Part shown: positions 1 to 64,000 of the stretch, in pieces
Position numbering within the stretch: the stretch's first letter is position 1
Layout: each line of letters starts with the position of its first letter
Source: Alphaproteobacteria bacterium
Lineage (GTDB): Bacteria > Pseudomonadota > Alphaproteobacteria > UBA828
Length of the DNA stretch: 64,000 nt
Assembly (NCBI GenBank): GCA_965214705.1
Contig: OZ243972.1
Location: 1,888,001-1,952,000 of the forward strand
Reading direction: 5' to 3'
The notes under the pieces: generated by a model
Told to the model about the DNA's origin: nothing
Database searches by the model: none
The model's input: the letters and a program-made list of their open reading frames with translations, nothing else
Translations under genes and position numbers: made by a program

Positions 1-232
1 CGTGACCGGCGAGCGCATCGCGGCGCTCGAAGGCATCGGCGAGATGAAGCGCGAGGCGGCGGACAGGGCCGCGGACGCGGCCCTGGGCGCGGAGCACGGG
101 ACGGATCGCGGAGCGGGGTCGGGCACGGCGAAGGATCGCGGGACAGAGACAGCCCCGTCGAAATCGCCCGCGAAGGAACCCGAAGCGCCGATCCGGGACC
201 GCGGGAAGGGAGGCATGGACCTTGGATTGTGA
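1..232 (+). CDS. 3' end of a probable relaxase/mobilisation protein (runs off the window edge)
   Basis: Low-complexity tail ending ...RDRGKGGMDLGL, typical of relaxase C-termini; overlaps the next gene; mobilisation context. Confidence 0.4.
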   Translation, partial: VTGERIAALEGIGEMKREAADRAADAALGAEHGTDRGAGSGTAKDRGTETAPSKSPAKEPEAPIRDRGKGGMDLGL

Positions 233-719
233 CGGGATCGACGTACGGCACGGGTCCGGCCACGGGCGTCTGGCCGTGCTGATCGACGCGGAAAACGCCA
301 GCGCGCGGCATGCGCGGGTCGTGTTCGAGGCCGCCAGGAGGCTCGGCGAGGCCACGGTGCGGCGCATCTACGGCGACTTCTCGGGCGGACGCCTTGCCTC
401 GTGGAACGCCGCGATCGCCACGTATTCGATCGTGCCGTGCCATCAGCCGGCCCATGTGCGCGGCAAGAACGCTGCCGACATCGCGCTCGCGGTGGACGCG
501 ATGGACCTGATGTACAGGGAGCGGCTGGACGGTTTCGCGCTGGTGACCAGCGACAGCGACTTCACCCGGCTCGCCCAGCGGCTGCGCGAGGGCGGGCTCG
601 CGGTCTTCGGGTTCGGGGAATGCAAGACGCCGCGGGCGTTCCGCGCCGCCTGCAACGGCTTCGAGATCCTCGGGAAGGCCCGGAACGGGGCGCGCGAACC
701 GGGGCAGCAGTTCTTCTAG
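222..719 (+). CDS. NYN domain (LabA/DUF88, PIN-like) protein
   Basis: LAVLIDAENA, RRIYGDFS, GKNAADIALAVDAMDL, LVTSDSDFTRLAQRLRE motifs. Confidence 0.9.
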   Translation: MDCDGIDVRHGSGHGRLAVLIDAENASARHARVVFEAARRLGEATVRRIYGDFSGGRLASWNAAIATYSIVPCHQPAHVRGKNAADIALAVDAMDLMYRERLDGFALVTSDSDFTRLAQRLREGGLAVFGFGECKTPRAFRAACNGFEILGKARNGAREPGQQFF

Positions 720-731
720 GAGGCCGCGGAG

Positions 732-1095
732 ATGAGTGAAGAGGTCCGCAACGAGGCCGCCGCGGGCGAAAATGCAGCCGAAAAGTCGGGCGACGTCCGC
801 AAGACGAGGGGCATTCGCTTCTCGGAATCGGAGTGGGAGGAGGTCAAGAAGGCCGCTGCCGCCCATGAAATGCCGGCCGCGGAGTTCGTCCGCGAGCGGA
901 TTCTCGCTCTCGCGCGGGCGCCGGCGAGCGTCGAAATGGGCGCGGTCGCGGGTTCGATGGCGCCGCTGGTCGAGCGAATGTTCCGCTACGTCTGGTTCCT
1001 GGCGACCGAGAAGCGCGACGCGATGGTCCGCGAAGGGCGCGAGGACGAGGTCGACCGGCTGATCGCGGAGGCCCGCGCCTTCCAGCAATCGCTCC
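732..1095 (+). pseudogene. Ribbon-helix-helix (MobC-like) protein interrupted near its 3' end by IS66; native tail continues at 6400-6419
   Basis: KTRGIRFSESEWEEVKKAAAAHEMPAAEFVRE RHH pattern; removing the IS66 and one target duplication gives ...FQQSLRRNAKD-stop (TGA 6417-6419). Confidence 0.7.
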
Positions 1096-1125
1096 GTAAG
1101 CGCTGCGAGCGCCCCACCCTGCTTT

Positions 1126-2781
1126 TCAGCTTGACGCCGGGTCGAAGTTCCAGGGCAGGAGTTCGTCGATTTTGGATTGGGGGTGGCCGGCGGCGATCTT
1201 CTCCAGCGTGCTCTTGAGCCAGGCGTAGGGCTCGACCCCATTCATCTTGCAGGTCTCGATCAGCGAAGCGATCCGGCCCCAAGAGATAGCGCCTTCGTCG
1301 TGGCCGGCGAACAACGCGTTCTTGGCCGTGAGTTTGATCGGACGGATTCGGTTCTCGACGAAGTTGCTGTCCATCTCGACGCGCCCGTCGTACAGGAACT
1401 CCAGCAACCCCTCCCACTGGTTGGCGATGTAGGTCAGCTTCTCGCCGAGGCGCGAGCGCGGCGAGACCAGCGAGCGCTGCTCGTCGAGCCAGACGCCGAA
1501 GGCGTTCACCAGCGGCGCGGACTCGGTCCATCGAACGAACTGGCGCGTCGCCGGCGGCTCGCCCCGGATCTTATCTTCGATCCTGTAGAGCTGAGCGATG
1601 CGCTCCAGACCGGCCTTGGCGATCGGCGAGGCGTTGCTGTCGAACACCTCCTTGAGGCCGCGCCTGGCGTGGACCCAGCACGCCGCGAGCGTCAGTGCTC
1701 CTCCGGATCGATCCGGCCGGCGCAGCCGGTTGTGGCCGGAATAGCCGTCGACCTGCACCGTTCCCTTGAAGCCCGCGAGCAGCTTCTCGCCATGCTTGCC
1801 GCTGCGGCTGGGCGCATAATCGTACACCACGCCCGGCGGATCGGCCCCGCACCATGCCCGCTCGTCGCGCGCCATCGTCCACATGTAGCCGGTCTTGGTC
1901 TTGCCCCGGCCCGGGTCGAGAACCCGAACCGTGGTCTCGTCCAGGCCGAGGTTGCTCGACGTCTTCAACTCCCCCTTCAGGCAGTCGAACACGGGCCGCA
2001 GGTGGAACGACGCCTTGCCGACCCACTCGGCCAGCGTCGAACGGTGCAGCTCGATGCCCGAGCGGGCGTAGATCTGCGATTGCCGGTACAGCGGGAGGTG
2101 GTCCGCGAACTTCGACACCAGCACGTGGGCGAGCATGCCCTCGGTGGGCAGCCCGCCCTCGATGAGGTGCGCCGGCGCCGGCGCCTGGGTGACGCCTTCC
2201 TCGCAACTGCGGCAGGCGTACTTCGGCCGGATCGTGACGATGACCTGAAGTTGCGCCGGAACGATGTTGAGCCGCTCGGTGCGGTCCTCGCCGATCTTCA
2301 CCATCTCACCGCAGCCGCACGGGCACAGCCTGCTCTCGGGCTCGACAACCTCGTAGGTGCGCGGCAAGTGGGCCGGCAGATGACCGATGTTGCGTTCCGC
2401 AGCGGGGCGCTTCGCGCGCGGCGGCCGCGTCGTGCTCGCCGGGGTCTCTTCCTCGGCCTCGGCAAGCGCGCCTTCGAGCTCCTCGAAGGCGAGCAGGAGC
2501 TGGTCGGGATGGAGCTTCTCGGACTTCTTCCCGAACATCGCCCGGCGCAACTCGTTGAGCAGATGTTCAAGACGCTGGTTCTGCTCGGTGAGCGAGGCGA
2601 CCTTGGCGCGCAGGGTCTCGACCGCCGCTTCCGGGTCTTGCTCCTCGAGACGGCGGTTGCGAGCGCTCAGCGCCGCATTCTCGGCGCGAAGCGCCTCAAG
2701 AGCCGCCTGCTGCGCCTCGAACAGCGCCCGGTAGGGGCGTGCGAGCGCGCCGAGATCGACGTTGCCGGTGCCCGTCTCCAT
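1126..2781 (-). CDS. tnpC: IS66 family transposase TnpC
   Basis: Leucine zipper, FGKKSEK, CPCGC/CRSC zinc finger, KFADHLPLYRQ, LDET, CWVHARR, DSNFVENRIRP, IDELLPW. Confidence 0.95.
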   Translation of the reverse strand: METGTGNVDLGALARPYRALFEAQQAALEALRAENAALSARNRRLEEQDPEAAVETLRAKVASLTEQNQRLEHLLNELRRAMFGKKSEKLHPDQLLLAFEELEGALAEAEEETPASTTRPPRAKRPAAERNIGHLPAHLPRTYEVVEPESRLCPCGCGEMVKIGEDRTERLNIVPAQLQVIVTIRPKYACRSCEEGVTQAPAPAHLIEGGLPTEGMLAHVLVSKFADHLPLYRQSQIYARSGIELHRSTLAEWVGKASFHLRPVFDCLKGELKTSSNLGLDETTVRVLDPGRGKTKTGYMWTMARDERAWCGADPPGVVYDYAPSRSGKHGEKLLAGFKGTVQVDGYSGHNRLRRPDRSGGALTLAACWVHARRGLKEVFDSNASPIAKAGLERIAQLYRIEDKIRGEPPATRQFVRWTESAPLVNAFGVWLDEQRSLVSPRSRLGEKLTYIANQWEGLLEFLYDGRVEMDSNFVENRIRPIKLTAKNALFAGHDEGAISWGRIASLIETCKMNGVEPYAWLKSTLEKIAAGHPQSKIDELLPWNFDPASS

Positions 2782-2855
2782 CGCAGAATACTATCACGGA
2801 ATCAGCTACTTAGTAAAGAAGAGAGAGCGCAAAAGTGGGCTGTGCCGCCCCTGCA

Positions 2856-3209
2856 TCACGCCGCCGCAAGCGGCTTGCGCGCCCGCCGGCTCCACACCCG
2901 GCGCCAGTCCAGGCCCTCGAACAGCGCCTCGAATTGCGCGCGCGACAGACGCATCGTGCCGTCGCGAACCGTGGGCCAGGCAAAGCGGCTCTCCTCCAGA
3001 CGCTTGTGCGCCAACACCAAGCCCGTGCCGTCCCACCACAGCACCTTGATCCGGTCCGCGCGCTTGCAGCGAAACACCACGACAAGCCCCGAATAGGGGT
3101 CCAGACCGAGATCGCTCGCGACGATCGCAGCAAGCCCGTCGTGCTGCTTCCTGAAATCAACCGGCCGCGTCGCCACCACGATCCGCAGGCCGGAGCCCGG
3201 AACGATCAT
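2856..3209 (-). CDS. tnpB: IS66 accessory protein TnpB
   Basis: PVDFRKQHDGL...DRIKVLWWDGTGLVLAHKRLE motif. Confidence 0.95.
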   Translation of the reverse strand: MIVPGSGLRIVVATRPVDFRKQHDGLAAIVASDLGLDPYSGLVVVFRCKRADRIKVLWWDGTGLVLAHKRLEESRFAWPTVRDGTMRLSRAQFEALFEGLDWRRVWSRRARKPLAAA

Positions 3210-3496
3210 CGAAGCGCTCGCAACGCCGAGGCGATCGACGTGATGCGCACCGTGCTCACGTCGCCGTCGAGGCGTACCGTCACGCCGCGTGCCTCGATCG
3301 AGACCGAGCCCACATGGGCAGGTGCGGGGGCAGACTCCACCTCAACGGTGGCAAACGGTCCCTCGCTCGGCGCCGCCGGGGGAACCACGAGCTCGCCCTT
3401 GCGAGCCAGCTTGCGCCAGTACGAAAGCCGACGAGGGGGTACCCCGTGGCGCTCGGCCACCTCCTCTACGGTCGTCCCCCGCTCAAAACTCTCTTG
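3206..3496 (-). pseudogene. tnpA: IS66 TnpA, 3' part; 5' part lies at 6159-6354
   Basis: Joining at the duplicated CTTG restores REWSDEEKAWIVQ-ESFERGTTVEEVAERHGV, the TnpA HTH. Confidence 0.85.
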
Positions 3497-3724
3497 AACG
3501 AAGCCGCTACGCGGAGTTAGCGGCGTAGAGTTCATTCATTTCCGAGGCGTCGCGGGTGCCGTTTGTTCTGTGCGTTCGCTTCCCGGTTGCGTCAGTGGCG
3601 CTCCGCCCGTCGGGTGGCGGATCCCCAGCAGCCTCCCGATCACCAGTGGTTAGCATCGACCCCTGCGACGGACCGTCGCCGGATCGGTCCGGCGGCGCGC
3701 CGTCGCGATCCAGGGAGATCGATA

Positions 3725-4603
3725 ATGACCGGGACCGCGTGCGACACGAACACCGTCACCCCTCTTCGCCAGCGCATGGAGGAGCAGCTCCGCATCGCCA
3801 ATCTGGCCGCGAGCACGTCCAAGGCCTACATCTGCGAGATCAAGAACCTGGCCAGGTACTACGACGCCTCGCCGGACGAGCTCGACGCCGAGCAGGTGCG
3901 CCAGTGGTACCTGGGGCGGATCGACAAGGGGCTCAGTCCGGGCACGACCAACGTCTCCTTCGCCGCGCTGAACTTCCTCTACATCGACACACTCGGCTGG
4001 CCTGACCATGTCGCCGGCCTGCGCTCCCGCAAGAAGCCCGGCAAGCTGCCGCGCTACATGTCGGAGCAGGAGGTCGAGCACCTCATCCTTGCGACACCCG
4101 ACCTCCGCCACCGTGCTGCCATTGTCACCGGCTATGGCGGCGGGCTCCGCATCTCCGAGACCTTGGCCATCAAGGTCGGCGACATCCTGTCGGAGAAGAA
4201 GCTGCTGCACATCCCCTCCGGCAAAGGCGGCACCGAGAGAATGGCACCGTTGCCGGACATCGTCATCCACTACTTGCGCGTCTACTACAGGAACATCTGG
4301 CCGCGTCCGACGAACTGGCTCTTCTACGGCGTCTCGCTCGACAGGCCCATCGCAACGGAGACCTTGCAGGCCGCCTTCAGGAGGGCGCGCGACATTGCCG
4401 AGCTCGACCGCAGCTACACCTTCCATTGCCTGCGCCATTCGGCGGCGACCCATCTCCTCGAGCGCGGCGGCGATATCGAGGTGATCCGGGACATGCTCGG
4501 CCATCGAAGCGCGAACACGACCCGTCACTACGCCCGCGTCACCGGCAAGATGTTCGAGGGCCTCGACCACCCGATCTCAGGCTTCGCAGCGTTGCGCAAC
4601 TGA
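3725..4603 (+). CDS. Tyrosine recombinase/integrase (SAM-like N-terminus, integron-integrase-like group)
   Basis: TPLRQRMEEQL N-terminus; catalytic GLRISE, GKGG, HCLRHS, LGH, TRHYARV. Confidence 0.92.
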   Translation: MTGTACDTNTVTPLRQRMEEQLRIANLAASTSKAYICEIKNLARYYDASPDELDAEQVRQWYLGRIDKGLSPGTTNVSFAALNFLYIDTLGWPDHVAGLRSRKKPGKLPRYMSEQEVEHLILATPDLRHRAAIVTGYGGGLRISETLAIKVGDILSEKKLLHIPSGKGGTERMAPLPDIVIHYLRVYYRNIWPRPTNWLFYGVSLDRPIATETLQAAFRRARDIAELDRSYTFHCLRHSAATHLLERGGDIEVIRDMLGHRSANTTRHYARVTGKMFEGLDHPISGFAALRN

Positions 4604-4609
4604 CGGCGC

Positions 4610-5851
4610 GTGGAGGCCGAACGCGCGGGCGTGGCGGAGATCTTCCGCCGCGCCGGCGCCGCTTTCCGTGAGCGCCACAAAGGGCGCATCGACGCCGCCC
4701 GGCTCAAGGTCATGGGCGCCATCGAGGCGTGCCGCACCGCCGTGCTCGGCGGCCACATGTACGCCTGCGAGGGCTGCGGGCGCGAGCATCCGCTCTTCAA
4801 CTCCTGCCGCAACCGCCACTGCCCCACCTGCCAGGGTCTCGCCGCCAACCTCTGGAGCGAGGAGCGCGCCGGGGACATCCTGCCGGTGCCCTACTTCCAT
4901 GTGGTCTTCACCCTGCCCAAGGAGGTTGCCGCCATTGCCTTCTGCAACCGCAGGGTGGTGTTCGACATCCTCTTCCGGGCCGTCGCCGAGACCCTGCGCA
5001 CCATCGCCGCCGATCCCCGCCACGGCGGCATGCGCATCGGCGGCACCGCGGTCCTCCATACCTGGGATCAGAAGCTCCGCTTCCACCCGCACCTGCACGT
5101 GGTCGTGCCCAACGCGGGCTTCGACGTAGACAGTGGCGAGTGGAAGACGGGGAGCACCACCTTCCTCGCCCCCGTCAAGGTCCTCGGCAGCCTGTTCCGC
5201 CGCCTCTTCCTCAAGGAGCTCGCCCGCGCCCACGGCCGGGGGGACCTGGAGTTCCACGGCACCCTCGCCCACCTCGCCAATCCCGGCGAGTTCCACGCCA
5301 CGCTTGCCGCCGCCCGGGCCAGGGACTGGGTGGTCTACGCCAAGCGGCCCTTCCGCGGGCCTGAGCAGGTCTTCCGGTACCTCTCGCACTACACGCACAG
5401 GATCGCCATCTCCGACAGCCGCATCGTCTCCTTCGACGGCGAGACGGTCTCCTTCCGCCACCGAAAGCCCAAGGCGCCGGGGCAGAGAAAGCCGCGCTAC
5501 GGCATCGCCACCGTGAGCGCCGACGAGTTCATCCGCCGCTTCCTGAGGCACGTCCTGCCGGACGGCATGCACCGCATTCGCTACTTCGGCATCCTCGCCA
5601 ACGGCTGCCGCGCCAGCACGCTGGAGAGAGCACGCCAGGCTCTCGGCGCCCTCGGCTGCGCCGCCCCCGAGGGAAGCGTGGACGGCGCTCGGGCCGAGCC
5701 CGACGAAGAGCCCGAGATCGGCACCGCGCCCGTGGCCTGCCCCCACTGCGGCGGCGTCATGCGCCTCGTCCGCGAAATCCGCCGCCGCCATGAGCCCCGC
5801 TCGACGCGCGGCCCGCCGGCGCTGCCGCCGACCCACAGGGGGAAACCGTGA
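4610..5851 (+). CDS. IS91 family (Y2 HUH) transposase with N-terminal zinc-binding domain
   Basis: CRT..LGGH..CEGC...NSCRNRHCPTC, YFHVVFTLP, LHTW...HPHLHVV (HUH), YLSHY, HVLPDGMHRIRYFG. Confidence 0.93.
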   Translation: MEAERAGVAEIFRRAGAAFRERHKGRIDAARLKVMGAIEACRTAVLGGHMYACEGCGREHPLFNSCRNRHCPTCQGLAANLWSEERAGDILPVPYFHVVFTLPKEVAAIAFCNRRVVFDILFRAVAETLRTIAADPRHGGMRIGGTAVLHTWDQKLRFHPHLHVVVPNAGFDVDSGEWKTGSTTFLAPVKVLGSLFRRLFLKELARAHGRGDLEFHGTLAHLANPGEFHATLAAARARDWVVYAKRPFRGPEQVFRYLSHYTHRIAISDSRIVSFDGETVSFRHRKPKAPGQRKPRYGIATVSADEFIRRFLRHVLPDGMHRIRYFGILANGCRASTLERARQALGALGCAAPEGSVDGARAEPDEEPEIGTAPVACPHCGGVMRLVREIRRRHEPRSTRGPPALPPTHRGKP

Positions 5852-6113
5852 GACGCCCGCTCGCTTCGGCCCCGCGCAACGGCGCCAAAGCGCCGACGCA
5901 CGACCGAACCTGTCTCCGCTTGAGCCGGGCTGACAGCCCTCGGCTCACACCCCGCTCAGTCCTCGCAGCGTGCGCCCGCATGCCTGCCGAAAGACCGGCG
6001 CGAGCGTCGATTTTATGCGCAACTCTGCTGCCGGTGGATGCCGCCTGACGCTGACATCAGCGCACTTTCCACATAGCTCAACTTCGCCTCTCGTGGCCCG
6101 CGGCTTCGTTCAA

Positions 6114-6155
6114 AAGGGTTGGGCAGGCTCTCGAGAGAGAGCCTGCCCAACCCTT
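6114..6155. repeat. Perfect 19-bp stem hairpin at the right end of the IS91-like element
   Basis: AAGGGTTGGGCAGGCTCTC-gaga-GAGAGCCTGCCCAACCCTT. Confidence 0.9.
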
Positions 6156-6158
6156 AAC

Positions 6159-6354
6159 CTTGGACGATCCACGCCTTCTCTTCGTCCGACCACTCTCGCT
6201 GACGCGCGCCGTCCTGCGAACCCTCCGAGGCCTTGCTTGCCTCGTCCTCGTCGCCAACCTCTTCCTTCGCTTGTCGCGGAACCGACCCACGCAGAATATC
6301 GAAACCATCCATCGCATGATCCTCCACAGCCAGAGGATCATCGAACCTCATCAC
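6159..6354 (-). pseudogene. tnpA: IS66 TnpA, 5' part
   Basis: RQREWSDEEKAWIVQ, in frame with 3206-3496 after excision of the nested element. Confidence 0.8.
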
Positions 6355-6535
6355 AGAGAAAGCCGTAAGGTGGGGCGCTCGCAGCGCTTACATCGCTCCG
6401 CCGGAACGCCAAGGACTGAGCCCGGCGGGCACCCGCGCGGGCGCATTGGTCCACCGCGCGAACCGATCTCCGACGAACGGCGGGCCTCCAGCGAGAGCTG
6501 CCAGGGCCGTCAGCCGGGCATCCCCTCCGCAATGC

Positions 6536-6668
6536 GCGTGTATCGGTCGTATGCCGGTCGGTGTTCGAAGCGTGTTTCGGCGTATGTCGGTCCGTGTATC
6601 GGTGGACGCATGCGGCGCCTGACGGCGCCCCAGGCATGACAAGCCGCGTGTATCGCACCGATACACGC
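6536..6668. repeat. Cluster of ~10-bp CGTGTATCGG-like repeats plus a palindrome
   Basis: Copies at 6537, 6571, 6581, 6593; palindrome GCGTGTATCG-cac-CGATACACGC at 6646-6668. Confidence 0.55.
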
Positions 6669-7234
6669 TCGATCCAACAACAGTGAGGCGCCCGCAGGCG
6701 CCGTGAGGCGGACGTGGCGCACGCAGGGCGCCGCAAACGCGCGCAAGCGCCACCAGCATCATCGATGCGTCGGGTGTGAAAACCGAGGCCCGCCCCGGCG
6801 GGTCGAAAGCCTGATTCGCGCTGAACGGGGGATCGGGAAATCGACGCCGGGGAACCCGGCGGAGGGGAGCCGCCGCGGCGTGTGAGCGGACGGCCTCGGC
6901 GTCGCGAGCGAGGGCAGCGGTGCGAAGCACCGTGCCGAGCGGGCCGGCAGCACCGTCGGCAGTCATGCCGGCGGTGCTGCAACGGCGAGTGACGCGACGG
7001 CGGAACGGCGCGGCGACGGCGCCGAAGGCGGGAGCGCGCAGCGGGATGCCGGAGGCGTCCGGAGCGGTGCGAGCGGAAGCGAACGCACCGGCGAACGGCG
7101 AGCGACAGCGAGCCGGAGCACGAGCGCGGCGCGAAGCGCGCGCGAGGTGTCGGCGGTGCCGCGCGACCGATGTGCGAACGGGAAACGGGCCGCGCCGCCG
7201 CCGGAGCGACGACGCGGCCCGCGATGCGCTGCGG

Positions 7235-8314
7235 TCAGGCCGCGATGCGCTGGACCGGGATGCCGAGCTGCCGCGCCTTGTCGACGAGGTTCTCGGTGAT
7301 GCCGGAGCCGGGGAACGCGATGACGCCCTTCGGCAGGAGGTTCAGCAGTTCGTCGTTGCGGCGGAACGGGGCGGCGCGTCCGTGGCGGTCCCAGTCCGGC
7401 TTGCAGACGACCTGGTGGACGCCGTTGCGCTCTGCCCAGCTGGCCGCGATCTTCTCGACGCCGGGGCCGCCGCCATGCACGAGTACCATGTCGGCGTACT
7501 TCTCGCGGGCCTTGTCGAGGCGGGCGATGACGGCGGCCGGGTCGGCAACGTCCTTCCCGCCGGCGATGGCGATGAGCGTGCCGTCGGGGAGGTGCGCGGT
7601 GGTCTTGCGGTCCTTGCGGGCGCGCATGAAGTCGCGGGCGTCGATGGCGGCGGAAGTCAGATGCCCGGTGCGGCTGGCGTGCGAACCGTGGCGCGGACGC
7701 CAGACTTCGCCGGTGCGGGCACGGTAGGCTTCTGCGGCGCAGTCGCGGTAGATCTCCAGCGCGTCGCGGCGGTCGCTCATGTTGTGCGCCTTGTCGGTCA
7801 GCCGCTCCAGCTCGACGGACTTGACCTCGGAGCCGTCCTGCGCGCGCTGAAGGTCGCGAAGCTCGGGCTCCATCCGGTCCAGGGCGCGGTCCAGCCGCTG
7901 GGTCTGGGCGTGGAAGCAGTTGACCAGGCCCCAGATGAGGCTCTCGCGCTCGTCGGCCAGCTTGGTGCCGTCCGCGCACAGCCGTTCGGCGGCAAGGTCG
8001 ACGATCTCGTGCAGGATGCCGGGCAGGTGCGAGTCCTCGAACGCGGCGTGGAGGTCGGGCACGTCCAGCGGGTCGCCGGGATGCAGGTTGGGGTCCTGAT
8101 CGCTGCGCACCTTGTACGCGATGCGCCGGGTGCGCTTCTCGGCGAAGGTCAGCTCGCCATGGGGCCGGGTCTTGATGCGCTCGGGGGCTTCCCACAGGGG
8201 CCGGTTGTCGAACTCGTCCGGGCCGGGGGTCATGCCGAACAGCTCCGCGTGCTCGCAGGCGGTCGCGGTGGCGGACTGCCCGCCGGTCTCCATGGTGTCG
8301 ATATCGAAGGTCAT
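7235..8314 (-). CDS. DUF2493 / YspA-like SLOG domain protein, copy 1
   Basis: C-terminal IAIAGGKD...LVHGGGPGVEKIAASWA...PDWDRHGRAAPFRRN...VIAFPGSGITENLVDKARQLGIPV. Confidence 0.85.
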   Translation of the reverse strand: MTFDIDTMETGGQSATATACEHAELFGMTPGPDEFDNRPLWEAPERIKTRPHGELTFAEKRTRRIAYKVRSDQDPNLHPGDPLDVPDLHAAFEDSHLPGILHEIVDLAAERLCADGTKLADERESLIWGLVNCFHAQTQRLDRALDRMEPELRDLQRAQDGSEVKSVELERLTDKAHNMSDRRDALEIYRDCAAEAYRARTGEVWRPRHGSHASRTGHLTSAAIDARDFMRARKDRKTTAHLPDGTLIAIAGGKDVADPAAVIARLDKAREKYADMVLVHGGGPGVEKIAASWAERNGVHQVVCKPDWDRHGRAAPFRRNDELLNLLPKGVIAFPGSGITENLVDKARQLGIPVQRIAA

Positions 8315-8909
8315 GTCGATCTCCTTTGCGATCGGTTTCACGTCCGGGGCCGATCCCCGATGTGATGTCCTTTTGGGGCACGCGCGCGCACCGCAGCCAC
8401 GCGGGGTTGGTGGAGCTTGGCGGCGGATCGGGGCGATGGTGCGGGCGCAAGGCCCTATCGGAGCTTAGGTTCGCGCTTGCGCGGGCCTTAGCGGAGGTTG
8501 GGTCTGAGCCACGGTCGCCCCGATCCGTTGCCTAGCGGAACCTCCCCGCGCCGCAGCGCAGCGGAGGACCCCGCCGGAGGCGGGGTTGGCGGAGGGAGCA
8601 CGTGTAGAAAAAATGGATACGAGAAAGTGGTTCTATACTGCGATTCGATATGCGATGGTCGTTCGTTAAAAAGTCAGTATATGAGAGGTTTATGCATATG
8701 ACAACTATGGAGTGAGAATTCTGAGTGCTATGGTGTGAGAGGCGTGTCGTGTTGATATCGTGACACTGGGGTGTTGAAAGAGAACGTGTAGAGGTTGTAA
8801 GCTGTGCTATATGGGATGCTGTCGTGATGCTGGATATGATAGGCATACGGTTGAACTACCTTATAGGGCGATATAGTGACGTTTCTTCCATAGGGAGGCG
8901 AACGGGCAG

Positions 8910-9242
8910 ATGGCGGCAAGACAAAAGGGCGAAAAGCGCAAGCAACGCTGGGTCGGTGCGACGGATGCCGAATGGGCTGAAATCAGCGAAGGCGCGCGAG
9001 CGGCAGGTTTGTCGAATTCCGACTACGTCATCCGGCGCCGCCTCGACGACAAGGCGCGGGCCGAACCGACCGATGTCGGTCTGCCCCCGCCGGTGCTGCA
9101 CCGCGCGGTGAAGGCGGTGTTGATCCTCGAGGAACTGCAAAGGCTGCGTCTCGTGAACGATGGCGAGATGGGCGAGGCGGTTTGGCAGAAGGCGGTTGCC
9201 AAGGTGGACGCCTGGATGAAGGGCGAGGGCGGTCTAGGATGA
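8910..9242 (+). CDS. Putative RHH/MobC-like DNA-binding protein
   Basis: RWVGATDAEWAEISEGARAAGLSNSDYVIRR; first of three co-oriented small genes. Confidence 0.65.
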   Translation: MAARQKGEKRKQRWVGATDAEWAEISEGARAAGLSNSDYVIRRRLDDKARAEPTDVGLPPPVLHRAVKAVLILEELQRLRLVNDGEMGEAVWQKAVAKVDAWMKGEGGLG

Positions 9243-9255
9243 AACGGCAGGGGCC

Positions 9256-9579
9256 GTGATCCTCGCGAAGAAGCGCTGCATCTACTGCTCGCCCGAGAGC
9301 TGGGAGAAGATACGGCGTCGGGCGAAGAAGGCGGGCATGAGTATTTCGGCCTTCGTCATTCTGTGCTGTCGCCAGGCGGCGAGCGCGAGCGCTCCTCCAG
9401 AACCGCCCGGTCATCCGCTGGCGCTTTCCGAGGACGCACAGCGTGGTATTTACGAGGAGAGCCGCCTCCTCGCCCGGTCGACGAAAGTCGTCATCGATGT
9501 GCAGGGAGACGGGAAGGTGACTCTGGCGCTGCACGAAGCGATGAGCATTTTGCTGCTCTGCGAAGAAGAGCGGGGGTGA
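9256..9579 (+). CDS. Putative RHH DNA-binding protein
   Basis: RCIYCSPESWEKIRRRAKKAGMSISAFVI. Confidence 0.6.
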   Translation: MILAKKRCIYCSPESWEKIRRRAKKAGMSISAFVILCCRQAASASAPPEPPGHPLALSEDAQRGIYEESRLLARSTKVVIDVQGDGKVTLALHEAMSILLLCEEERG

Positions 9580-10082
9580 TGAAGAAGCCGCGCGCGCGCA
9601 GGAAGGGGATGGAACACACGATTTCCGCGACCAACGAGGAATGGGACGACGTCCAGTCGGGGGCGGCCCAGGCCCGGAAGTCGGTGTCGGCCTGGGCCGC
9701 CCATTGCGGGCTGACGGTGGACCCCTTGCCGCGGAAGCATCGCCGGCTGGTCCTCGACGAGAAGCAGCAGAGGTCCATCCCGCGGGCCGTGGGCGAGCAT
9801 GCCCGGAGCCTGATTGCGGACATCGACGCGCCGTCGCAGTTTGCGGACGATCTCGGTGCACTGGTGAAGGCGCGGCTCGAGACGATGGTCCGGGAGGGCC
9901 GGTGCGGCGAAGTCGAGGCGATCCTTCGAAAAGTGCTCGGCGACGAGCGGGCGGCAGCCATCGCCGCCGCTCTCGCGGCGAACGCACCGGCGGAGACCGC
10001 ATCGACGAGGACCGCGCAAAAGAAGGCGCCCCGCGAGAAGAAACCCCGCCACAAACCGGGTCAGGGCAAGTTGTTCGGATAG
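9579..10082 (+). CDS. Putative RHH DNA-binding protein
   Basis: HTISATNEEWDDVQSGAAQARKSVSAW; ATG overlaps the upstream TGA. Confidence 0.6.
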   Translation: MKKPRARRKGMEHTISATNEEWDDVQSGAAQARKSVSAWAAHCGLTVDPLPRKHRRLVLDEKQQRSIPRAVGEHARSLIADIDAPSQFADDLGALVKARLETMVREGRCGEVEAILRKVLGDERAAAIAAALAANAPAETASTRTAQKKAPREKKPRHKPGQGKLFG

Positions 10083-10399
10083 CTGTCAGGCTGACAAGGT
10101 GAACACGTGTGGCGGCGCGGAAAGAGGATTATCGGGTTCAACCGGAGGGTGCCTCTGCTCTCGCCTGGATCGGACTCGGAATATGGGGACGCCTCCGGTG
10201 ATGACCGTTGACCGACGGTACAAAGGCCGGGGCCGAGGGGATCCGGCCGGTCGACGAACGGCCGGAGCGCTCGCCGCGCTGCACCGAGCTCGCGCCTGGC
10301 CCGGGCGCTGGAACGGCGTCCTGGCCGCCACCACGGTGGGCGGCGGCCTCTCGCCGCTCCTATAGCTCCAGTGAAGCGGAGGGCATCGGCGGGACAATC

Positions 10400-11767
10400 A
10401 TGGCTCTCGAAGTCGTAAAGGCGTTCAGCCGGGAGCACGTCGGGTGGCTCACCCCTCTCCAGGAATGGGCCCTGCGCGAGGTCAAGGGCGCAACGGTAGA
10501 CGACAGGAAGGCGGAGCCGGCGGCGCGAAGGATCTACGACCCCTTGACCGAGGACATCCGCAACGGGAACTGCTGGATCCTCTGCAATTGCCTTCCCCAT
10601 GAGCCGGAGCAGCCGGTCATCGTGCCCTCCCGGAGACCGTACGGTATCCGTCTCGGCAACCTGCCCGACGCTCCGGTGCCGCATGACAGGAATTGCGTCT
10701 TCCGCCGGCGCGGACACTCGATAGACACCTCCGGGTACATCGTCAATCCGCTGTCGTTCAACCGGCAGGACGTGGCTTTAGGGGGACCCGGCCCGGAGCG
10801 CGAACCCCGGCTCCGGACGGGCCGGAGGGAGCCGACCGTCGCCAACGTGCTCAAGCGCTTCATCCGGGAGGCGCGGCTGCACACACTGGCGGGCGCCGAG
10901 CGGTTCCCGTCTCCAGTGGACTGGCTGGCGGAACTCAAACGCGCCGCGGGCGCGTTCTCCGTTGCGCCGAACGTTCCGGCGTCGGAGGTGCTGTTGACCG
11001 ACCCCGAGAGCTGGCGCTCGGGCGAATTCCGGGAAAGCCTGGATGAGCGCGCGCAGAATTGGCCGAAGGGTTCCCCGCCTTGCGGCTTCCTGTGCTGGGT
11101 CGCGCACGAGGTGGAGGACCACGAGATCAACGGCAAGACCAGGGATGCCGGCCACGTGAGGGTGACCTCTCGCGTGGGCTCTTCGCCCGTCTACGACGAC
11201 AGGGTGGTGGGACCCTATCTCTTCCTGGGCGCGCTGGAACAGTCTGAAGACCGGTCCGGGTGGGAGTGCTGCATGGCCTATGCACATCCCATCGCCGCGC
11301 TGGAATTGCCGATCCCGGTCGACTCGGACTACGAGCGCCAGGCGCTCCTGTCGCTTCCACAACTGGTCCGGGATCTTCAGAGCGACACGAAGCTCGAGGA
11401 GGCGCTCGGCGGGGTCGTCGGGGTCGCGCTCCAGAAGCCGCTCTTCGAGATAGGGGTGCGCGAAGGCCGCTGTCGACCGGACGTTCTTCTCACCGTGACC
11501 CGCCCTGGCGGTCCGGTCCCCCGTGTCCCCGGCGATCCCTTCGACGACAGCGACAAGGTGCGCTACGTCATCGAGGTCATGGGGTTCGGCGACGAGAAAT
11601 ACGAGAAGCAGAAGGAAAAGACCCACCGCTGGATGAGGCGGCTCGGCCGGGTGATCCGCATGGAGGGACGGCAGTTCAGCTCCACTCGCAACAGCCTGGA
11701 GCAGCAGCGTGACAGGATCGCCTTTCGGATCTCAAAGGATCTCATCCGGCGATGGAAAGGAAGCTGA
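10400..11767 (+). CDS. Hypothetical protein with N-terminal Cys/His cluster and C-terminal PD-(D/E)XK-like nuclease motif (DUF1173-like)
   Basis: WILCNC...HDRNC; PIPVDSDYER; CRPDVLL...YVIEVMG. Confidence 0.55.
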   Translation: MALEVVKAFSREHVGWLTPLQEWALREVKGATVDDRKAEPAARRIYDPLTEDIRNGNCWILCNCLPHEPEQPVIVPSRRPYGIRLGNLPDAPVPHDRNCVFRRRGHSIDTSGYIVNPLSFNRQDVALGGPGPEREPRLRTGRREPTVANVLKRFIREARLHTLAGAERFPSPVDWLAELKRAAGAFSVAPNVPASEVLLTDPESWRSGEFRESLDERAQNWPKGSPPCGFLCWVAHEVEDHEINGKTRDAGHVRVTSRVGSSPVYDDRVVGPYLFLGALEQSEDRSGWECCMAYAHPIAALELPIPVDSDYERQALLSLPQLVRDLQSDTKLEEALGGVVGVALQKPLFEIGVREGRCRPDVLLTVTRPGGPVPRVPGDPFDDSDKVRYVIEVMGFGDEKYEKQKEKTHRWMRRLGRVIRMEGRQFSSTRNSLEQQRDRIAFRISKDLIRRWKGS

Positions 11768-11932
11768 CGGTTCCTGTTCCCGCGGCGGGCCCCCGGCCCC
11801 CTGAAATCGCCGAACCGGCGGCGCGTCGGAGATGCCGTCAGTCGCAGGAACCGCACCGGGCTCCGCGACGGCCTGGAGCGCACATGGTAGGGCACACTAA
11901 CATGCCGGATCGGCTTCCCGGGAATACGACGA

Positions 11933-13143
11933 AAGGCTTATCCCCTTGACCCCGGTTTGACGACATCTTGTGTTTGGGTTGGCAGGGACGAGTTGTTCGT
12001 GTAATGTTCTCGCCATGCCGAGCCGCTGGAAGCACGACCGCCCGATGTCCCGCGCTGCCTTCGAGGCGCGCTTCCCCGATGAAGAGGCCTGCGCCAGACA
12101 CCTCGCGGCAAAGCGTTGGCCCGACGGCTTCGTTTGCCCCGCTTGCGGCCATGACAAGGGTTGGGAGTTGAAGCGTCGCAGGGCGAGTTGGGAATGTGCG
12201 GGCTGCGGCAAGGAGACGTCGGTGACCGCGGGCACGATCATGCATCGCAGCCACCTGCCGCTGAAGACCTGGTTCACCGCCATCCATATGGTGACCAGCC
12301 ATTCGAACGGCATCTCCGCCCTGCAACTCCAGGCCCAGCTCGGGCTCGGCAGCTACAAGAGTGCGTGGCTGCTGCTGCACAAGCTGCGTCGCGCCATGGT
12401 CGATCCCGACCGCAGCCTGCTTGAGGATCTGGTTGAGATCGACGAAGCCTCGTTGCCGCAGCGCACCGCGCAAGACCCGCCCACCGGCGGGCAAGGCCGC
12501 AGCGCGCAAGGCAAGATGCTCATCGCCGGAGCGGTCGAGCTGTCTCCCGAGGGTGAGCCGCGCCGCATCCGCCTCGCGCCGATCGTGGATTACTCCGCGC
12601 TCAGCCTGCACGCCTTCGTTGCCGCCACCTCGGCGCCGGGCGCGCTGGTGATCACCGACGGTTGGAGCGGCTATCCCGGCCTGTCCGGGCACGACCATGA
12701 GGCCAGGATCGTCGGCGACACGCCCGCCCATCTCGTGCTGAAGTGGACCCATCGCGTCTTCTCGAACCTGAAACGCTGGGCGCTCGGCACCTTTCACGGC
12801 CTGCGCCGCGCCCATTTGCGCCGTTACCTCGACGAGTTCGTCTTCCGTAGGAACCGACGCCGCCACACCGACGCCGCCTTCGACACCCTGCTCGGCATCG
12901 GCGCCGGCCTTCAACCCTCCAGCTACCGCGACTTCGTCGAACAACGCGCCTGATCCCACCGGCCGGTTAACACCGTGCCGCAGCCAGCCATTCCGGCTGT
13001 CTCGGAGTCATTATACCGAACTCCGGCACCGCGTGACGGGGCCGGGCAGCGCTCTCGCCAGTCCAAGATATCACGCGTGCGACGCGCGCCGATGCCGGCG
13101 ACGATCAACATCTTGCGTCACCGGAACCAAGGGGAGAAGCCTT
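11933..13143 (+). mobile_element. IS1595 family element
   Basis: Inverted repeats AAGGCTT(A/C)TCCCCTTG; 8-bp target duplication TACGACGA (11925-11932, 13144-13151). Confidence 0.92.
12015..12953 (+). CDS. IS1595 family transposase
   Basis: RWPDGFVCPACG zinc ribbon, SVTAGTI, VEIDE, ITDGWSGY, NLKRWALGTFHG, YLDEFVFR. Confidence 0.93.
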   Translation: MPSRWKHDRPMSRAAFEARFPDEEACARHLAAKRWPDGFVCPACGHDKGWELKRRRASWECAGCGKETSVTAGTIMHRSHLPLKTWFTAIHMVTSHSNGISALQLQAQLGLGSYKSAWLLLHKLRRAMVDPDRSLLEDLVEIDEASLPQRTAQDPPTGGQGRSAQGKMLIAGAVELSPEGEPRRIRLAPIVDYSALSLHAFVAATSAPGALVITDGWSGYPGLSGHDHEARIVGDTPAHLVLKWTHRVFSNLKRWALGTFHGLRRAHLRRYLDEFVFRRNRRRHTDAAFDTLLGIGAGLQPSSYRDFVEQRA

Positions 13144-13162
13144 TACGACGATACTGAGGCAT

Positions 13163-16100
13163 CTAGAGGCGCATGTGCTTGCCATGGTGCCGTCCATGTT
13201 GCTGGTTCAGTTCGACCCGTCTCTGCTCGAGCTCCATCTCCTGGGCTTGCGTCTTGGACCAGCGCTCTTCCTCGTCATCCCGGAATGCGCGCCATCGCGC
13301 GAACGCGGTGAGTTCGGCCAGCGAAAGGCCGAAATTCCGGCAGGGCTCGTCGTCCGAACGCCAGAGTTCGCGAAGCGTGCAAATGTCCTCCGCTTCGGTC
13401 TTCCCCGCCGTTCTGTCGACCACCTCCAGCTCGACCTGCACGACCGTCGGGCGGCTCAGGCGCGAGCTCTCCGGCGCAGCCGTTTCCAATCGGCCGACCT
13501 CGCTGCACCGCAACCGGTCGCCGCTGGTGAGATCCCGTGAGCAGTCGAGCGGATAGCTGTCCGGGGGTTCGGGCCACTGGCGCGCCCGCTCTGCCTGCCA
13601 GAGCCTCTCGTCGCTCCACTCCGCCCGAAGGACGTCGCAGCCCACGAGCCTCAGCGCGGCCATTCCTGTCACCGGCTCTTCGGCTGTGCGCCCCGTCGCC
13701 GCCGCAACCCATTCGAGCTCCACCACGTCGTTGTGGGCGCATCCGCCGGTCCGTCCGGGCTGGAGCACCACCGCTTCGCGTTGCGGCCCATCGTCCGATA
13801 GCCGCAGCGTTATCCGCTCGCCCGCGAGCAGCGGTTCCTGCCCCCTCCAGGGTCTGGTGAATGCATGTGAGGCGCCGGGGTCACGAAGCCGTGCCAGCTC
13901 CGCGTCCACCATCTCCGCGATCCGGTCCTCCTCCAGCCCTGGAATGGCTTTCCGCTCGCTTGCGTGCCGAAGTCCTTGCTCGATGCGGTCAAGCATATCC
14001 GGGCGGTCTTGCCAGCGCTCCCGGGTGTCCTCGTCCAGTATCCATTGGACGTCTTCCTCGAACCGGAGGCTCCGTTCCTGCCACGCCGGCCATTCCGACA
14101 GCAGGGAGCGGGGAACGTCCTCGCGCGTCGCGCGTTCCTCGAGCCGGCGGTATTGCTCGTCTACCCGGTTCGCTTCCCGGAACAGGCCTTGGAATGTCAT
14201 CCATTCGGCTGACAGGGCGGCATGCTCGTCGATCTCGGCCTGCAGCCGCCGCCGGGCCGCTTCTTCCAGGTCCGGTTCCCTGGCCAGGTGCTCCGCTCGG
14301 GCGATGGCCTTGCCGTACCCCTCGTCACCCACGGGCGAGAAGCCCTGCGCCAGCGCATTGGGCTTCGTTTCCTCGATCCGGTTCATCACCGAGACGAAGC
14401 GGTCGAGCAGACGGTGTCTCTCCATCCGCTCCAGCGCGGCAGTCAGCGTTTCCCTGCCCTTCGGGATCCGGTCGAGATGGGGAGCGTAGGTGTCTTCGTC
14501 CTCCTGGATCTTGCGTCCCGCGGTCAGCAGCTTCGACGAAAAGTCGGTTAGGGACCGGTAGCCGGGCAGGTCGGTGACGAGGAAGTCCGGGGCCTGCCGG
14601 GCGTGCCGCCTGGCTTCTTTCTCCAGGGTGTCCCAGTACTGCCCATGTTGCCCGGCTCCCTGGAGAAAACCGTCGAGGGTGGCGCGCTCCTTGCCGAGCC
14701 GGCGGTCGTAGTCCAGCACCCGCTGCGCCATCTCCCGGGCCTGGTCCGGCAAGCCCTGCCGTTGGCCAAGCGCGCGGGCCTCGTCGACGAACTCTTTCCA
14801 GCCCGGCAGATAGAAGGCGATGACGGTCCCGGCCTTCGCACGCTCCGCCATCGCCAGACGCTCCTGGAATACTCGCGTCCAGGCCAGATCGTGGTCGCCG
14901 AGTCGGTCGAACCGTTCGACGGCGGTCGCGATCTTCCCCGCTTCCTCCTTCAGCCGGTCGAGATGGGGCCGCCACAAGTCCGGATCTTCACGCTTGGACT
15001 CCGGCTCTTTACGCATGGCGCGCCAACTTTCGCCTACCTCTCCGCAACGCGCCAACCAGTCGGCATAGCCTGTAAGTTCGGTGGGCGGGGTGAACTTGGG
15101 CGGGCCAGCCGAGCGGGCGCGGTCCTCCAGCGTCGTCCGCTCGTCCAGAAGCCCGGCCGCAGAGGCATGAAGCGCGACGATTGCCGCCTTCCGTTCTTCG
15201 TCTGCCTTTGCCTGGTCGAGGACCTCCTTGGCCGCTGCCAGTGCCCATGCCGGAAGGGGGGACAGCCTGGCGAGTGTCGTGGCCCGCTCGACGAGATCGT
15301 CATGGCCTTCGGCGTAGAACGAAATCGTGCCGTCCTCCGCGGCCTGCGCCGCCACCTCGCGGCGCCGCGTGTCGAATGCGAGGACCGCGTCGTCGACCGC
15401 CAGGAGGTCGGCCAGCTCCCCGAGGCGCTCGGAGATCGTGCCGCCGGCCTCGCCCGCACGCTCGCCCAGCTCGGCGAGCAGGACCTTGCCGTTCGCCGAC
15501 AGACGCCCCGACATCTCCCGCCACTCCGGGTAGTCTTCCAGCCCGGCAACCGGGCTCTCCGCTGCCGCCCCTTCCAGGTCGCGCCTCCTTGCGTCATGCG
15601 CATCGAGCAGCCCGAGAAACTCCACTGCCGCCCTGTCCCCTTCCCGGCAGGCGTGGTCATAGGCGAGCAGCCCGTCCACGACCTCCCTGGTCGCGGCCGG
15701 CAGGTCCGGATTCCCGGCAAGCTCCCGCGCGCCCTCGATCAGCGCCCCGTAGTCCTCCATCAGAAACACCACCGTGCCCTCGCGCCGCGCCCGCCGTTCC
15801 AGCGCCTCCCATCCCTCGCGCAGCGTCCAGACCGGCTCATCATCCGCCAGCAGCCGGACAATCTCCTCGGGCTCGAGCTCGAGCGGCGCGTCGATCGCCT
15901 CGAGCGCCGTCGGCCGCTCCCCGGTGTTGTCGGCCAGAACCTTCACCAGCTGCTCGGCGTTGTCGGTGAGCACCACCGCCCGGTCCCGCGCCCGGCTGAT
16001 CTCCACGTAGAAGGTGGACTGGTCGGTGAGCGCGCCGTAGCTCGAATCCAGCACCGCGATCACCCCGTCCGCCGTGCTCCCCTGTGCGCCGTGCACGGTC

Positions 16101-18610
16101 GTGCTCCAGGCGTGGTCGATATGCCGCAGCTGCGGATCGTCCAACCGCAGCGACAGCCGCCGTCCGTCCGCCAGCCGGAACCGCACCCGGCCCTTGCCGA
16201 TCCCCTCCACCTCGGCCCGCTCGCCGTTGATGAGGGACCGCTTCCTGTCGTTCCGGGTCCAGCGGATCCGGTCGCCCGCGCGGATCTCGATGGAACGGGT
16301 CTCGTAGACGTCGAGCTTGTAACGGATCGAGGTCGTCGGGCGGATCGAGCGCGGCTTGCCGTCGGGATGCAGCAGCATCACCCGGTCGAAGTCGAACCCG
16401 GTCACCGTCAGAATCTCGTCCTTCTCCAGGCGGTAGTTCTTGAGAGTCTGGCTGAACACCACCAGGTCGCCCTCCCGGTAGTTGCGCCGGTCGCCCTTCT
16501 CGGCCCGCGTCATGCCGAGGCTGACCAGGCGCTCGATGCGGAGCGGCTTCCCCCGCAGCACTCCCTCATCCGCCAGCGCCTCCCGGACGGTCCTGTTGAT
16601 CTCCTCCCTCAACTCGTGGGTCGGCGCGACCAGCAGGGTGTTGTCGCGGGTGGCAGGGTCGAGCGCCAGCCAGGTCCGCCCTGCCATCTCGGCGAGCTCT
16701 TCGAGCGCCACCTCGTGCACGCTGCCGCCCAGCAGCTCCACCGCCTCGCCGGGATCGCCCGCCACAACCGCCTGCACCGCCGCCCGCAGCTCCGGGGTGC
16801 GCTGGCGTTGGATGTCGTGCATCGCCGCCGTCGTCATTCCCGCCCGCTGCAGCAGACGGAACGGCTGGCCCGCCTCCACCGCGCGGAGCTGGCCGATGTC
16901 GCCCACCAGCACCACGCGGGCAACGTCGAGCCTGCCCGCGGCCCGCAGGAGCGAACGCATCTGGTCGGTCGACACCATCGAGGCCTCGTCCAGCACCAGC
17001 ACCGCGCCGCCGAAGCGCTCCTTCAACCTTTCCAGCGCTTCTCCCTGCAAGCCCGCCGCCCGGCACCGCGCCAGGAACCACTGCAGCGTGCGGGCATGCA
17101 TGCCGGTCTCGCGCCCCAGCACCGCGGCCGCCGCAGTCGAGGGCGCTAGTCCGAACACCGGCTTCTCCCCGGCAAGCGCCCGGACCTGGCGCAGCATGGT
17201 CGTCTTGCCGGTCCCGGCCCGGCCCTGCACGCCGACGACCCGGTCGTGCGCCAACAGGATCGTGCGAACCGCCTCCTCCTGTCCCTCGGTGAGCCCGGCG
17301 CCGTCGAGACGGGCCGCAACGTCCTTCTCCCCGGCCAGCGCCTCGCCGGCACCGATCCCCGCCTTCATCATGGCGATCGTCGACCGCTCCGCCTTCAGCG
17401 CGCGGTCGGTGACGAAGGCCCTGTCGGCGCGCCAGAGCTCGGCCGCGACCAGGTGGCCGTCGCGGACCAGCCAGGCGACCGCGTCCCGGATATCCCCGAG
17501 CGAATGCCGGCCCGGCGAATGGCCCAGAGCCAGCGCCTCGAGCGCGTGCTCGGAGAAGACCGATTGCCGCTCCTCAAGCTGCCGCATGCAGCGGCGCACG
17601 ATCGCAAGCGCCGACCGGCCCTCCGGTAGCACGATCGGCTGTCCGGAGCGCGCCACCGCGGGTGCCATGTCGAGGCTCAATTCCCGTGCGCGCTCCCGCC
17701 ATCGCTGCTGCAGCTGCGCCCGCACCGGCTCCGCCTTCCGCTTGCGTGTCGCCAGCGTCGCCACCTGCATCCTGTCCGTGCTGCGGTCCCAGCCCTTCTC
17801 GTCCACATAGGCCAGGATCTCGTGCCGGCGCGTCGAGAACGCTTCCCGCAACTCCCGGCCGTAGCCCGCGAGCTCGAAGCTCGGCAGACGGCCCACCATC
17901 GCCGGCTCGATCGAATAGCCCTTCGCTATCAGCTGCCGCGCCAGCCGGTCGCGGTAGTACGCCCCGATCAGCCGCGCATTGCGGTGCAGCAGCGTCGGCT
18001 CCACGCTCTTCCACCGCCCCTCCCGGTCCCGGGTCATGTTGGCGATCACGGCGTGAGTGTGGAGCTGCGGATCGAGGTTGCGGCTCGCGATGTGGCGGAA
18101 CAGCGCCGCCACCATGCAGGGTGCCTTCACCCGCGGCCGCCTGCCGGTGGCGGGGTCCCAGCCCCGGGTCTCCAGCAGCGAACCCTCGATCCAGTCGAGC
18201 GTCTCGCGCACCGCCGCATCGTGCGCCCGCCTGACCGCCCGGTCGCCCAGCGGGTGCTCCTTCGTCGGCAGAAGCGCCGCCAGCGACACCGACTTGGGAG
18301 CCGAGAAGGTGATGTCGAAGCCCGGACGATGCTCGTGCTGCCCGTCGCGCAGGCGCCCCAGCCGAGTCCTGGTCCCGATCACATGGCCCTGAAGAAGCCT
18401 CTCGAAGGCGCGCGCCCCGACCGGCTTGCCGGGATGCAATCCCAGGACGACCGCGCCCTCGCCATGCCAGGTGCTGGCGTTCCGGTGCTCGGCCCGCTTG
18501 GCCCGAAGGTCCGCCGCGCCCTCGCCCGGCCTCAGATAGTAGCCGGCGTCCTGGCGGAAATATTCCGAGGTGGCAGAGGAAGACGTCAGGTTGCGGACCG
18601 TCGCGACCAT
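13163..18610 (-). CDS. MobF-family conjugative relaxase-helicase (TrwC/TraI-like) with long C-terminal extension
   Basis: EYF...GYY tyrosines, GFDITFSAPKSVS, DPQLHTHAV (HUH), FSTRR, Walker A GRAGTGKT, LDEASM, LVGD..QL, TVHGAQG, FYVEISRAR. Confidence 0.93.
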   Translation of the reverse strand: MVATVRNLTSSSATSEYFRQDAGYYLRPGEGAADLRAKRAEHRNASTWHGEGAVVLGLHPGKPVGARAFERLLQGHVIGTRTRLGRLRDGQHEHRPGFDITFSAPKSVSLAALLPTKEHPLGDRAVRRAHDAAVRETLDWIEGSLLETRGWDPATGRRPRVKAPCMVAALFRHIASRNLDPQLHTHAVIANMTRDREGRWKSVEPTLLHRNARLIGAYYRDRLARQLIAKGYSIEPAMVGRLPSFELAGYGRELREAFSTRRHEILAYVDEKGWDRSTDRMQVATLATRKRKAEPVRAQLQQRWRERARELSLDMAPAVARSGQPIVLPEGRSALAIVRRCMRQLEERQSVFSEHALEALALGHSPGRHSLGDIRDAVAWLVRDGHLVAAELWRADRAFVTDRALKAERSTIAMMKAGIGAGEALAGEKDVAARLDGAGLTEGQEEAVRTILLAHDRVVGVQGRAGTGKTTMLRQVRALAGEKPVFGLAPSTAAAAVLGRETGMHARTLQWFLARCRAAGLQGEALERLKERFGGAVLVLDEASMVSTDQMRSLLRAAGRLDVARVVLVGDIGQLRAVEAGQPFRLLQRAGMTTAAMHDIQRQRTPELRAAVQAVVAGDPGEAVELLGGSVHEVALEELAEMAGRTWLALDPATRDNTLLVAPTHELREEINRTVREALADEGVLRGKPLRIERLVSLGMTRAEKGDRRNYREGDLVVFSQTLKNYRLEKDEILTVTGFDFDRVMLLHPDGKPRSIRPTTSIRYKLDVYETRSIEIRAGDRIRWTRNDRKRSLINGERAEVEGIGKGRVRFRLADGRRLSLRLDDPQLRHIDHAWSTTVHGAQGSTADGVIAVLDSSYGALTDQSTFYVEISRARDRAVVLTDNAEQLVKVLADNTGERPTALEAIDAPLELEPEEIVRLLADDEPVWTLREGWEALERRARREGTVVFLMEDYGALIEGARELAGNPDLPAATREVVDGLLAYDHACREGDRAAVEFLGLLDAHDARRRDLEGAAAESPVAGLEDYPEWREMSGRLSANGKVLLAELGERAGEAGGTISERLGELADLLAVDDAVLAFDTRRREVAAQAAEDGTISFYAEGHDDLVERATTLARLSPLPAWALAAAKEVLDQAKADEERKAAIVALHASAAGLLDERTTLEDRARSAGPPKFTPPTELTGYADWLARCGEVGESWRAMRKEPESKREDPDLWRPHLDRLKEEAGKIATAVERFDRLGDHDLAWTRVFQERLAMAERAKAGTVIAFYLPGWKEFVDEARALGQRQGLPDQAREMAQRVLDYDRRLGKERATLDGFLQGAGQHGQYWDTLEKEARRHARQAPDFLVTDLPGYRSLTDFSSKLLTAGRKIQEDEDTYAPHLDRIPKGRETLTAALERMERHRLLDRFVSVMNRIEETKPNALAQGFSPVGDEGYGKAIARAEHLAREPDLEEAARRRLQAEIDEHAALSAEWMTFQGLFREANRVDEQYRRLEERATREDVPRSLLSEWPAWQERSLRFEEDVQWILDEDTRERWQDRPDMLDRIEQGLRHASERKAIPGLEEDRIAEMVDAELARLRDPGASHAFTRPWRGQEPLLAGERITLRLSDDGPQREAVVLQPGRTGGCAHNDVVELEWVAAATGRTAEEPVTGMAALRLVGCDVLRAEWSDERLWQAERARQWPEPPDSYPLDCSRDLTSGDRLRCSEVGRLETAAPESSRLSRPTVVQVELEVVDRTAGKTEAEDICTLRELWRSDDEPCRNFGLSLAELTAFARWRAFRDDEEERWSKTQAQEMELEQRRVELNQQHGRHHGKHMRL

Positions 18611-18679
18611 GACACGCGATCATAAAGGTCTGCGGGTGAAGTCGCGGTCAAAATACGACCATGGTCGTGAGTGGGGCCC

Positions 18680-18752
18680 TGGGGTTGACCCTGGCCGAGG
18701 TTTGGAAGATGCGTCCCGAGGGTGTTAACCCGTGCCGGCATGTCCGGCCTCA
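18680..18752 (+). pseudogene. Short remnant of a tyrosine integrase gene
   Basis: Translates as LAEVWKMRPEGVNPCRHVR, resembling the conserved AE.W...P.G.NPCR.V integrase motif. Confidence 0.35.
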
Positions 18753-18832
18753 GCCTTCGGGTGCTACCCGGGTTCAAGCACGGTACTCACATCCGTTCTC
18801 CCAGTGCGAGCCCGGCTCGATGAATACAGTCC

Positions 18833-19560
18833 GGGCATCGCGTCCGAGTTGCGGATGGTGCCCGTCGCCGCGCCGTCCTCGATGCGCGCGCCCGAGGGGT
18901 TGGACAGCACGAGATCGAAGGTCTCGCCGCCGTCGTCGTGGGCGTCGTCGAGGATGGGCACCCGCACAGTCTTCGAGCGCTGCCCGACGGTGAAGCTGAG
19001 CGTGCCCTCGGTCGCGGTGTAGTCCTCGCCCGCCGTCGCGGTGCCGTCCCGCGTCTCGTAATCGACGGTGATGGTCTTGAGCGCCGCGCGGTCGAGCGAG
19101 ACGGTGAACGCCATGTGCGCGTCCGTGCCCTCGGTCGCCTCGGCGTCCGCGACCGAGATCGCCGCCTGGCCGAGGATCTCGATCGCGAGGCTGTTGGAGA
19201 GCACCTTGGCGCCGCCTTCCGTACAGAGCACGGCAGACTTCCTGCCGGCGCAGGTCCCGCCGCCCCTGAGCTTGAAGGTCACGGCGCCGTGGCCAGAGGG
19301 TTCGACGCGGAAGAACCAGAGGTCGCTCTTTCCCTCGTGGCGCCTGGAGGCCGTCACCTCCGCCCCCGTGGTGCCGCCGGCGGCCAGGTAGACATGGGTG
19401 TAGCTGTTCTCGATCTCCTCGCTGAAGGCTACCCGCACCTCGAAGGGCTGGCCGTCGTGCTCGGCCGGGAAGCCGTGGATGCGGGCGGCGAGCGGCGTGG
19501 CCGCGTCCTCCGACGCCGGTCCCGGCACTGTGAGGGTATACCGGGAGTTCCCTGCCCCCA
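18833..19560 (-). pseudogene. Fragment of a large surface protein with a Calx-beta domain
   Basis: ISVADAEATEG...FTVSL...TVDYETRDGTATAGEDY...GTLSF...ILDD..D.GGETFDLVLSNP; no signal peptide or C-terminal barrel. Confidence 0.7.
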
Positions 19561-19623
19561 AACTCCTTTCGGCTTGCGTGCCGTCCCCATCACTCATACG
19601 CTCGTTCTCGCTAACGACCACGG

Positions 19624-19784
19624 GTGCCCGCTGCGTCGGGCCGCCCGTCGAATACAACAGCCGATCCCGGTGCGGGGTAGCTCCCCGTACCTAGGTGAAT
19701 AGGCGGGGACCTCACACACCCGTGTGTCGTTAGCAACGGCCCGGCACCCGCCGGGTCGAGCGAACCGACGCGGAGGGTGTCATG
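19624..19784 (+). promoter_or_regulatory. Conserved structured 5' leader, copy A (candidate cis-regulatory RNA)
   Basis: Shares CCCGGTGCGGGGTAGCTCCCCG, GGTGAATAGGCGGG, GCAACGGCCCGGCACC-GCCGGG and TGTCATG with 62942-63100. Confidence 0.6.
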
Positions 19785-20351
19785 AAAATCAGACATATTT
19801 CCATGCTGGCGATCCTGTTGGTCGCCTTGTCGGCGTGCAAAGCCGTCACGCTCGAGGAAGCCACCGTGACCCAGCCCACGTTCGGCATTGAGGCCGAGGA
19901 CTGGGGCGTCCCTGCGACCGACGAGCTCCGTCAGGGTGCCTATCACGCCCCGACACCGGCGACGCACCCGGTGGCCGCGGTCATCAACACACAGGACCTC
20001 CATGCACAGCTCATCGGTCCCAACCCGCCGGTGACGATCAACGTCCTGTCCGGCAAGAACCGGATTGCGTCGATCCCCGGCTCGATCTGGCTGCCTGCCG
20101 CAGGTCAAGGTGGTACGTTCGACGATAATATCCAGACGTACTTGGCGTCGACGCTCGGGAACCTCACCGACGACGATCTCGCGCAACCGATCGCGGTCTA
20201 CTGCTTGGACGCCAACTGCTGGCTGTCCTACAACGCCGCCCTGCGTCTCCACGCGCTCGGCTACGAGAACCTTTACTGGTATCGCGGCGGCATCGCCGCA
20301 TGGACGGCAGCAAATCTCCCCGCCCGAATGACCACGGCGTACAAGCAATAG
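19782..20351 (+). CDS. Rhodanese-like lipoprotein (CXXCW-motif type)
   Basis: Lipobox LSAC; HAPTPATHP, IPGSIWLP, YCLDANCWLSYNAA, GYENLYWYRGGIAAW. Confidence 0.8.
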   Translation: MKIRHISMLAILLVALSACKAVTLEEATVTQPTFGIEAEDWGVPATDELRQGAYHAPTPATHPVAAVINTQDLHAQLIGPNPPVTINVLSGKNRIASIPGSIWLPAAGQGGTFDDNIQTYLASTLGNLTDDDLAQPIAVYCLDANCWLSYNAALRLHALGYENLYWYRGGIAAWTAANLPARMTTAYKQ

Positions 20352-20398
20352 TCGGGTTCACCTGAACTTGCGATCCGAAAGAGACAAGGAGGCATGCC

Positions 20399-20863
20399 AT
20401 GAAGGTTCTTGCAGTACTGGTGACGGCGACCGCCGTGGCAATGGGGTGGTCGACGGCCAATGCAGGGGACGTAGAGATCGAGCCATTTGGATTCGGCTGG
20501 ATAGTCGTGGAAAACCAGCCCTGCCAAGTTTGGAACGGCGACCCCGAATACAAGATTGAAACAGCCGCCTGGACGGGCACCTGTATGGACGGCAAGGCCT
20601 CAGGTGAAGGGGAGTTGAATTTTGACCGAGGCAAGTTCATCGGCAAGGGCATCATGCGGACTGGCAAGATGCACGGGCTTTGGAGAATGAAGTCTTTCAA
20701 CGGTTCTACGGCAGTTGGGGAGTATCACGAAGGTCTTCCTCACGGTCGTATCGCCTCCACCCTTCCGAACGGACAGACCCACGAGTGCGAGTTTGAACAC
20801 GGTGTTGTCGATCTCCTAAGCTGTAAGTTCTACACTGGCCCCCCGTGGTGGGCAACAAAGTAG
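20399..20863 (+). CDS. Secreted MORN-repeat-like protein
   Basis: Signal peptide; WTGTCMDGKASGEG, GKMHGLW, GEYHEGLPHGR repeats; AAGGAGG RBS. Confidence 0.7.
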   Translation: MKVLAVLVTATAVAMGWSTANAGDVEIEPFGFGWIVVENQPCQVWNGDPEYKIETAAWTGTCMDGKASGEGELNFDRGKFIGKGIMRTGKMHGLWRMKSFNGSTAVGEYHEGLPHGRIASTLPNGQTHECEFEHGVVDLLSCKFYTGPPWWATK

Positions 20864-21105
20864 GGCAACGAGTCATTGGGGCCCGGCTGAATAGTGGTGG
20901 AGAATCAGCCATGCCACACGTGGTCGCCAGGCGAGAATTCAGAGATCACGGTTACTTGGCAAGGCGATTGCGTTAACGGAAAGAACTCCGGCGAAGGGCG
21001 AGAAGCTTGGAGCAGTCCGGTTGGCAAGTGGGTGTACGAAGGCACCATGTGGGCTGGAACACCGCACGGGCGGGGGACTTCTGTGGGACCAGACGGTATC
21101 TCCGG
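20864..21105 (+). pseudogene. Degenerate second copy of the MORN-like domain, in frame with the upstream gene
   Basis: G*IVVENQPC..W...WQGDCVNGKNSGEG parallels GWIVVENQPC; in-frame stops at 20861 and 20888. Confidence 0.6.
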
Positions 21106-21517
21106 CCGCCAAAGATCATCGGCACGCCATCGAAAAGCGCCACAGTGCACACGCCTCCCGCTCTCTTGGCATCAAACCGCCCCTTTACGGAAGATCGCCT
21201 TGAATGGAGTGCCAGATTCCAGATAGTGTCCCAACGACATGGCGCCACTCTCCCCGTCCAAGTTGTGGAAAGCCGGACAGGATCAGACAGCGGTCCCGAT
21301 TTCCAGGGTAGTCTGCCTCACTCGGCGGCAAAACCCCGCTCAGCGCCGGATATCTGCAAGCGGCTCAGGCGTCCATCGGGTGCTTCTGCCTCAGACGCTT
21401 CGAAATCGCTAAGGCCGCAGCCTCAGAACGGCACAAATTTTGGAATCAGGACGTTGGGCGCTAGAATGACATACGAATCCGCGGTATCTTGGTGAAAGAC
21501 CATTTGGGTATTCGACC

Positions 21518-22168
21518 ATGAAACAATCAGCCTCACTGCAGCGGTACATCGGTATTTTCCGCATGTCTCCTAGCCAGCTGGAACAACTTGCTGACGAAAT
21601 TACCGCCAGTCAGTCTTTAGATCGGCCGGTACACCTGTCCCAAGTTAATATTCGCACCAGAAACACCCGCGAGAGCTACGATAGTATTGAAGAGTTGCGG
21701 CAACATAGAGTATGGAAAAGGAAAATTGTTGATATCGAGATCACCTTTTCCGAAAACTACGACGCACAATGGAGCGAGCCTAGACGTATTTTTGTAAGCA
21801 GCGGGAAACATTTCAACTACGTCAGTGTTTCAGGCGACGACGTTGACTGGGTTGAAGGAACCATGGACGTAGTTGTAAAGAGAATAAGAAAACACTATGT
21901 ATGGTACCATCTGTTTGCCGGCAACATTGTCAAGTCATTGATTGCTGGAATTCTTGCAAACGTGGTAGGCGGTGCTTTGGCATATTTCGTTATGTCGGAG
22001 TTTATTGTGACTGCTTTTGGATTGGAGCCAACAATGGAGAAGTCTTACCGCTATATCGTTAGCGGACCTGTGATATTCTTCGGCTTTGTGTGCTTTTTCG
22101 CAGCATTCTCTATCTCGGATAAATCTAGAATAGTCGAAGATAATGTTGGCCGAAAGGTAACTACTTAG
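21518..22168 (+). CDS. Hypothetical membrane protein, low GC
   Basis: 216-aa ORF visibly more AT-rich than its flanks; two hydrophobic C-terminal segments. Confidence 0.65.
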   Translation: MKQSASLQRYIGIFRMSPSQLEQLADEITASQSLDRPVHLSQVNIRTRNTRESYDSIEELRQHRVWKRKIVDIEITFSENYDAQWSEPRRIFVSSGKHFNYVSVSGDDVDWVEGTMDVVVKRIRKHYVWYHLFAGNIVKSLIAGILANVVGGALAYFVMSEFIVTAFGLEPTMEKSYRYIVSGPVIFFGFVCFFAAFSISDKSRIVEDNVGRKVTT

Positions 22169-22480
22169 GTGCCCCACCAGCTCTGAGTGCGTGCTGCTTT
22201 TGCCGGAGGGACGGACATGCGGTCTGCGCGACCTCCAGGTTCCGGACCAGGAGGTAATCGAGGCTGCCGTGCCGGAGGGGTCGGCCGCGCTGGTTTCGGA
22301 AGATCGGAGCATCCTGCTCGTCGCCGTATTCCTTCAGCCACGCGTCGAGGGCCGCGACCGAGTCCCTGCGCAGCGGGATGCAGCGCTCCTCAAGTCCTTT
22401 GCCGTGACAGCGAAGATGGGCGCCATCACCGATGTGGATATCAACACGCCGCAGGGCGATGATCTCCGAGGCCGGACCGC
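22169..22480 (-). pseudogene. Internal fragment of a tyrosine recombinase gene
   Basis: ASEIIALRRVDI...HLRCHGKG..ERCIPL...PIFRNQRG...ACPSLRQK; both ends missing. Confidence 0.65.
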
Positions 22481-22700
22481 TGTCCGGTCGGCTCTCTGCG
22501 ATAGCTCGCTGGGCGAGCTGCGGGCAGCGCGGAAGTCTCTCGGTGCTTGGCGGACACTGCATGTTGGTAGGGTGTAACGTTGACGAGGCGGCGGATGTCC
22601 GAGTGGCCGGTTTCGGAGAAGCGCTAAAGAGCTCGGTGGATGCGGCGGGCCGTCGCGGGATGGAGGGAGAGAATGTTATTTTCGGCGCGTGGGGTCCAGG

Positions 22701-22967
22701 TCAGTCGCCACGTCGTAGTCCGAGCTTATGGCGAATTATGTCATCCGAAATGCAGCGGCCGGCGGCGATGTCGCGATGCCCTTCGTCGATGGCTTTGCGG
22801 TCCTCATCGCTGAGAGGTTCGTCGTCGACGGGAGCGGAATGCATCGCACGGAAGACGGGATCGTCCTGGTTGAGGAGAGAGCGTAAGTAGCATTCGGCTG
22901 CTTCCACCTGGTCTTCGGATAGCTCGTCGACGAGTTCGTGAAGGCGCATCTTGGGTGGTGGATTCAT
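22701..22967 (-). CDS. Small antitoxin-like hypothetical protein
   Basis: LHELVDELSE...APVDDEPLSDEDRKAIDEG..DIAAGR; no cognate toxin seen. Confidence 0.55.
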   Translation of the reverse strand: MNPPPKMRLHELVDELSEDQVEAAECYLRSLLNQDDPVFRAMHSAPVDDEPLSDEDRKAIDEGHRDIAAGRCISDDIIRHKLGLRRGD

Positions 22968-23248
22968 GGAAGTGGATCCGTGGGCTGCGGTCATGGCGAA
23001 CTTCGCCGAAGTTAGGGAGGAACAGGGAGCCCGTCCAGTGTCGTTGGATGGGGGATCGGGTTTTAGTGAAGGGTGAGGAGGATGCCCCTCGGCGCAGGGA
23101 GGAATGCGGCGAGGCATCGGGAAGAGAGTGCGCGAAAGATGCAGGAGGCTCGATGCTATCGCGAACCGCGCCGGGGTGTGAGCCCTGAAACAGGTCAAGA
23201 GGGCGTTCGGGTTCTATCCCGGGTGCTCAGTCAGAAAGGATCACGACC

Positions 23249-23635
23249 ATGGGAGCCACCCACGTCACCGTCACCATTCGCAATCCGGCTGACCCCGACA
23301 ACGTCTGGGAAGGCCTGTTCCTCGTCGATACAGGCGCCATCGATTCCCTCGTCCCAGGCCCGCACCTTGACGCCATCGGCCTGAAGCCCGAGGGCAGGCG
23401 AGTTTACGAACTTGCCGACGGCAACGAGAGCGTCATGGACATCACGACCGCGGAAATCGAGTTCATGGGAGAGATCGTCGGCGGAACGATCCTGTATGGA
23501 GCCCCGGATGCCGAGCCACGCCTCGGCCTTGCCGCCCTGGCATCGGTCGGCATCGAGGTCGATCCCGTGAGCAAGCGCCTCAAGAGGCGCCCAGCCGTCC
23601 GCCTCAAGAGCCCTGGCACTTGTGTCGGGACCTGA
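23249..23635 (+). CDS. Clan AA aspartic protease (AF_0612-like)
   Basis: FLVDTGA catalytic motif, YELADG, EPRLG...L...GIEVDP. Confidence 0.8.
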   Translation: MGATHVTVTIRNPADPDNVWEGLFLVDTGAIDSLVPGPHLDAIGLKPEGRRVYELADGNESVMDITTAEIEFMGEIVGGTILYGAPDAEPRLGLAALASVGIEVDPVSKRLKRRPAVRLKSPGTCVGT

Positions 23636-23942
23636 ATACCGTTCCTCTCCGACATCTCCTCACGACTCGCCAGGACGGCACCCTCGTTCCCTCGGCGCCG
23701 GCAAATCCGCGTCAGCGCCCACCCCACATGGCGGCGCTCGACGCGCCCGAGCCCGAGTGAAGCCACCGCGAGGCAAGCCGCGGACAGGGCGAGACCCGGC
23801 TGTATTCCCCATGGCGTGCGCCTCGTAGAAGACGATCACACGTGAGAGAGTCCGTAAGCGATGGAGTGGACGCCCCTCCCGGCGGCATCGCGATGTGCCA
23901 TGTTGGCGGTGGTGTCAACGCCAAGAGAGGAAAGGGGCGTCC

Positions 23943-24965
23943 ATGGAACAGGCTACCATGATCGGAATCGATCTGGCGAAGAACAGCTTTCAACTTCACG
24001 GTGCGCGAACCGACGGATCGGTCGCGTTCCGCAAGAAGTTGAGCCGCGGGAAGGTGCTGGAGTTTCTGGACTCGCATCCACGGTGCGCGGTGGCGATGGA
24101 GGCTTGCGCCAGCGCTCATTACTGGGGCCGGGAGATTGGCGCTCTGGGCCACTCGGTGAGGCTGATTCCCCCGCAATATGCCAAGCCTTACGTCAAGCGT
24201 CAGAAGAACGATGCAGCGGATGCCGAGGCGATCTGCGAGGCGGCGGCGCGTCCGACGATGAGTTTCGTTGCGGTCAAGACGGCGGAGCAGCAGGGTCGGG
24301 TAATGCTGTTCCGGACACGCGATCTGTTGGTGCGTCAGCGCACCCAGACGATCAACGCGCTGCGCGGCCATCTCGCGGAGTTCGGCGTCGTTGCGGCCCA
24401 GGGTCGGGTCCATGTCAACCGCCTGGCGACGGCGCTTGAGGATCCTGACTCAGACCTGCCTGATGCGGTCCGCGAGCTGGGCACGCTTCTGCTTGAACAG
24501 ATCGCCGGGTTCAACGCGAAGATCGAGTGCCTGGAGAAGGAAATCCACGCGAGCGCGCGGCAGGATGCAGAAGCACGGCGCCTGATGAGCGTGCCGGGGA
24601 TCGGCCCGATCACCGCGATGGCGATCCAGGCCTTCGCACCGCCGATGGAGACCTTCCGGCGCGGCCGGGACTTCGCCGCCTGGCTCGGCCTGGTGCCGCG
24701 CCAGCACTCGACCGGCGGCAAGCCGCGGCTGGGCAAGATATCGAAGATGGGCCAGCGCGATCTCAGGCGTCTGCTGATCACGGGCGCCATGGCGGTCGTC
24801 CGCTGGGCGGTTCGGCGGGGCCGGACGAGCGACCCGTGGCTCGCCAGGATGCTGATGCGCAAGCCGAGGATGCTGGTCGCCGTGGCGTTGGCCAACCGGA
24901 TGGCGCGCATCGTGTGGGCGCTGATGACGAAGAAGGAGAGTTACCGGGCTCCCGCAGCCGCCTGA
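23943..24965 (+). CDS. IS110 family transposase (DEDD)
   Basis: IGIDLAK, MEAC, KNDAADAEAI, SVPGIG, WLGLVPRQHSTGGK, VAVALANRMAR. Confidence 0.95.
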   Translation: MEQATMIGIDLAKNSFQLHGARTDGSVAFRKKLSRGKVLEFLDSHPRCAVAMEACASAHYWGREIGALGHSVRLIPPQYAKPYVKRQKNDAADAEAICEAAARPTMSFVAVKTAEQQGRVMLFRTRDLLVRQRTQTINALRGHLAEFGVVAAQGRVHVNRLATALEDPDSDLPDAVRELGTLLLEQIAGFNAKIECLEKEIHASARQDAEARRLMSVPGIGPITAMAIQAFAPPMETFRRGRDFAAWLGLVPRQHSTGGKPRLGKISKMGQRDLRRLLITGAMAVVRWAVRRGRTSDPWLARMLMRKPRMLVAVALANRMARIVWALMTKKESYRAPAAA

Positions 24966-25219
24966 GAGAGCGGCAAAGCGGGTAACTGTCGGGGACGCGG
25001 GCAGGTCTGAGGAAAGGCAAGGGCAAACGGTCAATCGAGACGGGATCGGGAAAACCAGCTTCCGGATGCAGAGCTTTCGAGCTCGCGTAAGCGATATGGA
25101 CCCGGTCCGCGCATCTCCATGAGGGCCCGCGGCGTGTGACGTGCCGCATTGAGAGGCCGGACACACGACAGCACCTGACCGCATGCGCTGAGCCGACCGA
25201 AAAAATGCTTGCGTCAAAC
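24966..25219 (+). ncRNA. Probable bridge/seek RNA-encoding region of the IS1111-type element
   Basis: ~250-bp non-coding segment between transposase stop and right inverted repeat, the position known for IS1111 guide RNAs; exact ends unknown. Confidence 0.5.
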
Positions 25220-25249
25220 GGGGCGTCCACACACATCCGGCGGGGGCCG

Positions 25250-25314
25250 CCGCCGCGCAGGCCCTGCATCCGGATCGCCAGCTTCACGATATTCGTCAGT
25301 CCTTCATAGCGCAC
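25250..25314 (-). pseudogene. 5' remnant resembling a WYL-type regulator N-terminus
   Basis: GGAGAGG RBS then MRYEGLTNIVKLAIRMQGLRGG, then truncated. Confidence 0.3.
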
Positions 25315-25469
25315 CGGACTTTCCTCTCCCGACCCCGCGGGTTCCGCGCCTCTCACCCTAGCGGGCGACGGCGAGGCGCGGAACCTGCAGAACCCGGCAT
25401 GGCCAAGCATACGGCCGGAAGCCGACAGGCCGGGGCCGGTCCGGCTTGGCGGCGGATCGGTTGGTCGCC

Positions 25470-25873
25470 GTCGTCGGCGGTGGAGCGAGGCGCAGAAGCG
25501 GCAGATCGTGGCGGAGACCCACGAGCCGGGGGTCTCGGTGCCGATGGTGGCGCAGCGCTACAACCTCAACGCCAATCAGATATTCGGGTGGCGGCGTCTG
25601 TTTCGCGAGTCTGAGCGTGCCGGCGTGGCCGGCCGGTTCGTGCCGGTGGTGGTCGAAGCAGCACCAGGGCAGGAGGCGGACGCGGCGACGATGAGCCCAC
25701 CATCGGAGAGTGTCGTCGCGGAGGGCCAGCCTGCGACGGGCCGGATGGAGATCGTGCTTTCGGGCGATCGCCGGGTGATCGTCGATCGGGCGGTCGACGG
25801 GGCGGCGCTGTCACGCGTGATCGCTGTTGCTCGGCGCGCGTGTTGGACGCCGATCGGCGTGGTAAGGTGTTGA
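25470..25873 (+). pseudogene. IS66 TnpA-like remnant
   Basis: IVAETHEPGVSVPMVAQRYNLNANQIFGWRR...GRMEIVL...RVIVD. Confidence 0.7.
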
Positions 25874-25911
25874 TCTGCCTTTATTCCGAGGGTCAATCTA
25901 CGACGCCGAGC

Positions 25912-26140
25912 AACACTACGTCTTCTGCGGCGATCATCTGCTGGCCGCCAAGCTGAGGCGGGCTGACATCGACGCCAGCGCCGGCGCGACAGACGAAGTG
26001 GCGCGTATCGTCGCGCGCATCCGCGCCCGCTGGCCCGCCGTCGAGATCGTGCTGCGCGCGGACTCCGGCTTCGCCCGCGAGGAACTGATGGCCTGGTGCG
26101 AGGAGAACGGGGTGGATTACGTCTTCGGGCTGGCGCGGAA
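25912..26140 (+). pseudogene. IS1380 family transposase fragment
   Basis: YVFCGDHLLAAKLR...ARWPAVEIVLRADSGFAREELMAWCEENGVDYVFGLARN. Confidence 0.75.
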
Positions 26141-26742
26141 TGTCAACGGCGGCGGGATTATGCGCCAGAGCGGCGGAGTAAAATTGTACCACTGGCACGG
26201 CGGTAGCTTGTCCCCGTAGTCCACGGGAGGGCCCCGCGCGCGGGGCGACGCGCCCTCGGCGCGGTTGGCTTCTTCTCCAGGAGCGACAGATAGTGCAGCG
26301 GGTCGTAGACCACATCGCCGCGCAGGTAGGAGCGCCGGTGGCGGGCGACGATCTCGGCACCGAGCGCGATCTCGACCCGGTCGACATAGCCCTTGACCGC
26401 CACCTTCTTGTGGGCGTGGACCGCCGGCGCCGAGTAGTCCACCAGCCGGTAGCGCACCAGGGCGGTCGACGAGACCTGGCCCGGCACATGCTCGCAGGCC
26501 TCGAAGGGAACCGCCGGCAGATCGCGCAGGGCGTCGAGATCGGCGAGCAGCGCCGCCGCCTTCTCGCCCTGCTCCAGCGTGTCGAGACGCTCCAGGCAGC
26601 GTGCCATCAGCCGCTCGTTCAGGGCATCCAGGTCCCTCACCTTCGGGACCGGCACCATGAACGTGCGCCGCGCTGTCTTCACCAGGGCCTCGACCTTGCC
26701 CTTGTCGTTGCCCTTGCCGGGCCGGCCGAAGCGGTCGCGGAA
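26141..26742 (-). pseudogene. IS21 family remnant (terminal repeat plus istA fragment)
   Basis: TGTCAACGGCGGC...AAATTGTACCA IS21-type end at 26141; PGKGNDKGKVEALVK, VSSTALVRY..VDYSAP, YDPLHYLSLLEKKP. Confidence 0.75.
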
Positions 26743-26834
26743 CACCGGCTCGACGGTTTGCCGACGCAGCCTGCAGAGCGCCCGGCCCTCCTCGCTGTCG
26801 AGCTTGTGCGCCATCTCCCGCAGCCACGCGGCCT

Positions 26835-27823
26835 TAGCAGTCTGTCGGACTTTGGGGTGGTGTTCAGTTAGAATTCGGCTATGAGCAGATTCGTGGACTG
26901 CGGTCGGGACCAAGCTTTCTTGCTTCCGCCCGATCTTCGGGATTGGATCCCGGAGGACGATCTGGCGCACTTCGTGATCGAGGCGGTCGAGCGCGTCGAC
27001 ATGGGCGCCTTCAAGGTGAACCGTCGCGGCAGCGGCTCGGCGCAGTATCACCCCCGGATGATGCTGGCGCTGCTGATCTACTGCTATGCCAACGGGATCT
27101 TCTCGAGCCGTCGGATCGAGCGCGCGACCCGTCGCGACATCGGTGTGCGCTTCGTTGCCGCCAACAGGCATCCGGACCATGACACGATCGCGACCTTCCG
27201 GCGCGAGAACCGTGGGGCGATCGCCGAGAGCTTTCTTCAGGTTCTTCTTCTGGCCAAGGAGTTGAAGCTGGTGAAGGTGGGGGTGGTGAGCGTGGACGGC
27301 AGCAAGTTCGATGCCGCTGCGAGCAAGCATCGCTCGGTCAGGTATGACCGGGCGGGGGAGCTGATCGAGCAGTTGCGTCTGGAGATCGCCGATCTGATGG
27401 AGCGTGCCGAGGCGGCGGACGCCGGCGGCGGCGAGGATGCGCAGGCGCTGCCCAGGGAGATTGCGCGCCGCGAGGCCTTGTGTGCGCGCCTGGAGGAGGC
27501 GCGCCGGCGTCTTGAGGCTCAGGCCCGGGCGCGTGCCGAGGCGGAGCGAGCGGCCTACGAGGCCAAGGTATTGGCACGCGCCGGGCGCTTACAACTGCAA
27601 GCGCCTGCACAGGCTGACGTTGTCCCTGGCGTCATGACGGCGTTCCTGGCCCGACGTCTCAATGCAAATGCGTCGACACAGCCCGGCAGTGCCGGAGAAC
27701 GACGTTCCGGCGATCACCCCAATCCCATCCCCGCCGTCACATCCAACCCCAAGCGTGCCACCGGCAGACGACGGCCAGATCACTCATAATCGAAATCCGA
27801 CCCCAAAGTCCGACAGCCTGCTA
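26835..27823 (+). mobile_element. Internally deleted IS1182-like element
   Basis: Inverted repeats TAGCAG(T/G)CTGTCGGACTTTGGGG at both ends; ORF 26881-27789 has QAFLLPPDLRDWIP, YHPRMMLALLIYCYANGIFSSRRIE, VSVDGSK but lacks most of the C-terminal catalytic region. Confidence 0.75.
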
Positions 27824-27848
27824 GCTCAAGTCTTCCCGGTTCAGCGGC

Positions 27849-28364
27849 TCACTCACGCGAGGCATGTTTCGCGTCGGGAAGGAGCAGCAGCAAGGATTGA
27901 ATGATTTCAGCGACGAATTCGGCACGTCCGCTGACCCCGGCCTTGGCGTAGATGGCTGTAGCCTGCAGCCGGGTGGTGTTTTCCTTCACTCCGCGCGCCT
28001 CGGCGATTTCGGCGAAGCGATACCCCTTGATGATCAGCCAGGCGACGTCTTTCTCGCTGCTTGTCATGCGCCACTCGTCCATCAGCTCGGCGATGCTATC
28101 CGCAAGTCCTTGGGAAACCGCCCGGTTCCGTTTCTCCTCCACGTCCAGTCGGGTACGCAGTCGACCCAAGTCGCGCGCACCAAGAAGAAGCGCCATCGAG
28201 ACGCCGAGAAACACGATCAACTCGATAATGAAGTGGGTCGTACCGAGTTCATCGTCGATGACGATGTCCACGATGAGATCGTACAAGAAGAACAATATCG
28301 CGATCGCAAGCGCCCCTAGCGCAAGTAATCGCCGCTGAACGATCTTTCTCGATGAGTCACGCAT
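27849..28364 (-). CDS. LuxR-type HTH regulator with two N-terminal transmembrane helices
   Basis: W.MTSSEKDVAWLIIKGY.FAEIAEARGVKENT.RLQATAIYAKAGVSGR. Confidence 0.85.
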   Translation of the reverse strand: MRDSSRKIVQRRLLALGALAIAILFFLYDLIVDIVIDDELGTTHFIIELIVFLGVSMALLLGARDLGRLRTRLDVEEKRNRAVSQGLADSIAELMDEWRMTSSEKDVAWLIIKGYRFAEIAEARGVKENTTRLQATAIYAKAGVSGRAEFVAEIIQSLLLLLPDAKHASRE

Positions 28365-28664
28365 TTGACCGGCAATCCCCCATGATGGCGCCACACCGCG
28401 CGTGGACCCTCCACCGACCTCACCTCAAGCGTCCGCGGCTGAAGACTCGACAGCGAGGCCGGTGCGCCGGCGGCGCGCAGCGTTGCCGGGCGAGGTGCAG
28501 GTCCACGACGACGGCACCTTGGTCCATATAGCAGTCCGCCGTGCCCCTAATTATATAACAATCCACATATGCGGGGCGCCCAACCTTACAACAAACCGGT
28601 CTAGCGGCCGTTCCAACAAGCGATTTGACTTGGCGTCCGACCCACATCGAGGGGAACTGTCGTC

Positions 28665-31600
28665 ATGAAGCCGCACGCCGCCTTCCGTCCCGCAAGCCGA
28701 GGGGTGCCCCGCCAGCGCTCCCGGCTGGCGTCAGTCCTGCTCGGCACCGTGATCCCGCTGTCTCTGGTGATGAGCGAGGAGTTCCCGTTTCATTTCGTTC
28801 CGGAAGCTCGTGCCAGCGGAATCGGTGATTACGACGACGGTATTCTCGCCTTCAGCGAAGACGAGGGCGACGAGGGCGACGAGGACGACGGCGACGAGGG
28901 GGATGAGGGGGACGAGAACGACGAGGGCGACGAGGGGGACGAGAATAACGAGGGCGACGAAGGCGACGAAGGGGACGAGAACGACGAGGGCGACGAGGGG
29001 GACGAGAATAATGAGGGCGACGAAGGCGACGAAGGGGACGAGAACGACGAAGGCGACGAGGGCGACGAGGGGGACGAGAACGACGACGGCGATGAGGGCG
29101 ACGAGCACGACGAGGGCGATGAGGGCGACGAGGGCGATGAAGGCGATGAGGGCGACGAGGGGGACGAGCACGACGAGGGCGATGAGGGCGACGAGCACAA
29201 CGAGGGGGATGAAGGGGACGAGAACGACGAAGGGGACGAGGGCGACGAGCGCGACGACGGCGATGAGGGCGACGAACACGACGAGGGGGATGAAGGCGAC
29301 GAGAACGACGAGGGGGACGAGGGCGACGAGGGCGATGAGAACGACGAGAACGATGAGGGGGACGAGGGGGACGAGAACGACGAGGGCGATGAAGGGGACG
29401 AGGGCGACTACAGACGGACCCTGTTGCAGACCACGGCCGAGTGGGAACAGGCACGGCAGCAGGCCGAAACTGCAGTCGAAGAGTCCGAGCAAGCGTTGGC
29501 AGAGGCGAAAGCGGATTTAACAGAAGCACAAGACACTCTGAATGCGACGATCAAATCCTTCATCGCGTCTCTTGCCGGTGCCCCGCCAGGCGAAAATGAC
29601 GGTGCAGCCAGTACAAACTGGTCCGATGTAGTTGATGCTTTCAATAACCAAACCGCCTTGAAGGCCGAACACGAGCGCAAGTTGTCCGAACTCGAAGAGG
29701 CGCAAAACAGACTTGAGCACGCAGCTCTCGTCGTCGAGCAATTGGATAACGATCTGGAGGCCGAGTCAGACCTGTTTGCGATCAGAAACGAGATAACGGA
29801 TTGCCAAACGAGCGCTTGTTCGGCAGACGATTTTCTGACGACCGAGCGGTTTACCGTGTTTCAGCCCAATGTCCTGGAAACGGTTGGCGTGCATTACGCA
29901 TATGCAAGGGGTCTCACGGGAGCCGGTGTGCGGATCGCCATCGAGGACGATATCGTGAACTACACGCTCCCCGAATTCGCGGGGCGAGTCTCGTTCGACG
30001 GTGCCGTGCTCACGCATCCCATAACGGATGGGGACGACTCCTCCTCGGATGCAAGGCGGTGTGAACAGGCCAGCGAAAACACACGCGCGTCTCTCGGTTG
30101 CAAGGTGATTTCGCACGACTCCGAGGACGATTTGCGTGAAACACTGACCGTTCGAGCAGCTATCGCCAGCAACGGTTGGCCGCAAGAGGGAGAGCGGTGG
30201 TTCGTGAGAAACGACCGCTACGAGGAAGGCAGCCTCGCTCGATGGTCGGAAATTCCCCATGCCACAAGCCAGGATCGGCATGGAACCGCCGTTGCCTCGG
30301 TTGCAGCAGGCCGCGATTTCGGTATTGCCCCGGGCGCGACGATCGTGCCCGTCGCCAGAAGATTTGCGCACGACGGGCAGAGCGAGGAGGAGGACGTCTC
30401 TCGCGTCGTCTTGGACATGATCTCGGAGATGTCGTCTTCGGAACGGGCGGCGTTGGACTCCGCAATGGCCGACGGCGTTCTGGACGATTACGCGCATTAC
30501 GACATCATCAACCGCAGCTATGGTATCGGCGTGTTCGATCCCGCTGAGGTTCGGGAAGTCCTGGATGACGAGACGAAATGGTGGGGCGACCATTTGCGCC
30601 AGCTTCTACCCATGACGTGGCGCGCCTTCATGCAAACCGAAACGCACCCCGATGATCGCACGGTGGTGGTATACGCGGCAGGAAACGACTCGGAGGAGTT
30701 CGGAGCCCTGGAAGCGAACATCCCTTACCACGAGCCGCACGTGCGGGGGCATCATCTGTCCGTGATGGCGGTCGACCATGACGGCAGCCATGCGGCCTAC
30801 ACCAACTTCTGTGGGGCGCTTCCCTCCGATTGGGACACGGAGCGCTGGGGACGACACTTCTGTCTGGCGGCGCCGGGAACGGTCAACGCGGCCGGCAATG
30901 TGGGCAGGGGGCACGTCTTTCACGAAATTGAGGGAACGTCATTCGCCGCTCCCGTCGTCAGCGGCGCGATTGCGCTCCTGATGGAGCATTTCCGGGGGCA
31001 GCTTGGAAACAGCGCAATCGTCAAGCGGGTTGTCGATACGGCCGACAACAGCGGGCGCTATGCCCAGCTCGAGATTTACGGCGCCGGGTTGCTCGATCTG
31101 GAAGCGGCGTTGCAGCCTGTGGGGACCACGACGACGGGGACACCGTCGGCGCGTGCACCCGCAATGCGATCTGCGGCAAGCGTGCCGCCCGCCGTAGGAA
31201 ACTTGGGCCGGCGGCTGGCGCTTCAGGGTGTGGAGGTGACGTCCCTCGATAGCCTGGGGGCACCGTTCTGGTCTTCGCCGGCAGCCTACATCAGGCCAAT
31301 AGACAATCCGGTGTCACCGATTCCTGACTTTTCCGAACCGGAAGATGAGAACGGCGGACAACTGCATCTTGGGTTCTCTCCGGAAACGATCGCTGGGCCG
31401 GCGGACGATCGTGGCGTGCGTCTCCTGGCGGGCGCAGACAGGGTCGGTCTGGAGCGAGCGCCCGTGGACGGCTTCAGATGGGGCATTCTCGGAGATGCAG
31501 CGTCTTGGCAGGGGGGCGGTGTTTCCGGCGCCTTCGGCGAAGGGGTCCGGTCGATGACCGCGTGGGTGGGACACGACGCCAGGGTCGAGCTGGACGATGC

Positions 31601-32009
31601 GTGGGCCCTGAGAGCCTCGGCGACGCTGGCCCTGGGCCACGCGTTCCACGAACCCGGAGCAATGCTCTCCATCGACGCTCACACGCTGTCGACATGGGAT
31701 GTCGGCTTCGAGCGTGGAGAGCGCGGTCGAGGCATATGGTCTAGGATCGCGCTGTCGCAGCCCCTTCGCTCCGAATCGGGCGACGCGACGTTCACTTATC
31801 TTGCCGGGCTTGAGGACGGAGCTCCCGCCTACGATAGCGAGACGCTCTCGCTGGCGCCGGCGGGCCGGGAGCTGGAGCTTGCGCTCACGCATGAGGCGCC
31901 GATCGGTCTGGGACGAGGCGCAATCGAGGCGGCGCACGCGTGGGATGCAGGGCACGAGTCCGGTGAGACCCGCTGGCGAATCGGCGTAGCATATCGGCTG
32001 CAATGGTGA
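28665..32009 (+). CDS. S8 (subtilisin-like) serine peptidase with acidic repeat, coiled coil and probable C-terminal beta-barrel
   Basis: GLTGAGVRIAIEDD (Asp), HGTAVAS (His), AAGN, GTSFAAP (Ser), YGAGLLDL; C-terminus IGVAYRLQW. Confidence 0.88.
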   Translation: MKPHAAFRPASRGVPRQRSRLASVLLGTVIPLSLVMSEEFPFHFVPEARASGIGDYDDGILAFSEDEGDEGDEDDGDEGDEGDENDEGDEGDENNEGDEGDEGDENDEGDEGDENNEGDEGDEGDENDEGDEGDEGDENDDGDEGDEHDEGDEGDEGDEGDEGDEGDEHDEGDEGDEHNEGDEGDENDEGDEGDERDDGDEGDEHDEGDEGDENDEGDEGDEGDENDENDEGDEGDENDEGDEGDEGDYRRTLLQTTAEWEQARQQAETAVEESEQALAEAKADLTEAQDTLNATIKSFIASLAGAPPGENDGAASTNWSDVVDAFNNQTALKAEHERKLSELEEAQNRLEHAALVVEQLDNDLEAESDLFAIRNEITDCQTSACSADDFLTTERFTVFQPNVLETVGVHYAYARGLTGAGVRIAIEDDIVNYTLPEFAGRVSFDGAVLTHPITDGDDSSSDARRCEQASENTRASLGCKVISHDSEDDLRETLTVRAAIASNGWPQEGERWFVRNDRYEEGSLARWSEIPHATSQDRHGTAVASVAAGRDFGIAPGATIVPVARRFAHDGQSEEEDVSRVVLDMISEMSSSERAALDSAMADGVLDDYAHYDIINRSYGIGVFDPAEVREVLDDETKWWGDHLRQLLPMTWRAFMQTETHPDDRTVVVYAAGNDSEEFGALEANIPYHEPHVRGHHLSVMAVDHDGSHAAYTNFCGALPSDWDTERWGRHFCLAAPGTVNAAGNVGRGHVFHEIEGTSFAAPVVSGAIALLMEHFRGQLGNSAIVKRVVDTADNSGRYAQLEIYGAGLLDLEAALQPVGTTTTGTPSARAPAMRSAASVPPAVGNLGRRLALQGVEVTSLDSLGAPFWSSPAAYIRPIDNPVSPIPDFSEPEDENGGQLHLGFSPETIAGPADDRGVRLLAGADRVGLERAPVDGFRWGILGDAASWQGGGVSGAFGEGVRSMTAWVGHDARVELDDAWALRASATLALGHAFHEPGAMLSIDAHTLSTWDVGFERGERGRGIWSRIALSQPLRSESGDATFTYLAGLEDGAPAYDSETLSLAPAGRELELALTHEAPIGLGRGAIEAAHAWDAGHESGETRWRIGVAYRLQW
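28858..29408 (+). repeat. Coding tandem repeat of a 9-bp unit (GACGAGGGC consensus; DEG/DEN/DEH tripeptides)
   Basis: About 60 acidic tripeptides in frame inside the S8 gene. Confidence 0.95.
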
Positions 32010-32105
32010 TGAGACGGATTGAGTGTTTGGGTTCTCTTGCCGTGGCCGGCCGCGAACCGCGATGTCGGCCGGCAGAGTCCCTAATCGTGTCGACGGGAAA
32101 ATAAA

Positions 32106-32801
32106 GTGACAGGCGAAACTCCGAACCCTTTGGCCTCAGAGTGCGGCTCGGTGACCGGTCTGTCCAAAGATGCGTTCAAGGTGGCACGCTATTTTCCGAC
32201 GCTCATTTTTTCGGTGAAAGTTCCGGGCAGCGAGGTTCTGAACGCCCACCTGATCGAGGCGATCTACGCCGAACGAGAACGCGACAAATCAGGTGTGCGC
32301 AAGTCCAACTTCCCGGAGCTGGGGGGGTGGCACAGCCACGTCAAGCTGCACAAGGACGGCACGTATGCGGGATTGGTGAAATGCGTCGATGAGGCCGGGG
32401 CCATGATGTGCCGCGAGCTCGGATATCACAGGTCCTATAGACTGAGAATCGGCACCATGTGGTCGATCATCAATCCACCGGGGGGCTTGAACCGGGCCCA
32501 TATCCATCCCGGCTGCATTTGGAGCGGCGTCTACTACGTCCAGGCACCCAAGAATTCGGGTCGAATCGAGTTCATCGATCCGCGCACCCAGAACCTGATG
32601 AGTGCTGTCGAATACATCCCCAAAACCAAGCGCCCACGAATGTGCTGGACGAAGGTCCAATACAAACCGGTGGCCGGCACAATGCTGATCTTCCCCAGTT
32701 GGCTGTACCATAGCGTGGATCCCAATCGATCCAAGGCAAAGGGGAAGGATGCCGATCGGATCATCGTGAGCTTCAACCTGTCTCAGGCGAGGCGGAGATA
32801 G
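32106..32801 (+). CDS. Putative 2OG-Fe(II) oxygenase (TIGR02466-like)
   Basis: FPT.I, GGWHS, WSIIN..G..NRAHIHP..IWSGVYYV, F.DPR, LIFPSWLYHSV.PN, RIIVSFN. Confidence 0.88.
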   Translation: MTGETPNPLASECGSVTGLSKDAFKVARYFPTLIFSVKVPGSEVLNAHLIEAIYAERERDKSGVRKSNFPELGGWHSHVKLHKDGTYAGLVKCVDEAGAMMCRELGYHRSYRLRIGTMWSIINPPGGLNRAHIHPGCIWSGVYYVQAPKNSGRIEFIDPRTQNLMSAVEYIPKTKRPRMCWTKVQYKPVAGTMLIFPSWLYHSVDPNRSKAKGKDADRIIVSFNLSQARRR

Positions 32802-32914
32802 CCTCGCACGCCAACTGAGGCAAAGCGACTAGGGCCTATTCACACCTTAGCGACCTGTCCGACTTTCCGGGGCCACCTCAGTTGGCGCCGTGTCCCAAAT
32901 TATGGAGAGATCGA

Positions 32915-33250
32915 ATGGAGATCGCGCTCATATGGATCGTCGCTGCCCTGGTGGTTGCCTTCATGGCCTTTTCGTGGGGTCGGCGCTTCTGGGCGTGGTT
33001 CTTCTATGGTCTGCTGATTTGGCCTATCGCTCTCATCCATCTGCTTGTGGCGGGCCGCACTGAGAAAGGTAGGCGAATGAAGGCGATTGATGAGGGCCGC
33101 AGGCGCTGTCCGCATTGCGCCGAGTTCATCAGACTGGAAGCGCGCGTATGTCCATTTTGCCGCACGGAGTTGCACAAGAAAGCGCCGGACGCAGCCCAGG
33201 CAAGCCATGAAACGCGCCCTGTCCCCAAGCATCCCTGGGCCGCAGACTAG
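32915..33250 (+). CDS. Small membrane protein with zinc ribbon
   Basis: Two hydrophobic segments with GRRFWAWF; CPHCAEFI...A.VCPFC. Confidence 0.75.
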   Translation: MEIALIWIVAALVVAFMAFSWGRRFWAWFFYGLLIWPIALIHLLVAGRTEKGRRMKAIDEGRRRCPHCAEFIRLEARVCPFCRTELHKKAPDAAQASHETRPVPKHPWAAD

Positions 33251-33520
33251 GTCGTTGACTCGCTGGCTCACAACCAAATGTGAACTATGTCGATTTCTCG
33301 GTCATAGCGAGATGGTCGGCGGCGAGCATTTCGTAGCGCGTTGCGATGCGTCGGAACTGTTTGAGTTTAGCCAACAAACGCTCGACCCGATTGCGCTGGC
33401 GATATAGATCGCGGCTGAAGGCATGGAGCGCGGTAGCGGTGCTGCGGTCCGGACTGAACGGTACGGCTTACTGCGTCTCGATCGTCGCTCTGATCAAGAC
33501 TTGCCCCACCCAGCGTGCCT

Positions 33521-34693
33521 TCATGACGATGCTGTTGCTGCCGACTCGCCGTCCGCCATTGCGGCCTCGATGGCCTTTCCAATGCGCTCGGCGGCGGCCT
33601 GCAGGTCGCGGTCGCCGACATGGGCGTATCGCAGGGTCATCACAGGGTCGGCGTGCCCGAGCATGCGCGCGACGGTGGACAGGGGAACGCCCCGGGCGAC
33701 GGCCTGGCTGGCAACGGTATGCCTGAGATCGTGCAGGCGGACGTCGTCGAGACCGGCTTCCTTCCGCGCCCGATGCCACAGGTGCAGTGTGGGTGAAAGC
33801 GGTTTGTCAGGATGCCACGGGGACGGGAACACGTAAGGACTTGTGGCACGCGGCTGGCGGGCGAGGATGGCCTGTGCGGCCTGGCTCAGCCAGACCGTTC
33901 GCGGTCCGGTCTTGGTGTTGGCGAGGTTGAGGCGGTCGCCGTCGACCTCCGACCAGCAGAGCTTCAGGATCTCGCCCCTCCTGCAGCCGGTGAGCAGGAG
34001 CAGCCGGATGATATCGGCCTGTTGCTGGCGGGAGGGCCATTCCGCGACCAGCCGATCGAGGACGCGGTGAAGCCTTTCGATCTCTTCGTCGGAGAGGAAC
34101 CGGGTGAGCTTCGGGCGGGGATTCTTGGCGATGCCCTTGACGGGAGCGGTGTCCACATGACCAGCAGCGGAGGCGGCGTTCATGATCTGGCCGAAGATCT
34201 CGAGCGCCTTGTTGGCTCCGCCCGGAGCGGTGCGGCTGTAGGCGTCGAACCACCGTTCGACGTCGATCCGCCGGATGGCGTCCAGCGGGAGGCGGCCGAA
34301 GGCGGGGATCAGCTGCCGTTCGAGCACACGATTGGCGAATCGGCAGGACGTCGGGGCGCAGCGGCGGCGGTAAGCCGGCAACCACTCGTCAAGGATGAAG
34401 TCGCGGAACAAGGGAGCGCCGGAACGTCCTTCCGCCTTGCGCGGGACGGTTCCCAGACGGAGTTCCAAGGCTTCCTTCCGGGCGTCCTCAACGGTCATGA
34501 GCGCGGCCGGGCCGACAGTTCTCCTGACCGGCTCCCCCTGGACGCGCCCGTGCCAGACGAAGCTGCGATGCCCGGACGGGCGCACTCGCACGCCAAGGCC
34601 GGGCACCTCGCTGTCCCAGACCGCGTATTCCGTCGTGCCCGGCTTCAACCTGCCGACGCCCGCGTCAGTCAGACGGACCCTCCGCCCCTTCAT
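33521..34693 (-). CDS. Tyrosine integrase with Arm-binding N-terminal domain
   Basis: WDSEVPGLGVRV.PSG.RSF, TGCRRGEI, KTG.R, RLHDLRHT, LGH, TLRYAH. Confidence 0.92.
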   Translation of the reverse strand: MKGRRVRLTDAGVGRLKPGTTEYAVWDSEVPGLGVRVRPSGHRSFVWHGRVQGEPVRRTVGPAALMTVEDARKEALELRLGTVPRKAEGRSGAPLFRDFILDEWLPAYRRRCAPTSCRFANRVLERQLIPAFGRLPLDAIRRIDVERWFDAYSRTAPGGANKALEIFGQIMNAASAAGHVDTAPVKGIAKNPRPKLTRFLSDEEIERLHRVLDRLVAEWPSRQQQADIIRLLLLTGCRRGEILKLCWSEVDGDRLNLANTKTGPRTVWLSQAAQAILARQPRATSPYVFPSPWHPDKPLSPTLHLWHRARKEAGLDDVRLHDLRHTVASQAVARGVPLSTVARMLGHADPVMTLRYAHVGDRDLQAAAERIGKAIEAAMADGESAATASS

Positions 34694-35052
34694 GGCCGCC
34701 TCCCCGACAGGACGGGAGACAGGGTCTCGACCGCTTCGCGGACCGTGGCGTCGGACAGGTGGGCGTATTTCAGGGTGGTCGATGCGTTCTCATGACCGAG
34801 CAGGCGGCCGACGGTGCGCACGCTCTCGCCGCAGAGCAGCGCCATGCTGGCGTACGAATGCCTGGTGTCGTGCAGGCGAACGTCCTGCAGCCCGGCTTCC
34901 TCCCTCACGCCATGCCAGAAGTGATCCAGCCACTGCCAGGGGGTGCGCAGACCGGCGACCGGGAAGACGAACCCGGACGACCGGGGCAGGCTGTCGAGGA
35001 CGCCGCGCGCCGCCGCACACAGCCAGACCGTGCGCGGGCCGGTTTTGCTGTC
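34690..35052 (-). pseudogene. Truncated, frameshifted second tyrosine integrase (C-terminal part)
   Basis: DSKTGPRTVWL...VRLHDTRHSYAS...LLGH...TTLKYAHL; stop overlaps the next ATG. Confidence 0.75.
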
Positions 35053-35175
35053 GGTAAGAACCGCTATCCATCTAACTCACCTAAATACAACAATTATTCT
35101 CTTTCCTGACCTGATCCGAGATCAAACCGAAAGCGGATTCAATAGTATTGCAGCGCGCCAGAGCGTATCTGCCCG

Positions 35176-35493
35176 TCACGCGACCGCCCCAAGACCGTTC
35201 TTGGCGACCAGTGTCAGCAGCTTGAGCGAGGTGCCCCGGGGGCGCTTCTCGCCGCGCTCCCACTGGCTCACCAGACCCGTCGTCACGTTGAGGTAGCGCG
35301 CGAACACCGCCTGGCTCGCATGCTCGCGCAGCCGAAGCTCGCGAATGTCCTCCGGCGTCATCTCCTTGACGGGCGTGAGGCACATCTCGTCGAACTTCCG
35401 CATGGTCCGTTTCGACATCAGGCCCGCCTCGGCCAGGCCGAGCGCCGCCTCGTGCGCAGCCGCGAGCGCCTCACTCTTGTATTGCTTGGTCAT
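35176..35493 (-). CDS. higA: HigA-type XRE-HTH antitoxin
   Basis: TMRKFDEMCL...IRELR.REHASQAVFARYLNVT..LVSQWERGEKRP. Confidence 0.85.
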   Translation of the reverse strand: MTKQYKSEALAAAHEAALGLAEAGLMSKRTMRKFDEMCLTPVKEMTPEDIRELRLREHASQAVFARYLNVTTGLVSQWERGEKRPRGTSLKLLTLVAKNGLGAVA

Positions 35494-35878
35494 CGCATTC
35501 CACCTCGATTATCGATCCAGTCGCCTGCGCGGCCGCCAGGCCCTTCCTGTCCAGCGCCAGATACCCGTCGGCCAACAGCCTGTAGGTCTCGAGCTCGTCC
35601 CGGCGCAGGTTCTCGCGGTCGCTCTTGGCGAAACCGTAGACGAAGAACGCCAGCGCGCCCCGGCGGAACAGCACGATCGTGCGGAACCCGCCGGACCGGC
35701 CGCCTCCCTTGCGGGCGATGCGCTGCTTGATGACGCCGCCGCCGAGGTCGGCGTCGATCAGCCCTTCCCCGGCGCGCCGGACGGCCTCGCACAAGGCTGT
35801 ATCCTCCAGCCCTTCGCGGTCGGCGAAACGGGCGAAGGCCTTGGTCTTGAACGTCTGCAACCCGACCCTCGCGCGCAT
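35471..35878 (-). CDS. higB: RelE/HigB-family toxin
   Basis: FKTKAFARFA...GLIDADLGGGVIKQRIAR.G.GRSGGFRT...FFVYGFAKS; upstream of and overlapping the antitoxin. Confidence 0.85.
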   Translation of the reverse strand: MRARVGLQTFKTKAFARFADREGLEDTALCEAVRRAGEGLIDADLGGGVIKQRIARKGGGRSGGFRTIVLFRRGALAFFVYGFAKSDRENLRRDELETYRLLADGYLALDRKGLAAAQATGSIIEVECDDQAIQE

Positions 35879-36088
35879 CCGCCTTCATGGCTCCTTTTAT
35901 GATACCCGGTGTGGCTTTTCAACTCGCGCCGTGCCCCTGCCCGCTACGCAGCCATCCTGCCGTCGTCTCCACCTGCGCGCCTCTCGCCGGCAGGAGAAGA
36001 GGCTTGGCCGTGAGCGGGGCGGCGGTCGGCGCTTCGGAGGGCGGGGCGCTGCCGCCGATTTCCACCACGGCACGATGGAGACGGCATC

Positions 36089-36415
36089 ATGAGCGCAGCG
36101 ATCGCATTGCCCGGCAACACGGCGGCGACCTTTCTCACCCATTTCTTCGGACCCGGCCTGGCCGACGATCGCTATGCGGTCGAGAAGTTCCGGGCGATGG
36201 CGGACGGCGAGATTCGGCGCTGCCCCGATCCGGCGCCGAAGGGTGGCAGGAACCGCAGGGCGAAGGTCTTCACCGCCACGCTGAAGGCGGTCAAGGAGAT
36301 GCGGCCCGCTCCCAACGAGATCATCGTCTGCACCGGCCTCAAGAGCCGCGGCGGGGTCCAGTACTGGGGAAGCGTATCGACGTCCTTGTTCTGCGACCGC
36401 CGCCAGAAGGGCTGA
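36089..36415 (+). CDS. Hypothetical protein
   Basis: GGAG RBS, GC3-rich coding pattern, first of a co-oriented run. Confidence 0.55.
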   Translation: MSAAIALPGNTAATFLTHFFGPGLADDRYAVEKFRAMADGEIRRCPDPAPKGGRNRRAKVFTATLKAVKEMRPAPNEIIVCTGLKSRGGVQYWGSVSTSLFCDRRQKG

Positions 36416-36526
36416 CCCCTTCCTCCCTGGGACGTCCAGCCGGCCCGCCGTCCCCGGTTCGGGGGCATGGGCAGCCGGCCGGACGTCCTCCGTCCCGAAT
36501 TCCACATCGGCAGGGAGAGCGCCGTC

Positions 36527-37792
36527 ATGGCATACAAGGATGTCAGCGTTAGACGCGAGCGCGACCTGGAACGCTACCACCGGCGGACCGAAGCTCGCCG
36601 GGCGGCCGGCCTTTGTCTCAAATGCGGCCGGACCGAGCCCGAACCCGAGCGCACGCTCTGTGCGCCCTGCGCCGAGAAGCGCAACGCCGCCGACCGCACC
36701 CGGTCCGCCAGGCTGCGCGCCGAGGGAAAACCGAGGCGTGATCCGGCCAGGGCAAAGCAGTACGAACGCGAGCGCGGACGCCGGCTGCACATCGAGAGGA
36801 AGGCCGCCGGCATCTGCACGAAGTGCGGCCGCGCCCCGGCACGCCCGGACCGGACGACCTGCGAGCCCTGCGCGGAGCAGCATCGCGCGCGCGACCGCGC
36901 CCGTCATGCCCGCGCCAGGGCCCGGGGCCTGGCCTATGGCGGCCGCGATCCGGAAGCCAAGCGGCGGGCCGGCCGGAAGCGCAGCCGCCGGCGCGCCGAA
37001 GCCCGCCGGGCCGCCGGCATCTGTATCCGCTGCGGACATGCCCCGCCCGCGGAGGGCCGGTCCATGTGCGAGCCGTGCCGCGAGGACCGGCGGGCCGCGA
37101 AACGCGCGCGCCATGCCGAACGCCGCGCCGCCGGATTGTGCGTGAAATGTTCAACGCCCACGCCCGGCGGGAAGGCCTATTGCGCTCCCTGCGGCGAGGC
37201 CCGGAACAAGCGGCGGAAGCGCAACCCGGAAGCCAGACGGGAGGCCGACCGGCGGCGCTATGTCGAGCGGCGCGCCAGGGGCGATTGCACCACCTGCGGA
37301 AAGCCCGCCAACGGGGCGGCCGAGTGCCGCGCCTGCTGCGACGCCGCCCGCGAGCGCTACCACGCCCGCCGCGCCGCCGGGGTCTGCGTCAAGTGCAAGA
37401 CCCCGGCATTCGGCGGCACGGCCTATTGCGCGCCCTGCGCCGTCGCCAAGAACGAGCGCCGAGACCGCGAGGCGGAGTATGTCGAGCGGCGCCGGCGCTA
37501 TGCCGACAGGCGCGCCAGGGGCCGATGCGTCGAGTGCGATGCGCCGTCGCCCGGGGTGGCGCGCTGCGAGCCCTGTTCGATCAGGCACCGTGAAGGATCG
37601 GGGGCGTTTCGCGGCATCCCGGTCCATGAGCCGCAATACACGGTCGTCGAACTCGAGACGGGAATCGAGCACGGCACTTATGACAGCATGGCCGACGTCG
37701 TCCTCTGCCTCGCCTTCGCCAAGCTGTCCGCGGAGCAGGTCGAGGTGATCCGCGACGCCCCGATCACCGGCAGCTTCACGGCCTGGGCGTGA
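36527..37792 (+). CDS. Arg-rich protein with seven CxxC-x(8-11)-CxxC repeats
   Basis: RRAAG(L/I/V)CxxC...CxPC-type unit seen seven times; CAGGGAGAG RBS. Confidence 0.8.
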   Translation: MAYKDVSVRRERDLERYHRRTEARRAAGLCLKCGRTEPEPERTLCAPCAEKRNAADRTRSARLRAEGKPRRDPARAKQYERERGRRLHIERKAAGICTKCGRAPARPDRTTCEPCAEQHRARDRARHARARARGLAYGGRDPEAKRRAGRKRSRRRAEARRAAGICIRCGHAPPAEGRSMCEPCREDRRAAKRARHAERRAAGLCVKCSTPTPGGKAYCAPCGEARNKRRKRNPEARREADRRRYVERRARGDCTTCGKPANGAAECRACCDAARERYHARRAAGVCVKCKTPAFGGTAYCAPCAVAKNERRDREAEYVERRRRYADRRARGRCVECDAPSPGVARCEPCSIRHREGSGAFRGIPVHEPQYTVVELETGIEHGTYDSMADVVLCLAFAKLSAEQVEVIRDAPITGSFTAWA

Positions 37793-37919
37793 ACGATGTT
37801 CAATCGGGCGGGGCCGGTCCGCCGCCGTCGCCCGGTACGTACTGCCGGCCCGGCGTCCGCCGATACATATAGCCGGCGGGCGGGCGGACCGTCCCGGCGG
37901 CCCACAGGGAGACGAGCAC

Positions 37920-38150
37920 ATGAGCAACGCCACGATGCCCGACAATCCCGTCTACGCCTTCGTGCCCGTCGAGGACCCCGACACGGGGTTCCAGCAGATC
38001 CGCATCGTCGTCGACGGGATGGACGTGGCCATCGGCACGTCGCTGATCGTTCTGGGCATCGACGAGGCGATGGAAATCGCGGACAGGCTGAACCGGCCGC
38101 TCGGCTGGACACGGGAGAGCTGGACCGCCTTCGCCGCTGAGCGCCTGTAG
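37920..38150 (+). CDS. Small acidic hypothetical protein
   Basis: CAGGGAGA RBS; 76 aa; coding-like codon bias. Confidence 0.6.
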   Translation: MSNATMPDNPVYAFVPVEDPDTGFQQIRIVVDGMDVAIGTSLIVLGIDEAMEIADRLNRPLGWTRESWTAFAAERL

Positions 38151-38357
38151 CGCCGGGCCGGCGGCGGGGGCAGGCCATGCGGCCCACGGTCCGCCCATTC
38201 CGGCAGCACCGCCGCTCCGCGCATGCGGCGGGCGAATGCGTCCCGCGTGGCGTCCCCTTCGCGGAGTTGGAGAAGAGCGCGCTTCGGGCGATCGCCCGGA
38301 GAGCGGAGGGAGCGGTTTCCCTCGCCGGCGCCGGGCAGGCCAAGGGAGGCTCCGGCC

Positions 38358-38612
38358 ATGTTCGACCCCGATACCCATTTCGACGTCCCCACCGGCGACC
38401 TGCTCGCCGAGATCGGCATCGACCCCGCCGCCGCGAGCGAAGTCATCGCGGAAAACCGCGCCAGCCGCTGTCCCGGCAGGGAGCAGGTGCGGCCCGACCC
38501 GGGGACCGCGTTCCTCGACGTGGTCATGCCGCTCGACGGTGCCCTGCGCGGGGCGGCGCCGACGGATATCCCGGTCCCGCTCCCGTCGCGCCGGCAGGCC
38601 GATTGGAGGTGA
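38358..38612 (+). CDS. Small hypothetical protein
   Basis: AAGGGAGG RBS before ATG; coding-like codon bias. Confidence 0.5.
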   Translation: MFDPDTHFDVPTGDLLAEIGIDPAAASEVIAENRASRCPGREQVRPDPGTAFLDVVMPLDGALRGAAPTDIPVPLPSRRQADWR

Positions 38613-38716
38613 AGGGAAGCCTGGAGAAGTTGAACGGCGGGGGGCCGGGGGGAGATCGACCCGGCCTCCGTCGTTCGCAACCCATCGTCATGAACGAGAA
38701 CTGAAGGAGCATCGTC

Positions 38717-39196
38717 ATGAGCTTCGGCATGAACCGCGTGGAATTGATCGGCCGCCTGGGCGCCGACGTCACCGTCAACCACCTGATGAGCGGCGGCCGT
38801 GTCGCCAATCTCAGCATCGCCACCGACGAATCGTTCATCGACAAGACCGGCAACCGGGTCGACAAGACGGAGTGGCATCGCGTCGTCACCTTCCAGGACG
38901 GCCTGATCGACATGCTGGTGCGGCACGCGAAGAAGGGCCGCCTGGTCCACGCCGAGGGCAAGTTGCAGACCCGGCGGTGGAAGAAGGACGGCGAGGACTC
39001 GGACCGCTTCTCGACCGAGATCCTGATCGTGCCCGGTCACAAGATCCAGTTTCTGGACAAGCCGAACGGGGCCAGCGGCAACGGCGCGCAGGCCGCGGCG
39101 GAGCCCGCGCAGGCGCCCGCGAGCGGCGAGGCGATGCCGGCGGGCGCCCCGGCGCAGGCTGGCAGCCTGGACCCGGACAGCGACCTCCCGTTCTGA
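38717..39196 (+). CDS. ssb: Single-stranded DNA-binding protein
   Basis: MNRVELIGRLGAD, TEWHRVV, EGKLQTRRW, acidic tail DSDLPF. Confidence 0.95.
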   Translation: MSFGMNRVELIGRLGADVTVNHLMSGGRVANLSIATDESFIDKTGNRVDKTEWHRVVTFQDGLIDMLVRHAKKGRLVHAEGKLQTRRWKKDGEDSDRFSTEILIVPGHKIQFLDKPNGASGNGAQAAAEPAQAPASGEAMPAGAPAQAGSLDPDSDLPF

Positions 39197-39403
39197 ATCG
39201 TCAACTGTCTCTCCTCGCCTCGGGGGCGGTGCTTCGGCGCCGTCCCCGTTTTTCGTGCAGCGGGTCCGGAGACCGAACCCCCGATCACGCAGGCCGCGCC
39301 GGGCGGCCCGGTCACGGAGTGGAGGAAAGCCAAGAGTGGGCGAACGCCGCGAGGAGGGAGGGAGAGGCCCCTGCCTCGCGCGGCATCGGACAGGGAGCAC
39401 CAC

Positions 39404-39631
39404 ATGACCGACATCGCCTTCAAGCGCATCACGCCGGAAGAGTCCCGCGTCTATTTCGACGGCGACCTCGTCGGCGAGGTCCATCGCCAGGACGACATCC
39501 TGAACCCGGGATCGCACTTCTACGTTGCGCATCTGTCGGAGGACCCCCGCGGCCCGGTGCGCATCCATAAGCGCTCGCGCATACGCGAGGTGGTCACGCG
39601 GCTCGTCGTCACCCATCCTCTGTGGAACTGA
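39404..39631 (+). CDS. Small hypothetical protein
   Basis: CAGGGAG RBS; 75 aa. Confidence 0.6.
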   Translation: MTDIAFKRITPEESRVYFDGDLVGEVHRQDDILNPGSHFYVAHLSEDPRGPVRIHKRSRIREVVTRLVVTHPLWN

Positions 39632-40025
39632 TCCGCGATGGCAGGCGCGGTCAGCCGGGTCGCGCGGTCCACGCGCCGCTTGCCTACGCCGTGCCCGCCG
39701 CGAGGCCGTGGGGCGGTGCGGGTGGAGAGAATGGGCGGGGCGACGTGATCTCCCATTGTGACCCACGTGCTCGCGCAAGCAACCCTGCGGGTCCTCCGGT
39801 CGCTCCGCTCCCTGCGGCCTGGGCAAGAAGCTCTAGGGGCGGACCGTGAAAGTCGCCGACCGTGAAGATCGCGGAGCGATCTTCCGCACCACTCGACGAC
39901 TTTCCGCACCACTCCGCCCCAAGAGCTTCTAAGCCCAGGTGCTTCCGCTGCGCGCGCGGTTCCCAACAGGACATCACGTCGGGGCACACGCTCCGATCCG
40001 TGCAACTTCAGATCGGGAGAGCGTC

Positions 40026-40955
40026 ATGACCACCATCGAGAACATCGACACCATCGAAGCGCGGGACGCGTCCATCACCGCCACTGTCTGCGACAACGCA
40101 GCGCTCTACGGCGCGGCTCCCGAGCGCGACGAGTTCGACACCCGCGAGGTCTGGGACGAGGACGACGCCATCGAGGCCGTCCTCGAATCCTTCCGCATCC
40201 TCAGCCAGGGCGTCGGGCCCGACGGCTTCCAGCTCGCCGACGAGCGCGAGAGCCTGCTCTGGGGCTTCGTCAACATGCTCGACAGCCAGACCAAGAGGCT
40301 CGACCGTGCCGCCGACAAGCTGACGCCGCAGCTGCGCGACCTCCAGCGCGACCAGGACGGCACCGAGATCAAGTCGCTCGAACTCGAACTCCTCACCAGC
40401 CGCGCGCACAACCTCGGCGACCGCCGCGACGCCTTCGAGCGTATGCGCGACGAGGCCGCCGACGCCTATCGCGCAGACACCGGCAGCGTGTGGCGGCCGC
40501 GCCGGGGATCGCACACCAGCCAGACCGGCAGGCTCACCTCCGCCGCCATCGACGCCCGCGACTTCATGCGCGCGAGGAAGGACCGAAAGACCATGGCGCA
40601 TCTGCCGCAGGGAACGCTGGTCGCCATCGCCGGCGGCAAGGACGTTGCCGACCCGGCGGCGGTGATCGCCAAGCTCGACCAGGCCCGCGCCAAGTACAGC
40701 GACATCGTCATCGTGCATGGCGGCGGCCCCGGCGTCGAGAAGATCGCCGCAAGCTGGGCCGAGCGCAACGGCGTCCACCAGATCGTCTGCAAGCCCGACT
40801 GGGACCGCCACGGACGCGCCGCACCGTTCCGCCGCAACGAGGAACTGCTCAACCTCCTGCCCAAGGGCGTCATCGCGTTCCCCGGCAGCGGCATCACCGA
40901 GAACCTCGTCGACCGCGCGCGGCAGCTCGGTATCCCGGTCCTCAAGGCGGCCTAG
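40026..40955 (+). CDS. DUF2493 / YspA-like SLOG domain protein, copy 2
   Basis: C-terminal half nearly identical to 7235-8314. Confidence 0.85.
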   Translation: MTTIENIDTIEARDASITATVCDNAALYGAAPERDEFDTREVWDEDDAIEAVLESFRILSQGVGPDGFQLADERESLLWGFVNMLDSQTKRLDRAADKLTPQLRDLQRDQDGTEIKSLELELLTSRAHNLGDRRDAFERMRDEAADAYRADTGSVWRPRRGSHTSQTGRLTSAAIDARDFMRARKDRKTMAHLPQGTLVAIAGGKDVADPAAVIAKLDQARAKYSDIVIVHGGGPGVEKIAASWAERNGVHQIVCKPDWDRHGRAAPFRRNEELLNLLPKGVIAFPGSGITENLVDRARQLGIPVLKAA

Positions 40956-41761
40956 ACCGCAACGCATCGCGGGCCGCGTCGTCTTCCCGGCATCGGGACG
41001 GCGGCGCGGCTCGTTCTCTTCGCACCGACCGTCTCGCGTCTGTACCGACCACCGCGCGCGCGCTTCGCGCGGCGCTCAATGCGCAGCCTGCCCCGGACTG
41101 CGATCCGGGGTCTCGCTTCGCTCGCTGTCGGCGCTGCGTTTCGCGTCCATGTCACGCGCTGCCGCACCGCTCGGCACGGTGCTTCGCACCGGTGCCCTCG
41201 CTCGCGAAGGCCGGATCGCCCGCATCAATCGCCGCGGCGGCTCCGAACCTCATCGCTCGGCGACGAAGATTCCCACATTGCTCATGCTGCACGAATTGAC
41301 CGCTCCTACCGCCGGAGCGGTCTGGTTCGTACACCCGACGCATCACGATGCAGGGGGTGCCGGAGCTGCGACTGCCTGCGAGGAGCTGCGACCGGCTACC
41401 ATAAATCGTAGCCGAGTGTATCTCTCGCGTGCCGGGAAAAGACGGCACGAATCGCGACCAGGGGGCAGCGAACCGTAACGCGCAGATAGTGTTTCATTAT
41501 CAACAGGTTAGAGACGGCACCGTAACACTGGACACCGCCCGAGTTTCCGCGCGGTGTAGGCAATCCCCTGCATGGTCGCGATCTGTGCCAGGCCCCATCG
41601 CCCGCCCGACCTCCCGAGTCGACGAGATACGCCCGCCAACCGGTCTCGCCGCGGACCGAAACGCGGTAGTTTTCCTTCCCGAAAGAGCTGCCTGCCTTGC
41701 GCGAATTGCGAGAAAAGTGGCTCATCTAAGCCAGAAGGCCGAACGGAATCGAGACCGGGCC

Positions 41762-42085
41762 ATGACCGACACGACCGACAAAGCACAGCACAGACGCATC
41801 CGCGTGCTCCCCGAGCAGTGGGCCCGGATCGAAAACGCCGCCCGAGGGACGAGCCGCACGGCGAACGAGCTCGTGATCGACCTCGCATTAGAGGCGCTCG
41901 ACAGGCGCGAATGGCCGCGTACCGAGGCGGAAATCCATCTTCTCCGTTCCGCGATGTTCACCGCCCAGGCGATCATCCGGGACATGGAGAAGGACGGCCG
42001 CCACGACGAGATTGAGGCGATCAGCCGCACCATCTCCGAAGTCGCACCGGAATTGTCCAGCGAGGTCCCGCGGATTCGAAACTGA
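41762..42085 (+). CDS. Putative RHH DNA-binding protein
   Basis: RRIRVLPEQWARIENAARG..RTANELV; tail resembles the 732 protein. Confidence 0.6.
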   Translation: MTDTTDKAQHRRIRVLPEQWARIENAARGTSRTANELVIDLALEALDRREWPRTEAEIHLLRSAMFTAQAIIRDMEKDGRHDEIEAISRTISEVAPELSSEVPRIRN

Positions 42086-42216
42086 TAGCCGAGCGCCTTC
42101 CCCCCTGCGCGAAAATGTCAATATCCCTTCGCGGTGGAGTGATTCCGCCAACGGTCATACCCGCCGAATTTGCGATAGGACCCCCTATGGCTCTCATGGG
42201 CCCGGTCCAATAGGGG

Positions 42217-43674
42217 CTATTGCTCCCGTACACGGTTCCATCGGGCGGAAACGCCGTGCCCTCTGGACGCCGCTAGCCCGAGCTCTCTCAATCGAGCCAA
42301 TGCCCTCTTGACCTGACGGACGCTCACCGATGCGGGCAAACGCGCACGTATTTCGCGGAGCGCTAGAGGACGGTCAGCTTGGTCCAGAAGACCGAGGATG
42401 TCCCGCTGCCCCTCACTCAATTTCGGCAATTGAGAATTTGCTTCATCGGTAACAGCAATATGCTCTCTGACGATATGCTCTCTGACGATGACATGGACCG
42501 GCGCCGTGGAGTGGCGGAAACGCACCGTCACGCATCCCCCGGCGTCCTCGATTTCGGGCTGTGGCAGTCCGGCCGCGATTGTCACTTCCGCCATCTTCAG
42601 AGTACCACGGCCCCAGCGCTCGATGATGCCGCGCCGGTAGAAGGCATCGGCAATCAGCGGATTCCAAGGTATAGACTCGTGCGGCGCAAACAGCTTTTCG
42701 GGCGTCAGCCCGAAATGCAGCATCCCCGTCGACGTGATTTCCAAACGGTCATCGTAAATCGCCACACCGATGGAACCTCCGCCGATCGAATAGTCGCGAT
42801 GGCAGAGCGCGTTCGCCAAGGCTTCGCGCGTCGCCAACGGAGGAAAGAGCGGTTCGTCGATGCGCTCAATGCGGCCCTCCTCGATGCGACCGGCAATGGG
42901 CAGGCTATCACGCAGGAAGCGTTCGGCGGCCCGGAGCAAGGAGAATGTGTTGCCGTGGAATTGCCGGTTGTCGAGAAACTCCGTCCTGTCGATGCCCCTG
43001 AACCGAGCAACCCGAAGAAGGCACTGCGGCATGTCGAACCCAATCCGGTCCTCGTTGCCGAACAACGTGACCGCCGCACGCCACAATACTCCATCCCGAA
43101 ACAGCCCTAGACCGCGAAGTAGGTCGTGAGTGTCGCGCGTACCGGGATCCTCCAGCCGACCCCGGCGCACCGCCTCTTCCACAGTGGCGCGGATTTCATT
43201 CGCATCCAAGTCGTTGATCGACCATCCCTCGGCGGGCTGGTTCTCCCAGCGCCGCTCGCTATGCATGCGCTCGAATAGCAATCGTCGGTATTCATCCGCG
43301 CGCATTTCCACCGTGGTGTTGCCCACGCGCCGATACGCGGTGCCTCGATACATGTATGGACCCGCTTGCCCTCGTCCGACGGTGACGGCGACAACTTCAT
43401 GGCTTTCGTCGACCTGCATCCGTTCGATCGCCGGAAAGGCGGGTGGGTCAATCCTCGCAAGTTCGGCGCTAATTTGCTCGATGGTGCGTTCGCTCACCTG
43501 CTGGCCGACCACCCGCCCTTCCGGGGCAACGCCAAACAGAATCTGTCCTCCCTGCTGGTTGAGCATGGCGCAGACGGTCATTGCCGCTTCTCGGCGCGTA
43601 CCCGTCGTGCTCTTGAACTCGAGCGTTTCGGATTCGCCCGCCGCAATCATCCGCGCGATCCGCTCGACAGTCAT
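42217..43674 (-). CDS. Schlafen/AlbA_2 domain protein with HATPase_c_4-like domain and C-terminal HTH
   Basis: GESETLEFK, VCAMLN..GG.ILFGV, REALANALCHRDY, DRLEITS.G, NPLIA..F...IERWGRG. Confidence 0.88.
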   Translation of the reverse strand: MTVERIARMIAAGESETLEFKSTTGTRREAAMTVCAMLNQQGGQILFGVAPEGRVVGQQVSERTIEQISAELARIDPPAFPAIERMQVDESHEVVAVTVGRGQAGPYMYRGTAYRRVGNTTVEMRADEYRRLLFERMHSERRWENQPAEGWSINDLDANEIRATVEEAVRRGRLEDPGTRDTHDLLRGLGLFRDGVLWRAAVTLFGNEDRIGFDMPQCLLRVARFRGIDRTEFLDNRQFHGNTFSLLRAAERFLRDSLPIAGRIEEGRIERIDEPLFPPLATREALANALCHRDYSIGGGSIGVAIYDDRLEITSTGMLHFGLTPEKLFAPHESIPWNPLIADAFYRRGIIERWGRGTLKMAEVTIAAGLPQPEIEDAGGCVTVRFRHSTAPVHVIVREHIVREHIAVTDEANSQLPKLSEGQRDILGLLDQADRPLALREIRARLPASVSVRQVKRALARLRELGLAASRGHGVSARWNRVREQ

Positions 43675-46600
43675 GGACGTTCTCCACCCGGCCGCTCCTC
43701 CGGTGCGGAAAAGGGGCAAGGAAGGCGAGCAACGATGGCCACAGTTTCCACGCTGACGTGGACGATCCGGCGGAACGCCGCGATCAAATCGCGCGGATCG
43801 TCGAACCAGCGGTTCGGGTCGTTGATGATGCCGCTCCGGTTGTCCCGCACGATCCGGTAGCGGTCGATGAACCATTCCAGGGGCGTTCGTCCGTTGACTT
43901 GGTACTCGTGAGCCCGCGGCGGGATACCTTTGAGGCGCAGGTATTCGTTAACAGTAAGGACCGTTCTTTCATCGTCCTCGAACCGCATTGCCCGCGCTCC
44001 GATCCTGAAATGTTCGGGTTCCGGTTCGCTCGGCGAGAGGAATTCCAATTCGAGCGGGTGTTCCGGACAGGTCTCGTAGCCGAGATGCAGCTCGGCCAGT
44101 CGACGGCCCGCTTCCGCAAAGGCACGAAAATCGTCGGCGAGCGGGACGCGCGGCAATTCCTTGGCGAGGTCGTTGGCGAAGCGTTCCCGGTAGTCCGGCG
44201 CATGCAGGACGCCGTAGACATAGTCGAAGATGGCGTCCTTTGTTATCGCGTTGTCACCATAGCGCACCCGGAACGCACGGAGCGCAGTGTCGGAAATGTT
44301 GTCGATTCGCTCCGGCGGCGGTCCCATGCCGGGCAAGCTCTGCTGGCCGCTCCGGCGCTCGTAGCGGTATCGGGGGAAGCATTGGCAAGCTTCTTCCACG
44401 AAGTGGAGGTCTGGCATTGTATCGACCACGAGGGCAGCAAAGGGCCTTCTTGAGCCAACCGCCGGCACGCAGATGGCACAGTTCTCGCTGTCGCCTTCCG
44501 GGAAGATACTGTCCAACTGGTACTTCCTCTGCGCGAACAGATGGTCGACATAGCAATGCTGTTTAGCAAAAGGACGGTATTGCGCGCTCCAAAGCTTGTC
44601 TTGGGAATATTCGACGGGTTCTTGCCGAAGTAATCTGCTCTTTAGCTCGCTATCCCATCGGAGATTGGACGAATGCCGTTGTGTGATGTCATCGACGACG
44701 GAACTCAATTCAACTTTTGACTCGGGATTCTCCTTCCACTCGTCTAACGCTTCTTTCAACTCCTCCAACGCATCCACATAGTTGTCTACCATCTTCCGGG
44801 CAATCTCGGCGCACACCTCTCGGGGGGTGTAGTTCTCGTATGGCGATGATTGACTCGGCTTGATCCATGAGTTCCTGCGGTGCGGAGCATCCTCACCTCC
44901 CGGTGACGCCCACTGTCGTGACAAAAGCCCGCCCTGGAACGGGCGATTGTCACGAAACTACGATTTCGCCTGTTTGCCTCGACCCATGAACCACGTTGTA
45001 TCAATGGCTTACGATTGCCATACGAGAACTACACCCCTCTCGGGAATAGTTGTAGACATACGTATCGCGACCAGTCTTGTAGCCGTTGCTGAATAGTCTG
45101 AAGATGGGCTCGTCCGTCCTTCCAGCCTTGGCCTCCTTCGAGCCCATCGCATAGAGTGACCGGAACGCCTCGTCGCGCTGGCCGATCCAGTCATGGTGCC
45201 GATCCGGGACAATCTCATCCCAGCTCTCGATGCCAGCAACCGAACTCCACTCGCGCAGCATCTCGAGCTTGTCCTCGCGGGAAAGATAGTCGCCGATGTC
45301 GCGATACAGGATGCGGCAGCCTTCATGCGTCGCATCTGGGTTTTTCGCGAGGATCGTGATTGCGACCGGCGCGCGGGAGCCTTGGCCGAATACCTTGCCG
45401 CCTTCCCGGCGCGAGCGCTCGCCTTGTGTCCGTTGGTTTCCCCGAAGATTCACGACGTAGATCGAGCTGAACTCCTCCGCCAGACAAGCCCGCACGCCGG
45501 AGTCGACACTGCCGTATAGCCAGTAGCCATTGGTTACGAACGCGATCACGCCCCGGTCGCCGATGCGATCCGACGCCCAGCGGATCGCCATCTTGTACGT
45601 ATCGTACAGGCTGTTCTTGTTGGTTGATGTGGAATGAGAAGCATAGGTATCCGCCACACGTGCTTCGAGTTCGGGATAATCCACGTTCGGATTGTCGTCG
45701 GCCGAACTCCTCTGCCCTGCCGACCAGGGTGGGTTGCCGACTATGACCTGGATGGGCAGCTTCTGCTGACGTTCGGCGCGTTCGCTGTTGTCCGGGAGCC
45801 AGTCCTTCGGGAACCCCGCGCGGCCGGAGTGCAGGTTGAAGGTGTCGGTGAGCACGATTCCGCCGAACGGCTCGTAGTCACCGTCATCGCCTGCTCGGCC
45901 GTGAAACGCCTCTTCTATATGGATGGCAGCGATATAGTAGGCGAGCAGGACAAGCTCGTTGGCGTGAAGCTCCTCCGAGTACTTGCGTTTAAGGTCAGCG
46001 TCGCGAATCAGTGCTGACTGCAACAGCCGAACAAGGAAGATGCCTGTTCCAGTGAAGGGGTCGAGCACATGGACTCCTTCGTCGGTCAGACCCCGGCCGA
46101 ACTCCGAGCGCGCCACGTGATCGGCGCTGGCCAAGATGAAATCCACGATCTGGACCGGCGTGTAGACGATGCCGAGCCGATCCGCGTCCTTCTTCATCGC
46201 AGTGGAGAAGAACTTCTCATACAACTCCATCAGCACGCGCTGGCGCGCGGCAGGGTTGTCCAGGCCACGTGCACGGAGTCGCACACTTTCATAAAACCCC
46301 TCCAGATCGCGGGTTTCGTTTTCCAGCCCGAACTCCCCGAAATCGCGCCGCAGCGCATCGAGCGCCCGGGCAACCGGATTGCCGCCGGCGAAGTCGTAGC
46401 CCTCGAACAGCGCCTCGAACACCGGACGGGTCAGAATGTGCTGCGCCATCATGTCGATGGCGCTCTCGGTTGTGATGGATTTGTTGATCGACACCTTGAG
46501 TTCGGCGTGGAATGCCTCGAACCATTCGCTCAGTGTCTCGTTGCCGGGGTCGGCAAGCAGGCCGCCGATGCGCGTCACCAGGCGCGAGAAGATGTCCGCG

Positions 46601-48684
46601 ACATCCTTCGCCCAGCTCTCCCAGTATTTCCGGTCGCCGCACTTCTCGACGATCCTCGCGTAGATTGCGCCCGGTGGCAGATCGAGCGGGGGGAACGCAA
46701 GCTCGGGCGAGTCGGGGATGGTCTCCCCGTTGACGCCATCCCGGCTGAAGATGATCCGGTCCGTCGGTCGGTCATTCAGATCGATCTGATTAATCTCGGC
46801 ATCGAGGCGGTCGTCATGCGAGCGAAGCGCGCGAACAACGCTCCAAACGACGTCGAACTCCTTGCCGCTGTCGAGGACCAGCGCCGGATCCCGCCCCTCC
46901 GGCACCGCGATCGGGAGCACAATGTATCCGTAGGTCTTGCCTTCGGCCCTGCGCATGGCGCGCCCGACGGCCTGCACGATATCGACGATGCTCTTGCGCT
47001 CGGTCATGAAGATCACCGCATCGAGCGCCGGCACGTCGATTCCCTCCGAGAGGCACCGCGCGTTGGACAGGATGCGGCAGGCGCCTCCAGTCGTGCTCTT
47101 CAGCCATTCGATGCGCGCTTTGCGGTCGAGCGCGTGATGCTGTCCGTCCACATGCCGGGTCTCGCACCGGAACGCCGTGGTGCGCTCGCCCTCCGGCAAC
47201 AAGGCCGCGGCTTGCTCGACAAGGCCGCCCCAATGCTTCGCCAGGAGTTCCGACGACTTGATTCTGTCCGTGAACGCGATCGCACGCTGCAAGGGTCGGC
47301 CGGGTCCGTCTTCCGGCCGTCGATTCTCCGGGTTCTGCAATGCCCGCCAGCAGCCGACGATGCGGGCGGCGTCGCTGAGGTTGATCGCACCCCCGGAGGA
47401 AGCCAGATGGGCCTGCAAGGCCCTGTCCACATGGCTTTCCGACAAGGCGAGAACGACGACCTTGTAGTCTGACAACAGGCCCTGCTCGACGGCCCGCGAG
47501 AATGGTAGCCGATGGAACTCGGGCCCGTAGGTCGCCTCGTCGTCCATCGAGAACACCTCGACGCCGTGTGTTGCGGCCCTTGTCTTCGCCCCCTCGGCAT
47601 AAAGGCGCGGCGTCGCCGTCATGTAGAGGCGTCGCACGGCTAGTATGCGCCCGGCGTCATGCACGAGGACGAACGGCGACGTCTTGTCACCGGGGCGTTC
47701 GATCCCCGTCGTCCGGTGCGCCTCGTCGCAGAGAATGAGGTCGAACGCCGGTGCGCCTTCGTCCTGCGCCCGCTCGACCAGACCGAGCGAGTGATAAGTG
47801 CAGAACACGACGGTCATGGTATTCGAAGGCACCCGCAACGCCTTGCCGATCATGGATGCATCGGTCGTGACGGGGATTTCCAGTTCGAGAAACGAGGCGT
47901 CCTCGTCAGTCCGTCCGGCGCGAGTATCCGAGCAGATGCCGACGTAGCGGTGCGCCAGTTCGCGCTGTTCCGCCCATTCGCGCATCGATTGCTGGAACAG
48001 GGAGATCGAGGGAACGAGGTAGAGCACCCTGCCTCCCTCGCCAGCGATCGCTTCGGCGATGCGCAACGCCGTGAAGGTCTTGCCGGTGCCGCATGCCATG
48101 ACCAGCTTGCCGCGGTCGCGGTCCGCGAATCCCTTCAGCACATTTTCGAACGCCCGTCGCTGGTGTAGCCGCAGGCTGAATGGCTCACGCCGAAAGGCCA
48201 GGTCTTCGGGTTTCTCGCGAACCAAGTCCGGCCAGTCGAACGGGCGGCTCGCTAGATCGCCAAACCGGAGCACGGAACACGCAGGCTTCAGTCCGGTGAT
48301 CGTCTTGACCGCGTTCGTCCCCCATTCGTCTCCGGTGTCTACGACGATTCGCGCCGTGAACGGTTCACGCGCCGACGCAGCGATGAAGGAATCGAGCTCG
48401 GCCTTCGAAATCCTCGTGCCCGGTGCGTAGCACTTGCATTGAATGGCGCAATGGCCGCCTCCCCGCTCCTCGGCAACGAGATCGATGCCGGTGTCGGCAC
48501 CGTCGAAATCATGTCGGGTGGCGGCCCATTCGGACCACAATTCCACCTGATCGAACCGGTCCCGGTAGAGCGGATCCTGCTCGAAATACGCCTTCATCAA
48601 CCGCTCGAACAGGCGGCCCTTCTCGGCCTCGGTCCCGGCGATCGACCGAATGTGGTCGAGGACGCGCTGGAAGCCGTCACTCAT
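43671..48684 (-). pseudogene. Type ISP restriction-modification enzyme (LlaGI/LlaBIII-like) split by a MITE into ORFs 45001-48684 and 43671-44924
   Basis: Mrr-like DTGIDLVA...IQCK; helicase MACGTGKT, DEAH, MTAT, QAVGR; MTase LDPFTGTG, NPPW; TRD YRPF, IFDYVYGVLH...ELPRVP; MITE removal restores ...YNYSREVCAEIAR... and a 1597-aa frame. Confidence 0.9.
44824..45037. mobile_element. 214-bp non-autonomous MITE
   Basis: Inverted repeats GGGGTGTAGTTCTCGTATGGC / GCCATACGAGAACTACACCCC; 6-bp duplication TCTCGG (44818-44823, 45038-45043). Confidence 0.9.
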
Positions 48685-48892
48685 TCAAAGATTCCGTTCA
48701 AGCGGCGGTAGGGACCGGGTTGGCGGGTGGTGCATGTTCGTTTCTCGCTTGTCCGCGGTTTGTAAAGCACTTCAGTTCTTTGTTGTGTCATGTCAGGGCC
48801 GTTATTGGCCTTCTGATAGGACGGAGTATCGCTGCCCCGTCCGGGCGGACGATGTCTTCAGACTGCTTCCGATAGTCAGTCACAGAGTGGCC

Positions 48893-51097
48893 CTATGCTC
48901 CCTTGGAGTGACGTCGGTGGCTGCTGGCGAACAACCCTCCACCCTTGTGCATGGTGCTGCCGATCGCGAGCGGCCCCGCTAGCGCCGTAGCGAACGTAAT
49001 CCTTAGTCGGCCCGATAGACCGCCCCGCGGGCCACATCGGACCGACAGAATCTCGACAGTATCCGGTTCCGGCCAGCCGATGCGGGTCAGTTCGGCCACG
49101 ACATCCGTCCTCAGCGCTTCTTTGGCCGTCGTTCGGCGACGATGCCGGGTTACGCGATAGTCGGATATGCTTTCCCAGATCTGCGAGGGCGCGAACAGGG
49201 GGTCGCCTTCCGCCTCCAGCGCTGCAGGTGCGAGCGTCAGACGACCGGCAGGGCCTGCGCGCAGCACGTTCATGCCTGCGAGGGCATGTTCGAGCCGGAC
49301 ATGGTCGCCGGCTATCTCCCGCCACCCCAAACCGCCGCGCTGTAGCAGGTTTGGCGCAACGAAGAGAAGGCGTCGGCGCGGCAGGTCGGGCATTACCGCG
49401 ACATGGCGGTGGGTGCCGCCGCGGGCGGGGTCGCCGTTGTCCTCGTGGCCGCTAACATAGCGCGGTACGGACTGACCGCCGGGCAGGGCGGCCTGCATCC
49501 GGGCCAGCATGGCGCGGCGCGCGGCGCGGGCGACATGGGCCGGGTCCGCGTCCCCGGCGAGACCTCCCTCGATCGCGAACGCCAGCACGCCCGGCATTGG
49601 ATCGACCGGACGCATGAGGCCGAGGCCGAGATAGCGACCGTCGCCCAGCAGCAATGGCCCGCCAAGCGGCGCGGCAAAGGTCAGCGAAGCATGCCACAGC
49701 GCCTCCTTGGGAAAGCGCGTGCCCGTGGCGAAGGCCTCGGCCCGTTCGCCGTGACTGTCGAACGGCTCGCGTTGTACATGTACCGAAGTCGACGACATGC
49801 GGATTTCCGCGTGGCGCAGGGCCTGGCGCACGGCGTGAACGGCGCGGACCTCCTCACGCGCCCGCTCAGCAGCATCCTTGGTCTCGTCCCTTGTACGCGC
49901 GGGATCAATGCGCCGCCGCCGTGCAGTCGAGAGTGCGAGCGGAGTCACGCTGCGCCAGCATCGGCCGCTGCACTCATAGCGATCCGCCATGGCGTCATCG
50001 TCCACGGGCTGCAACTCGTCGAGAATCACGCCGTCAGCATCGGTCCAGGCGACCTGCGCGAGGGCCCAGGCGACATCGTCCGCGCGCAGCGGGCAGGTTT
50101 GCGGCACATGGACTGCGAGGCGCCGGATTGTCATGTCGGCATGGGGATGGCCGATCGATGGTAGCGGCACGATCCGCACGCGCGCGGCCTTGTCCGCGTC
50201 CGTTGCGCCCCGGCCGGCCAGATAGCGTTCGATATCGTCCGCCCGCGCAGGTATCGTCTCGCACAACCGAGCTGCGGCCTGATCGCGCGCCGCGGCAACG
50301 AGCGCCGCCGCTTCGCTCAGCTGCCGCGGGGCGAAGCCGCTTCTGGCATCGGCCCCGCGCAGCGCAAAGACCAGTCTTTTGGGCGGAGCATCGTATGCGA
50401 CGCTCGCAAAGAGCGGCTTAGCTGGCTGGATAAAGACGCGAACCGGCTTGCGGTTACTGCCGCCTCGGCGAAAGCGGGTGCGCGTCCCCTCGAAGCGGGC
50501 TTCGAGGCTCCGGCCGGTTCCCGGTTGCGGACAGGGCAAATTGCGTCCCCACCCGCTGCCCGCCGACGGGCGGTAGACGATGCCGCCGTGTTGGGAGACT
50601 CGCTCCTGCGCCTCGTGCGCGTCGAGCACGACCGCTTCTGCCCACGCCATGTCGATGCCGCGGCCAAGCTGGTAAAGATATTCCGCTAGTTCGCACAGCG
50701 CCGTTGCTCGCACGTCGTCGCCGTCGAAAGACCAACAGTAGAGCACTGGCGCGGCATCATCGAAAAGGATGGGACGGACGGTCTTGCCTACGCGGACGGT
50801 TGCCACCGCGTCCTCAATGTCGGAGGCGTTCTTCCGGGAAAGCGCGGCGTCGAGATCGTTGTTAGGCACGAATCTGGTGTAGCCTTGGCCCGGCACGCCG
50901 CGCGGGGCTGCGACCGCCGGAGGCGACAGTCGCTCCAGCCAGTCCAGCGCATCCCGCGCCGCGTCCGGCACCTTGGCACCCTCAGCCGCACCAGCCATCA
51001 ATGCCTGATACAGCCGCGCCGGCGCGGGTGGCCAGCCGTCGGCGCCGTGATAGCGGCCTTCATGAAACCTCACTGCGACGAGCAGTGCGCGTTCCAT
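48893..51097 (-). CDS. csb2: Type I-G (I-U) Csb2, Cas5/Cas6 fusion, extended
   Basis: RFHEGRYHG..WPPAPARLYQAL, FVPNND, LGRG; two G-rich loops (LGDGRYLGLGL; IGSTMHKGGGLF). Confidence 0.88.
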   Translation of the reverse strand: MERALLVAVRFHEGRYHGADGWPPAPARLYQALMAGAAEGAKVPDAARDALDWLERLSPPAVAAPRGVPGQGYTRFVPNNDLDAALSRKNASDIEDAVATVRVGKTVRPILFDDAAPVLYCWSFDGDDVRATALCELAEYLYQLGRGIDMAWAEAVVLDAHEAQERVSQHGGIVYRPSAGSGWGRNLPCPQPGTGRSLEARFEGTRTRFRRGGSNRKPVRVFIQPAKPLFASVAYDAPPKRLVFALRGADARSGFAPRQLSEAAALVAAARDQAAARLCETIPARADDIERYLAGRGATDADKAARVRIVPLPSIGHPHADMTIRRLAVHVPQTCPLRADDVAWALAQVAWTDADGVILDELQPVDDDAMADRYECSGRCWRSVTPLALSTARRRRIDPARTRDETKDAAERAREEVRAVHAVRQALRHAEIRMSSTSVHVQREPFDSHGERAEAFATGTRFPKEALWHASLTFAAPLGGPLLLGDGRYLGLGLMRPVDPMPGVLAFAIEGGLAGDADPAHVARAARRAMLARMQAALPGGQSVPRYVSGHEDNGDPARGGTHRHVAVMPDLPRRRLLFVAPNLLQRGGLGWREIAGDHVRLEHALAGMNVLRAGPAGRLTLAPAALEAEGDPLFAPSQIWESISDYRVTRHRRRTTAKEALRTDVVAELTRIGWPEPDTVEILSVRCGPRGGLSGRLRITFATALAGPLAIGSTMHKGGGLFASSHRRHSKGA

Positions 51098-51100
51098 GGT

Positions 51101-53012
<1,912 letters not shown>

Positions 53013-53013
<1 letters not shown>

Positions 53014-55799
53014 CACGAGGCTGCCTCATCGAGTCGCCGCGATGCGGCTTGGTCTGCGGCGCGCAGCAGTGCCTCCCACCAAGCGAGGCCCCAGGGTCCC
53101 CACTCGCGCTGCAGGCGCGCAAAGCGCATGGCGATCGCGTGGGCGCCAGATTCCGCCTCGCTTGGCGGCAGCTCGTCGTACCCGTCGACGCTGATCGCAG
53201 GCCTGGCATGACCGTGATGCGCGGCGATCAGGTGCAGCGCGAGATCGAAGCGCGCATCGGCGCGACCGACCGCGTCGAGACCGTTCTTCTCCGCATCGAG
53301 CACCGATTTGAGCTCGTGCCTGAAGCCGTTCAGAACATGCTGGTTCGGAGCTTTCGTCGTCTTGGCGTAGGGACCGCCTTCCCGCATTGCTCCGAAGGCC
53401 CGCTGCCAGCGCGGAGCCGCCTTGCCGTCGTCGTGATGGCAGGCGGCGGAAATCAACATGGCTTTGTCGGTCGATCCAAGGCCGAGCGCGTCGGCGATGC
53501 GTGCCGCTTCCTCGCCCGCCCACTGTCGATGCTCGTCGAGGCGCTGCGCCTTGCAGGCCACCGCCCTGGCGTCCTCGCTCTCGCCCGCGGCGCGCCGCTT
53601 GCTCACGATCAGCCAGGAGACGGTGTCACCCTCCGGCGTTTCGCCATAGGGTGCCGCCAACACCGATTGCCAGCCATCGGAGGCCTGCTCGCTGTCCGAA
53701 CATGCATCGACCCTGAGGGTCCAAGCGTGCAGGTCCGGGTCATCGTCCGGCTCGCCCCAATTGTCCTCGATCGTGGGAACCTGTCCGTCGGCATCGCCGT
53801 CCAGCAGACCTTCCGTCAGTCCGCCGTAGCGCGCATCCACCACGAGCCGCCTGCCGACGAGGGTTGCGTACAAGTCCTGAGTATTCCGTTCGCCGATATC
53901 AGCAAGACTCAGGGATTCCACCGGTCGGTTGGCGCCGTCAAGCAAGAAGGCGACGGGGCCATTCCCGGTTGGCGGTGCCAGCAGATTATGGCTTTCAATA
54001 ATCCCGTCACCGACCTCTTCGGAGATGGTCGCGGTGCGGGTTACCTTCCCATGATTCGTCAAGTGCTTGCGTGCCCGTTTCCTGAGCCACTCCACCACGC
54101 GCGAAGTTTCCGTCTCCAGCAGCTCGGCCGTTTGCGGCGGCGCCGCCGCAAAGAATACGTCGGCATCCCGCGCCGGCACAGCCTCCAGGTCATCGCTGTT
54201 CGCCCGGAAGTACAGCGGCAGGTAGCGACGCCAGGCGACAGCGGTTTGCGGCTCGTCGTCCTCCATCCACCCGCGCAGCCACGGCGCGATCTCAGGCCGG
54301 CTGGCGCGATCCTCCAGCGACGTCATCGCCCAGGCATCGACCAGCGGGCGGGTAAGCGGGGGATAGAGCGGCATTCGCGTCGTGGCGTCAATTATCCGCG
54401 CGCTGTGGGCAGGGTCGGCGGCGAGCTTTAGCAGGGTGCCGGGGCCAGCCTGTCGTGCGCCGGTCTCGTCCTTCGGCAACGCTTCGAGGAGGGTACGCAC
54501 GGCCTCATGGCGGGCGACAGCATGAGTGCCTGCCTTCTTCGCCGCGGGTGGGCCCTGATCGACCACCATTACTCTGGCTACGCCCAGACCGCGCCGGTTC
54601 ACCCGGCCGAGCCGCTGCACCATGCGTTCCCACGAGACCAGATCGCAGACCATATGATCGGCATCGAGGTCGATTCCGACCTCGCCGGCTGAGGTCGCGA
54701 CGAAGAACACAGGCTCGCTGCGCGTTGCTTTCGTGTCGCCGACAAGACCGAACTCTTGCAACTCCTCGGCGGCCTTCATTCGTTCGCGCACCCGCCGGCC
54801 GCCGACGAAGAGAATTACATGGGGCCGGAGATTCTCCTTGTCGACCCTCTTGCGGAGATTGCCCGCCACCTTCTCGGCGTCCTTGCGGCTGTAACTGTAG
54901 ACCGCCACCGCTGGCGGAGTCGCGGCGGCTGCGGACTCGGCCTGCATCAGGTCCCAGGCCCGCTCGGCAAGCGCCTGGTCGAGCCTCGAACCCGACGCGA
55001 GATCTTCGACCGTCAGGCTCTTGCGCGCCTCCAGCCGCTTGCGGACGGTGTCGTCGGCCCGGTCGCCATCGTTCAGACAGAACGGATTCCCAGCGGTATC
55101 GAGGCCCAAAGTGGCCGACAGGGGCAGCATGCGGAACGGCGGGGGAAGCCTATCGTGTGCCTCCAGGCCGGCAAACGCGCTCGCGTCCGCCGCATTCGTG
55201 GTCCGCGGCCGCTGCCCCTCTTCGATCGCCTGGAGGAGGCGCTCGAACGGACGGGCGAGATGCGCCTCGTCCAGCATCAGCAACGTATCGCATCCCAGCA
55301 GCCCCGCCGCGTAGGGTCGCATCCGGCGGGACAGCCCATAGCCTTCGAACAGCAGCCGCGAGCCCACCATGTCCACGGTGCCGACGATAATCGCCGGTGC
55401 CGCCGGATCAGCCATCCACTCCCGGTTGTCGGCATGCCGGCCGCGCAGGGTCGAAATCGGCAGCGGGCTGTCGCCGAGACCGAGGGCACGCCGCACCGGC
55501 CCGAGTTCCTCGTTTTCCTCCAGTCTTTCCTGCAATTTCTCGGCGAATCCCGTCGCCTGGTCGACCACGGCACGCCGGTCGACGACATAGGCCAGCCGCC
55601 TGGGCAATGGCGCGCCCGCCGCACGTGCCAGCAGCCAGATTGCCATGACGGCGGTTTTTCCCAAGCCTGTAGGGATATCCACCGCTGGGGGTAGTGCGCC
55701 GCACGCAAAATGGTCGTCGTACAGTCGCTGCTGCCACGGAAACGCGCGATATCCGGTTAGAGCCTCGAACGCGTCCTCAAACTGAACGTGCAGCGTCAC
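53013..55799 (-). CDS. cas3: Type I-G Cas3 helicase with C-terminal HD nuclease
   Basis: FPWQ, PTGLGKT, YVVDRR, GTVDMVGSRLLF.GYG, DEAH, SAT, QRLGRVNR; HD part LDEH, HDDGK, RHE, HHG, LRAAD. Confidence 0.95.
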
Positions 55800-56244
55800 C
55801 GCTCAAACTCCGGCATGGGGCATGGCATGGGCCGTAGACCTTGGTGCTGACTGCTGACTTGGGGCAGTGACCGATTCCGTGTTTGAATCTGCCTCTTCAA
55901 ATGGTCGTTCATTTCAAAGCGAGGGGGAAGTTTTCGCGTCTTCAATCTCGATGGAAGTCCGTTGGGCTTCCAGACGAAGAATCGCTCGGGTGATCGGAAC
56001 GTTCATTCTGGAGTATCGTTCTTGTCAGCTTGTCGCATCCTGCAAAGGTCATACAGCGTTTCAGTGCCCGGCAACAGCCAGCAGAGAACCGACAACTGGA
56101 TTGCCGTCACGTCCCTTGCTGAAGCGTTGAAGCCGAGAGGCTCGAGTGAACTGAGCGACACTGCACCGTACTGTCTTCGGCCCGGCCGCTTTGTGTGCTG
56201 CGATGCCAAGGCATCGTGAATGGACCGGAACCGGACGTTTCCCA

Positions 56245-57981
56245 ATGGCTCTGCAACAACTCGAACTCCATCTTCCCGCACCGTCGGCGACTGGCGAGCA
56301 TCCGCTGGTCCCGGCAAGGATGGTGAACGAATTCGTCTATTGCCCGCGCCTCGCCTATCTCATGTGGGGCCAGGCCGAATGGGCGGAGACCGGCGACACG
56401 GTGGACGGGCGTCGGGTGCATACTCGGGTCGACCGACCCAACAAACCGTTGCCCGATCCCGAAGCTCTGGAAACCGACGATGACAGGGTTGTCAGCCGCT
56501 CCCTGACGCTTTCGTCTGAGAAGCTCGGTGTTATCGCGAAAATCGACATCGCCGAGGCCGAGGACGGCGCGGTTACGCCGGTCGACTACAAACGCGGCAA
56601 GCGGCCCCATGTGGCGAAGGGTGCCTACGAGCCGGAGCGTGTCCAGGTCTGCCTTCAGGCGCTGCTGCTTGAAGAGCACGGCTACAAGGTCGAGGAAGGC
56701 GCCATCTGGTACGCCGAAAGCCGCGAGCGCGTCCGAATTGCCATAGACGATGAGCTCCGCCTCGCCGCGCGGGAGGCGGTGAGCCGGTTGCGCCTGACGG
56801 TCGCCCACGGCCGCATTCCGCCGCCCTTAAGCGACAGCCCGAAATGCCCGCGCTGCGCGCTCGTGTCCATCTGCCTGCCGGACGAGATGCGCGCGCTCGG
56901 GGGCTCCGACCTGGCGCCCCGCCCCATCGCCATCGGGGCGGACGAAGCCCTGCCATTGATCGTCCAGTCGCAGAGGGCGCGGGTCTCGAAGGAAGGCGAA
57001 ACCCTCAAGATCGCCGACGAGGAACAGGGCGATACCACCGTGCGGCTGAACGACGTGTCCGACGTGGCACTGTTCGGGAACGTTTCGATCACAACGCCCG
57101 CGCTCGCCGCGCTCATGGACCGCGAAATCCCGGTCGCCTTCCACAGCCATGGCGGCTGGTTTCGCGGCATCGCCCACGGAATCGGCCATCGCAATGTGGA
57201 AGTCAGAACGGCGCAGTATCAGCGCAGCTTCGACCCGACCTATTGTCTGGCCTTCGCCCGCGATCTGGTCGCCGCCAAGATCGTGAACCAGCGGACCATT
57301 GTGCGCCGAAACTGGCGCGGCGATCGCGACCCGCGCAAGGCCGTGCTGGACCGGCTCAACGCCGCCCGGAGATCGACGAAGCGCGCAACTGCGGTGAGCG
57401 CATTGCTCGGACTGGAAGGGGACGCGGCAGCGACATACTTCCGTGCGTTTTCCGATCTGCTGGCGCCGCCGGGCGCCAAGGAATCGGCGGAAGCCGGGAA
57501 TGCCTTGGCGCCATTCCGTTTCGACGCCCGCAACCGGCGTCCTCCGACCGATCCCGTAAATGCCATGCTGTCGCTCGCATACGCCATGCTGACGCGCCAC
57601 CTGACCGTCGCGCTCGCCACAGTCGGCCTCGATCCGTATCGGGGCTTTTTCCATGCGCCGCGATACGGAAAGCCCGCGCTTGCCCTCGACGTGATGGAGC
57701 CGTTTCGGCCGATCATCGCGGATTCGGTGGTTCTGTCGGCGGTCAACACCGGCGAGGTCTCGCCGGGGGACTTCGTGAGCGCTCCGACCGGCACGTCTCT
57801 GACACCAGCAGGGCGCCGCCGTTTCGTCGGCGCGTTCGAGCGACGGCTCTCTCAGGAAACCACACATCCGCTGTTCGGCTACCGGCTCAGCATGCGACGG
57901 CTTCTGCTGCTCCAGGCACGCCTGCTGTGCCGCCACCTGCTGGGCGACCTGCCCGATTATCCGCACTACCTTCCCCGATGA
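56245..57981 (+). CDS. cas1: Cas4-Cas1 fusion
   Basis: Cas4 EFVYCPR, PVDYKRG, SPKCPRCALVSICLP; Cas1 LGLEG.AA..YF, RNRRPP.DPVNAMLS, GFFH, LALDVMEPFRP. Confidence 0.95.
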   Translation: MALQQLELHLPAPSATGEHPLVPARMVNEFVYCPRLAYLMWGQAEWAETGDTVDGRRVHTRVDRPNKPLPDPEALETDDDRVVSRSLTLSSEKLGVIAKIDIAEAEDGAVTPVDYKRGKRPHVAKGAYEPERVQVCLQALLLEEHGYKVEEGAIWYAESRERVRIAIDDELRLAAREAVSRLRLTVAHGRIPPPLSDSPKCPRCALVSICLPDEMRALGGSDLAPRPIAIGADEALPLIVQSQRARVSKEGETLKIADEEQGDTTVRLNDVSDVALFGNVSITTPALAALMDREIPVAFHSHGGWFRGIAHGIGHRNVEVRTAQYQRSFDPTYCLAFARDLVAAKIVNQRTIVRRNWRGDRDPRKAVLDRLNAARRSTKRATAVSALLGLEGDAAATYFRAFSDLLAPPGAKESAEAGNALAPFRFDARNRRPPTDPVNAMLSLAYAMLTRHLTVALATVGLDPYRGFFHAPRYGKPALALDVMEPFRPIIADSVVLSAVNTGEVSPGDFVSAPTGTSLTPAGRRRFVGAFERRLSQETTHPLFGYRLSMRRLLLLQARLLCRHLLGDLPDYPHYLPR

Positions 57982-57993
57982 CAGGTGGTCACC

Positions 57994-58287
57994 ATGAGCG
58001 ATGAGCGCACCTACATCGTCACCTACGACATTTCCGACACGCGACGCTGGCGGCGCGTTTTCAAGACCATGCACGGCTTTGGAGAATGGCTCCAGCTATC
58101 GGTGTTTCAGTGCCGCCTGTCCCGTCGGCGCCGCGCCGAACTTGAAACGAAGCTGCGCGAACTCATCAAGGCGGGCGAGGACCACGTTCTGGTGATCGAT
58201 ATCGGCCCAGCGGACAAGACCGATATTGCCGTCATGAGCATTGGCAAGACCTTTTCAGCGATCGAGCGTCAGGCGGTTGTTGTATGA
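57994..58287 (+). CDS. cas2: Cas2
   Basis: YIVTYDISD.RRW...GEWLQLSVFQC. Confidence 0.95.
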   Translation: MSDERTYIVTYDISDTRRWRRVFKTMHGFGEWLQLSVFQCRLSRRRRAELETKLRELIKAGEDHVLVIDIGPADKTDIAVMSIGKTFSAIERQAVVV

Positions 58288-58551
58288 TGGTGTACCCGTC
58301 TCAAGGGATTGCGATTCCGATGCCTGACACCGAAATCAGCCGTTCGAGTTCTGCCAAATCGGTTCGAGTGGTGAGGCAACGCAGAATTATCGGGAATCGC
58401 TCGATACTGTGTAACATATTGATTCCTAGGAGATTCGGGGCGTTCGCCAGGACACGCGAGGTACCGAAAGGGTGCCTGCGACAAGGAAATTCCCGAACCG
58501 CTCGAAATCGACCGGATTTTGTCTCGGCCGCCAACAGGTTGTATGGTGCCT
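58288..58551 (+). promoter_or_regulatory. CRISPR leader
   Basis: Lower-GC non-coding segment between cas2 and repeat 1. Confidence 0.7.
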
Positions 58552-59849
58552 GCATCCGGGGCGCGCGCGCCCCGGCCTCATTGAAGCCGCAGGGTACGAC
58601 TCAAGACCAGCAGCATTGGGCAGGCATCCGGGGCGCGCGCGCCCCGGCCTCATTGAAGCCTCATGAATATCCATCAGATGGAAATGGATCGGGAGAGGGC
58701 ATCCGGGGCGCGCGCGCCCCGGCCTCATTGAAGCAAAATCCGCACCGGCGCGTCATGGAACATCGTCATGATAGCATCCGGGGCGCGCGCGCCCCGGCCT
58801 CATTGAAGCGGCTCACTGGGAGGTACTGACTACAGCAATCGTGCGGCATCCGGGGCGCGCGCGCCCCGGCCTCATTGAAGCCTGGTGAATCGGATCCGGC
58901 GACTCCTCGGGGAGACGGAGCATCCGGGGCGCGCGCGCCCCGGCCTCATTGAAGCTAGTAGACGCCGAGCTGCTGCGCCAGCTCCGACTGGCATCCGGGG
59001 CGCGCGCGCCCCGGCCTCATTGAAGCTTGCAGAACGGCAGCGTCTACAACCGGATCAACGTCGCATCCGGGGCGCGCGCGCCCCGGCCTCATTGAAGCCG
59101 GGGAGGAGGACCAGGCATCATCCGTATTTAGAGGCGCATCCGGGGCGCGCGCGCCCCGGCCTCATTGAAGCAGCCAATTCGCCGAAACCGCCTGCCTCGA
59201 TCTGACGTGGCATCCGGGGCGCGCGCGCCCCGGCCTCATTGAAGCGTTATCGAGGTGCCGATGGATAGCAGCGCCGAGGCAAGGCATCCGGGGCGCGCGC
59301 GCCCCGGCCTCATTGAAGCCTGGCCATCTCGGCGTAGGCGATCGGGCCATCAATCAGCATCCGGGGCGCGCGCGCCCCGGCCTCATTGAAGCTACGCCGC
59401 GTCGGGCGCCGACGGCCGGCCCGACGCGACCGGGCATCCGGGGCGCGCGCGCCCCGGCCTCATTGAAGCCGAGTAATATCAAGGCTTGATTGTTTGAGGG
59501 GACGGGTGCATCCGGGGCGCGCGCGCCCCGGCCTCATTGAAGCCGTACTGGAGCTGCCTGGACGAAATGTTGAGCTAAACGCATCCGGGGCGCGCGCGCC
59601 CCGGCCTCATTGAAGCATAGGCGACGGGCGATATCTCGTTGACAAGCTCCATGCATCCGGGGCGCGCGCGCCCCGGCCTCATTGAAGCACGGACGCCGAC
59701 GAGACCAAGCTCGATGGGATAGAAGGCATCCGGGGCGCGCGCGCCCCGGCCTCATTGAAGCAGTTCGGTGAACATGTGGGAGACACGTTCCGGGTTGCAT
59801 CCGGGGCGCGCGCGCCCCGGCCTCATTGAAGCTGCACGTAAGATATTGC

Positions 59850-61530
59850 GTAACTGCCCAGGTCGTCTGATTTGTCATTTTGGGCCAGTGAGTTGAGGCG
59901 TGTCTCGGTCGGAATTGGCGTAAAGGGGTTGACGGGAATTTCGGGAAATGACTCAACAGCGGCATGAGCAATCCCGAGTCGCCGCGCGGCCCTTCGACGG
60001 GGGCAGCGCCCGAAACGCCCGCACAGAAGATCGCCCATCTGGAAGAGGAGAACACCCGGCTTCGAGAGGAAAACGCTTGGCTTCGGCAGCAGAACGCGCG
60101 GCTGGAAGAGCAAGTCGCGCGTCTCGTCGAGCGCATCGAGGAGTTGGAGCGCCGTCTTGGCCTCGACAGCGGCAACAGTGGCAAGCCGCCTTCGAGCGAT
60201 GGGCTGAAGAAGCCGAGGTCGAAGCGGCGAACCCGAAGCCTGCGCGGCAAATCGGGCCGCAAGCCCGGCGGGCAGCCCGGCCATGAGGGCAAGACGCTGC
60301 GCCACCGCGATCACCCGGATCGGGTGAAGGACCACATGCCGGCTTCCTGCAAGGGATGCGGCTCGTCGCTTTTGGACGCGGCCAAGGCGGGAACGCCGGT
60401 CGCCCGCCAGGTCTTCGATCTGCCCGAGCCGAGCCCACTGGAGGTGACCGAGCACCGGGCGCATGCCAAGTGCTGCGGGCATTGCGGGACGGTGACGCGG
60501 GCGGCGTTCCCCGACGGGGTGTCGGCACCGGTGCAGTACGGCCCTCGCATTGCAGGCGTGGCGGTCTACCTTCAGCACGCCCACTTCCTGCCGGAGGATC
60601 GGCTGTCGCAGGTGATGGCCGAGCTGTTCGGCGCGCCGGTGACGGCTGCGACGCTGGCGACGATGAGCGAGAGGGCGGCAGAGCGGCTGCGGGACGTGGC
60701 CTCGCACATACAGGATCTGGCGGCGGGCACGGCGCGGGTGAAGCACATGGACGAGACCGGGTTCCGGATCGGCGGGCAGACGCAGTGGCTTCATGTGATC
60801 TGCACGCCGCATCTGGCGGCGTACCGGGTCAGCGGCAGGCGCGGCGCCTTGCTCTCGGGTGTTTCCGGCATCGTCGTTCACGATCACTGGAAGCCGTACT
60901 TTACGATGGAGGGTGTGGAGCACAGCCTGTGCAACGCCCATCACCTGCGGGAGTTGCAGGCTCTGGTGGACATCGAAGGGGAGGCCTGGGCTCGCCACAT
61001 GCAGCAGCTTCTGCGCCGGGCCAATCGCGCCGCCCGGATCGCACAGGACAAGGATATCGCCGTTCCGGCGAGGCTTGCGGCGCTGATCGAGCGCCGATAC
61101 GACGAGATCATTGCCGAGGCGTTGGCCTTCCACGAGAGCCAACCGCCGTTCTCGCCTGGCAAGAGGAAGAAACGCCGGAAACGACGGATCGGTCACAATC
61201 TGGCCTTGAGGCTGCGCGACCACAAGTGCGCGGTGCTCCGGTTCCTGACCGACCTCGAGGTCGGGTTCACAAACAACGAGGCCGAGCGCGACCTTCGGAT
61301 GATGAAGCTGCGCCAGAAGATCTCAGGCGGCTTCCGATCCGAGAAGGGGGCCGAGAACTTCGCCATCCTGCGCAGCGTCATCACCACCGCCAGAAAGCAG
61401 GGCTGGAACATCATCGAAGCCCTGATGAGCCCATCGGACCAACTCATCGCCACCGTCAAGTGCGCGTGAGCCGACGCGGCGAGAACTCCCCAACAGCGGA
61501 ATCATCCCCAGAAACAACCTGGGCAGTTAC
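59850..61530 (+). mobile_element. IS66 family element (single ORF, ISBst12-like) inside spacer 18
   Basis: Inverted repeats GTAACTGCCCAGGT / ACCTGGGCAGTTAC; 8-bp duplication GATATTGC (59842-59849, 61531-61538). Confidence 0.95.
59964..61469 (+). CDS. IS66 family transposase
   Basis: NSGKPPSSDG, KPGGQPGHEG, RQVFDLP, HMDETGFR, VHDHW, LCNAHHLREL, FTNNEAERDLR.MK..QKISGGFRS. Confidence 0.93.
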   Translation: MSNPESPRGPSTGAAPETPAQKIAHLEEENTRLREENAWLRQQNARLEEQVARLVERIEELERRLGLDSGNSGKPPSSDGLKKPRSKRRTRSLRGKSGRKPGGQPGHEGKTLRHRDHPDRVKDHMPASCKGCGSSLLDAAKAGTPVARQVFDLPEPSPLEVTEHRAHAKCCGHCGTVTRAAFPDGVSAPVQYGPRIAGVAVYLQHAHFLPEDRLSQVMAELFGAPVTAATLATMSERAAERLRDVASHIQDLAAGTARVKHMDETGFRIGGQTQWLHVICTPHLAAYRVSGRRGALLSGVSGIVVHDHWKPYFTMEGVEHSLCNAHHLRELQALVDIEGEAWARHMQQLLRRANRAARIAQDKDIAVPARLAALIERRYDEIIAEALAFHESQPPFSPGKRKKRRKRRIGHNLALRLRDHKCAVLRFLTDLEVGFTNNEAERDLRMMKLRQKISGGFRSEKGAENFAILRSVITTARKQGWNIIEALMSPSDQLIATVKCA

Positions 61531-61608
61531 GATATTGCGGCCTCAAAGGTCTGCGGCCCGGGCATCCGGGGCGCGCGCGCCCCGGCCTCATTGAAGGGGA
61601 ATTATATA

Positions 61609-62637
61609 GGCTCAATTCGCAAACCGTAGGCATGGCTTTGCCATCGCAGCCTCAAGGCAGGCTCTCGGCGATGGCTGATCGTCGAGTGCGATGAGATGGA
61701 ACCACCTCAGATAGCTGTCCAGGTACTTGGTGGCGATGCCGCGGCGGATGCGCAGAAAGCCCTTGATCTGGCTGTGGCGGCTGTTGACCGTCTGGATGTG
61801 CACGGCACCCCGGACCCGCTCCCCTGCAGAGCCGTTGATGCTCTCGTGAGGGATGTCGAGCGCGGCTGCGACGGGCGGATAGCAGCGGTTGGCGTCGGAG
61901 ACCAGCAGGGCATCCGGGGCGAGGACCGGCTCCAGCACCGCCTTCACGTTGTCTGCGTTCAGCGCGGGCAGGGTGTGGCTGAGGGTCTCGCCGCCACGGT
62001 CGGCGGCGACCAGAACCGGCACCTGCTCGCGCGAGAGGCCGCGTTTCTTGGCCTTGCCGCCGCGCCGGCGCGGCTTGCGGTCGAGCTTCCGCTGCCCCTT
62101 GCGGCTCTCCAGGACGAAGGTCTCGTCCGCCTCGACGATCCCGGCAAGCCGCTCCGGCGCCTGGCGGACCGCCGCCAGGAAGCGGTGGCGCCAGCGATGC
62201 GCCGTGCTCGGCGCAATCCCGCAGCGCGCGGCGGACGCCTTGATCGTCTCGCCCTCGGCAAGCGAGGCGCCAAAGGACAGCCAGCGCTCCTTGTGGTGCA
62301 GCCCAGACAGCGCCGTGCCCGTGAGCGCGCCGAACGTCCTCCCGCACTCCTTGCACCGGAAGCGGCGAAGACCCCGCGCCTTGCCCCGCGACACCGCCCC
62401 GCCGGCACCACAGCGCGGGCAGCGGCGCTCGTCATCCACGCCCAACTCGATCGCCGCCAGCGCGGACGCGCCCTCCGGTGGGTCCGACAGCACCGCCGCC
62501 ACATCGTCGCGCTGCGACGCCGTCAACTCATCGACACGCGAGAACCAGTCCCGAAACCGCTCGTGATCCATCTGTCTGACCCCCAAGGCAAATCGGGAAC
62601 AATCCTATCACAATGCCTACGATTCACGAATTGAGCC
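61609..62637 (-). mobile_element. IS1595 family element just after the last repeat
   Basis: Inverted repeats GGCTCAATTCG.AA.CGTAGGCAT; 8-bp duplication ATTATATA (61601-61608, 62638-62645). Confidence 0.93.
61612..62571 (-). CDS. IS1595 family transposase
   Basis: CPRC...FRCKECGRTF..LTGT, IVEADET, LVSD, HIQTVNSRHS, GIATKYLDSYL. Confidence 0.93.
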   Translation of the reverse strand: MDHERFRDWFSRVDELTASQRDDVAAVLSDPPEGASALAAIELGVDDERRCPRCGAGGAVSRGKARGLRRFRCKECGRTFGALTGTALSGLHHKERWLSFGASLAEGETIKASAARCGIAPSTAHRWRHRFLAAVRQAPERLAGIVEADETFVLESRKGQRKLDRKPRRRGGKAKKRGLSREQVPVLVAADRGGETLSHTLPALNADNVKAVLEPVLAPDALLVSDANRCYPPVAAALDIPHESINGSAGERVRGAVHIQTVNSRHSQIKGFLRIRRGIATKYLDSYLRWFHLIALDDQPSPRACLEAAMAKPCLRFAN

Positions 62638-62663
62638 ATTATATAGCTGACTATGCGCCGGTC

Positions 62664-62837
62664 CTATTTGACCGTACCGCCCGCCAGTTCTCGTTGCGGT
62701 TTCGGGGGTAGACGGAGCACGGCCTTGGCCAGCGCCTCGGCGCGGTGGTGAACCTCCTCGGGGATCGGGTCGTCCTCGGTTAGTTCATCCGCCTGTTTCT
62801 CAATTGTCCCCTCGGACGGGTTCGGTCGACTCGTCAT
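62664..62837 (-). CDS. Small hypothetical protein
   Basis: 57-aa ORF, DDPIPE...AEALAKAVLRLPPK. Confidence 0.35.
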   Translation of the reverse strand: MTSRPNPSEGTIEKQADELTEDDPIPEEVHHRAEALAKAVLRLPPKPQRELAGGTVK

Positions 62838-62941
62838 CCGGTCACCGTGCCATCGGTCCCGCGCGTCGTCCAGTCCTTTCACGACCGCTTGACCGCATAT
62901 CAGTCCCGCCCCTACCCTCATCTCCGCAACTGTCAACGTAC

Positions 62942-63100
62942 GTCCCGCTTGCCGGGTCGCCCGCTGAATAAGCCCGAGACCCGGTGCGGGGTAGCTCCCC
63001 GCGCTTGGTGAATAGGCGGGACCCCTCGCGTTCGCGCGTTGATGGTTGCAACGGCCCGGCACCAGCCGGGACCGGGGCAACGGAGCGGGGGAATGTCATG
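62942..63100 (+). promoter_or_regulatory. Conserved structured 5' leader, copy B
   Basis: Homologous to 19624-19784 and ends at the ATG of the GIY-YIG gene. Confidence 0.6.
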
Positions 63101-63691
63101 GGAGTCGTCTACGTCCTGACCAACGAGTTGATGCCGGGTCTCGTCAAGATCGGTAACACCAGTCAGTCGGTCAGAGACCGGATAAGGTCCCTGAACGGCA
63201 CCGGGGTGCCTTGTCCGTACGACTGCGTCGCCGCGTGGGAGTTTGGGGATGCGAAGGGGGCGGAGCGCGCGATCCACCGGGCGTTCGCGGATCGACGCGT
63301 TAGCAAGAAGGAGTTCTTCAAGATGGACCCCGAACGGGCGGTGGCCATCCTGGAGCAGTTCGGACGGAAGGATGTCACCCCGCCCAAGGCGAGGGGGACC
63401 GGGTCGGAGGGCGCGGGTTCCCCGAAAACGAAGCGCAAGTTGTTCCGGTTCTCGATGGTCGGCATCGCGCCGGGGGAGACCCTGACCTCGGTCTGGGACG
63501 AGAGCGTGACCTGCACCGTGGTCGACGACCGGCGGGTCAAGTTCGAGGGCGAGCCGATGACCCTCTCGGGGGCGGCAAAGCGCGTCATCCGGGGCCGGGG
63601 CAAGAACTGGAAGTCCGTGGCGGGACCCGATTCGTGGTGCTACGGTGACCCGCCTTTGACCCTCAACAAGATACGGGACAAGAAGCGGTGA
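63098..63691 (+). CDS. T5orf172/GIY-YIG nuclease-like protein with RAMA-like C-terminal domain
   Basis: GVVYVLTNELMPGLVKIG.T, L.GTGVP.P, E..IH..F...RV..KEFF; C-terminal FRFSMVGI.PGETL...F.GE.MTLSGAA...GPDSW. Confidence 0.75.
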   Translation: MGVVYVLTNELMPGLVKIGNTSQSVRDRIRSLNGTGVPCPYDCVAAWEFGDAKGAERAIHRAFADRRVSKKEFFKMDPERAVAILEQFGRKDVTPPKARGTGSEGAGSPKTKRKLFRFSMVGIAPGETLTSVWDESVTCTVVDDRRVKFEGEPMTLSGAAKRVIRGRGKNWKSVAGPDSWCYGDPPLTLNKIRDKKR

Positions 63692-64000
63692 GCCTCCTTC
63701 CCGAATCCCGCTGGTGGCACTGGTTCGTCTACCCCGTGGCGGGGATAATGGTGGCCATTCTTCTGGTGGGGGCAGTCATCGTGGTAGCCTTGGGGTGACC
63801 AGCCTGCGAGGAGAACATGCCCCAATCGCCGTCAGAGAACATGAACATCATCCCCGATCCGCTCGCCGTCGAGATATTCATGCGGGCTGCGGCCAAGGCG
63901 ATTTACAAAATTGACAAATTACCGCTAGAACAACGGACTACAAAGGGGATTCTTGTCTGCATCGATGAAGAAATTCAACGAGAGAAGGTCCTCGTTTCTC

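What the first reader, a model, noticed from the sequence alone, without database searches (positions are those of the whole stretch)
3493..6162. Integrase + HUH element whose two ends build one attC-like hairpin only after circularisation
Seen: the element sits in IS66 tnpA with CTTG at both junctions, so the empty target is known exactly (CTTGGACG), and it differs by one base from the element's left junction (CTTGAACG). Joining the ends gives GCGGCTTCGTTCAA + AAGGGTTGGGCAGGCTCTC-gaga-GAGAGCCTGCCCAACCCTT + aacc + TTGAACGAAGCCGC, a 33-bp stem with a 4-nt extrahelical bulge right beside the crossover. Known: IS91 HUH enzymes make single-stranded circles and use CTTG/GTTC targets; integron integrases recombine folded ssDNA attC sites with extrahelical bases; integrase + IS91-transposase gene pairs are known but, as far as I know, mechanistically unresolved. 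Inference: the HUH protein produces an ssDNA circle and the tyrosine recombinase integrates the folded junction.
Basis: partly seen in the sequence, partly recalled or inferred. Interest (0 to 1): 0.75.

Follow-up and report, generated by a model that had tools for sequence, protein, structure and literature searches.

The report
Integrase-carrying IS91 element, junction hairpin
This is a very active jumping gene of the IS91 family that carries a second enzyme (an integrase), and its two ends are built so that they fold into one long bulged hairpin only when joined, a layout shared by distant relatives that makes the unknown job of the integrase testable.

Summary
Window 3494-6159 is a 2,666-bp IS91-family insertion sequence (Xer/IntI-like tyrosine recombinase, then a Y2 HUH transposase) inserted without duplication at C|TTG in an IS66 tnpA. 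The genome holds about 90-100 copies, 66 of them full length.

A 14-nt terminal inverted repeat flanks a 19-bp hairpin plus AACC at the right end. Joined ends therefore fold into a 33-bp stem with a 4-nt bulge at the joint. One tandem junction exists in this genome, with its bulge filled in; one head-to-tail contig exists in another genome.

The layout (right repeat, hairpin 0-8 nt later, 4-11-nt spacer, left repeat) was mapped in 16 of 41 homologous loci, down to 33% transposase identity. The hairpin covaries. Repeat mismatches are mostly G.T pairs on the bottom strand.

Both enzymes keep every catalytic residue. Targets read AA-N6-|TTGnnCG.

Which enzyme inserts the folded junction is not decided. 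The integrase model is plausible (about 0.4). An HUH-only insertion, with the integrase acting elsewhere at the junction, is nearly as likely. The element belongs to a known family; the conserved junction architecture and the target symmetry were not found in the papers searched.

The parts
3494..6159 (+). Whole insertion sequence, 2,666 bp, TTGAACG...CCCTTAACC
   Evidence: Empty-site comparison; contigs skipping 2,666 nt; 66 full copies in the genome.
3494..3507 (+). Left terminal inverted repeat (IR-L), TTGAACGAAGCCGC; its first 7 nt are mimicked by targets
3504..3514 (+). Small GC hairpin (CCGC-TAC-GCGG) overlapping the inner part of IR-L; terIS-like. The equivalent is seen in homologues and in the IS91 and IS1294-like left ends.
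   Evidence: Read (by eye); the family feature is stated in PMC13181058.
3725..4603 (+). Tyrosine recombinase, 292 aa, Xer/IntI-like
   Evidence: Pfam Phage_integrase and Phage_int_SAM_4. NCBIfam hits are all below their cut-offs. R142, K167, H234-R237, H260 and Y269 are invariant.
4610..5851 (+). IS91-family Y2 HUH transposase, 413 aa, GTG start 6 nt after the integrase stop
   Evidence: Pfam Y2_Tnp and Zn_Tnp_IS91. NF033538 at 382.5 bits against a cut-off of 125. H159/H161/H163 and Y257/Y261 are invariant.
6100..6113 (+). Right, subterminal inverted repeat (IR-R), GCGGCTTCGTTCAA, directly abutting the hairpin
6114..6155 (+). Perfect 19-bp hairpin with a 4-nt loop (GAGA here, TCTC in 8 of 66 full copies); oriIS-side palindrome
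   Evidence: covariation.
6156..6159 (+). AACC spacer. It becomes the 4-nt bulge in the joined form, and the breakage-joining point is at its 3' edge.
6160..6166 (+). Target half-site TTGGACG (consensus TTGnnCG); flank, not element
3206..3493 (-). Distal part of the interrupted IS66 tnpA (HTH_Tnp_1)
   Evidence: uninterrupted paralogue.
6160..6354 (-). Proximal part of the interrupted IS66 tnpA
1126..3209 (-). IS66 tnpC (1126-2781) and tnpB (2856-3209), the host element

Best explanation
This is an active IS91-family rolling-circle insertion sequence of the integrase-carrying subgroup. Its ends form a composite recombination site only when joined.

Proposed steps:
1. INFERRED from IS91: the Y2 HUH transposase nicks the bottom strand after CAA at the right end (CAA|GGTT, 4 nt from the hairpin) and after GTTCAA at the left end. 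This releases a bottom-strand circle.
2. SHOWN as sequence potential, conserved in relatives: in the circle, IR-R and IR-L pair and stack on the right-end hairpin. The result is a 33-bp stem with the joint exposed at the edge of a 4-nt bulge.
3. INFERRED, my lean at about 55:45 over the HUH enzyme: the Xer/IntI-like tyrosine recombinase binds this folded junction and a duplex target of the form AA-N6-|TTGnnCG. It exchanges only the bottom strand at the boundary of the TTG arm, as integron integrases and XerCD/CTX-phage do. Replication then completes the insertion.
4. SHOWN: the product carries no duplication. The target's right half resembles IR-L, so each new copy regains a TTG next to its right end.
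For: - Family and ends.
- Copy number and exact ends: 100 left and 95 right anchors, 66 full copies.
- No duplication: 16 of 21 independent paralogous empty sites fit a clean insertion of TTGAACG...AACC. Where the right-flank dinucleotide is not TT, the left junction still reads TT in 11 of 12 cases listed.
- Conserved layout: IR pair plus a stem-loop beginning 0-8 nt after IR-R (median 2) in the window's element and 16 homologues with 33-81% transposase identity.
- Hairpin covariation: 5 of 19 pairs changed on both sides, none on one side only; score 0.182 against 0.074, with 0 of 500 shuffles as high.
- Repeat mismatches: 8 of 12 non-Watson-Crick IR pairs are C.A or A.C on the top strand, which is G.T on the bottom strand. 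None is a top-strand wobble. IS91's inserted form is the bottom-strand circle (PMC13181058).
- Natural junctions: the C2 tandem and a contig of another genome whose tail repeats its head (L093).
- Gene linkage: the integrase lies directly upstream on the same strand in 23 of 26 rows and 20 of 20 rows.
- Catalytic residues: invariant in the integrase (26-27 of 27) and the transposase (35 of 35).
- Target logo from 75 non-redundant sites: A at -8 in 35 and at -7 in 34 (17% and 12% at control TTGnnCG sites); T at +1 in 62; T at +2 in 72; C at +6 in 55; G at +7 in 44. Inverted half-sites around a 6-bp spacer, with the exchange at one arm boundary, are the established layout of tyrosine-recombinase core sites.
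- Reviews describe IS91 itself as lacking terminal inverted repeats (PMC5714925, passages).
Against: - No experiment or read shows a circle here. Only contigs were available and no back-joint was listed.
- Integrase-less IS91 inserts its bottom-strand circle with TnpA alone (PMC13181058).
- 'Target resembles the left-end cleavage sequence' also holds for canonical members (GTTC at both terIS and target; PMC13181058). The TTGnnCG half-site is therefore not specific evidence for the integrase.
- The IS1294-like element, which has no integrase, also has a 10-nt repeat that can pair only across the joint.
- The spacer between hairpin and joint varies from 4 to 11 nt among relatives. A flexible single-strand nuclease would tolerate this more easily than a recombinase synapse.
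- The left half-site is weak: only AA, with no C/G enrichment beyond control.
- The inner hairpin of L089 and L092 has a top-strand T.G. The strand signal is therefore not uniform.
- 3 of the 12 IR mismatches are C.C, all in one clade.
- 5 of 21 empty-site comparisons show 1-2-nt irregularities at the TT that neither model explains simply.
- The integrase lacks the integron-integrase insert and is below every curated cut-off.
Confidence: 0.4

Rival explanations
1. HUH-only transposition. The Y2 transposase does initiation, termination and insertion exactly as in IS91. The folded junction simply presents CAA| to that enzyme. The integrase performs a different catalytic step at the same junction, for example resolving tandem or multimeric copies or double-strand circles left by failed termination.
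For: - Precedent: IS91 TnpA inserts bottom-strand circles without any integrase (PMC13181058).
- The same no-duplication, TT-centred target logic, with target mimicry of the left end, is seen here.
- A left-end hairpin plus GAAC motif is shared with the IS1294-like element.
- The 4-11-nt spacer variation fits recognition of a hairpin plus a flexible single strand, as in other HUH nucleases (established knowledge of relaxases and IS200/IS605).
- The only tandem junction among about 90 copies is an aberrant, bulge-less one. This fits normal junctions being removed efficiently.
Against: - It does not explain why a catalytically intact integrase is kept in every lineage sampled.
- It does not explain why IR-R abuts the hairpin.
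- It does not explain the AA at -8/-7 of targets.
- Resolution of rare tandems seems a weak selective reason for universal retention (inference).
Confidence: 0.35
2. The terminal repeats are ordinary double-strand protein-binding sites at the two ends, for the integrase or for the transposase zinc domain. The right-end hairpin is only the oriIS palindrome. The long junction fold is a by-product with no role.
For: - Covariation of IR-L with IR-R is expected for shared protein binding as well.
- The repeats are conserved in sequence (TTGAAC / GGAC core) across clades.
Against: - IR-R always lies inboard of the hairpin and within 0-8 nt of it, while IR-L is exactly terminal.
- Mismatches are biased to bottom-strand G.T, 8 against 0 top-strand wobbles.
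- At the tandem junction a templated GGTT was copied opposite AACC. That requires the outer arms to have paired at least once in vivo (template switching is my inference).
Confidence: 0.15
3. The 6114-6155 palindrome is an independent insertion, a REP-like repeat or a transcription terminator, unrelated to the element's ends.
For: It is a perfect GC-rich palindrome downstream of the last gene.
Against: - It is present at all 95 anchored right ends.
- It occurs at the same position, with different sequences, in relatives and covaries.
- It is not followed by a T run.
- In this genome the hairpin sequence was met only at ends of this element: hits to that part of the query lie at copies of the element, and the junction search found no other context.
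Confidence: 0.02

Closest known systems
IS91, IS801, IS1294 (canonical IS91 family, HUH Y2 rolling-circle transposition)
   Same: - Y2 HUH transposase with an N-terminal zinc domain (NF033538 above cut-off).
- No target duplication; a short TT-centred target that mimics the left-end cleavage sequence.
- Distinct ends with subterminal palindromes.
- A left end of the form (T)GAAC, 3-4 nt, then a small GC hairpin, also seen in the IS1294-like copy.
- The bottom strand is expected to be the transferred strand (PMC13181058).
   Different: - An integrase gene is always present upstream.
- 12-20-nt terminal inverted repeats are present, whereas IS91 is described as having none (PMC5714925); my search of the IS91 copy found none longer than 7 nt.
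- A strong hairpin lies 4-11 nt from the right tip, in place of the TTCCTAT-type right end seen in IS91 and the IS1294-like copy.
- The right flank reads TTG in the transposase-sense strand, where the canonical copies read CAAG.
- The target is extended: AA-N6-TTGnnCG.
Integrase-carrying IS91 members listed in ISfinder/TnPedia (recalled from memory; no call or paper here confirms the names)
   Same: A tyrosine-recombinase gene directly upstream of the IS91-type transposase.
   Different: I could not see those entries. In the library searched no paper was found that describes their ends, junction fold or targets. Whether this element already has an ISfinder name is unknown.
Integron cassette recombination (IntI with folded bottom-strand attC and duplex attI)
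   Same: - A Xer/IntI-like recombinase with a SAM_4 N-domain.
- A folded single-strand hairpin with unpaired bases beside the crossover.
- A crossover immediately 5' of TT.
- A proposed exchange of one strand only, completed by replication.
   Different: - The recombinase lacks the IntI-specific insert. TIGR02249 matches in two stretches that skip profile positions 175-253, and the score (130) is below the cut-off (265).
- There is no attI, no promoter and no cassette array.
- The circle would be made by the element's own HUH enzyme.
- Targets are many loosely defined sites.
CTX-phage type integration (HUH Rep makes single-strand circles; XerCD recombines the folded attP hairpin with dif); recalled knowledge
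   Same: An HUH replication protein combined with a Xer-type recombinase acting on a bulged hairpin formed by two inverted half-sites of single-strand DNA, with one-strand exchange.
   Different: The recombinase is encoded by the element and not by the host. The target is not dif. The element is a 2.7-kb insertion sequence with about 90 copies.
IS200/IS605 (Y1 HUH, subterminal hairpins, cleavage site a few nt from the hairpin)
   Same: The hairpin plus short spacer plus cleavage-site geometry at the right end; no duplication; the target equals the left-end cleavage sequence.
   Different: A different transposase family, no integrase, and tetranucleotide guides instead of 14-nt repeats.

Membership tests
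IS91 family | Transposase of the HUH Y2 type matching the family model | tested here: met
   NF033538 at 382.5 bits (cut-off 125) and Pfam Y2_Tnp plus Zn_Tnp_IS91. HUH and both Tyr are invariant in 35 of 35 sequences.
IS91 family | Insertion without target-site duplication | tested here: met
   16 of 21 independent empty sites fit a clean 2,666-bp insertion. The other 5 show 1-2-nt irregularities, not a regular duplication. Contigs skip 2,666 nt.
IS91 family | Short sequence-specific target next to the oriIS (right) end | tested here: met
   The right flank begins TT in 70 of 86 distinct flanks (TTG 43, TTT 15, TTC 11, TTA 1). However, the motif lies on the opposite strand from the CAAG seen beside the IS91 and IS1294-like copies.
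IS91 family | Two different ends with subterminal palindromes (oriIS, terIS) | tested here: met
   A right 19-bp hairpin and a left small GC hairpin. Their function was not tested.
IS91 family | No terminal inverted repeats (as stated for IS91 in PMC5714925) | tested here: not met
   A 14-nt perfect repeat, 3494-3507 with 6100-6113; conserved in 16 homologues.
IS91 family | Single-strand circular intermediate | not testable with these tools
   Only assembled contigs of public runs were available. Tandem or head-to-tail junctions were seen in assemblies but do not prove circles.
Integrase-carrying IS91 subgroup (recalled from ISfinder) | Tyrosine recombinase gene directly upstream of tnpA on the same strand | tested here: met
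Integron integrase / attC system | IntI-specific extra segment and a score above the family cut-off | tested here: not met
   TIGR02249 at 130 bits against a cut-off of 265, matched in two stretches skipping profile positions 175-253. NF011946 at 74 bits against 435.
Integron integrase / attC system | attI site, cassette promoter and cassette array beside the integrase | tested here: not met
   The element holds only the two genes between its ends.
Integron integrase / attC system | Folded single-strand site with paired boxes and extrahelical bases at the crossover | tested here: inconclusive
   A bulged 33-bp fold with the joint at the bulge edge exists and is conserved. Whether a recombinase uses it is unknown.
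XerC/XerD | Score above the equivalog cut-offs; action at dif | tested here: not met
   TIGR02224 at 134.7 bits against 335 and TIGR02225 at 118.2 against 330. The targets are about 75 different sites.

The most novel reading that the evidence does not exclude
This is a two-enzyme transposon that works like a free-living integron cassette. The IS91-type HUH protein only copies the element out as a bottom-strand circle. The element's own Xer/IntI-like recombinase then recombines the folded, bulged end-junction with loosely defined AA-N6-TT duplex sites by exchange of one strand. If so, a whole, widespread branch of the 'IS91 family' (Proteobacteria and at least one Clostridium plasmid) moves by tyrosine-recombinase insertion of folded single-strand DNA.
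Probability: 0.35. Interest if true: 0.85.

Novelty: new variant of a known kind. Interest (0 to 1): 0.62.

Why it matters
Only four IS91-family members have been shown to transpose (PMC13181058). The role of the integrase in the integrase-carrying branch is, as far as my searches show, not treated in print.

This genome offers a natural experiment. It has about 90 near-identical copies with exact ends, 75 distinct targets, one frozen tandem junction and flip-flopping hairpin loops. From these data come concrete, cheap tests:
- Tyr mutants of each enzyme.
- The natural bulge-filled junction as a negative control.
- Bottom-strand versus top-strand circles.

If the integrase inserts the folded junction, a third system, after integrons and CTX-type phages, would use tyrosine recombination of folded single strands, and it would encode its own circle-making enzyme. 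If it does not, the data still define a new end architecture and an extended target for a large IS91 branch that annotation pipelines label only 'IS91 family transposase' plus 'integrase'.

Tried and rejected
- Orientation against replication. A first count suggested a 60:28 bias against local GC skew. After masking the element copies it vanished (46:42 at 100 kb). The skew of this rearranged genome is weak, so the test says nothing.
- Target as a hairpin. Within-site complementarity between -13..-7 and +1..+7 is not above shuffled partners. The dyad signal exists at consensus level only.
- Circle detection. All holders of the element are assembled contigs, and no RNA holder was listed. Laying four runs showed the empty IS66 site and depth ratios of roughly 30-60 between element and flank, but no back-joint. 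This is no evidence on circles or expression.
- Integrase-transposase complex prediction: no answer.
- The search for related loci with the integrase gave only 3 loci, so I used the genome search instead.
- The S. meliloti pSymA copy without an integrase proved to be a 5'-truncated relic that keeps the right end. It is not an integrase-less variant.
- I considered a 2-bp TT duplication with a 2,664-bp element. I rejected it because 11 of 12 insertions whose right flank does not start with TT still have TT at the left. One copy (C2 371310, AT at both sides) fits it.
- I considered the loop flip as a product of recombinase or HUH strand swapping. Two template switches within the palindrome explain both the loop-only flips and the GGTT-filled tandem junction more simply (inference).
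- Literature. Five searches found no paper on integrase plus IS91 pairs. PMC43276 is not held. The supplementary insertion-site tables of PMC13181058, which could show whether canonical IS91 targets carry AA-N6, are closed.


Full report
**What is there.**
- Window 3494-6159 (+) is a 2,666-bp element.
- It carries a 292-aa tyrosine recombinase at 3725-4603 (Pfam Phage_integrase plus Phage_int_SAM_4).
- Six nucleotides later comes a 413-aa IS91-type transposase at 4610-5851 (Y2_Tnp plus Zn_Tnp_IS91).
- NCBIfam files the transposase as an IS91-family equivalog: 382.5 bits against a cut-off of 125.
- The recombinase matches XerA, XerC, integron-integrase and XerD models about equally, all far below their cut-offs. 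It lacks the integron-integrase insert. Its best solved relative is a XerC-like protein, 4a8e.
- The element interrupts the tnpA of an IS66 copy on the minus strand (tnpB 2856-3209, tnpC 1126-2781).

**The observation.**
- Joined by script, the last 80 and first 40 nt fold into a 14+19-bp stem with AACC bulged out: -48.0 kcal/mol on the top strand and -47.7 on the bottom.
- The empty site is given by an intact IS66 paralogue and by contigs of two public runs that skip exactly 2,666 nt.

**Copy number and exact ends.**
- The genome (7.92 Mb, 3 contigs) holds 100 left-end and 95 right-end anchors, 90 left-right pairs and 66 full copies of 2,663-2,670 bp, mostly at least 99.7% identical.
- The constant part runs from TTGAACG to CCCTTAACC.
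- The base before it varies: C 47, T 29, A 18, G 5 of 99 distinct flanks. The bases after it vary too: TTG 43, TTT 15, TTC 11, others 17 of 86.
- Paralogous empty sites exist for 21 independent insertions. Sixteen fit a clean insertion with no duplication.
- Five show 1-2-nt irregularities at the TT: one or two extra T at the right, a target base replaced by T at the junction, or a joint shifted by one.
- I cannot explain these five under either model. The TT behaves a little like an overlap.

**Targets.**
- In 75 non-redundant sites the consensus is AA(-8,-7)-N5-Y|TTGnnCG(G).
- Counts: A at -8 in 35 and at -7 in 34 (17% and 12% at random TTGnnCG sites of this genome); G at -1 in only 2; T at +1 in 62; T at +2 in 72; G at +3 in 38; C at +6 in 55; G at +7 in 44.
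- The right half copies the element's own left end (TTGAACG).
- The element also inserted three times exactly at the left tip of a second integrase-plus-IS91 element of this genome, whose end reads TTGAACTGAGCCGC.
- There is no within-site complementarity beyond the consensus.

**Relatives.**
- With the integrase as query, 14 of 401 genomes of the class match.
- With the transposase as query, 18 of 401 genomes of the class and 26 of 401 of the phylum match.
- Wherever the contig leaves room, the integrase sits directly upstream on the same strand: 23 of 26 rows (the three without are a contig start and two fragments) and 20 of 20 rows.
- A Skermanella plasmid copy and a Clostridium plasmid hit annotated with an adjacent integrase show the same pairing.
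- Catalytic residues are invariant. In the integrase, R, K, HxxR, H and Y are kept in 26-27 of 27 sequences. In the transposase, HUH and both Tyr are kept in 35 of 35.

**Ends of relatives.**
- An ungapped search mapped an inverted-repeat pair in 16 of 41 distinct homologous loci. The others were mostly cut by contig ends, or my search found no repeat.
- In all 16, and in the window, IR-L lies at or near the presumed left tip; exact tips were mapped only where several copies or a natural junction allow. IR-R lies inboard, and a stem-loop starts 0-8 nt after IR-R (median 2). The hairpin sequences differ between clades.
- A 4-11-nt spacer then leads to the tip.
- In the closest clade (6 sequences), 5 of 19 hairpin pairs changed on both sides and none on one side only. 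The covariation score is 0.182 against 0.074 in shuffles, with 0 of 500 as high.
- One 98%-identical copy of this genome has a compensated T-A for C-G.
- Of the 12 non-Watson-Crick IR pairs, 8 are G.T on the bottom strand, none is a wobble on the top strand, 3 are C.C (one clade) and 1 is C.T.
- Against this strand signal, the inner hairpin of two related elements has a top-strand T.G.

**Natural junctions and dynamics.**
- One tandem dimer exists (C2:643959-649298). Its junction is a perfect 37-bp-stem palindrome in which GGTT has been added opposite AACC and the loop is flipped. It is the only junction in the genome.
- A contig of another genome (L093) ends with the 98 nt that it begins with. 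It joins TTAATTCG to TTGGACTGAACG and folds the same way.
- The 4-nt loop occurs as GAGA in 58 and TCTC in 8 of 66 full copies, on at least five SNP backgrounds.
- I read both features as template switching within the palindrome. The GGTT fill-in needs the outer arms to have paired.

**Comparison with canonical members.**
- I took one IS91 copy and one IS1294-like copy from E. coli plasmids and set their ends by the extent of matches in other plasmids.
- Both have the small GC hairpin about 9 nt from the left tip. The IS1294-like copy starts with TGAAC, like this element.
- Their right ends carry a TTCCTAT-type motif rather than a tip-proximal hairpin.
- Their right flank reads CAAG in the transposase-sense strand, which is the opposite strand from this element's TTG.
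- IS91 has no end-to-end repeat above 7 nt. The IS1294-like copy has a 10-nt AT-rich repeat that would pair only across the joint.
- Published work says IS91 makes no duplication, has a tetranucleotide target next to oriIS, has subterminal palindromes and inserts its bottom-strand circle with TnpA. It does not mention integrases (PMC13181058: Introduction read in full, other passages by term search). A review states that IS91 has no inverted repeats (PMC5714925, passages).

**Reading.**
- Firm: this is an IS91-family element of the integrase-carrying kind. The hairpin is its own right-end structure. The ends are designed to make one bulged hairpin when joined, and this design is old and conserved.
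- Open: which enzyme inserts the joined form.
- For the integrase: the invariant catalytic residues, the universal linkage, repeats that IS91 itself lacks, and a dyad-like target with a 6-bp spacer and exchange at one arm boundary.
- For the HUH enzyme: the IS91 precedent, target mimicry of the left end in canonical members too, the variable spacer, and the junction-spanning repeat in the IS1294-like copy.
- I put the integrase-inserts model at about 0.4, the HUH-inserts model at 0.35, and 'fold irrelevant' at 0.15.

Noticed in passing
Own genome, e.g. G000:C1:38128-42442 (locus L030:2572-3876 for the ORF); equivalent to window position about 4799: 15 of 22 enlarged copies of the element are broken at exactly element nt 1306, inside the transposase zinc domain. 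In the one copy examined, the insert is 1,650 bp and encodes an IS110-family transposase (Pfam Transposase_20 plus DEDD_Tnp_IS110). It looks like a site-specific parasite of this element.
   Followed up: partly
Own genome, e.g. G000:C2:692237-694340 (L124): A 2.1-kb DDE element (592-aa DDE_Tnp_1 protein, ends CGAACTTCC...) sits exactly at the right tip of this element in at least 7 copies, in both orientations. In the one copy examined, CTTAACC is duplicated. About half of its roughly 14 copies are at this one kind of site.
   Followed up: partly
Own genome, e.g. G000:C1:1526487-1529101 (L106-L115): A second integrase-plus-IS91 element (about 2.6 kb, about 9 copies; integrase 34% and transposase 40% identical) has the same layout: TTGAACTGAGCCGCG ... 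CGCGGCTCAGCTCAA, a 13-bp hairpin, then CAATTCATTAT. Several of its flanks carry a palindrome, GTTGAGCTCAAC, that resembles its own repeats.
   Followed up: partly
Right-end hairpin loop, window 6133-6136 and the other copies: The 4-nt loop is GAGA in 58 and TCTC in 8 of 66 full copies, on at least five SNP backgrounds. This is a flip-flop far more frequent than point changes between copies.
   Followed up: partly
G000:C2:646560-646680 (L121): This is the only tandem junction of the element in the genome. It is a perfect 78-nt palindrome, with GGTT added opposite the AACC bulge.
   Followed up: yes
L122 (E. coli plasmid, IS1294-like element): A 10-nt AT-rich repeat lies 26-35 nt from the left end and 14-23 nt from the right end. 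It could pair only across joined ends and would enclose the joint and the left hairpin. It may hint that junction folding is general in the family.
   Followed up: no
Empty-site comparisons p4, p37, p70, p71, p86 and copy C2:371310: The TT at the joint behaves like a 2-nt overlap. Junctions occur with the element's TT on both sides although the paralogous target reads TC or GT, with the target's dinucleotide on the left only, with AT on both sides, or with one or two extra T on the right.
   Followed up: partly
Public runs X1, X3, X4, X8 (coded): Contigs at least 99% identical to the element occur in runs of four studies labelled as different organisms. In X1, X3 and X4, contig depths are roughly 30-60 times those of the flanking IS66 (no flank depth in X8). 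The burst of this element is therefore not confined to one assembly.
   Followed up: no

Follow-up and report, generated by a model that had tools for sequence, protein, structure and literature searches.

Introduction

In 5'-end-gated type I toxin mRNAs, as in synthetic cis-repressed or toehold riboregulators, a complementary stretch of the leader itself masks the ribosome binding site (RBS), and adding a competing strand or removing part of the 5' end alters activity. As described in PMC5320573 and PMC3858429, phages P1 and P7 encode an antisense RNA, C4, ahead of its target, with which it shares strand and transcript. Its tRNA-like fold is closed by a helix, P1, two short variable segments pair beside and over the RBS, and RNase P generates the mature 5' end by cutting at the 5' edge of P1; multi-copy C4-like sRNAs are reported in Acinetobacter baumannii. 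A further RNA, sRNA-Xcc1 (Rfam RF02221), was described in Xanthomonas campestris as a discrete RNA of 88 nt, by Northern blot and end mapping (PMC2996969), and its occurrence in integron cassettes is reported in bioRxiv 10.1101/2025.06.18.660453. Here we compare these systems with two leaders found in a 64,000-nt stretch of an alphaproteobacterial genome (contig OZ243972.1, positions 1,888,001 to 1,952,000), hereafter the window. Positions are those of the window, and all features lie on its + strand.

Results

As the first-pass annotation of this DNA had noted, two look-alike leaders precede unrelated genes. The 249-column alignment of copies A and B has a mean column identity of 79%, and TGTCATG closes both copies, its ATG being the start codon (19778-19784 in A, 63094-63100 in B). 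That annotation had the position right but the extent too short, as each whole element runs from a -35 box to the start codon, over 19574-19784 in copy A and 62889-63100 in copy B. The promoter-like part that it had seen upstream is common to both copies: by sequence, the copy A promoter (19574-19602) consists of TTGCGT (-35, 19574-19579), a 17-nt spacer and TACGCT (-10, 19597-19602), and that of copy B (62889-62918) of TTGACC (62889-62894), an 18-nt spacer and TACCCT (62913-62918). Promoters of the family, described below, have a TTGAC-type -35 and a YAnnnT -10. Transcription of copy A is predicted to start at about 19609-19611, and in 87/102 leaders the end of the -10 box lies 0-8 nt before the first paired base of a segment that we call U.

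The RBS region of copy A (19763-19784) contains AACCGAC (19763-19769), the Shine-Dalgarno sequence (SD) GGAGGG (19772-19777), an overlapping GGGUGU (19775-19780) and the ATG (19782-19784) of a rhodanese lipoprotein gene (19782-20351), the product of which has a rhodanese domain match and a signal peptide and lipobox called by a crude rule. The 3' part of copy B (63065-63100) comprises a 3' hairpin strand, GCCGGGAC (63065-63072), a GCAAC (63077-63081) complementary to the GUUGC of the junction strand J5/1, the SD region GGAGCGGGGG (63082-63091) and the ATG (63098-63100) of a gene for a T5orf172/GIY-YIG-type protein (63098-63691; T5orf172, E 2.4e-16). A TrwC relaxase gene lies 1 kb from copy A, and IS1595 and IS66 transposase genes adjoin copy B.

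A whole-genome DNA search located the element at 12 places at E <= 9.1e-8, 10 of them distinct, with two pairs of exact duplicates; one duplicate pair has no convincing open reading frame (ORF) behind it. The covariance model R1, built from the copies of this genome, matched 12 places at 93-125 bits (copy B at 112 bits) and one short form at 59 bits. The family is present in 19/20 searched genomes of the genus and in at least 103 stretches from metagenome-assembled genomes (MAGs) of at least seven phyla, its hosts being Alphaproteobacteria and MAGs of Acidobacteria, Chloroflexi, Gemmatimonadota, Planctomycetota and others. One Vicinamibacterales MAG carries four short-form copies inside 1 kb. 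Copy A had no blastn match among 72,556 plasmid records, and the genome-wide DNA search found no arrays and no spacing of the attC type. Metatranscriptome run X1 contains a small share of the sequence words; its contigs are those of a relative (11 differences in 74 letters) and cannot show starts or transcription. One 248-nt record among them covers 19635-19708 and 19828-19879 and has the first P1 base as its first letter.

Among 114 distinct leaders, 86 are followed on the same strand and within 75 nt by an SD and a start codon that opens an ORF of 60 or more amino acids. Conservation spans the promoter to the start codon, always in the orientation of the gene, with variable "platform" sequences behind a constant core, and no U-run terminator follows the long form. 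The cargo is heterogeneous, mostly lipoproteins and secreted proteins. Most of the 86 downstream proteins match no Pfam family, the rest fall into 35 families in all, and the commonest, Glyco_transf_25 (GT25) and TbpB_B_D, have only four members each; a functionally coherent set of controlled genes, as for a riboswitch, was not found among the 86. This mixture of cargo behind a promoter of its own fits the earlier suggestion of a portable expression module.

The constant core of copy A opens (19627-19643) with a segment "a" (CCCGC, 19627-19631), which a linker joins to the 5' strand of P1, GUCGGGCCG (19635-19643); this part follows an RNAalifold consensus, with P1 as in the RF02221 alignment. 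A constant arm (19644-19707) follows, made up of P2 (19644-19649 with 19702-19707, CCCGUC/GGCGGG), an internal loop in which GAAUACAACA (19650-19659) faces GAAUA (19697-19701), P3 (19660-19662 with 19694-19696, GCC/GGU) and P4 (19669-19677 with 19683-19691) with the loop UAGCU (19678-19682). After the variable P5 region the core closes (19737-19758, inverted repeat I6) with the P1 3' strand CGGCCCGGC (19737-19745), an RCCA-like ACCC (19746-19749) and GCCGGGUCG (19750-19758), which forms a 3' hairpin competing with P1. The core of copy B (62944-63064), placed by the R1 match and inverted repeats I3 and I4, has the same elements: "a" at 62944-62948, P1 (62951-62959 with 63052-63060), P2 (62960-62965 with 63015-63020), P3 (62972-62974 with 63007-63009), P4 (62983-62991 with 62997-63005; loop UAGCU, 62992-62996), the P5 region (63021-63051) and ACCA after P1 (63061-63064). 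Three hairpins picked out in the first-pass annotation find their place here, CGGGG-UAGCU-CCCCG as the tip of P4, CCCGGC-ACCN-GCCGGG as the 3' hairpin and the variable hairpin as P5. Two other proposals do not hold: the "short stem around GGTGAA" is the P3 3' strand (GGU) followed by the conserved unpaired GAAUA, and the GGUG:CACC pseudoknot has a non-pair at its variable position in 44/91 members, most commonly C.A (38).

Compensatory changes, which that annotation had proposed to look for among homologues, bear out its structured RNA leader. Over 79 relatives, 94.2% of cells are paired and 16/27 pairs have changed on both sides, and 0/500 shuffles reached the observed pairing. Covariation is strongest in P3 and P4, and variation in the P1 of the long form is almost only one-sided. 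An alternative 5' hairpin can form in copy A between CCCG and the CGGG of the P1 strand; the alignment of relatives contains compensated variants of it, and one relative, L064, keeps it while its P1 is broken. The P1 strands, J5/1 and the RCC that follows P1 are nearly invariant. The first P1 pair is G-C in 74/78, the preceding nucleotide, N(-1), is U or C in 79/106 leaders, and P1 is followed by R (99/107), C (92/107), C (100/107) and then A (61) or C (39). The unpaired nucleotides of GAAUA/GAAUA and UGCAA are highly conserved within the otherwise covarying scaffold. The 3' hairpin reaches -17.5 kcal/mol, compared with -13.0 and -14.2 kcal/mol for controls. P4 loops are palindromic (AGCU, GGCC, AAUU, GAUC, UCAUGA), and the family also includes short forms that lack P4. 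Judged by its sequence, the element is an RNA on the sense strand, because its helices covary and G.U pairs are common. The junction state itself rests mainly on homology to Xcc1, because P1 varies on one side and L064 breaks it.

At gathering thresholds Rfam has nothing within the window. The search proposed in the first-pass annotation gave RF02221 as the best match, to copy A, at 28.4 bits (E 0.0068, 501-nt search) against a gathering cut-off of 53 bits; copy A is the sole RF02221 match in the genome, none exceeding the cut-off. A relative, L065, scores 38.1 bits, and both alignments span the full model (1-87) and keep its order of P1, P2, P3 and variable hairpin. Reciprocally, R1 weakly finds 2/20 true Xcc1 loci (30 and 21 bits). 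On these sub-threshold but reciprocal matches we read the family, which the first-pass annotation could not assign, as a long, uncatalogued relative of sRNA-Xcc1.

Both RNAs have a three-way junction closed by P1, with the P2/P3 arm and then the variable hairpin, and the motifs AAUACAA, GRAAUA, UUGCAAC and CCCGGCACC are common to the two. Like the long form, Xcc1 is multi-copy (up to 6 per genome; 24/151 sampled genomes of the phylum over the cut-off) and adjoins a downstream gene on the same strand. The differences concern the score of the long form (28-38 bits on RF02221, under the cut-off of 53), its P3, which bears an extra helix of ~30 nt, P4, where Xcc1 has a GNRA tetraloop, and its 5' extension of ~27 nt (U and "a"), missing from Xcc1. 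Unlike Xcc1, the long form has no U-run after P1. Its cargo consists mostly of lipoproteins and secreted proteins, whereas Xcc1 precedes phage- or ICE-type genes, and RCC after P1 was counted by eye in only about 8/20 true Xcc1 members. Searches with the C4 model (RF01695) found nothing around copy A at E <= 10, nor in the 20 true Xcc1 loci at E <= 1. The family thus resembles C4 in proposed mechanism and in layout, with no sign of homology from RF01695.

Variable sequences are concentrated in U and in the P5 region. In copy A, U (19610-19626, GCUAACGACCACGGGUG), at the predicted 5' end of the RNA, pairs with 19717-19734 through inverted repeats I2 and I3, each 100% complementary; its partner comprises the P5 loop, the P5 3' strand and J5/1. 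The P5 region (19708-19736) itself consists of a pyrimidine-rich 5' strand, Y (19708-19718), the loop, and X with J5/1 (19717-19736, ending UAGCAA). In copy B, U (62926-62941, GCAACUGUCAACGUAC) pairs with 63033-63049 with several G.U pairs (inverted repeat I1, 13 nt, 85% Watson-Crick) at a duplex energy of -22.0 kcal/mol. The minimum-energy fold of copy A is closed by the U helix (z = -4.74), and its P5:RBS duplex has -20.5 kcal/mol; that of copy B pairs the P5 region with the RBS region.

Specificity was assessed by an alignment-free permutation test on duplex energies, in which the own partner of a leader is compared with the partners of other leaders, the leaders being related to one another. 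P5 is specifically complementary to the RBS region and to the U of its own leader. Against U the preference is pronounced (-26.9 kcal/mol for the own P5/J5-1, -13.0 for those of others; 0/10000 permutations as good). The helix has at least 12 bp in 107/107 leaders (median 17 bp), and own-partner pairing is kept at a U identity of only 27% among de-duplicated leaders; G.U accounts for 131/1849 U-helix pairs (7%). Against the RBS the specificity is modest, some 2.4 kcal/mol: for 30 de-duplicated leaders P5 gave -15.0 kcal/mol with the own RBS region and -12.6 with those of others (1/10000 permutations as good; P4 control 5550/10000), and a repeat on 47 leaders gave 0/10000. The RBS positions paired with P5 are mostly -19 to -5. 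Neither half of P5, tested singly against the own RBS, was significant (979 and 890 of 10000), and Y alone gave a weak signal (344/10000); Y keeps its specific complementarity to X (0/10000). There was no specific signal between U and the own RBS (6044/10000), nor between the RBS and the 12-nt 5' lead formed by "a" and the linker (716/5000), a segment too conserved for the test.

Xcc1, too, has a variable hairpin and junction strand whose sequence complements the RBS region of the gene behind it. Among true members P5 gave -18.6 kcal/mol with the own RBS and -14.1 with those of others (0/10000; control 6201/10000), and the 30 nt upstream showed no specific pairing with P5 (2176/10000).

Predicted folds depend on whether U is present. 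With U, the predicted fold has the U helix but no P1 in 73/84 leaders; when U is absent, the SD is paired into the motif in 57/84. The unpaired probability of the SD window, computed with energy models that are noisy on RNA of 65-70% G+C, is 0.47 when U is present, 0.28 for an RNA beginning at P1 and 0.49 for the platform alone, and this probability is higher with U in 68/80 leaders. The U helix and P1 cannot nest, nor is their connector long enough to allow a pseudoknot; as mutually exclusive pairings they imply that the modelled leader would have at least two states. New here are the P5-RBS and P5-U complementarity, the exclusion between U and P1, the same P5-RBS pairing in true Xcc1 and the RCC(A/C) after P1.

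Discussion

We propose, at a probability of roughly 0.55, that the leader is a translational gate, in which a junction would present an antisense P5, U would serve as its decoy and a C4-like OFF state would arise after processing. Each copy would be a self-contained expression module, with a sigma-70-type promoter, a folded 5' leader of ~170 nt and the RBS of the cargo. Its constant part could form a three-way junction of P1, the P2-P3-P4 arm with its GAAUA/GAAUA internal loop, and P5, and P5 with J5/1 would act as a variable antisense element for which three partners would compete. Pairing with the 5' strand of P5 itself would form the P5 hairpin, pairing with the RBS region of the cargo would involve both sides of the SD, and the third partner is U, which spans the first ~17-20 nt of the predicted transcript. 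U would occupy the antisense element of the primary transcript and leave the RBS as open as without a leader, presumably the ON state. The RNA would refold into the tRNA-like junction, where a P1 that begins with G precedes RCC(A/C), and RNase P or another, putative nuclease could cut at the 5' edge of P1 and remove U. The freed P5/J5-1 would then pair with the RBS region and lower translation, presumably the OFF state. The polarity could also be the reverse, with U favouring OFF through a Y:SD pseudoknot, because Y itself is anti-SD-like. The conserved GAAUA loops and the P4 loop are given no role in this gate.

The OFF step would parallel that of mature C4 in phages P1 and P7 on a target in the same transcript. 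Upstream same-strand segments complementary to the RBS region, a trait of C4, occur in the long form and in true Xcc1, and the G at +1 and RCC(A/C) after P1 in the long form would be compatible with a C4-type layout. The published descriptions of C4 on which we draw (PMC5320573, PMC3858429) include no 5' decoy pairing with its antisense loops, whereas the long form carries U; they place C4 before an antirepressor operon, whereas the long form precedes surface proteins. Unlike type I toxin mRNAs and toehold riboregulators, the long form has a conserved tRNA-like scaffold. U, its competing strand, is part of the RNA itself, and the module, together with its promoter, is reused before many unrelated genes.

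If the gate model is true, it would supply a mechanism for sRNA-Xcc1, a common family (24/151 genomes) of vague function, and tie it to the logic of C4. A built-in 5' decoy that keeps an antisense element masked up to processing would amount to a new kind of regulatory layout, and the expression of accessory surface genes would be linked to RNA processing. The long form, a much larger uncatalogued relative of Xcc1 with its own promoter, precedes genes for surface lipoproteins, secreted proteins, glycosyltransferases and nucleases, and its covariance model would annotate thousands of intergenic regions that are now blank.

A bolder form of the gate, which we hold only tentatively, makes it a portable, "addressable" translation timer, in which a tRNA-like antisense domain of Xcc1/C4 type with a 5'-end decoy would be armed by RNase P cleavage. 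Cargo would be translated only from fresh, unprocessed transcripts, or according to the load of pre-tRNAs on RNase P; the copy-specific triplet of U, P5 and RBS would prevent cross-talk among a dozen gates per cell, and leaders could pair among themselves through the palindromic P4 loops. On this view sRNA-Xcc1 would likewise repress in cis, in the manner of C4, instead of acting as a classical trans sRNA.

A ligand-sensing riboswitch, in which the junction with its invariant GAAUA/GAAUA and UGCAA would bind a small molecule or second messenger, shift the balance between junction and U helix and so set translation, seems unlikely to us. It would account for the highly conserved unpaired nucleotides in a covarying scaffold, the mutually exclusive pairings around P1, the constant core before variable platforms and the many copies per genome, a feature of second-messenger riboswitches. 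We rate it lower because the cargo is very mixed (86 proteins without a common pathway, top families of four members each) and P5, the switching part, is variable in sequence and antisense to its own RBS and 5' end, which needs no ligand. Relatives, moreover, sit on phage- and ICE-type genes, and Xcc1 is reported to accumulate as a discrete 88-nt RNA (PMC2996969).

The predicted ensemble is dominated by a U helix that starts at the predicted +1, and the P1 of the long form lacks two-sided covariation. Both would suit a constitutive leader without a switch, in which the helix protects the mRNA 5' end, as 5'-terminal stems are known to stabilise mRNAs, the Xcc1-like fold is inherited and P5:RBS pairing only dampens translation. 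It leaves unexplained the near-invariance of the P1 strands, RCC and J5/1, the specific complementarity of Y to X (0/10000) and that of the RBS region to P5, and we consider it improbable.

That the element is a stand-alone trans-acting sRNA, as Xcc1 was first described, with a P5 loop acting on distant mRNAs and only a positional relation to the gene, we regard as quite improbable. The 88-nt Xcc1 species reported from Northern blot and end mapping (PMC2996969) speaks for it, as do the duplicate pair lacking a convincing ORF and the clustered short-form copies of the Vicinamibacterales MAG. Against these stand the 86/114 leaders placed within 75 nt of a same-strand SD and ORF, the better fit of P5 to the RBS of its own gene than to other RBSs and the lack of a U-run terminator in the long form.

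An element that works as DNA, be it the end of a MITE or IS, an attC-like integron site, or the single-strand promoter or origin of a conjugative element, is very improbable: the copy number, long inverted repeats, neighbouring relaxase and transposase genes and the reported integron cassettes of Xcc1 (bioRxiv 10.1101/2025.06.18.660453) would agree with it, but the inverted-repeat arms are 27% identical between copies and nevertheless complementary, 7% of their pairs are G.U and would be A.C on the opposite strand, conservation follows the gene from promoter to start codon, and the plasmid and array searches found no match. The recombination or MITE role raised in the first-pass annotation therefore falls with these differing arms and one-stranded G.U pairing, and nothing points to the ribozyme-like RNA that it had also considered. 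A MITE or IS terminal repeat, tried as a candidate, was rejected, the inverted repeats not being conserved between copies and the element being gene-oriented. Occurrences of Xcc1 further include Xylella islands and APSE phage.

A structured leader family upstream of unrelated genes

The two leaders reported in the first-pass annotation, copy A (19574-19784, + strand) and copy B (62889-63100, + strand), are indeed similar, with a mean column identity of 79% in an alignment of 249 columns and with the start codon of both downstream (cargo) genes embedded in TGTCATG. Both copies are real, but they are not merely a pair: a genome-wide DNA search (7.9 Mb, 3 contigs) returned 12 places at E <= 9.1e-8. 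Two pairs among these are exact duplicates, leaving 10 distinct sequences. A covariance model of the long form, R1, was built on the 10 distinct copies and contains 27 base pairs in the constant helices P1-P4. On its own genome R1 recovered the 12 copies at 93-125 bits, together with an extra shorter form (59 bits) and one doubtful match (21 bits). Among 100 relatives searched, matches were found in 19 of the 20 that belong to the same genus (1-9 copies per genome), in none of 23 from other genera of the family and, sporadically, in 5 from elsewhere in the order or class. A degenerate pattern scan covering one genome per species yielded at least 103 stretches, of which 80 were listed. Going by MAG titles, Alphaproteobacteria were most numerous among the matches listed, including Defluviicoccus, Rhodobacteraceae and Thalassobaculaceae; also among those listed were Gammaproteobacteria and a Roseateles, Acidobacteria (Vicinamibacterales, Thermoanaerobaculia, Bryobacterales), Chloroflexi, Gemmatimonadota, Planctomycetota, Eisenbacteria and Binatia. 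Across own and related loci R1 gave 39 matches and across MAG loci 79, a total of 118 with 114 distinct sequences.

In the 79 MAG matches, standard pairs filled 94.2% of cells compared to 87.7% in shuffles, as counted in an alignment fitted to R1 and therefore biased towards the model. Sixteen of the 27 pairs changed on both sides, supporting the structured RNA proposed at first reading, and neither 500 shuffles nor any slid register approached the observed pairing. Covariation was strongest in P3 and P4, and variation in P1 and P2 was mostly one-sided (U.G / C-G / U-A). The leader is an RNA read on the strand of its gene. The P4 apical loop is usually UAGCU (19678-19682 in copy A and 62992-62996 in copy B, both + strand). 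Of 91 leaders, 70 have a palindrome of 4 nt in this loop, versus 22% of shuffled loops. Independent cases are few because 51 of the 70 share the identical UAGCU, and divergent members in family alignments A5 and A6 swap it for other palindromes (GGCC, AAUU, GAUC, UCAUGA). Such loops hint at loop-loop pairing between two leaders.

Several arrangements of copies were also observed. The duplicate pairs (C3:123570-123691 with C1:1161369-1161490, and C1:4027889-4028011 with C1:2114540-2114662) are identical including flanks and downstream genes. The members of a pair sit on separate contigs or far apart, in a genome with a listed contamination of 8.7%, and may represent large duplications or assembly redundancy. 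Just upstream of the minus-strand copy C1:1545721-1545871, positions 1545871-1545990 resemble by eye a partial tRNA gene of the opposite strand; if genuine, it would place this copy at the border of an island integrated at a tRNA. In a Vicinamibacterales MAG (L092:1376-2356), four copies of the short form, which lacks P4, occur within 1 kb, two per strand, at 30-54 bits. The gaps between them are too small for ordinary genes, and the group may be an sRNA-only cluster.

The variable hairpin is complementary to the ribosome-binding site of its own gene

We compared the variable hairpin P5 (5' strand Y, 3' strand X) with ribosome-binding site (RBS) regions (-20 to +3) by duplex energy, without any alignment. 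P5 paired better with its own RBS than with those of other leaders (-15.5 versus -12.8 kcal/mol, 82 leaders; 0/5000 permutations), also after similar leaders were collapsed to 30 (-15.0 versus -12.6; 1/10000), a set on which a same-length P4 control was null (5550/10000). The preference recurred on 47 leaders (0/10000). P5 is an antisense element. Y:X complementarity is specific as well (0/10000), and Y resembles an anti-Shine-Dalgarno (SD) sequence, so that the proposed switch may have either polarity. A purely trans-acting sRNA would be consistent with sRNA-Xcc1, a related RNA of 88 nt (PMC2996969), but the RBS matched by P5 is that of the leader's own gene.

P5 has a second, stronger partner in U, a segment contained in the 26 nt that precede the modelled core. 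U complements the loop and 3' strand of P5 and the strand between P5 and P1 (J5/1), all in the same leader. Pairing spans at least 12 bp in all 107 leaders and at least 15 bp in 93, with a median of 17 bp. Among 39 de-duplicated leaders, U favors its own P5 (-26.9 versus -13.0 kcal/mol; 0/10000, P4 control 1219/10000); since U is only 27% identical between these leaders, the pairing is kept by compensation. G.U pairs (131 of 1849, at least one in 75 leaders) fit a sense-strand RNA and not a DNA cruciform. The arms lie at 19610-19626 and 19717-19734 in copy A and at 62926-62938 and 63037-63049 in copy B, all on the + strand. The promoter-like part noted earlier as shared holds up, with a TTGAC-type -35 and a YAnnnT -10 at a fixed place; in 87 of 102 leaders, the pairing of U begins 0-8 nt after the end of the -10. 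From this position, the transcript is predicted to begin with U.

Alternative states and a proposed C4-like logic

The strands follow the order U, P1 5' strand, P5 and J5/1, P1 3' strand, so that the U helix crosses P1. Their connector of 0-2 nt cannot span a 17-bp helix; the two are thus taken as alternatives. The U state is compatible with a hairpin between CCCG in the 5' extension and CGGG in the 5' strand of P1, and by eye this hairpin is compensated in divergent relatives such as L064, L127/L109, L075, L083, L141 and L042. The P1 3' strand can pair, compatibly with the U state, with GYCGGG just 3' of it; the excess in stability is only moderate (-17.5 versus -13.0 and -14.2 kcal/mol in controls). 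Folded with U, 73 of 84 leaders formed the U helix and not P1; folded without U, 57 of 84 paired the SD into the motif. The SD window has a predicted probability of being unpaired of 0.47 with U, 0.28 for an RNA starting at P1 and 0.49 for the platform alone, openness being greater with U in 68 of 80 mutually related leaders. Copy A is predicted to adopt the U state (z -4.74) and copy B to pair P5 with the RBS region (z -3.14). These predicted folds agree with the view, based on strand order and connector length, that the leader has two or more mutually exclusive states.

A similar layout is found in the antisense RNA C4. As described in PMC5320573 and PMC3858429, C4 of phages P1 and P7 is tRNA-like in shape and cut by RNase P from a longer transcript at the 5' edge of P1, and its variable segments a' and b' pair with a target on the same transcript, b' covering the RBS. 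The leader matches this arrangement of upstream antisense segments and same-transcript RBS target, and the C4 model (RF01695) found no match on copy A or the Xcc1 loci. The first pair of P1 is G-C in 74 of 78 long-form sequences, 79 of 106 have U or C immediately before P1, and P1 is followed by R (99 of 107), C (92), C (100) and then A (61) or C (39). This tail is RCCA-like; RCCA sequences play a role in recognition by RNase P.

Based on the C4-like layout, the G-C start of P1 and the RCC(A/C) tail, we propose that RNase P, or else another nuclease, would remove U. While attached, U would act as a decoy for P5; its removal would arm the antisense element formed by P5 and J5/1, with the ON state first and OFF after arming. 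This regulatory reading is a testable inference, whereas the family, its covariation and the three partners of P5 are well supported. A constitutive stabilizing leader would account for the 5' helix but leaves unexplained the conservation of the P1 strands, the RCC tail and the Y:X complementarity (0/10000).

Relationship to sRNA-Xcc1

No Rfam family matched the 64-kb window at gathering thresholds. At permissive thresholds, copy A matched the full sRNA-Xcc1 model (RF02221) with 28.4 bits (E 0.0068) against a cut-off of 53. P1, P2, P3 and the variable hairpin are collinear, the motifs AAUACAA, GGUGAAUA and CACCC occupy matching places, a more distant relative reached 38.1 bits, and some members without P4 resemble Xcc1. 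True Xcc1 is also frequent and multi-copy, exceeding the cut-off in 24 of 151 sampled genomes of the phylum (up to 6 copies per genome), and R1 gave weak matches at 2 of 20 such loci (30.3 and 21.4 bits). Given these weak matches in both directions, the element is filed as an uncatalogued long relative of Xcc1 and not as a member. It is a real RNA, a new long Xcc1-type variant with C4-like logic.

At the 20 true Xcc1 loci P5 likewise prefers its own RBS (-18.6 versus -14.1 kcal/mol; 0/10000, control 6201/10000). At many of them, by eye, J5/1 pairs immediately upstream of the SD and 7-8 loop bases match perfectly between SD and AUG. Unlike in the long form, P5 of true Xcc1 has no upstream partner (2176/10000 permutations). 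Xcc1 cargo consists of phage- or ICE-looking genes, Bro-N-like or Rha-like by eye only. In Xanthomonas cassettes, Xcc1 lies upstream of symE according to a 2025 preprint (bioRxiv 10.1101/2025.06.18.660453), which does not settle on a mechanism. The literature searched contained no paper casting Xcc1 as a cis-acting C4-like regulator or describing the long-form leader, and two papers naming both Xcc1 and C4 keep them as separate families. Several true Xcc1 loci have tRNA genes nearby, and at L181, some 1 kb away from a true Xcc1 copy, two TwoAYGGAY RNA matches narrowly exceed the cut-off of 43 bits (2372-2494 and 2791-2857; 45.1 and 44.5 bits).

Cargo genes and genomic surroundings

Behind 86 of 114 distinct leaders, an SD and the start codon of an open reading frame of at least 60 aa follow within 75 nt on the same strand, usually at 25-45 nt; four leaders have no open reading frame. 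A crude rule assigns a signal peptide to 75 of 114 products and, to 43 of these, also a lipobox, often of LAACGGGGG type. Among the 86 proteins Pfam recognized 35 families, led by Glyco_transf_25 (4), TbpB_B_D (4), rhodanese (3), subtilase (2) and T5orf172 (2), with most proteins matching none. They share no common Pfam function, consistent with the unrelated genes first noticed behind the two copies. A riboswitch, which would account for the invariant unpaired GAAUA/GAAUA and UGCAA, fits poorly with such mixed cargo; the U-decoy model assigns no role to the symmetric GAAUA/GAAUA loop.

Copy A precedes a rhodanese lipoprotein gene and is flanked by a Calx-beta gene on one side and, 1 kb off on the other, by a gene for an 1815-aa TrwC-type relaxase/helicase (13163-18610, - strand). 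Copy B precedes a T5orf172 protein gene, adjoined by IS66-family (59964-61469, + strand) and IS1595-family (61612-62586, - strand) transposase genes. A large part of the window resembles mobile DNA. A DNA-level mobile or recombination element, raised in the first-pass annotation as a recombination module, is nevertheless disfavored by arms that diverge yet compensate, G.U pairs on one strand, fixed orientation to genes and the absence of blastn matches to copy A among 72,556 plasmid records.

In many cargo lipoproteins (e.g. L031, L050, L123 and L140) the lipobox cysteine is followed by a glycine run (LAACGGGGG...), and four of this type match the TbpB beta-barrel family. Judged by sequence, the cargo lipoproteins look like a large and diverse set of surface lipoproteins.
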